Source of the DNA: Octopus vulgaris
Taxonomy: Eukaryota
Assembly (NCBI GenBank): GCA_951406725.2
Contig: OX597834.1
Span: forward strand, 24,676,001-24,740,000
Direction: 5' to 3'
DNA length: 64,000 bases
The notes below the pieces were generated by a model, which saw only the letters and a program-made list of their open reading frames with translations, was not told the DNA's origin and did not search any database. The position numbers were made by a program, and so were the translations under genes. Shown piece after piece: positions 1-64,000 of the stretch. The first letter of the stretch is position 1. Every line of letters starts with the position of its first letter.

Positions 1-11815: not shown

Positions 11816-11922
11816 ATATGCTTTATTTAAAGCAGCAGAAAATTCAACAAAACCTGTTACTCTGAGTGAAACTCAGAGTAACAGGTTTTGCTGAATTTTC
11901 TGCTGCTTTAAATAAAGTATAT
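11816..11922. repeat. Near-perfect hairpin, 52 bp arms, 3 nt loop
   Basis: ..CCTGTTACTCTGAGT-GAA-ACTCAGAGTAACAGG.. Confidence 0.95.
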
Positions 11923-11932
11923 ATATATATGC

Positions 11933-11996
<64 letters not shown>

Positions 11997-12437
11997 ATGT
12001 ATATATATATATGGCTTTATGATTCTTTATATAGTTGTTTAAAGATTTTATGAGTTGGTTTGTTGTCTCTGAGAGTATAGGTTCAAGGTCAGTGAAAATT
12101 CTGTTTGTGGATCTGTATAGTCACATTAATATTTGCTGAGCAAAATCCTCCGTGTTTATTGCCATGGAATATCTCCAATTTGCATCTTTTGCAGCATTAG
12201 TTTATCCAGTTTAATATTTAATTACATGTCGTTTTTCTAATTTAACCAATTTGCTGTTATTATATCGTACACAACAACCAAAGGCTGTCATAATCAGCTT
12301 TGTGTTGACAATGTTCTCGTCGTTTATCAGATCCTTTAGAGCAGGGGTCCCTAACCGTCACGGGCCACACAGAGAGAATAAATTTTCATACTTTATTTCT
12401 ATCGCAGTCTGCTGGGTATTTTTGCATTACGAGATGA

Positions 12438-12622
12438 TTTCTGGCTTTGGGTAGAAGACAATACGGGAAGATAAGTTAATTATCATTTTATCCAACATAT
12501 TCCCCTCTCGGATTTACACACTTATTGTAGCAGTCCTTCACTTTTAAGCCCTATAAAAGAACTCGGAAATTTGGGCCTCGAACCCGGCCTTTCGCGATAC
12601 ACTTAAAACCAGAAACTTTTCG
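12438..12622. mobile_element. Mariner-like MITE, decayed
   Basis: Homologous to 41456-41656 (..GGCCTTTCG.GA.ACACTTAAA.CCAG.AACTTTTC). Confidence 0.6.
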
Positions 12623-13168
12623 CATATATCTTGCACTTTATCATGTTTTGTTTCGTACGCGATTTCCCAGTTCGTGTAAACATTGTTGTTCTAATCCTCC
12701 GTTGGACTGTTATCACGCCTACTCCAGTATAGCAGTATGGTTAGTTAGATAAGTAAAGACACGACTATTTCTCTATGATCGGCTACTCGACCGACGCTCC
12801 CGACTTCCTATGTCACAGAATTTGTACTGACTAGCACATACCACTCGTCACGTGAGAGGGGTGTTTCATTATTAGAATTATCCCCATAACATCTGCCCTT
12901 TTAAGTTTTTCTTTTTTTCTTAGGGAGTGTAATTTTATTTCTTCTATTAGTAATAATTTTTACATCACCCTACCTCCATTTTTTAGTTTTATTTGTTTAT
13001 ACAGTTACACATTTAATTATTTTTTTCGTTTGGCTTCCACTTTCAGGAATTCCGTACATTTTCTTTTTCTTTCAATTGTGCGTCTGGGTTCAATTATTTG
13101 TAGTGGTGTTGGTACTTGAAAAGTATCATATAACCATTCCATTGGCTCTTCCATTCTCTTGCGCTCAC

Positions 13169-13169
<1 letters not shown>

Positions 13170-13199
<30 letters not shown>

Positions 13200-13266
13200 C
13201 TTCTTCTTCTTCTTCTTCTTCTTCTTCTTCTTCTTCTTCTTCTTCTTCTTCTTCTTCTTCTTCTTC
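13170..13266. repeat. (TTC)n microsatellite
   Basis: Direct inspection. Confidence 0.95.
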
Positions 13267-13267
13267 A

Positions 13268-13467
13268 GGCGGCGAGCTGGCAGAATCGTTAGCACGCTGG
13301 GCGAAATACCTAGCGGTATTTCGTCCGTCGTCGCGTTCTGAGTTCGAATTCCGCCGCGGTCGACTTTGCCTTTTAGTTTTTCGGGGTCGATAAAATATGT
13401 ACCATGGAGTCAATGTAATCGACTCATCCCCCCTCCACGAAGCTGCCCTTGAGGCAAAAATTTGAAA
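13268..13467 (+). mobile_element. SINE family A copy
   Basis: Family A head and central domain, followed by (TAA)n. Confidence 0.85.
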
Positions 13468-13487
13468 TAATAATAATAATGATGATG

Positions 13488-13600
<113 letters not shown>

Positions 13601-14173
13601 GTCTTTTTTCTCGAAATACATCTCGAAAAGTTACTGCTTCCAAGAGGATGTCCGCCACATTAACCTGAATCCAATTGTAATGAGGGAGGTGGGGGTTAAA
13701 CATACCGTGTCTCTGTAGTGTAAACATGAAAGACAATCAAAATACAATATATAACAGATCAACAGGATCGGTGTATGTCTCAGAACCATTAAGAAAAACG
13801 CTTTGGTGAAAATGGAGAAACGGGGCGACGATGTTTTGAAATTTTGCCTTTTTTCTTTCAAAATGTTCACGTCATAATTGGGATGGGTCTTTGAGGTTGT
13901 AGCGTCCTCGACGCCAGGAAATACGGTACATATGTCATGCCCATCGTTGGTGAGAACGAGGGGGTCAACCTTGTACTCTAAGGCTCATGCCATTAAAAAC
14001 AGGATTCTGCATCCAGTGGGTTCTGTGACAGTTGATACTCTAATATTTTTACGTACCTTACCGGGTGGCCCAGTTTGGCTAGCTACACCACTGATCATAC
14101 ACTAACTGACTTCAATACAATCCCAAGATCAACCGGGTGTATTTTCCACAGAAGATATAGCTGTATACTTTCC

Positions 14174-14235
<62 letters not shown>

Positions 14236-14264
14236 ATCTATGATATGTATGTATCTATGTATAT

Positions 14265-14339
<75 letters not shown>

Positions 14340-14483
14340 ATATATGTATATATATATATACATATATGTATGTATATGTATATATATATGTATATATATA
14401 TATACATATATGTATGTATGTATATATATATATGTATATATATATATATGTATGTATACATGTATATATATATATATGTATGT

Positions 14484-14533
<50 letters not shown>

Positions 14534-14727
14534 CAAATAAGAAAATGGAGAAACAAATTTAGTTTGTTCATCAACTTTCGGTTATTATAATGTTGGATTA
14601 TTTATTCATTTAACAAAATGAGAACCTCAATAGCATACATATATATCTTATAATTCAATACATATAAGATATATTGGATAAATACTATCCCATAGTGGGT
14701 TACACCCATAACCTCTATCCTAATTTG

Positions 14728-14779
<52 letters not shown>

Positions 14780-15049
14780 GTATATGTGCGCAGTCATGGG
14801 TGGGTGTCTTTTTTTTTTAGTTATTTTTTACTCTTATTTCTAGCAATACTGGTTGCAGTCACTTTAGAGATGTATATATTTTTTGCCTTTCGGTTGAAAA
14901 ATTGCCAACAAACCACCCTTATTATTCATAATTTACACCGTTACCATTTACGAAATCAGCGTTTGACTTCTACGGTGATCTTATAGGCTAACAAGGCAAG
15001 TTGAGTTTAACCCAAGACGCCGGTAAGAGCCACTGTCGAGCTTTAATGT

Positions 15050-15238
15050 AAATGCGAAATCACTGGAGATCTGGCTATGTCCGGTACTTAGGGAGCTTAC
15101 CTCCCTGTGGCTATGAGTGGCTCTTTCCTCCTGCATCTTGTAACTCACCTGCGACGGACCGGCGTCCCGTCCAGGTGGGGAACCTATACGCCAAGGAAAC
15201 CGGAAAACCGGCCCTATGCTCCACAAGGGGCAAAAAGG

Positions 15239-15240
<2 letters not shown>
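15050..15240 (+). mobile_element. SINE-like fragment with a V-domain-like segment
   Basis: CCTGCGACGGACCGGCGTCCCGTCCAGG..GAAACCGG resembles conserved SINE central domains. Confidence 0.45.
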
Positions 15241-15295
<55 letters not shown>

Positions 15296-15300
15296 TATTA

Positions 15301-15537
15301 TACCTATTTCTTTACTACCCACAAGGGGCTAAACTCAGAGGGGACAAACAAGGACAGACAACGGGATTAAGTCGATTATATCGACCCCAGGGCGTAACTG
15401 GTACTCATTTAATCGACCCCGAAAGGATGAAAGGCAAAGTCGACCTCGGCGGAATTTGAACTCAGGACGTAGCGGCAGACGAAATACCGCTGAGCATTTC
15501 GCCCGGCGTGCTAACGTTTCTGCCAGGTCGCCGCCTT
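15301..15537 (-). mobile_element. SINE family A, full length, with TSD
   Basis: TSD TTATTATACCT at 15295-15305 and 15537-15547. Confidence 0.92.
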
Positions 15538-16278
15538 TATTATACCTTTACAAGAAAAGTGCTGACAGTGACTTCGAAGTATCAGCTTATCGGTCATCAC
15601 CAGCTGTCATTATTCTGCTTGTCACGACTCATGACCATGTGCTCTGCTTTCAGCAAACTTAACTATACATATGAATCGAAATATTTAGCATAACATTAAT
15701 AATTTAGTGAGTCGTTCCGCTGTAGACAGCGTTTACTACGGAATGAAACTGTAGACGTGAGAGAAATCTCAAATATAATGTCTTAGAAATTCTCATCAAT
15801 AAATTTATGCGTTAAGACATTAATTATGCATTGAATTTCCATAAGAGTGCTAGTTATGTATTTTTAAGAACAAAAACGATATTAAAAAACATTTTTACAG
15901 ATTTTTTTACGTGTTTTTAAAAAATCTAAATATACAAACACAATGTTATTAATATGATTTATCGGTGATACTTGAGATAAAGTTGTATTGATCTGTTGTT
16001 GCATTAAAGAAATTGTAGAAATTATTATTTGAATGTCTGTCACACATTCTAGACTACGGGAGACAGAAATGTAAGTATATCTCCTACAAGAATGCCATGT
16101 GATTTGCTTTGACTTCAACAGTCTTCTAGGTCTGAAGTGTGCCGTCCTCATCTAGTGTTTCGATCGACGAAGCACAAAGAATGATTTACCAGCTTATCAG
16201 GCGACTGATATTTACCCAACCTCAAAGGCAGCGAGAGCTGGCAGAGTTATTAACACGCCGGGTAAAATGCTTAGCAGC

Positions 16279-16565
16279 AATTCAATTCAATTCAATTCAA
16301 TTTTTATTGGCTCAAAAAGCAAAAGCAAGGCCATGTAGGGGGACATAGGGTTATGTACAGGGAGGGTGGTCATACAAAGAGTTCAGGCCATTTCTGGTCA
16401 AGAGAGACTTTGAACCGAGCGGTCGTCGGCATCTTCACTATCTTCGTCCGGCAGCTTATTCCACGGATCCGCAACCTGGACGGAGAAAGCCCCTCTCCTT
16501 CGATTGAGATGAAATCGTCGTAGATAGAGCTTTTCGGAGTGACCCTGCAGCCCACGCTCTGGAGC
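16279..16565 (-). pseudogene. CR1-like LINE 3' end nested in a SINE A copy (16225-16735)
   Basis: LQGHSEKLYLRRFHLNRRRGAFSVQVADPWNKLPDE..RFKVSLDQKW; (TTGAA)n tail at 16279-16300. Confidence 0.8.
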
Positions 16566-17139
16566 GTTCTGAGTTCAAATTCAAATTACGTTCTGAGTTC
16601 AAATTCCAGCAAGGTTGAATTTGCCTTTCATCCTTACAGGGTCAATAAAATAAGTATTAGTTCAACACTATGGTCGATGTAATCGACTTACACTCTTGCA
16701 CCAAAATGCTGGCCTGTACCAAAATTTTAAATCAATATCTACACAAACTATCTATTGTTCACTGCACTGTAGTTTTAGCTCGATGACGTTTTCAGTTATT
16801 GACCACACCCTACTAATGATATGTTGTTTTACAGTTTCTATGTATCCCAGTCACTGCAATGTTGAAAATTTATGGTTGTTTGTGTGATTCCCGCTCCCTA
16901 TGATGTTTTAACTTTATGTGGAAAACACAAGTCATCGACTTGGATAACCATTCCAGATCCACAAAGTTTTAATGAATTAACCGTAAAATAATTCTCATCT
17001 ATTTCACAAAAAAATTATTCTAAATATCTTCTGATGTCATATGTGAAGTTTTCAGAAAATTAAACAGATTCGGTGCCATTTATTTTTGCACTTCAAAACT
17101 AAACGTTAATAAAATTTTAGTTTTATTTTTTAAAATTTT

Positions 17140-17621
<482 letters not shown>

Positions 17622-19777
17622 CGGGGCCTATGACATTAAATGGTAACGAATTTTTGGCGAGCAATAAGAGTCTTTACAAATTATTTCGCTCTTTATATTG
17701 AACACAGTTCTTCGCTCGGTATTTTCACATAGTTATTTTTTAATTATACAAAACTTTCATCCAGTTCATATACACAATAAAAGTACTTAAGTTCTTCAAG
17801 TAGAAGACTACACTGATTCATAAGGTTAATTAGCAGAAACGGCTCTTCAGCTAAAATGTTGCAATAGTGTTTATATAAAGTGTGTGGTCCACTATAATGG
17901 TTGTTATAATACAACACCTCGTTCTTACTGTTGAGTACTGTCTGTCTCATTCAAGTATAAAATTAAATGGGATTGAGTGAAAAAAAGAAAAGAAAAAGAA
18001 ACAAAGATTTTACACGCAAAGAGTTTAAAAGAACCGGCACCAAATGAAACCGAGTGACCAAATGATCTCAACAATGCAATCTTTATGGTTAGTTATGAAC
18101 ATGGGTAAGATAATGATAAATGTACTCAAATCCTTAAAAACTACAAAAGCCTCTTTGATAATGGCCGATTTATTTATTTATAATCTTTATTAAAGAAAAC
18201 TGCAGAAAATTTAATGACCACAAAGTATATTTGATATTAACATATTTATTACTTTTTACCCTCATCAAAGGATAAGTCGTTCTTTGATATCGGTTACTTC
18301 AAATTCTTGATTAGGTATATTTCCAAAATTAGATAAATACTTCTGCATTCCTACTGAAAACGATAAATAACTCAACGAAAACTACAGAACTACGAACCAT
18401 CTTTATCTTTATAAGCTCCAAGAATTCCAGACAGGTTCAATGCATCCATTTCTCGAAGGCAACGCCGTATGAATTAAAAGGATGTTGTTTCCAACAAAGC
18501 GGGCTACAACTATATATATCATATTCCTTATTTAGTGTGGTGTAGTGTAACGTTGTTGCTTAAACCCTGGTCAAGTCAGCTCCGGTCTGGTCAATCATCC
18601 TTATGATCAAAGGCTTTCCAACCGTAAACCACTGGTCGTTTTAGGGGCATCAAGAATTACATCATATAATCACATTCAGATGGAGGGCAGTGTGACAATC
18701 TAGACATGTTGTACTATTTCTACTGTCCCAGGTCTGTTCTTGTACAACCCTAAATTCTAGTAATAGCCTCAGTGGAGGCTGAAAAAGAAAGGTGTATTAA
18801 TCAGATCGCAATAGTTGCTGTTCCTCTGCATTTTACCCTGGTGGTGTGCATCCCAGGACTCGGATGTAGTAATGCTGTTTATATTGAGGCTATGTCTGCG
18901 TTTATCTGTCTCTTACGTTTATCCAGGTTGAGCAAGAAACACGGTGTTTTTTTGGTATAGTGTAGTTAAGGTTGGATTAAGCAAATAGTAAAACATGCTT
19001 CGACTCCACAGTTTCATGGGCTGCGTGCTAAATGCTTAAAAGCTACCAATTATAACTCAAAAATCCTGCACTTACTCTATTATCACAGTACCATACTGGC
19101 CTCCACTTTTATGAAAAACTCGGTACTCAAGTAAGATCTGATACTCACACGACTGCCGAAGTCCAATACAGTTTTAATTAAACAGAAATTGATTGGCAAC
19201 GATAAACGGGCAGGCATTCTTCTGTTTTGTCAGATATTAATTAAAAGACTTTTGATTCTCTTTCACTATTTCGATAATTTAAACTCGTTATACATAAATT
19301 GAGCTTAATTATTATTTTACTCATCAATAAAATCGGTTGAACGAATCAGATGATCACTTCTATGTTGTAGACTTCGTTATGCTGTTTTCATTAAATCAAT
19401 TCGAAAATTTTAAACTTTAAAAATATTTTATTGTATAACTTAGACCTTCAGATAAACCTAGAGCATCATTCATTATTAGACCACATGACTAAACTAACAT
19501 TGTGTGTATTTGTCATGCCTTGACTTCCAGCAATTATCTGACATCAATTTAAGGCGGCGGCAAGCTGGCAAAATCGTTAACTGTCGTGTTGAGTCTAAGG
19601 ACGCGTGGGGTGAAAAATGGAGGCATAACGTCGCCATCACTAATGATCACTCCAAACGCCATGACGTTGGATGTTTGATTTTTATCACTCTCGGTACATA
19701 TCTTCAGATTGCACTGTCCTCAGCTGAACATTCAAATACTCTGAAATGTTAGTTTTGGAGCTTCCAGCGCGAATGTC

Positions 19778-20118
19778 AATAGTGTACATTTAAACACAAG
19801 AGAAAACTACCCTTTTTTTACGCTAGAAGAAGCAGCCAAAACGATCAGAAATCACATTTAATAGCAATTTTCGAAGGAAATGAAAAATAAAAACTTTTAC
19901 CTTGTTATTTTTTGCGGTTATACCTGGGTTTCAAATTTCTTTAGCAAATAAGATAATCTGCTTGGCGAATTCTCCTCAGTAACCGGCCTTAACAACTAAC
20001 TACTGAAACTGCGCTTGCGCGCTGAATTTTGAAAAGTTATAACATATAATGATGAGACAAGTGTTATTTGTCTCTGAATTATAAGTTATTTTTCTCTGGT
20101 GTTTAAATGTACACTATT
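19778..20118. mobile_element. MITE with 29 bp terminal inverted repeats
   Basis: AATAGTGTACATTTAAACACAAGAGAAAA at 19778 and its reverse complement (28/29) at 20090-20118. Confidence 0.75.
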
Positions 20119-20249
20119 TTATATTAAGAATATATTGTCTATTGACTATTTATACATGCTAGGCCACTGGTTGTGATATTTCTAAAGAATATTCGCTACC
20201 CTGTATATGTATCTTACGAGTATATATATATTTATATACATACATATAG

Positions 20250-20271
<22 letters not shown>

Positions 20272-20284
<13 letters not shown>

Positions 20285-20479
20285 TTAGAGACAAAACCAC
20301 TATTTTGCAAAACAAACAAGGAAAGACTTAATACATAAAATTTTAATAAAAAGTAAAAAAACCGCCACTACCGTTTTGTCTCTAATTAATATTATATAAT
20401 ATTTTACTATAAAATTGGATTTAATCCTAAATCTGATTTTTTCCCTGTAAATTTGGATTTATTCCCTAATATTTATTAT

Positions 20480-20485
<6 letters not shown>
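20272..20485. mobile_element. Short element in (TA)n with an inverted 5' part
   Basis: Inverted arms 20272-20297 and 20373-20398; (TA)n on both sides. Confidence 0.55.
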
Positions 20486-20538
<53 letters not shown>

Positions 20539-21097
20539 TGTGTGTGTGTGTGTATGATGCTATGTTATATTTGAAACAAAAAAATTAATGAAGTTACTTA
20601 ATATTGAAACCCTTTTTGGACTTCTGGCCCACCACATACATGCTTCATAGTCATGTCAGTTAAATAGGTGTTTATCGAAATTATTTTCACAAGTTTATCA
20701 TCACCATCCATGCTTGTTTCTCGACTTTTAGTCTGCCGTTGTTTCATAAATTCGGAGAAATATTGAGCTTTCCTTTTATAGATTCCAAGTTATTGTGATA
20801 GCTCAAAAGTGAAAATATGTTCAAAAATGGAAATATGTTCTGTGTATCGTGTGTGATACAAAGGAAAAGCAAATATTGAGTTATAGGAAATGTAATTTAA
20901 TTTTTTATTTGCTTTACCTGAAGTGCTATAAAGTATAAAATAATCTATCGCTGCTCAAACACATTCATCCTTAATACACATTGTTTTTCTGAAGGTAATT
21001 TCTGAAGATAATCTCTCTTTAGTAAACTTTGTTTTAGCTATTGCATCCATATACTTTACATAACAGACAAGGGAGATAATTCAATTTTTAGCCAACA

Positions 21098-21398
21098 TTA
21101 CTTGACTTGGCTTGATAGTATTCACCCGGGGTGGGTTGAGCTGGCTTCATTCATCCTCAATGTTGCATCTCACAAACGCCGACCAGGCCTGGCGATTTGA
21201 GGCTAACGACAGCGTGATCTCCAACCACTCCTTGTTCCAGCGGCGAACGCCGTAGATATGGGGGCCTCGGTTGAGTTCCAGATCAGCCTTGCCTGTCATC
21301 AGCCAGGTTTTTCGTTGTCCACCACATCGCTTTCGCCAACCCTGAAGGGGAGCTGGGGCAATAGCTTCGTAGACGAACATTACGCTGTTAACAGACAT
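21098..21398 (-). pseudogene. RTE-clade LINE 3' end fragment
   Basis: GWRKRCGGQRKTW..KADLE..YGVRRWNKEWL..LASNRQAWSAFVR; short CAAGT-type repeat tail. Confidence 0.75.
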
Positions 21399-22490
21399 AG
21401 TTAAACATTATCAAAACGGATCGTAAGGTAGCTGAATCTTTACCAAATCGGACCAAAGTGCTTACCAGTATTTCCTCTGACTAATTACGTTTTGAGCTCA
21501 AATTTCGCCGAGGTCGGCTTTGCCTTGCAACCCTTTTGGCGTCGATAAAGTGAGTAGCTTTGAAATACTGGAGTCAATGAAATCGCCTTTCCCCCTCTCC
21601 TCAGAATTGCTGGCCTGGGACCAAAACTTATAAAGGATTGTTATTAAATAGGGTAATGCTTATCCAGATTACTTTTGTTTATAGGTACGTATTTGTACCA
21701 TAATTGGTAAAAAAAAAAAAAAGGAACATTAGAGAAAAGAAAAGAAAAGTAGGAAATGTTATTTAAAAAATAGCATCAAGAGACAGATGGAAGAAAGTAA
21801 GAATAGAAAAGAAGACGAGTTGATGAATGGCAACATTGACGAAATAAATTGAAAAAGAAATACGCTGTAATGTTGTTGGGGAATTTGAATGAGGTTAATA
21901 GGGGTTTTACACGGGAAAAGGAATTCCAGTAACCCAGTTAAATGGATGCTTAATTGAAGAAGGTGACCTTGTTAGAGAAAGGTGAACGCTAAAGGAAAAC
22001 ATGTCATTGTGTCAGGAATTAAACCGAGATCGCATCCCTCTTCCCCTTTCTTCCCTGACACCATTCTGTCATTCACATCTTTTATACTCTTACAGTTTTG
22101 AGTTCGAGTGTTTGGAGTGACTTTCACAGTGACAGCCGATAAATCTCTCTGTCAATCATGGAATGAAATAGGCTCTGGTTTTCCCAATGGAGGGATCCAT
22201 TTGCTCATGCGTAGTTGTACGTCGAGGAAGATTGGTTGGTAGAGGGTACATAATGGACAGCCTCGGTAAACGTCACTAACGTTGTACAGGATGGAGTGAA
22301 GCTTGCTTTTTAAATGTTACATCATTTGGGCACTTAATCCACATAAATTTATATACAAATGTATATATGTGTGTATGTGTGTATCTAAGGTAAAGGATAA
22401 CTCGTCCGAGAAAGTAATATTCTTCCACTGCTCTAGCGACCAATTCTGTAGGTTCTTACTCCACTCTAAACGATACTAAACACACACACA

Positions 22491-22523
<33 letters not shown>

Positions 22524-22533
22524 ACACACATTT

Positions 22534-22566
<33 letters not shown>

Positions 22567-22699
22567 AACTGTTACTTGTAAAGGTATATTTTACTTACCA
22601 CTTATATAGGATATGTGCGTGTGCATGTATGCACACATACACACACATGTACACACACATACACGCACACTCAACATGTATATTTTTAAAGTAGACGTT

Positions 22700-23225
22700 G
22701 GTCACGGCCAAGCATTTGACCCTGACTGCCTTCTTCCAACTGTTAAACATGGAGGAGGATCTGTGATGATTTGGGGGGCTATATCTTGGAAATCTGCCAG
22801 CCCAATGGTTTCCCTTCATGGCAGAATTTAATAGTCGAGACTATTTAAGTATTTTATCTGATCATCTTCATCCTATGGTTGCGGAACCATTTCCGAAGGG
22901 TAACGTAATCTTTCAAGATGATAATGCACTAATTCACACAGATAAAGCTGTTACTGAATGGCACGAGGAACATTCTAGTGAAGTTGAACATCTTATCTGG
23001 CCACCACAGTCCCCAGATCTCAATATTATTGACCCTTTATGTTGTATTTTAGTAAAACAAATAAGGAGCCGATATCCTTCACCATCATCACTACAAGAAC
23101 TGGAAACTGCTTTAGCTGAAGAATGGACAAAAATTCATTTGGAAACAATTCAAACTTTGTACGAGTCCATACCTCGTAGAATTCAAGGTGTAATTACTGC
23201 GAAAGGTGACCCTAACCCATATTAA
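22700..23225 (+). pseudogene. Tc1-like DDE transposase C-terminal fragment, frameshifted near 22830
   Basis: PTVKHGGGSVMIWGAIS, then FQDDNALIHT..WPPQSPDLNII..SIPRRIQGVITAKG. Confidence 0.92.
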
Positions 23226-23467
23226 AATAAATTTGTTTGAAATTATAAGGTGCTTCCATTATGTTTTATTAATTATTTAAACAGATATATTTATGTTTTA
23301 ATACTTAACTATAGAAATATTTCTTATATCTATTCATACTTATTTATAGACATATATATATATATATTACAATATTTACTTATATAAACATACCAATACG
23401 CGTGTTTGTTTGTGAAGCTACTTGTTTTTGTAAACATATACGTTTCAGTACTTATCTTTATAAACAT

Positions 23468-23519
<52 letters not shown>

Positions 23520-23783
23520 TATTTCCTCTACTAATAAATATACAACTAATATACAGCTTACAAATTCTGTTTGTTTGTGGAGACTTTTTATTAGTAGAGG
23601 AAATAGTGATCAATTTTGGCTGCTATTTCTAATATTTTCGGTATGTGGTTTTGAGCAACTTGTTGCAATTAACCCTTAATTATAATTATTATAACCCTTA
23701 CCAAATATGGTCTTTTCCATACCGATAAATCCACTAGGTGAAATTGATTAATTTTATTAAATTAATTATATTCCACCCTTTAT

Positions 23784-23826
<43 letters not shown>

Positions 23827-24094
23827 CACGTACGTATAAATATAAACAAACATTTGTTTTTTATAAGCGCCGAAATGTGTATATGTAAATACAAATAAGA
23901 CGATAGTTTACTTTCGAACGCAAAGATGCCGTCTGAACAGCAGAAATATTGTGTAAATTACCCTTTCAAAGCGGATAATGATTTTGTCAGCAACCAGTTG
24001 ACAAAGCTTCGTAAGGGGAACTTAGCCAATATTTCCGCTGTTCTTACGGCATCTCTGCTTTCGAAAGTAAATTATCATCTTATTTGTATTACTC

Positions 24095-24387
24095 TCTTTT
24101 ACCCTTTTACTCTTTTACTTGTTTCAGTCATTTGACTGCGGCCATGCTGGAGCACCGCCTTTAATCGAGCAAATCGACCCCAGGACTTATTCTTTTGTAA
24201 GCCCAGTACTTATTCTATCGGTCTCTTTTGCCGAACCGCTAAGGAACGGGGACATAAACACACAAGCATCGGTTGTCAAGCAATGCTAGGGGGACAAACA
24301 CAGACACACAAACACACACACACACATACACACATACACGCATACATATATACGACGGGCTTCTTTCAGTTTCCGCCTACCAAATCC
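24095..24387 (-). mobile_element. SINE family B, 3' part
   Basis: Matches the family B tail. Confidence 0.85.
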
Positions 24388-24529
24388 CCTCATATATTAT
24401 AATATATGTTATAATATTTATTGATATAAAACGTTTTATTAGATATAAAAGCAAATCTATGTTTGAGGATTTATATAAACATGTTTTACTACTTGTTCAT
24501 ACATACATACTTCCGCAGAGACAGTGATT

Positions 24530-25275
24530 TTGACAGGCTCTACCTAAGAAGAAATAAGGTGGTAGAGGCCTGAGATCAGTGCATATGGCCTTCGAATGCT
24601 GTATGGTATCACACATGCAGTACCTGCTAAAAAAGCAGCAGCTAAAATAAATATATAAATGCAGTGCTAAAAAATGAAGTGAGCAACGTTGTACGAGTTG
24701 GCAGTAAGCTCCTGATGATCTTCTATACAGCCCCAAAACAGCTGGGCTCTCTTACCTCAGAGAAGACCTGGATGAAAAGCACTCAACCCACACGCACACA
24801 CACACACAAATGGCTATGCATAGGTACGTTTCCCGGAAGCTTGAAGAAGCGCGGCCTCTCTTCGGCACAAGACCACCACATCACATCACACTTTGAAGGC
24901 TATGCGTTTGTAATCCAGGAACAGGAGATTGCCAGAAAGTACCTGGTGAACAAGAGAGACAGTGACGCTCTTGTAATCCCAAAGTGCATCCGCATATGTA
25001 GCCTTTGTCATGTTTCTCTGGAAAACATCATAGAAACAGCTATCCTAAAATGTAGACACGGTATTACTTACCTATGCGGCACGATGTTGATACTAAAACA
25101 ATTTACAATGCCATCCGCAAAAAAGACTGTCCTGAAATAAACTTAGAAAATCGCTCTGTTATGGAATACATTCATAAACACCAACTCAAGGAATACTGAC
25201 GGAATATTCCCATCAAAGCAAATGTAAACATAACCGGCCGGATATTGTTGTTTGGGACAGAGGGGCAAAGGTATG
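24530..25275 (+). pseudogene. R4/Dong-like non-LTR retrotransposon fragment (RT thumb, zinc knuckle, restriction-like endonuclease start)
   Basis: Across frameshifts: DRLYL..GGRGL, EGYAFVIQEQEI..KYL, CSLC..LE, YYLPMRHDV, CKHNRPDIVVWDR. Confidence 0.8.
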
Positions 25276-25334
25276 AGCTGCAAAGAATTCTCTTTGAAAA
25301 TCAAAGAAAAAGAGGAGTATTATTAGTAGAAAGG

Positions 25335-25390
<56 letters not shown>

Positions 25391-25732
25391 CATTATTATT
25401 ATTATCATTATTGAACTCTATTCATCCTGTCGGAGTCGATAAAATACGTACCAGTTGAACCCTGGGGTCGATGTAATTGACTTACCCCTCCCCCGAAACT
25501 GCTGGCCTTGTGTCAAAATTTGAAACCATTATTATAAGCATCGAGTTAAACGCAAAATCATTTAATCAACGACTTCCTTTCACCATCACCACCACCACCA
25601 CCACCACCACCTCCACCACTACCACCACCACCACCACCACCACCACCACCACCACCACCACCACAATCATAATCATCATCATCATCATCGACGTCGTCGT
25701 CATCGTCGTCATAGTCGTCATCGTCGTCGTTG

Positions 25733-25771
<39 letters not shown>

Positions 25772-26094
25772 ATCCATAGCACCTAACCCAAATAGAATAG
25801 CATCGAAACTTCCCATTTCCGAAATTTTTCAATTCTCCCACACGGTTCTTTTTGGAAACTCAACAACAGACATCAGTGTCATGGAGAAGAGAAGCAATAA
25901 TGACGTAAAGATGGCTGTCAGGAGGTGGTGGAGACGGTGGTGGAGGCGGTGGTGGAAGCGGTGGTGGAAGTGGTGGTGGAGGTGGTGGTGTAGGAGGAAG
26001 GAATGTTGTGGGGGGTGTGGTAAGGTGAGGCCTTGTAATAAGATGGACATAGGTCCCATCTCAAAACTATACTAACCAGACATACACACACACG

Positions 26095-26144
<50 letters not shown>

Positions 26145-26427
26145 CATACACACACACTCATATATATATACACACACATATATGCATGCATATATACACA
26201 TATATACATTCAAACACATAGTCATACACACACATATTCATATAGACATACACACACACACACATATATATATATATACACACATACGCATATGTACACA
26301 TACATACACTCATATAGACACACATACACATACGCACATACACACATATACATACAAACATACATAATACAAACACATGCACATACATAAAACACACACA
26401 TACGCATACATACACATATACATACAC

Positions 26428-26791
26428 GTCCAATGGACGGTGCTGAGTTGTCAAACATTTAAACCAAATTTTTCTCAAAACAACTTGTCCGACCGTCCCA
26501 TAGGCCACCTCTTCGAGAAACACAGATTTAACCTAAATTTGAGACACCAGTAAAAGAAGAAATATAGATAGACTTTCTTTCTATTCCAAAGAAAAACGAT
26601 TTTACAAATGCACATTCCCACGGCTTTATCGATCGCATTCTCACCTGGAATCGATTTTTGTAATTTTTTCAAGACTTATACACGCCCTGATACCGTCGGT
26701 ATCTACATATCAAATTTGAGCGCAATCGGATGGAGGATGCCCGAAATCCTAAAAGACACACACACAGACAGAACGGATTTTATATAATAGA
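26428..26791 (-). mobile_element. Helitron-like non-autonomous element, 5' part
   Basis: Minus strand starts A|TCTATTATATAAAA, then a (TG)n run and CCGATTGCGCTCAAATTTG, like the 5442 element start. Confidence 0.55.
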
Positions 26792-26945
26792 TATATGTGT
26801 GTGTGTGTGTGTGTGTGTATTTATATAAATAATATATATTTGATGTATGCATATAATATATATATAAATAATATATATCTAATATATATATATACACACA
26901 CATACATATATATATACATACATACATACATACATATATACATAC

Positions 26946-26978
<33 letters not shown>

Positions 26979-27097
26979 CATACTATATTATATATATATA
27001 TATACATATATATACATACATAATAATATACACATATATATAATATACTATATAAATATATATATATTTGAATGGAAAAGGACATACAAAGCTATTG

Positions 27098-27180
<83 letters not shown>

Positions 27181-27498
27181 GCAGTGAGAGTGTATGTATG
27201 TATGTATGTATGTATGTATGCAACAACAGTGTACCGGAAGAGGCAATGTAGGTGCGCCGCAATTCAAGCGACTAAGATATTTATTCGCCATGTAAAAGAT
27301 ACATGTTATTCCCGATTCATCTCTCTATACGTTGTGCTTTTATACAACCGTAAACAATGACGTTGTCCTTTGTCCTTTTCCATTCAAATTTAAACTTTCT
27401 TTAACCATCAATCGGAAAAGTAATAGCAAGGTCTTATAATTGATCTCCAGTGTGGCATGAAAGAAATGTGAATGAATGAATGTGCAAAAATGAAATGG

Positions 27499-27586
<88 letters not shown>

Positions 27587-27627
27587 TTGTATATATATGT
27601 ACACATATATGTATTTATTAATGTACA

Positions 27628-27663
<36 letters not shown>

Positions 27664-27700
27664 CATCATGTTTTTTCCTTCTTTCTTCAAATTTTCTTCC

Positions 27701-27740
<40 letters not shown>

Positions 27741-28797
27741 GAGTGAGAGAGCAGTGCATGCTATCAAAGTGACACTGGGGTAAAATATACGAAGCCCAGT
27801 ATACCCATCATGACTACCCGTCTGATAAGGGTACACTAGGCACATATACCACACCCATATGTGTGCGACATGGTGATAAACAGCACATGACCTTGCAGGT
27901 GGGGCCCAGTTAGAATTTTCTTCTGGTCGAGTAACCCATCCTGCTCAAAAGGTCCCTGTATAAGGGTTGTTTAAGGATGTTGAACGAAACACCCATGTTT
28001 CCAAAGGTGAATTATCCAAACTCCAAAGAGTTCCTTTCAACACATAGCTATGATGCTCCCCCACTACTCCTGCTCGTGATCAGAGATGCACATATCGTCA
28101 GCCACCAAGGGACATGCTCAACTGGTTATGGTCAAACAACTGACAAGCAAATCTGTGGTATTGAGCAGAATATTTACTGTAGCCCGTCTTTTATACCAAG
28201 ACAAAACAATTATTATTATTATTATTATTATTGAGTGAGAGAGCAGTTCATGCCATCAAAGTGACACTGGGGTAAAATATACGAAGCCCAATATACCCAT
28301 CATGACTACCCGTCTGATAAAGGTACACCAGGCACATGCATCACAACCATATGTGCGCGACATGGTGATCTCATATCAAAATAAACAGCACATGACCTTG
28401 CAGGTGGGGCCCAGTTAGAATTTTCTTCAGGTTGAGTAGCCCATCCTGCTCAAACGGTCCCTGAATAAGGGTTGCTTTAAGGATGTTGAAAGAAACACCC
28501 ATGTTTCCAGAGGTGAACTATTCAAACCCCAAAGAATCCCTCTCAACACATGGCCATGATACTCCCCCACTACTTCTGCTCGTGATCAGAGATGCACATA
28601 TCGTCAGCCACTAAGGGACATGCTCAACTGGTTACGGTCAAACAACTGATAAGCAAATCTGTGGTATTGAGCAGAATATTTGCTGTAGCCCATCTTTTAT
28701 ATCAAGACAAAACAATGTACATGATAACACTTCAAATCAGTTAAGATCAGAAGCCATAGAGCCACTGCCTGGTACTGCATCAGGGCATGCCTGGTAC

Positions 28798-28798
<1 letters not shown>
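27741..28798 (-). mobile_element. Two tandem copies of a ~470-560 bp non-coding element in a (TAT)n tract
   Basis: Copies 27741-28210 and 28233-28798 both begin GAGTGAGAGAGCAGT on the + strand and are separated and flanked by (TAT)n. Strand is inferred from the shared end. Confidence 0.85.
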
Positions 28799-28860
<62 letters not shown>

Positions 28861-28875
28861 CATTATTATTATTTA

Positions 28876-29080
28876 AGGCGATGAGCTGGTAGAGTCGTTA
28901 GCATGCAGCGCAAAATGCTTAGCAGTATTTCAGTCTGTCTTCATGTTCTGAGTTCAAATTCCGCCGCGGTCAGCTTCACCTTTCATCCTTTCGAGGTCGA
29001 TAAAATAAGTACCAGTTGAGTACTGGGGTCAATGTAATCGACTATTCTCCTCCCCAAGCTTTGTGCCTATAGCAGAAAGG
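28876..29080 (+). mobile_element. SINE family A copy
   Basis: Family A head and central domain. Confidence 0.8.
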
Positions 29081-29491
29081 ATTATTATTACTACTACTAC
29101 TACTACTATTATTATTATTACTACTACTACTATTATTATTATTATATGTATATTTATATATGTACATATATATATATATATGTATGGGTCAAAACACACA
29201 CACATAGAGAGAGAGAGAGAGGTGAATAGATACATAGATATACATATACTTATGAATAACCATATACATACATATTCATATAGCCATTTACACAAACATG
29301 TCAGAAGTTTATAGACACCCTTCGTTATATTGTTTCAGCTGTGCAGTCACTGCTCATTATTAGTACGATGGCCAGAATCTCTAAATCGCTAAATTATATA
29401 CTTCAATGTATGGCTAATAAATACTACATTAAGTGTTTAAATAGATTAAATGTCATCATTTTGTTTTTAGATATAACGTTTTCAGATAAAC

Positions 29492-30087
29492 GTGGCGAGT
29501 TGGCAGAAACGTTAGCACGCTGGGCGAAGTGCTCAGCAGTATTTCGTCTGCCGCTACGTTCTGAGTTCAAATTCCGCCGAGGTCGACTTTGCCTTTCATC
29601 CTTTCGGGGTCGATTAAATAAGTACCAGTTACGCACTGAGGTCGATATAATCGGCTTAATCCGTTTGTCTGTCCTTGTTTGTCCTCTCTGTGTTTAGCCC
29701 CTTGTGGGTAATAAAGAAATAAGTATTTCGTCTGCCATTACGTTCTGAGTTCGAATTCCGCCGAATCGACTTTGCCTTTCATCCTTTCGGGGTCAATAAA
29801 TAAAGTAGCATTTTCGCACTGGGGTCGATATAATCGACTTAATCCGTTTGTCTGTCCTTGTTTGTCCCTTCTGTGTTTAGCCCCTTGTGGGCAGTAAAGA
29901 AACAAGTATTTCGTCTGTCGCTACGTTCTGAGTTCAAACTCCGCCGAGGTCGACTTTGCTATTCATCCTTTTGGGGTTGATAAATAAAGTACCAGTTTCG
30001 CACTGGGGTCGATGTAATCGACTTAATCCATTTGTCTGTCTTTGTTTATCCCCTCTATGTTTATCCCTTTGTGGGTAGTAAAGAAAT
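29492..30087 (+). mobile_element. Head-to-tail trimer of SINE family A
   Basis: Units 2 and 3 both restart at GTATTTCGTCTG (29723 and 29906). Confidence 0.92.
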
Positions 30088-30334
30088 GTGTACATATAAA
30101 TAAATAGATTTATAGTTGTACCTAATGCGCGCGCACACAGACACACTCACATACACGCAAAACAGACGTTTACGCATACACATCGTCACGCGCACACACT
30201 TGTAGGGTTAATAATTGCTATGCCCCCGAGTGACTTTTGTCATTTTCAGCCGACTAAAACAAAAATAATATACGTATACAGACGCACACACACACCTGCT
30301 GCATATCAGGGCAAATTCATACTCAATAAGACTG

Positions 30335-30366
<32 letters not shown>

Positions 30367-31046
30367 ACACATTTTCGCCGTACACGTTCATTAGTTGTGA
30401 GGTGTTGGTTGGTAAAGATGAAAGGAACATCTGTTGTGCAGTTATTACAACATTAGTCGGGTCCCATCTCCGAACATCCCCCACTCCACCAAGAACAACA
30501 ACAGCAACAACAACAGCAACAACAACAACAGATGTTTATTTAATCGAAGACGGTGACGACAGTTTTCGAACTTTCAATTCCAGATTTAGAATGAATCAAC
30601 CGTGGATTCGAAATTTTCTTAACGTTAAAATATTATTTTCCTATCAGTCACGTGACCCGGCATTCTCTGTTTACTGGCGCCTCTCAAGGGGTGAAGTAAT
30701 TATTTTTATTTATTATCCAACGTAAAAAGTAGGTTGAAGGTTCGAATCCAGTTAAAGTTTGAAGTTCTAAAAAATTTTTATGAAAATAATATATATTTTT
30801 TCTATCATTCATTATTAATTTTCAATGTCAAGATGTAAAGCAAAAGGTTAAGGTTCACATCTAAGTAAAGTTATTGCTTTTGTCTTATTTTCTCCCCCCC
30901 CCCCCATTTCAAGACAGCTTCTGATGGCAAATCGGAATATAAATGCCTAAGTGTCTTCAGTTTAATTGCGGCACCTGGCGGCAAGGGGTAATGTACGGAA
31001 ACTTTTAGTCTGCCTATCTAACTGAAAGAACTCCTTGTATATATAA

Positions 31047-31278
31047 AGGCAGCGAGCTGGCAGAACCGTTAGCACGCCAGGCAAAATGCGTAGCGGTATT
31101 TCGTCTGCCGTTACGTTCTGAGCTCAAATTCCGCCGAGGTCGACTTTGCCTTTCATCCTTTCGGAGTCGATAAATTAAGTACCAGTTACGCACTGGGGTT
31201 GATGTAATCGACTTAATCCATTTGTCTGTCCTTGTTTGTCCCCTCTATGTTTAGCCCCTTGTGGGTAATAAAGAAACA
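31047..31278 (+). mobile_element. SINE family A, full length, followed by a family B 3' part (31330-31560)
   Basis: Matches other copies. Confidence 0.9.
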
Positions 31279-32620
31279 GAACTCCATCGTATACACACAC
31301 ACACACACACACATACACATATATATGTGTGTGTTTGTGTGTATCTTTCTGTCTGTTAGTTTCCCACTGCCGCTTGACGACCAGTATTGGTGTGTTTACG
31401 CCCTTGTAACTAAGCGGTTCGGCAAACGAGAACAGTAGAATAAGTAGTAGGCTTAAAAAAGATTAAGTCCTGGGGTCAATTTGTTCGACTAATACCCTTC
31501 AAAGTGGTGCTCCAGCATAGCCAACATCAAATGGTTGATACAAGTAAAAGAATAAAAGATATAATAAAAGAATGGGCGGTTGTATTTAATCTTATATAAT
31601 TTGTCGTTAAACGATATTGAAACAATTGTAAACAATGGAACATAATATCTATAATTCCATTCTTCTTATTTCAATCACCACGTTAAACTTCTGGATTTTC
31701 AGTTTGTGTCGGATGGAAGCGATTTGTAGCGAAATTTTCCTTCCGACATATCCTCCTATTAGTCGATGTTTACTGGAGTGTTACGTGGAGTGACCGCCTC
31801 ACTTCCTGGATACCTCTCTTGTTGTGTGTGTGTGTAAGTGTAAGTGGGTGTGGGTTTTATATGTTGCTTACATTATAAGAATTTAGTAACTTCGAGAGAC
31901 GTGAAATAATTCGTTTTTATCCACATACATACATACATGCATACACGGCCATATTAACACATGGTTTAACAAAAACATTCACATAAACAGGGCCAATAAG
32001 TGAGAGCCCGGTAGGGGGCTGGCTCAGATGGTACTAGTGTCCGGGGCCAGGAGTCAATAAATGGCCCTGTGAATATATTCAGTATCCTTTCCCTCGAACA
32101 AAAAAAGAAAATAAATAAAAATGTATGTATGTATGCATGTCTGGGAAAGTAGAAATAAAATTTCACGGCCCCTTTTTAATTCGGGACCTGAACGCTGTCT
32201 CGCTTCACTCAACGAAGTTTTTCTCGGGGACATGGCACACACACACACACACACACAAACATACACACATACACACAAACACGCACACATATAAGAAGAC
32301 CGTTGCAGATTCGAGTTCTATGAGCAGCTTTCGACTATATATATGTATATATATATGTGTGTGTATGTGTGTGTGTTACTGACCCGTTGTACTTGTTTGT
32401 GTGTGTATGTGTGTGTACGCATGTGTGAGTGTTATTGAATGAATACCTTGCGTATATACGTGAGTAGGTGAATGTATAGAAGCACTTGTATGGTGCGTGT
32501 GTGTTGTGCATGCGAATACAACTGACGAATGCCGTATGGTCATGTATTCGTTAGAATGCGTGTCTAACCGCCACCTGTATGTGTGTCTGTATGTGTACTT
32601 GTTTATGTGTGTGTGTGTGA

Positions 32621-32661
<41 letters not shown>

Positions 32662-32835
32662 TAAGAGAAAGAGAGGCCGAGTGCAGGTGTACTAATGCCA
32701 TGTGTATATGTGTGGGTATGCGTGGATATGTGTGTGCGGATATATGTGTGTGGATATGTGTGTACGTGTGTGAATGAAAGACTGAGTGGGAGAGAAAGAA
32801 AAAGAGAAAGAAAGAGTACAGGTGAACTATCCCCA

Positions 32836-32874
<39 letters not shown>

Positions 32875-32978
32875 ATGAGCGCGCGTGTGTATTTCCCTGT
32901 GTGCATATATATATATATATATGTGTGTGTATATGTGTGGCACGCGTGTGCGTGTGTGTTCTGCTATAAACGGAAATG

Positions 32979-33017
<39 letters not shown>

Positions 33018-33602
33018 TGTGTGTGTGTAAGTACATGCTATCATTTTACCCGCGGTCAGCCATCCTCGAGGAGACTTATGATTAACGACGTTCCAGGCAT
33101 GTCCATCCCGTCTATTTAGCGGTATCTAACACCACATTACCGAATATGACCTTTCCTTGTTTATATGATAGCGATAGTATGATCTGACGGAGATTTGGCT
33201 GCTATTTCTAGCAGATCAGGCAACCTCATACAGGCTCTCTTGAATGAACCTGTCGTTATATGTATATGTATGTGCATGTGTGATCTATGTGTCTTGTGCA
33301 TCGTTGTATATTGTATTCGTGCGTTTGAAGCTGTGTGCGAATGTATGTGTGTGCGTGTGTATGTGTGTGTACGTGCACGCGCTATGCACTGAGGGTCTAT
33401 GTGTGTCTGTAACTTTGTAGCGCGTTCTATCTTTCATTTGTGTGTGTGTGTGTGTGTGTTGTTTATATGTCTATGTGTGTGAATTTATACTGTGTGTATG
33501 TGTCTGTTGTATGTGATGTAGGGGCGAGTGGGCATCGATTTGGGCCGTATATGCGTTGTTTCATATAAAACGGTGTGAGCTTTGTATGTCCTGTTGCATG
33601 TA

Positions 33603-33649
<47 letters not shown>

Positions 33650-33689
33650 GTGCGCGGGAGATACATCGCGCGCGCTTGTGTGTATGTGT

Positions 33690-34140
33690 AAGTGTGTGTA
33701 TGTGTGCATGTGTGTATGTGTGCATGTGTGCATGTGTGAGTGTGTGTATGTGTGCATGTGTGAGTGTGTGTATGTGTGCATGTGTGAGTGTGTGTATGTA
33801 TGCATGTGTGAGTATGTGTATGCGTGCATGTGTGAGTGTGTGTATGCGTGCATGTGTGAGTGTGTGTGCGTGTTCATGTGTGAGTGTGTGTGTGTGTGTG
33901 TGCATGTGTGAGTGTGTGCGTGTGTGCATGTGTGAGTGTGTGTATGTGTGCATGTGTGAGTATGTGTGCGTGTGCATGTGTGAGTGTGTGTATGCGTGCA
34001 TGTGTGAGTGTGTGTGCGTGTGCATGTGTGAGTGTGTGCGTGTGCATGTGTGAGTGTGTGTGTGTGCATGTGTGAGTGTGTGTATGTGTGCATGTGTGAG
34101 TGTGTGTATGTGTGCATGTGTGAGTGTGTGTGCGTGTGTG
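33690..34140. repeat. Minisatellite, ~24 bp unit TGTGCATGTGTGAGTGTGTGTATG
   Basis: Periodic GCATGTGTGAGT; source of the HMHTYTHS pseudo-ORF. Confidence 0.9.
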
Positions 34141-34272
34141 TTAATGTGTTTGATTATATTCTGCAAGTGTGTGTGTGCGTGCGTGTGTGTGCGTGTGTGT
34201 GTGTTTGTATGTCTATGTAGGAGCGTGTGTTATTATATACCGCATGTGTGCGTATATGTGTGTGTATGGGTG

Positions 34273-34305
<33 letters not shown>

Positions 34306-34588
34306 AATTATATACTGATGTTAGTGTCTGTGTGTGTATGTTCATGTGAATGTCTGAATGTATGTATAATGGTATACCGCAGGTGCGTGTTCGTATGTGG
34401 ACGCGGTTGTATGCCGCATGAGTGTGTGTGTGTGTATATGTGTATGTGTGTGCGCTTATATGCAGCAGGTGTGTATTAGTGTGTGTTTGTATGTGGTTAT
34501 ATGCCGCATTTGTATGTGTGTGTGTGTGTGAGTGTGTGTGTGATTGTGACTGTGCGCCGTCGTCGTATGCGCGTGTGCTAGCGAATGC

Positions 34589-34627
<39 letters not shown>

Positions 34628-34785
34628 CTTAATGCGCGTGTGCGTGTATGTATCTGCGTGTGTGTGTGTGTGAGTGTGTAAGAGTGAGCTACAATGTATG
34701 GGTTTATGTATATCTGTGTGCTAGAATTGCTATGTATGTGAGAGAAAGCGTGTGTTACAGACAGTGTGAGAGAGTATGTATGTGC

Positions 34786-34832
<47 letters not shown>

Positions 34833-35175
34833 TATGTTTTCCAGTTTCAGCTCTTGAGCTGTGGCCATGCTGGGGCACCGCCATTTATATATATATTGTA
34901 TATATGCATTAATGTGTGCAGGAAAATCTCTGTATGTGTGTGAATGTGTGTATGTATGTGTTTATGTATGTGTGTATATGTGTGTATGTATGTGTATGTG
35001 AGTGTGCGCGATTGCAAGTGTGTTTACAAGTGACGAATATGAGCAATTTTTTATCGCCGAGCATTTTGTGTATACACACGTGTGTGTGCATGTGTGTGTG
35101 TGTGTGTGTGTGCATTATGTTTGTGTATATGTATGCATGAATATCTGCGACAGAATCTATGTATGTATGTGTGTG

Positions 35176-35251
<76 letters not shown>

Positions 35252-35286
35252 TGTCCGTTCATGGAAAGAAACGAAATAAAAAAAAT

Positions 35287-35318
<32 letters not shown>

Positions 35319-35367
35319 GCGTGTTTATGTCGGGGAGGAAGCGTAGAGGAAAAGGAAAAGATAAAGA

Positions 35368-35402
<35 letters not shown>

Positions 35403-35539
35403 AGAGAAACAAAAGGAATAAAAGAGAAAGTGAGAGAAGGAGCAAAACAGTGCGTGTGAGAGAGAGAGAGAGAGAGAGGGGAGAGACAGAGAAAGTGTAG
35501 AATGTGAGAGGGTGAGGGTGTGAGGATGAGTGAGTCTCA

Positions 35540-35780
35540 TTTCAGTGAAGACTGTGAGAGCTGTTAGCCGTCAGTATTGAAAGCTAATTCAGTGTTTGTG
35601 GACCTATAGGAGAGGATATAGATATATATATATACAGATACTATCATGTTTTAATATATATACACGCTCACAAACACACACACGCATATATATTTACATA
35701 AACATACATATATCTATTTCTATATATATATATAGAAATATTTATACAGAAGCATTACTAACTTAGACGCACGCACCTGC

Positions 35781-35836
<56 letters not shown>

Positions 35837-36205
35837 AAGTGCAAACACATACACATATATATATAGACAAACGCACATATTCATACACACACGTGCACAT
35901 ACACACACACATATACTTATATACACGCGCGTACACACACATACACACATTCAACTAACATCTTGTGTGGACGTGTGGAGTTAAAACATTTCGTGCACGG
36001 ATAATAATTGTAATCTACAACCTACAACGACACTCGCGAGTATATATACTCTGTAAACTGTAATTACTATTATATAGATATATACACACACGCTCTTCGT
36101 TGTTGTTTGTATATATAATTAAACATATATACAGAGGAAATAAGCTATATGGAAACCAAAATATACACTCGTGCATGGAAAATCTACATATTATATTACT
36201 GAACG
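35540..36205 (+). other. Possible 5' exon of a host gene
   Basis: GA-rich tract upstream; TCATTTCAGT initiator-like motif; SINE-free stretch; ATG at 36175 giving MENLHIILLN; consensus donor G|GTAAGT at 36206. Confidence 0.35.
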
Positions 36206-36345
36206 GTAAGTTTGGTTTTTATAGAAATTATCAATCTTGTGTTTATATATATATATATATTCTTTTTTTTCTTTCGCTTCGTAAATATATTTCTTCATTC
36301 TTTCATTCCTTTCGTGATTGCGGGTTTTCTTTCTCGTTTTGTTCT

Positions 36346-36396
<51 letters not shown>

Positions 36397-36507
36397 GCTT
36401 ATACTCTTTCTATTTATCTATCAAACTAACTCTCTCTTTTACTCTGTTTCTATCTGTCTCTCTGCTTTCGTATCTGCTTAATTATCCGTGTGTCTTCTCA
36501 AATCTCC

Positions 36508-36584
<77 letters not shown>

Positions 36585-37342
36585 CACACTCACATTTCTA
36601 CGCGGTTTGTAGGGCAAACAAACGTTTCTATTTCTTACTGTTAAACCTCTTTCCTCCACCTTCCATTTCTAAACAAACCTTTTCCCACCTGAATGAATTT
36701 GCTGGACCCGGTTTCGAATCCTATCGCCGCTGACGAATGGTTTCAACCAGCATTACTACTACTACATTATTAGTTCGCTGTACTATCCTGTCTCCACCGC
36801 TACTACTACCACCACCACCACCAATAATAATAACAACAAGGGAAACACGTGTCGACGAGGTGCCTTTCCTTGGTCGCTAGATCTACTAGAAATAGCAACG
36901 AAACTTCCACCAAATCACTTCCTATCACCTTTCGAGAAGAAAAGATATGGGATGATAAAACCTTGGATAAAATTATGTTTCGAGTAAAATAAAGGCAGGT
37001 TGGTCACTTTTGGAACGCTTTCAGGCCACAGGTCTGTATCTGCTCAATCAGAACTGATATGGGACTAAACAACAAACAACGCAATCATTATCAATAATAA
37101 CATCAGCAACCTTTGAAAGTGTGTAAGTGGTCGACCAATTTGCTAAAAATAGTAACCTAAGTCTTCGTCAAATGGGAGGCTTCCATTGAATAAATATAAT
37201 CTAAAGACTGTCTTTGGCCCAACGTCCTTTAATTAAGGGCGAAACTCAGGGTTAAGAAACAACAACATCAGTTATCAACATCCAAACCAATAATGATTAC
37301 GAACGATTGGTAGGGCCAAGGAGGGGTTGTATGGGGGTATAA

Positions 37343-37570
37343 AGGCGGCAAGCTGGCAGAAACGTTAGCACACCGGGCGAAATGCTTAGCAGTATTTCGT
37401 CTGCCACTACATTCTGAGTTCAAATTCCGCCGAGGTCGACTTTGCCTTTCATCCTTTCGGGGTCGATTAAATAAGTACTAGTTACGCACTGGGGTTGATC
37501 GACTTAATCCGTTTGTCTGTCTTTGTTTGTCCTCTCTGCGTTTAGACCCTTGTGGGTAGTAAAGAAATAG
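37343..37570 (+). mobile_element. SINE family A, full length
   Basis: TSD GGTATAA at 37336 and 37570. Confidence 0.9.
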
Positions 37571-38075
37571 GTATAAGGGGGTGCAACGAGCTGGGCCCAG
37601 GGATTTACCGGGACCTCAATCAATGTTTATATATTGAAAAGAAAGGCGGTTCATCAGAAGTAAGCTTTGTAGTCTTTGTAATTTCACTCGTAAATATCTG
37701 CACATTTCAGATCCCTTGAATTTTAAGAAAGGACACAGTTAATTGCATCTACCCCTTCAATATTTTACGGGTCCTTATTTCGTTTAGGTCCCACCACCAT
37801 CACACTACATAGTACATATAGGAGGTGCTGCCCCACCACCTGCGGGAAGATAAATGCCGCACCTTCTCATCATTTTAGCTATGCTAGTACCTGAACCGAA
37901 CTCGGGCCCTGGAGGATGCAAGCCAAATTCATCCCTCTCGGGATTGGATCTCGAGCCCTTTATACTCAAATACCGTCAGTCCTTCTGATCGGTGCGCCAT
38001 CGATTTTTTTCAGCAATAAGTGGCTTTGAGACCTAGGGGTAAGCGATTAAATCGATCCCAGTACATAAAATCATG

Positions 38076-38225
38076 GGCGCAGGTGTGGCTGTGTGGTAAG
38101 AAGTTTGCTCTAAACCACATGTTCCCGGGTTCAGTGGAACCTTGGGCAAGTGTCTTCTACTATAGCCTCGGGCCAACCAATGTCTTGTGAATGGATTTGG
38201 CAGATGAAAACTGAAAGAAACCGGT

Positions 38226-38267
<42 letters not shown>

Positions 38268-38466
38268 TGTGTAAGTGTGTCTTCCTGACAACTGGTGTGG
38301 ATTTGTTTACGTACCCGTAACTTAGCGATTCGGCAAAAAAAGAACGATAGAATAAGTAACAGACTTAAAAAAGAAACGTACTGGGGTCGATTCGTTCGGC
38401 TGAAAATTCTTCAAGGAGGTGCCCCAGCATGGCCGCATTGTTATGACTGAAACAAGTAAAAGAAAA
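38076..38466 (+). mobile_element. SINE family B, full length
   Basis: Head GGCGCAGGTGTGGCTGTGTGGTAAG; standard family B tail. Confidence 0.85.
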
Positions 38467-38893
38467 CTATTGATGACTGGTACTTAGTTTTATCAATGCG
38501 AAAAGATAAAAGACAAAGTTGACCTCAGTAGGATTCGAACTCAGATCGCTACAGAACCTGAACAAACACCTCTAGTCATTTTGTCTATCTGAATGACACC
38601 TGAATGAGGATTTCTCTCTAATAGACACGCGGGTACACATTTGGGGGATAGGGGATTAAATACCGGCCACCATGTCCTGTGTAGATTGGTGACTTTATTT
38701 TATCGATCTCTAAATGACACAAAATAAAGTTGATTCATGGCAAGATTTGAACCCGTAACCTAAACGGAATGCTCTCCTGATTCTGTCATCATCTAATAGC
38801 GATATCAGTTGATTATTAACAATATATAATGGCTGTGGCCCAGTATAGCTGCAGCTCTCGGGCGGAAACTAGTAAAGGATAAAGGATATCGTA

Positions 38894-39390
<497 letters not shown>

Positions 39391-39519
39391 ACTGGTATAC
39401 GGGAGGCGGATGTGTGCATATTTAGTAATCAGCTGATAAACTTGGTCACTTGCTTAAGGACTTTCAAAACCTATTTAGAGATTTACGGAATCTCAAAGAA
39501 GCCGTTTATTTATTTAATT

Positions 39520-39554
<35 letters not shown>

Positions 39555-40283
39555 CGGAGAGATGAGGAATTTGAATTGGGAGCGTAGGGAGTCGGAAAGA
39601 GACTCCCTATCCGGCGCCCTAATAACTGCGCTAAGTCTCACCCTTCATAAATGATATCTAATACTATATTGGTCAATATTATATGAAACATGATATAGTC
39701 AGGCAGGATCGTCACGGGTTGATCGTTTCTGATCATAGATTTACTCAGAGCCGAGTTGGGACTGAGGCTGGCCACCACAGCAGCCAAAATACTCCTTATC
39801 GGCTTCAGAAGAAAGGAAGGATGCCTTGGCTAATGAACTCCCAGATAAATCACGTCTGAATAAAAGACTGATAGGCGTAGCCGGATTGCTTTTGATCATA
39901 GGTTTCCTGAATCCATGATGACCAAGGGTTAAATTACAACACACTACGACGGAGCGGTGAAGACTCGATCTGCTAAAAATTGCAGCCAAATCTCCTTCAA
40001 AACCACTGGCCGTTTAATAGAAGGTGTGAACACAGTGGGCAATGAAGAGATAAACAAAATATGGGTTGACCACGGTTGGGCTGTCTTTGAATCATTGATC
40101 AGCTCGGTCAGGACAAACATGGGTTAAAGAATCATCACTACGAAAGAGAAGGAAAGTAAGACAAGAAAGGAAAAGGAAAAGAAAGAATAAATGAAAAAAT
40201 AGGCGAAAGAATGAGAGACAAAGACAAAATGAAAGAGAAAACGAATGAATGAGGAAGAATGAAAAATAACCAAAGAAACGATG

Positions 40284-40320
<37 letters not shown>

Positions 40321-40610
40321 GCTGGAAACAATGAGAGAGAGAAAACATAGGGAAAGATAAAAGAAATGAAAGCGGAATATGTATACATATTTACTATCAC
40401 AATTATACTCAGACGCTTTTGTTGGTTCCATGCCTTAGACCGTGCCATGCTGGGGCACTGTTTCCAAGAGTTTTATTCAATCATATCAATCTCAGAACTT
40501 TTTTTTATCGAACTGTTAAGTTACGGGACATAACAACACACAACACCACCTATTAGACAAAAGTAAATATGAAAGCGGACCCCCCACCACCGCACACAAA
40601 CACTCTCTCC

Positions 40611-40651
<41 letters not shown>

Positions 40652-40740
40652 TAGTTTCACAATTCAGTTTAATTCAACAACATACTTTTAATACCAAACA
40701 TAGAGTGTACCGTCTCTGACAAACTGACATTTCAAAATAT

Positions 40741-40775
<35 letters not shown>

Positions 40776-40919
40776 TGTGTGTGTGCATAGCTGCATACCT
40801 AACTGGGTGTGAGTGTGTGTACACTATATATACATGTATGTATTTCTATATACATACCTATATAAACATACGTGTGTGTGTGTGTGTCTGTGTGTGTATC
40901 ATTTTATACGTTTTTTTCT

Positions 40920-41167
40920 TTCATTTGTTTCAGTCATTTGACTGCGGCCATGCTGGAGCACAGCCTTTAGTCGAACGAAATCGACCCAAGGTGTTATTCT
41001 TTGTAACCCTAGCACTTATTCTATTATCGGTCCCTTTTGTCGAACAGACTGCTTTCAGTTTCCGTCTCCCAAATCCACTTACAAGGCTTTGGCCGGTTCG
41101 AGGTTATAGTAGAAGACACTTGTCAAAGTGAACCTGGAAGCAAGCTTCGTACCACACAGCCACGCCT

Positions 41168-41170
<3 letters not shown>
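40920..41170 (-). mobile_element. SINE family B, internally deleted
   Basis: Matches family B blocks. Confidence 0.8.
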
Positions 41171-41237
<67 letters not shown>

Positions 41238-41333
41238 GGAATTTACAAAAAAAAACCCCCAAAAGACGAAGACAGGTGTGTAAACAACAAACAGGTGTAT
41301 TAATTTGTTTAACGCTCGGGAAAGTGAGAATGT

Positions 41334-41369
41334 CTTTTACGTTTCGAGCCTACGCTCTTCAACAGAAAA
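41334..41369 (-). ncRNA. Minimal hammerhead-like motif, A6U variant (element 41236-41432)
   Basis: Minus strand TTTT-CTGTTGA-A-GAGC(gtag)GCTC-GAAA-CGTA-AAAG. Confidence 0.5.
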
Positions 41370-41455
41370 GAACACGAGAAAATAAACAGAGGGAATAAAG
41401 AAAGCTTTAGTGGCTAGCGGTCACTCATGGTGATATATATATATAGAGAGAGAAT

Positions 41456-41656
41456 GGGTGCTGGAAAGTTCCTGCGTTTCGGTAAAAGAAAATGCATGAA
41501 GGTCTGTTAGTTGTGATTTATTCTCAGATTCATACACTTATTGCAGCTTTCCTTTAGTTTTTCTAAGCCCTGTAGAACAACTCAGAAGGTTGGGTCTTCA
41601 GCCAGGCCTTTCGTGAGACACTTAAAGCCAGGAACTTTTCAGTACACCACCTCGTA
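41456..41656. mobile_element. Mariner-like MITE
   Basis: Imperfect TIRs GGGTGCTGGAAAGTTCCTG and CAGGAACTTTTCAGTACACC..CTCGTA. Confidence 0.7.
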
Positions 41657-41676
41657 TACATACGTGTATGAATATT

Positions 41677-42050
41677 CAGGGTGTGATGAGTAAACTGTGA
41701 CAAATTTATATTTTTAATTTCGCGCATGCGCATTGCTTTTTAATTTTCTCGATCACACAGTATAGCAGGGTCAGGTGGGCACCGTCTGTGAGAAAAATAG
41801 TACCATGGCGCCATTTACTCTAACAGAAATTTGGAAACGACATGCTGTGCTGCTTGGTATTCGCGCCGGAAGCTCCAATACGAACATGTATCGAGAGTGA
41901 TAAAAATCAAGCATCCAGTCAACATCATGGTGTTTAGTGTGATCACTAGTGATGGCGACATTATGCTTCCATTCATCTTCCTACACGGCCACAGACTCAA
42001 TATGGAAGTCTGCATCAAGTGACAGGAGGAGGTAGTGCTGCAGCATGGCT
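41677..42050 (+). pseudogene. Tc1/mariner-superfamily element fragment
   Basis: CAGGGTG start; KHPVNIMVFSVITSDGDIMLPFIF..RLN catalytic-domain motif. Confidence 0.7.
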
Positions 42051-42137
42051 GCATTCTTAAAACTGAAACAAATGAAAAATAAGTGTGTTTGTGTGTGTGT
42101 GTTAATAATTCAAAGCCAGTCTACAATATCAATAGAT

Positions 42138-42373
42138 ATTTGTTTCTTTATTACCCACAAGGGGCTAAACACAGACGGGACAAACAAGGACAGACAAACG
42201 GATTAAGTCGATTATATCGACCCCAGTGCGTAACTGGTACTTATTTAATCAACTCCGAAAGGATGAAAGGAAAAGTCGACCTCGGCGGAATTTGAACTCC
42301 GAACGTAACGGCAGACGAAGTACGGCTACGCATTTCGCCCGGCGTGGTAACGTTTCTGCCAGCTCGCCGCCTT
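42138..42373 (-). mobile_element. SINE family A, full length
   Basis: Flanking repeat CAATATCAATAGA at 42124 and 42377. Confidence 0.9.
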
Positions 42374-42738
42374 CCCCAATATCAATAGACATTATTATCT
42401 CTTCACACTGTAACCTGAGAATAAACTTTTCGTTTTAAGTCGATACTCTTCCTCTTCCCTCATTTCTTACATTCCGCTCTGCCTAACCCTCTCACTCTCT
42501 CTCTTTCTCTCCCTCTCTCTGTCTTTCTCTCGTATTCTGTTTCCATCTCCAATTAATTCTTTCAACTCCCCCCCTCTCTTTCCTCTCCTTCCTTCTTTTC
42601 TCTCCATCACCACCTCCACCGCTACCATACTGCCATCGCCGCCAACACCAGTGATATACACTCTCATACACACTCGTACATCCACACTCTTGACAACGGC
42701 ATTCCGCCTTCACCTAAGCTTTACACACTACAACGACC

Positions 42739-42803
<65 letters not shown>

Positions 42804-42884
42804 TATGTTCTCGGTTTTTGTCTTTGTTGGTTATCTTACAAAAAATCTAATGCTCTTAACTTAGACATTGGGGTGGGGATGGCA

Positions 42885-42951
42885 ACTCTCTGAAGTGTAA
42901 CTGCCCGAAACAGTAAGGACTTCCGATAAACTTGACTGACGAAAGAAGGCA
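42885..42951 (+). ncRNA. Non-circularly permuted hammerhead-like motif, decayed
   Basis: ACTC-TC-TGAAGT..TGCC-C-GAAA-CAGT..ACTTGA-CTGACGA-aagaa-GGCA; one mismatch each in stems I and III. Confidence 0.5.
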
Positions 42952-43059
42952 ACCAATGATCCGTCTTTTCTTCCTGTCCTAATTGTTGTTTCTCCTGTCC
43001 GCCTTCGTATCGTCTATCTGTCCGAATGTTTTATTGTCCTCTATTGCGTTTTCGTTCCA

Positions 43060-43095
<36 letters not shown>

Positions 43096-43301
43096 TATTG
43101 TATTTGGGGGTGGTCATGTTGCCAGTTTAGCCAATGGAAACACACGCACTATACATTTGGTGTTCATTTACTTTAGCTTTATTTTATTTATTTGTTTTTA
43201 TCTACTTACTTTTTCATTTATTTCTCTTATATAAATACGTTACATTTTGTATGACTTTTTTTTCGGCCAGCATGCTTATTTCATGAACTTGTTATCATAA
43301 A

Positions 43302-43385
43302 CCTCCTGAAGAGATTGGTGCACTACTGCCCATTATTTATCCTGCCGGACATTTTGGAGTGCACCCGTCGAAACGTATGTAGAAG
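43302..43385 (+). ncRNA. Type I hammerhead ribozyme-like motif with long stem II
   Basis: CTGAAGA 43306-43312; GGTGCACT/AGTGCACC stem; GAAA 43370-43373; GTA 43379-43381; stem I CCTC/GAAG imperfect. Confidence 0.65.
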
Positions 43386-43574
43386 ACTTCATGATATAAA
43401 TGGATTAACAACGTCCCGAGCGTTCACCTCCTTTTTATATTTTAACTAAATAAGTCTTACAATCTCGGGATTATTCCCTAGGAGACTTAACAACTTTTAG
43501 CTACATTGAGATTGTTCCCTTGGATTTCTCCTATGCACACACAAACACACACATATATTTATATGCAGATATAA

Positions 43575-43712
43575 AAACTAGAGGCAGTGATGATTGATTA
43601 CATCAATATAAAGGAAGACGATATGATCAGGGCTATAGATGAAATGAACCCAAACTCGGCTACTGGCCCTGATGGATTCCCAGCAATCCTTCTAAAAGCA
43701 TGTAGTGAGTGA
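43575..43712 (+). pseudogene. CR1/Jockey-like LINE RT N-terminal fragment
   Basis: INIKEDDMIRAIDEMNPNSATGPDGFPAILLKAC. Confidence 0.8.
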
Positions 43713-44433
43713 TTGCTAGACCTCTCCCAGTTTAGTCGAGGTCTTTTCCACATTTTCACACGCGTGTGTGTGTGTGTGTGTGTGCTTGTCCATAGAAATA
43801 GGATTTACAAATAGAAAACAAAGCGCGTAGTGCTTCAATATGTAGTGTTATGTTGTTCTACATTGTGATTTACGTACAGAGTGAATTCTGTTTCGGGTCA
43901 GGTTGAATCTGTTCACAATAACCAGACCAGCTTAAATTGAAACTAGATTATATTAGTCAACTGGTAATCATATATATCTGTGACCGAAATCACAACTTCC
44001 GTGTGTCGTAGGGCTACTCATTTTGTGTACAAGAGAAACGAGAAATGAAGTTCTGTTCCAGAATATATCGCACCACTCGGTCTGGAAATCGAAACCATAA
44101 TATAACGATCCCCAGTACACCATCCTAACCAGGTCTCAAGCCTTCGTTATGTTGTGCGTGTGTATATGTTATGGTGTTGTGTATTTGAAGTGAATGCATT
44201 ACACCAGTAGTTCTCAGCAGGATTCTATATGGCCTTAGGGGTTTCCATACAAGATTTTATAGTTAGAATTTATCGACAATAAATTGTTTATAATTCTACA
44301 ATACACAAAATATTTTAACAATTTTTAAAAATACAATACCTAATTATATATAACAGTTGCAGCGGGGAAGGTGTTTATAAGCCATTTAAGAAACACACAA
44401 AACCGTTAGATTCACTTCAACATTTAAATTTAA

Positions 44434-44484
44434 TTTGTCAAAATATTTTCGTCGCTTTAAGACCGCGACCTGTTCACTGACAAA
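44434..44484 (-). ncRNA. Second copy of the G3-C8 hammerhead-like motif (element 44352-44545)
   Basis: Minus strand TTTGTCA-GTGAACA-G-GTCGC(loop)GCGAC-GAAA-ATAT-TT-TGACAAA; perfect 7 bp stem I. Confidence 0.55.
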
Positions 44485-44658
44485 ATTCTGTTCCAGCACA
44501 CCGTCTCAGATCAGGTCACTTGCTATGCAAGTACATCTCCGTAATCATATTTAATTATAAAATTATAATAGGTTTTTCAACATCGAATGGCTTTGAGAGT
44601 CCACCAGAGAAAAATAGTTATCAAAGGTGTGCAGAGTATAGATATATACGCACATACA

Positions 44659-44693
<35 letters not shown>

Positions 44694-45199
44694 TCGTGTG
44701 TGTGTGTGTGTGCATATGTATACAATGTGAGTGTATGTACTGTACGTGTATATATGTAAATAATGTGTGTTATGGTAAGCTTACATGTAAAACAGTCTAC
44801 ATATGTCTGCAGTGCTGTTGTAAATCTCCCCTTCTTCTCCCACCTGAAGAGAAAAAGACGTCATAATATTCAGAGAGAAATTCCACCGAGCAATACCTTA
44901 CATAACAACCAGCGCCTGGATACATTTTGGTAAACAATGCCTCTTTATTTCAATGAACCATAACGTCCAAAAAACATGACTTAAAAAGACTAAGGTGGTG
45001 TTATTAAGCTAAAGGGCAAAATCAAGCTAATTTATATGAAGGTGATAGGTCTTTAGTCGGATGAAAACCCTAGGTGGAACATGGAGTGTACATCGGATGA
45101 AAGACCATGATGAACACGACTTTTCCTATGTGCCGTGAACTCGTGAATATTACTTTTCTGTTGTCATACATACACTGCCATTATTTGAATTAATTTTGA

Positions 45200-45460
45200 A
45201 GAAACTTGCCGCTCACACAAGAAACATTTCTCGTGGCTCCAGCAGACGAAATAAGAAAGGTGTTGTTGCCCCGGAGGATGGCGAGGGAGATGCACTGAAA
45301 CAGCCACTCGGTCCCACTGGGCTTGCACTTGCGAACAGCCGTCTTCTCCTCGCTGACGGTGAGCAGGGATATGGCCAGGGAGCCTACAACCCGGAGGTCT
45401 CCACTGCCACAGACTCGACCATTGAACCTGTTGGAGAGCGACCGGTGTCGTTTAGCATGA
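45200..45460 (-). pseudogene. CRE-like non-LTR retrotransposon restriction-like endonuclease C-terminus
   Basis: Minus strand KRHRSLSNRF..VAVETSG..EWLFQCISLAILRGNN resembles the AVET.G and LFQR.S.A.QRGN motifs. Confidence 0.65.
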
Positions 45461-45649
45461 TGGCTTTAAGACTACTAAGAACACGTGTATATATATATAT
45501 ATTTCCCTTCTTTCCTGAGCGTCAAATAATACTTTAATTGTTCCACGTCCTCGCGTTGCTGTGTTTTTTTCTGTGTTTTTATTGTTTGGATTAACTATAT
45601 ATATATATATATATATTTGATTTAGATGTATTTCTCCATTTTCTTATCT

Positions 45650-45710
<61 letters not shown>

Positions 45711-45802
45711 GGGGAGAGTTCAAGAAAAAAAACAAAAGACGAAGACAGGTGGTGTAGAAAACAAACAGATGTAATAGTATAACGCTCAGGAATTGAAAAA
45801 GT

Positions 45803-45838
45803 CTTTTACATTTCAAGCCTACGCTCTTTTACAGAAAG
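45803..45838 (-). ncRNA. Third, more decayed copy of the A6U hammerhead-like motif (element 45715-45892)
   Basis: Minus strand CTTT-CTGTAAA-A-GAGC(gtag)GCTT-GAAA-TGTA-AAAG. Confidence 0.35.
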
Positions 45839-46560
45839 GGACACAGAAAAAAACAAGGAGAGAAGAGAAATATGTGTAGTGGCTACCGATCTATATATAT
45901 ATATATTCGAGTGAGTGTGCGTGTATATGTATACAACGTGAGTGTATATAACGTATGTATATATATATATATGTAAATAATGTGTGTGTTTTGGTAAGCT
46001 TACATGCAAAACATGACCTTGTTTTTAGTCTCTATGTATGTCTGCAGTGCTGTTGTGAACCTCGCCTCCTTCCCCCAACATTGACATTAAAATTCGATAC
46101 ACGCCACCATTTTGTCCCTTCCCCCCCTCTCCACAGCTTATGAATGAACTTCAGTAAGTCAGTCAATGTGTGCGTGCGTGTGTGTATGTATGTGTGTGTG
46201 TGTATCTTTTTGTCTCTATATCAATACTTCATGTACGCATTTTGCTGTCTGTACCTGTATGATTATGTCTGTCTGTCTATCTATTTCTATGCGTCTGTCT
46301 GCTCCTTCTTCACATTCTCGATCCCTCTCTCTATCTAATCCACAACTCCCTGATTAAATCCATTGAATTAATAACAATCTGCTCTGATTTCATACATTTA
46401 TTATCTAATTAGATAGATCTGGTGGCCACAGTGGTGGTGATAGTAGTGGTTGTGGCGTTGGTAGTGATAGTAATATTAGTAGTGGTGGCGGTGGTAGTAG
46501 TACTAATAATAGAAGTTTTGATAGTAGTAGTTGTACTGAATACTCAATTCACGCAATATT

Positions 46561-46595
<35 letters not shown>

Positions 46596-46785
46596 TAGCG
46601 GTGTTGCACTGTCTTCGTTTTTATTGCATATGCTATGTTTCTCCATTGAAAAAGGTACCGATTTGAATGGGAGTGGTTGTGATGGTGGTGGGCACCCAGT
46701 ATACCGACAGACAATGAAATACGCAGGTTAATAAATAGCTCACCAAATACTTCTCTCTTTCTTTCTCTCTCTTTCTCTCTCTATG

Positions 46786-46844
<59 letters not shown>

Positions 46845-47050
46845 ATAATTTAATAAATAAAACATATGCATACATACATATAGTACGTACCTGCATATAT
46901 ATGTATATATACATGCATATATGGGTACAGGACACCACAAAAAAAAACGTAGAATACAACGAGAAACGAAAACATAAAAACAAAACATGGAAACGGACTT
47001 TTTTAAACAACGTAAAAACAGAGTACAAGACATACAACGCAAGGAACATT

Positions 47051-47106
47051 CCCCTCCTTCAGGTGCCCCTGCTTCGACTTATTCTGTGTTTCGAAGGTAA
47101 GGGCAA
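47051..47106 (-). ncRNA. Partial non-circularly permuted hammerhead-like motif
   Basis: Minus strand TTGCCC..CTTC-GAAA-CACAG..GGGCAC-CTGAAGG-A-GGGG; stem III 5' strand not recognisable. Confidence 0.4.
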
Positions 47107-48394
47107 TATATAAAGAGAGAGTAATTATTTGGGCTTAGAGAATACGGTGAATAGTATCCCGATTAAAGTACTTTCACTGTTTAGGCTAAATGATGTCGTT
47201 CACACCTTTGATATATAAGTGTCACTCGATCTACCTCTCAAATTCTGCAGTGTTCTTTGAATTTATAATGAATCAGGGAAACGGAAAATGGAATTCATGA
47301 GAATCTTTATTCATGACAACGATAACGATTCTCGGGAACGTCATTTTCCGAAGAAGGGAAAGGAAAGGAAAGAAAACATGGCCTTGACAAAAAGTCTAGA
47401 AGCCCCAATATGCTAAAAGCATATAATCTACCATCTTGGAGCTACGAAGTCTGTATGTAAAAGAGTAAGCTAGTAATGGTCTTGGGGAATACTATTTATT
47501 AACGGGCAGATGCAATTTGAAGGTGGGGGATAGCATTTTAAAAAAAAGAAGTTATCATGAAAATGTATTTAAGAGAAATACTATTATGATTATCAAAGGG
47601 CGGTACCTATGTTAACGTAGTAAACTTAGGTAAAAGTAAGCAATTACCGTATGGTGCTTAAGAAAATTTACCCACAGGAATTAGTACCAAGAATCCCACC
47701 TGCGGTCCACAATGGGTCAAGTCTAAGTCCAATTGGTCAGTTACAAATTGAACCGCGGCCACAAGTTAAAACCGCTACAAAGGATTTGTTTATAAAATAA
47801 ATAAGAAAAGAAAAAAGTTCTGGGTGAGAAGTCAAGGTTATAGATGTTGTGGGGGCCATTTATGTCCTTCGGCATCTTAACGTTACAACACCTGCATGAG
47901 GGAAAAGTGAAGGAATCCACGGGATTGTGTTTAAGGGGAGGCAACCAGTACTGGTAACTCAGCGATTCAATTAAAGCTACTAGGAAATGAAATTGGACTC
48001 AACCTTGTATATAGCGAATTGTGGTAATAATTAAATATATGCAGGTACGCAAGGCCAAATCACATGTTGAAATATTATCAAATAATGAAACTCTCTAGTT
48101 GTCACAGTAAACTAAATATACTTAATAAACATTGCATAGTCATTAAAGTTATATAATTCCTATTATCATAAAACAATTTAAAAGAGTATATTGGCACTAT
48201 ATGGGTACAATTAAAGCCGGGTATTCAGGCAGATTAGTACTATAAGAAAAGTTACCTTAAATCAAACAATTTATTAGACATGTTTAAAAAACAATAACAA
48301 ATACCCTAAGAATAAAATACTAATTGAATCTAATCATTAAGATTATAAACAAAGGTATATTAACTCCAAGTGGGTGCGAACCCTGCTATACTCT

Positions 48395-48795
48395 TTCATA
48401 ACAGCTTTCTCTCACTCTCTCTTCCTGTTTCTGTTGTACCTGTATTTCAAAGGGCCATCCTCGTCACACTGTGTCACGATGAATCTCCTGGAAAACTACG
48501 TTAAGAGTACACGTGTCTGTGGAGTGCTCAGCCACTTGCACGTTAATTTCACGAGCAGGCTGTTCCGTTGATCGGATCAACTCGAACCCTCGTCGTCGTA
48601 ACCGACGGAATGCCACGACATATACATATACATATATGTTTCGTTCTGAGTTCAAATTCTCTCGAGGTCGACTTTGCCTTTCATCCTTTCGGGGCCGATA
48701 AATTAAGTACCAGTTACGCACTGGGATCGATGTAATCGACTTAATCCGTTTGTCTTTGTTTGTCCCCTCTGTGTTTAGCCCCTTGTGGGTAGTAA

Positions 48796-48798
<3 letters not shown>
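48395..48798 (+). mobile_element. SINE C 3' part (48395-48615) followed by a truncated SINE A (48640-48798)
   Basis: Matches 63240-63440 and the family A tail. Confidence 0.85.
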
Positions 48799-48841
<43 letters not shown>

Positions 48842-48929
48842 TGCACACGCACATGTGGGGCGCGATAAAGGAACATACGAAGAAGCAGGTTAAAACCCAA
48901 TAAATGAAGACGTGCTCAATTCCTTATTA

Positions 48930-49310
48930 GTTATCGACCAAATACCATCATAACTTCGACACCTTCCAATGATATTCAATTTGGTGGTCTCAGCAATTGC
49001 GCCAATGTGTGGCTGCTTGGTTTCTTTCTGAACTGTCAGATCGAAAAATAACCTCTACGACCGCCTTCACATCCACAATGTACTTGTCATGGAATTTTTG
49101 TGGGGAAAAATACAAAAGCGGTTTCCTGTTGCTTTCCTTCCGGTATTGCAAGATACCTTGTAGAGTTTAGATACAGACGTCACCATATCTCGCAGGTCAC
49201 CCAGTACTTAAAGGATTGGCACATATATTGCAAATCATACATTGCTAAAAGGCACGACCGGAAAGATCGAAGGCAATATCGATTCGTCTGGGTTTGTCCC
49301 AAATCTTCGT
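48930..49310 (-). pseudogene. Possible decayed PIF/Harbinger-like transposase
   Basis: Fragmentary motifs RLYL..TRYLA..QQ..F.F and W..IAE across stops and frameshifts. Confidence 0.3.
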
Positions 49311-49828
49311 TCGGTAAAACATAAGTAATAAATTTTAAAGATTTGGGGTCGATTTGGTCAACTAATTTCAAGACGTTAATCCTAGCATGGCAACACGAAA
49401 CAAGTAAAAGGTATATCCATACAGATAGATACAGAGATAGATATTGTGTATGTTGTACCATGATATACTCCCAACTCTTTGCATATGTAAAACTCTAAAC
49501 CATTTATTTGGAGGCTTGGTTAGATTATACTACGCTGACGAGGTTCAATTGTTTGAAAGCTGACTTGGGGTTTTCCCTACTTTGAAAACAAAGATAACAA
49601 ATGTAATTATCCTTCGCTCGCTTTATCTTTAATCAAGAACTCATAGATTTAACTGCTATATATTACATATGCACAATTCATACAAGCAAATTTGCATATG
49701 GATTAATTAAATTTTAATACACACACATACGCACTTACACCTACACGCAACACTCTTGAACACAGATATGCACACAAGATGTCTCTTTGCATCCACTTAA
49801 ACATGTATGCACTTAAGATAATTACACC

Positions 49829-49877
<49 letters not shown>

Positions 49878-50390
49878 ACCCAGTCTTATTAACACGCCCA
49901 CACATACGTCAAACCACGTGATGAGTTTAATAACGTCATAAATATATGAGTATTATATCTATGTGTTAGCTACTTAAAACTACTTAAGAAATTAACATGG
50001 TGACGGAGGTGGTGGGTGCTTCTCGATTACACGCACTTTATGTGTACGTCTTTCAAATGCGCATGTGTGTGTAGGTGTAGGCGTGTGTTTGCACAATATC
50101 TATGTGTGAGGGGGCGGAGTGCCTGATCTCTACAGGCCTTACTCCCAGATTGGTACTATAGCATGAAGGTGGTGGCGATTGTGGGGTTTAGCTTAGATTC
50201 CTACAGATCGATGAAAATGACGACAACGATGATAATAATTACAATGATGAGGATCATGATGGGGATCTTAAAAAGCAACACAATTAAGAGGAAAGGAAAA
50301 CCAGACGAACTAAATTTCAATAGGGTGGGGGTGGAGGTTAGGGAAGAAGAAGAGGAAAAAGAAAAAAGTAAAAGACTGATTGTGAAAATA

Positions 50391-50621
50391 CCTATTTCTT
50401 TACTACCCACAAGGTAAACATAGAGCGGACAAACAAGAACAGACAAAGGGATTAAGTCGATTACATCGACCCAGTGCGTAACTGGTACTTTATTTATCGA
50501 CCCCGAGAGGGTGAAAGGCAAAGTCGACCACGGCGGAATTTGAACTCAGAACGTAACGGCAGACGAAATACGGCAAAGCATTTCGCCCGGTGCGCTAACG
50601 TTTCTGCCAGCTCGCCGCCTT
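50391..50621 (-). mobile_element. SINE family A, full length, with TSD
   Basis: TSD TGATTGTGAAAATA at 50377 and 50623. Confidence 0.92.
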
Positions 50622-50768
50622 ATGATTGTGAAAATATATTTCTAATGTAAAGCTTAAGAAGCGGAGTGAGGTGAGAAGAGCTGCTAGTTTAGAGGAGAAA
50701 AGCCCATCGTAGAAGGATAGTAGTTGTGGGAAGAGTGACACAGAAGACTCGGTGTTCCAGTGACTGTG

Positions 50769-50851
<83 letters not shown>

Positions 50852-51097
50852 CGTGCGTGCGTGTGTGTGCGCTCATGTGTGTCGGTTATCAGCCTGTCGA
50901 CATACTTTTTGCAGTTGAAATGCTTTGGGATGTTTTCTCTCGATGAAACGAGAGTAGTACAGCCTCAGAAATGTTTAAATTTCAGAAGAATATCTGAAGA
51001 ATTTGAATATTTTATGGTGCCTGGTGGTGTTTACGTAATTAAGTAGCGCCAGTAAGAAAAATATTGTCTAGCTGTCTGTCTATGTACAAATGTGTGT

Positions 51098-51140
<43 letters not shown>

Positions 51141-51502
51141 AATTTGTGTATTGAAATAAAATAATTTATTTTTGAATAAATGATATTCCTGTTTACCTAA
51201 CAGCATTTCAGTGCTATTTTCGCTTAATTGAAATTCACACCAGTTTGAACCCGACAATGAAAGCGAACGCTCTCCAAAAGTTGATTAAAAACACTTGTGT
51301 GTGTGTGTGTGTATGTGTATGCGCGTGTATATGTGTGTGTGCCAATTTTGTGAATGTATAAGCGGAAGAAAAATATTCAAATATAAGTCATTAAGTTTCG
51401 AATTTTTCCATTAACTATTTCGTCTCTGTTTGATGTTTATGAAGGTGTTTGGTAGTCACGTGGTGCTTGCAGCGGCATCAGGGTGGAGCCTCAGCTAATA
51501 TC

Positions 51503-51734
51503 CAGGGTGCGGCAGAAAGATTGCCACGATTTCAAAGGTTAATAAAAAAACAAACACATGAAGCTACAAGAAAAACCGATGCTCTCCACTCCAGGCTATG
51601 GTAGGGACGACCTGAAACAGGAAAAAAAAAATGGCATTTAATGAACTTCGTAGAAATACAAAACTCTTTTCATGCATCTTCGTATGTTTGTTTTTTAACC
51701 TTTGAAATCGAAGCAACCTTTCTGTCGCTCCCTG
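51503..51734. mobile_element. Tc1/mariner-type MITE with long imperfect TIRs
   Basis: CAGGGTGCGGCAGAAAG..CGATTTCAAAGGTTAA versus TTAACCTTTGAAATCG..CTTTCTGTCGCTCCCTG. Confidence 0.75.
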
Positions 51735-52350
51735 TATCATAGTTTAATGATGACCATACAAAAATACGATGCGACATGATTCTGAGTTTCCTGTAAGATC
51801 GACATCTTTGAATTCCTCAGATAAACACCTTATAAATTTCACTTGAAAACAGGAAAGAAAAAAAAAACCCCTCACATTTTCCTATAGTTGGGTCACTTTC
51901 TTCTTTTATACTAAGAACCACAGCCGATCACACACGCATTTATGAACCAATATATAATTATAGTTTTTTACAATGCCGGATATAATGCTAACAATATCAG
52001 CGTTTCTTGTTCTATACAAACATGATTTCCTTCTCTTGTTCTTTATTCTGTGGCAGTCTCAAAGTTTACCCAAGATGCATTAATCAGTTTAGAAGAAATA
52101 TTTCTTCTTTGTTTTGTGCATTTCAACAATTCTTCTCTGATCTTCTCCCACATCCCGTCCAGCCAACAATTCGGTGCCTCAGTTTTCCAAACAGTTTGTT
52201 TGTTTGCTTACTTGATTGATTAATTGCGAGTCTCTCCACTCTGGTATCTCAGAAACGACAATTACAATAGAAATTATAACAAATTGAAAATCAATATTTA
52301 AACAAACTTAAAAAAAAAATGAAATTGATTTTTTTAAAAAGTATCTTATG

Positions 52351-52388
<38 letters not shown>

Positions 52389-52937
52389 ACGCATTTGCAT
52401 TATGTAACCCAGTATATGTTTAATTGTGTAAACATTTGAAATAACCTCTCCCCACATTTGGTGCCCCTGCCTGACCGCAGTCAAATGACCGAAACAAGTA
52501 AAGGATAAAAGAAAAGATCCGTATTTATACTAAACGATCCCTAGTGTGTTCCTTGACAAGTTGTGTGTACGTGTGTGTGTGTGTGAGAGAGAGAGAGTGT
52601 GTGTGTGTGTGTGAGAGAGAGTGTGTGTGTGTGTATTACATGCGATATACTTGACATGGAACTTTCGTGGTTTCCTATTGCCTTTCTTCCGGTAGTTTTC
52701 TGACAAGTCAACCAAGTTCGCTACACATTTGAGGGGCATTTAGAAGTAAAGGAACCGGAACAAATACCACAAGGAATTTTGTCCCATTTTCTAACAGTTC
52801 CATTAATCCACCGCTCCGGACTGCTACTTTAATATTTTTTCAATTCCGGAAAGATGAAAGGAAATCTGACCTCTTTTGCATATCAAATAAAATGGTTGAA
52901 ATATTTCTTTCAACAGTTTAATATGTGATCAATCAAA

Positions 52938-53400
52938 AGGCGGTGGTGTGGCAGAATCTTTAGCACGCCGGGCGAAATGCTTAGCAAGCGTTTCGTTCGT
53001 CTTCACGTTCTGAATTCAAATTCCAACGAGGTCTACTTTGCTCTTCATCTTTTCCGAATCGATAAAATTAGTACCTATTTCTTTACTACCTACAAGGGGC
53101 TAAACACAGAGAGGACAAACAAGGACAGATAAACGGATTAAGTTGATTATATCGACCCCAGTGCGTAACTGGTGCTTATTTAATCGACCCCGAAAGGATG
53201 AAAGGCAAAGTCGACCTCGACGGAATTCGAACTCAGAACGTAAAGACAGACGAAATACTGCTATGCATTTCGCCCGGTGTGCTAACGATTCTGCCAGCTC
53301 GCCGCCTTGATAAAATAAGTACCGGTTGAGTACTGGGGGTCAACGTAATCAACTTACTCCTCCCCAAAATTGCTGGCCTTGTGCTAAATTTTAAAATCAA
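52938..53400. mobile_element. SINE A (+) with a younger SINE A (-) nested at 53076-53308
   Basis: TSD GATAAAAT(T/A)AGTACC at 53061 and 53309. Confidence 0.9.
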
Positions 53401-54030
53401 TATCTAATCAATCAATTCATTATTTGTATTTATTCATCGTGGAAGGATGACCGGAGAAGCTGATTGCACAAGAATTTGAACTCAGAATGTAAAAATCCGG
53501 AGCAAATATTTTTTGTCCAATATCTGAGGCTTCCGCTAACTCGCCGCCCTATCATTGCTCGTCAGTGTTTAGACAAAAGACCGAAAAGTGTAGGACAGGG
53601 TTAGGCGATAGCATCTACAGCAGTACTTGACTGGGGCTTTATTTTAACAAACCTGGAGGAATGAAAGCTAAAATCGACCTCAGTGGGAGTTGAATTGAGA
53701 AGGTAAAGAGTTGAACAAGGATTCCACCAACCAGTCGCCTTTACTAACCATAAGTTTCTATCGTAGGTACAAGAGCTGAGTAACTAAGGGAAAAGTGTGG
53801 CCGATACGCTTCATCCCAGCATTTGTTTGGTGTTTTATTTTTATCAACACGGGCTAGATGAAAAGCAAAGTCAACCTCGACGGAATTTGAACTCAGAACG
53901 TGGAATGCCAGAATAATTACCGAAAAGCATTTTATCTGACGCGCTAACACTTCTGGCAGTCGGTCAGCCTAACTTGTTATAGATTTGTATCAAAGGCACA
54001 AAACCTTGAAATTTGTAGTTTGGTTGTCAA

Positions 54031-54257
54031 TACCTATTTCTTTACTACCCACAAGGGGCTAAACACAGTGAGGACAGACAAACGGATAAAATCGATTATA
54101 TCGACCCCAGTGCGTAACCGGTACTTATTTAATCGACCCCGAAAGGATGAAAGGCAAAGTTGACCTCGGCGGAATTTGAACTTAGAACGTAGCGGCAGAC
54201 GAAATACCGCTAAGCATTTCGCCCGGCGTGCTAACGTTTCTGCCAGCTCGCCGCCTT
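54031..54257 (-). mobile_element. SINE family A, full length, with TSD
   Basis: TSD TGGTTGTC(A/G)ATACC at 54021 and 54259; lies in a cluster of older copies at 53440-54500. Confidence 0.9.

Positions 54258-64000: not shown

Follow-up and report, generated by a model that had tools for sequence, protein, structure and literature searches.

A window of 64,000 nucleotides of the Octopus vulgaris genome (the whole stretch analysed here, positions 24,676,001 to 24,740,000 of contig OX597834.1) holds at 42800-43058, on the plus strand, what is very probably a decayed copy of a high-copy repeat that specifies a predicted rewired hammerhead ribozyme. Judged from sequence comparison, the ribozyme would consist of four helices and would cut itself directly after the UC at 42889-42890. 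We are highly confident that the rearranged hammerhead represents a genuine conserved fold; we infer the details of the fold, the catalysis, the cut site and the mobilising enzyme. With less confidence, we consider it reasonably probable that we are dealing with a seventh natural hammerhead arrangement, in which the catalytic strand has been freed from stem II at A9/G10.1, and that this arrangement is the missing ribozyme of the Naiads of ctenophores, cnidarians, acanthocephalans, crustaceans and cephalopods, as well as of thousands of non-autonomous octopus elements. Its cut would then set the 5' ends of the insertions and provide genomic proof that hammerhead-cleaved RNA templates Penelope-like retrotransposition.

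In the proposed arrangement the ribozyme would start at G10.1 and end at A9. The 5' half would hold, in this order, the 5' strands of stem II, of a fourth helix (P0) and of stem III, the UH site and the 5' strand of stem I, and the 3' half would hold the 3' strand of stem II, GAAA, the 3' strands of stem III, P0 and stem I, and CUGANGA. The hammerhead core is complete, with CUGANGA, GAAA and the UH triplet beside stems I-III; all three helices show compensatory changes and stem II is closed by a G10.1-C11.1 pair, which recurs in two further families (D and N, see below).

The copy in the window belongs to an old family of repeats (family A). It is truncated at the 5' end, non-coding, and 79-82% identical to other copies over its span, and its best matches in the genome show 81-90% identity (2,279 candidates). 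At the 5' junction lies a (TA)n microsatellite (42742-42802), which is likely the insertion target (most copies end in (TA)n), and at the 3' junction an (AC)n stretch (43062-43092). All parts of the predicted ribozyme lie on the plus strand. The region 42870-42884 represents, according to the alignment and the pairing counts for the upstream strand of stem II, the eroded 5' strands of stem II (G10.1 first) and P0; it is 5 nt shorter than in the majority of family A, although nested folding still joins its G-run to 42901-42906. It is followed by the 5' strand of stem III with U16.1-C17 (42885-42890), the predicted scissile bond 3' of 42890, and the 5' strand of stem I (42891-42896). The segment 42902-42914 comprises the 3' strand of stem II (C11.1 at 42906), the GAAA core (42907-42910) and the 3' strand of stem III. 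The linker that comes next (42915-42929) includes the 3' strand of P0 (42922-42927), which carries two changes in this copy, and could form an extra helix with sequence near 42962. Finally, 42930-42942 provides the 3' strand of stem I and the CUGACGA core (42936-42942), the predicted 3' end of the ribozyme.

The initial annotation of this stretch had described a rearranged hammerhead with GAAA ahead of CUGANGA, a reading that our analysis supports as a predicted fold. ACTC-TC-TGAAGT lies at 42885-42896, GAAA at 42907-42910 and CTGACGA at 42936-42942, and the three strings that it reported as shared with a second element in the window, together with all the stem strands it named, are found in both elements where it had placed them. 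It also predicted that the consensus of the subfamily would read ACTG-TC-TCAAGT. Among the 30 best family-A copies this is indeed the majority at every column (exact in 11 of the 30), and both mismatches of the window copy vanish. One of these, a G-to-C change at 42888 that costs stem III a pair, is private to the window copy (G in 24/30 copies); the other, a C-to-G change at 42892 that costs stem I a pair, is shared with 2/30. Considering the broken pairs in both stems and the damaged strands of stem II and P0, the window copy is probably dead as a ribozyme, as had been suspected.

The second element in the window, on the minus strand at 61266-61490, is a copy of a young family (family B) with its core at 61343-61387 and its cut predicted between 61402 and 61401. 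Its identity to other copies is 93-96% (2,732 candidates genome-wide), and it has lost one base from the upstream strand of stem II. A core pattern that covers families A and B finds exactly these two sites in the 64-kb window and none in 100 shuffles, whereas a search of the genome (2.8 Gb) yielded 3,379 matches against 0 for the reversed control. A pattern in which stem III begins with a purine gave only 2 junk matches. A long imperfect inverted repeat (61612-61831) is situated just upstream of the family-B copy.

The repeat unit measures about 710-870 nt (range 711-872), and units are arranged head-to-tail or have their 5' part inverted. In loci L017, L019 and L023 we found partial tandem units of 711-727 nt, and in four loci periods of 769-872 nt, with the longest ATG frame encoding 54-114 amino acids. 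On the 3' side the units of the families end at a common fixed point in (TA)n; at the 5' end they are truncated, and they lack a long frame. Head-to-tail non-coding units, 5' truncation, inverted 5' parts and microsatellite targets are the features of a non-autonomous Penelope-like element of the retrozyme type, which the repeat likely is.

Subfamilies C1, C2 and B' and a stem-I variant were gathered by pattern searches, and 66 copies were aligned; the selection required that the cut-site region be intact and that a P0-like motif and a GG downstream of the core be present. In these copies 95.6% of the cells in the helices are paired, versus 19-45% in slid controls; as the copies are related, such counts overstate the number of independent events, and the covariation amounts to a handful of them. 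Stems I and III covary, as the initial annotation had proposed from two copies, with two and three compensatory pairs respectively. For instance, in 90 copies that have C for T in the 3' strand of stem I, the matching G is present in 71 and absent in 19.

For stem II the outcome was different. The initial annotation had paired the strand ahead of GAAA with sequence following CUGANGA, at the cost of a 5-nt insert after A9; in the window copy these are the five bases and the GGC at 42943-42951 (plus strand). As drawn, this stem needs different registers in the two elements, and when a single common register is imposed a C-C mismatch appears in 22/66 copies and the fifth pair is open in 44/66. 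The five bases before GAAA vary by subfamily, and they find an in-register partner in five bases located upstream of the cut site, with three compensatory pairs. This upstream strand leaves 91.8% of the cells paired and G10.1-C11.1 intact in 58/66 copies, compared with 78.5% for the downstream strand, in which one pair covaries (A-U in 42 copies, G-C in 17). When the count is anchored on 63 of the 66 rows (three were dropped for indels), the upstream strand pairs in 290/315 cells and the downstream strand in 247/315; in subfamily C2 the two tie at 17/20 cells each. The predicted duplex energy favours the upstream partner in 53/66 copies and the downstream partner in 12. The alignment therefore suggests that the 5' strand of stem II probably lies upstream of the cut site and not after CUGANGA, and that the stem II and the insert drawn earlier are probably wrong. 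The upstream strand had been overlooked because both copies in the window have damaged it.

Two further features that had been proposed for the family did not survive the comparison of the 30 best family-A copies. Of the GGA..TCC motif in the linker, the TCC is found in 2/30 copies and replaced by TCT in 20/30, which led us to reject the hairpin reading, and the GGCA said to follow the insert occurs in 2/30, GGCC being present in 21/30. Nevertheless, a GGC five bases past CUGANGA is conserved in families A-C, though only in this lineage, and would be able to compete for stem II; it may be a switch or a relic.

In the fourth helix, P0, the strand that begins directly 3' of the upstream half of stem II and the linker ahead of stem I are paired in 426/504 cells. 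In family B proper an A-C mismatch is present in 29/32 copies; in subfamily B' the pair is G-C, and 71/72 cells are paired owing to two restoring changes. A helix between AGGA in the linker and GTCC downstream is paired in 227/275 cells, with no compensatory pair.

The same architecture was recovered outside families A-C. A descriptor of the full arrangement matched the loci at 27 distinct places, against 0 matches when 4.0 Mb of the loci in shuffled form were scanned; it misses the full form of both window copies because the upstream strand is damaged in each. The descriptor alone led to family D, which has unrelated stems and 1,567 matches (control 0). The upstream strand is retained in 17 distinct copies of this family; of these, 16 form 5-6 pairs in stem II and all 17 have a complete stem III, and P0 shows a swap between G-C and U-A. 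Family N, the Naiad-type motif derived from octopus Naiads in the literature, has a third set of stems and matches the genome 456 times (control 0). In 2 of 25 loci (L140 and L156) the N-type motif is preceded, at a distance of about 1.3-1.5 kb and in the same orientation, by Naiad reverse transcriptase sequence. Outside the motif, families A, B and C are related to one another, and no homology links either D or N to them. Weak, G-U-rich downstream partners for stem II are also present in families D and N, and in family D the G-run that corresponds to the downstream GGC can form a hairpin of its own. In L184 near 7270 (minus strand) and in the 3' flanks of L058 and L063 we noticed additional families in which GAAA precedes CUGANGA and the stems are different; they probably represent further lineages of this ribozyme.

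The search for an autonomous partner of families A-D yielded none, and no Naiad reverse transcriptase lies upstream of these families in the loci compared. A young Neptune-like autonomous family with open reading frames of about 1,200 amino acids was rejected as mobilising partner, given its standard-order motif and its lack of homology to the A and B units. The reverse transcriptase fragments that adjoin the units in L127 and L079 were also discarded: (TA)n separates them from the units and they are probably independent insertions.

Several observations were made in passing. A very young autonomous Penelope-like family, with many near-identical copies, open frames of 1,000-1,214 amino acids and (TA)n at the end, is found at L176:2440-6081 and in L161-L179. 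In the window, a minimal standard-order motif with UUGAAGA at about 41325-41362 (minus strand) resembles the one at the 3' end of the young Neptune-like element in L176, and a standard-order hammerhead-like motif (CUGAAGA, a long stem II and CGAAAC-GU) occupies 43306-43385 (plus strand), some 250 nt downstream of the family-A element. The window also contains tandem arrays of 107-nt units (4168-4651) and of 184-nt units (29538-30086), the latter of which we take to be SINE-like from its appearance.

In other animals, the arrangement appears to be present in Naiads. The 3' ends of some of these elements seem to hold other structures: that of Naiad-1_Movir (Morbakka) has what by eye we take to be a twister-like string, and those of Naiad-1_Chem and Naiad-2_Chem (Clytia) presumably share a structured motif. 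Naiads without the rewired hammerhead may thus carry other ribozymes. In the portions of the study by Craig et al. (2021, PMC8557442) that deal with this point, Naiads are reported to lack canonical hammerheads, with cores and half cores being flagged. We parsed by eye the contexts of CUGANGA in the consensus sequences of its supplement, a procedure that misses matches broken at line ends, and found that the rewired order fits 11 of the 54 published Naiad consensi, one of them partly, from five phyla. The fitting set consists of Beroe, Clytia family 3, three near-identical Acropora families from three species, Morbakka family 2, two Octopus species or families, Euprymna (a partial fit, stem II being mismatched), and Pomphorhynchus and Eulimnadia, the last two placed by file order only. 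It includes families flagged as HHR_core or HHR_half_core, and the architecture resides in their 3' UTRs. The stems are unrelated, yet the order, the G10.1-C11.1 pair and all core bases are the same. In Beroe, Clytia, Acropora, Morbakka and Pomphorhynchus the upstream partner of stem II forms 4-6 perfect pairs by eye, and in the same five no downstream partner after CUGANGA was seen in these contexts; stem I of Beroe has only 2 bp. Nematode Naiads have the standard order by eye, and several arthropod Naiads in the supplement could not be parsed.

The closest known relative is the type-SGC hammerhead (HRIMA-1; Eckert et al. 2023, PMC10085705), which, according to the portions of that paper describing it, was validated in vitro, requires four helices and is known only from metatranscriptomes, though RefSeq was searched. 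The octopus fold shares with it the order of site, GAAA and CUGANGA, the short link between stems I and II, the full hammerhead core, and a fourth helix, here P0, that connects stems I and II at their distal ends. The two differ in that the 5' strand of stem II and the interaction strand lie upstream of the cut in the octopus fold, which breaks 'Block C': in type-SGC the stem II strand follows CUGANGA by at most 1-2 nt, whereas the nearest downstream partner in the repeat is located 5 nt past CUGANGA and is weaker than the upstream one. Formally, the arrangement would be a type-SGC circle opened at A9/G10.1 and closed between P0 (the interaction helix) and stem III. The new covalent link is plausible, since stem III and the interaction helix are described as directly joinable in type-SGC (PMC10085705). 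Because the helices of type-SGC are shared but its Block C is not, we file the motif as a hammerhead variant. It does not belong to the classical types I, II or III, as GAAA precedes CUGANGA and the helices cross, and no hammerhead match appeared among the best 150 of 272 Rfam rows for the window or in 5 loci. In the same portions of PMC10085705 the classification of permutations allows six orders, the link between A9 and G10.1 being assumed uninterruptible. The plus-strand hammerhead of CChMVd, with its extra A10 (PMC3705267), also deviates from the consensus at this link; it has a one-base insertion in a standard topology, whereas the octopus fold has a backbone break. In the literature searched, as far as the texts consulted go, this insertion was the only precedent for an altered link and none was found for a break. 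Nor was a report of this strand arrangement found in the texts consulted.

As to the elements themselves, the (TA)n targets and the partial tandem and inverted copies resemble those described for Naiads in the portions of PMC8557442 considered, but families A-D consist of non-coding units in which no homology to the octopus Naiad was detected. With animal non-LTR retrozymes (Cervera and de la Pena 2020, PMC7229834; bioRxiv 10.64898/2026.07.22.740005) they share the non-coding tandem layout, a single hammerhead per unit and the tie to Penelope-like elements. Retrozymes as described there measure about 170-400 nt and have type I hammerheads, whereas the octopus units measure 710-870 nt, have the rewired ribozyme and are seen as genomic copies alone.

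Three other explanations deserve consideration. The repeat could be a type-SGC hammerhead that builds stem II through the GGC after CUGANGA and tolerates a 5-nt insert after A9, with the upstream strand acting as a competitor or a switch. The conserved GG five bases after the core in families A-C, the covarying pair and the fraction of paired cells of the downstream strand, its weak counterparts in families D and N, and the tolerance of one-base insertions at A9/G10.1 seen in the relevant part of PMC3705267 all speak for it. Nonetheless we regard it as unlikely, in view of the mismatches, the open fifth pair and the weaker duplex of the downstream strand, the failure to find such a partner by eye in the five Naiad lineages listed above, and the absence of inserts of more than 1-2 nt from the known alignments in the portions of PMC10085705 considered. 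The remotest of the three, and very improbable, is that hammerhead-like words arose by chance in a repeat and that the covariation reflects shared descent. Nested folding energies were not better than those of shuffles (7 of 7 cases, z between -0.9 and +1.5), and no hammerhead was among the best 150 of 272 Rfam rows for the window, nor in 5 loci. However, nested folding is uninformative here because it cannot score crossing helices, and the same holds for the Rfam tools. Moreover, the zero matches of the full descriptor in 4.0 Mb of shuffles, and an architecture common to distant phyla and to three octopus lineages in which no homology was detected beyond the motif, are hard to reconcile with chance.

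The last alternative accepts the fold but takes it for a structural signal, such as a binding site or pause site of the reverse transcriptase, that cleaves poorly, or only with protein or as a dimer; we rate it as slightly less likely still than a downstream stem II. It gains from the hammerhead of an Anolis Penelope-like element, which needs protein in order to cleave, can be dispensed with for insertion in vitro and leaves no RNA ends where it cuts (PMC11167929). The insertion junctions are pertinent in this respect. For family B we collected copies that have (TA)n no more than 30 nt upstream of stem II; 331 of them are on the minus strand, and in 66 of these 331 the three bases before the cut are kept. 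After correction for mutation, each upstream position has about 3.4 junctions, whereas each position from -2 to +6 has 28. Six of the 17 family-B places listed begin exactly at the cut, 8 begin at +2 to +6 (TA microhomology can inflate the junctions at +3 to +6) and 3 upstream. In the old family A no pile-up was seen, 2/7 junctions being at or just after the cut, which favours a structural signal. What argues against such a signal is that the step in family B coincides with the scissile bond and not with the 3' edge of a helix, and that all the catalytic bases and a UH site are retained in different phyla and with unrelated stems. The pile-up of 5' ends at the predicted cut in family B suggests cleavage in vivo. 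Under the preferred reading of a self-cutting rewired hammerhead, tandem or read-through transcripts would be cut to give a template with its 5' end at stem I, which a Penelope-like reverse transcriptase/endonuclease would copy in trans into (TA)n sites.

If the rewired arrangement is correct, an explicit assumption of the classification of hammerhead permutations, in which only six orders are allowed, would be broken, and non-circular permutations would move from anonymous metatranscriptomes into animal genomes. More rewired hammerheads may be hidden, because standard descriptors and Rfam models miss this arrangement. With both core strands on the 3' product and the 5' product held by three helices, the arrangement may also suit designs for trans-cleavage. 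For the elements themselves, the pile-up of insertion ends in family B bears on whether Penelope-like elements use their ribozyme in vivo, and the rewired order would explain the apparent absence of hammerheads in Naiads.
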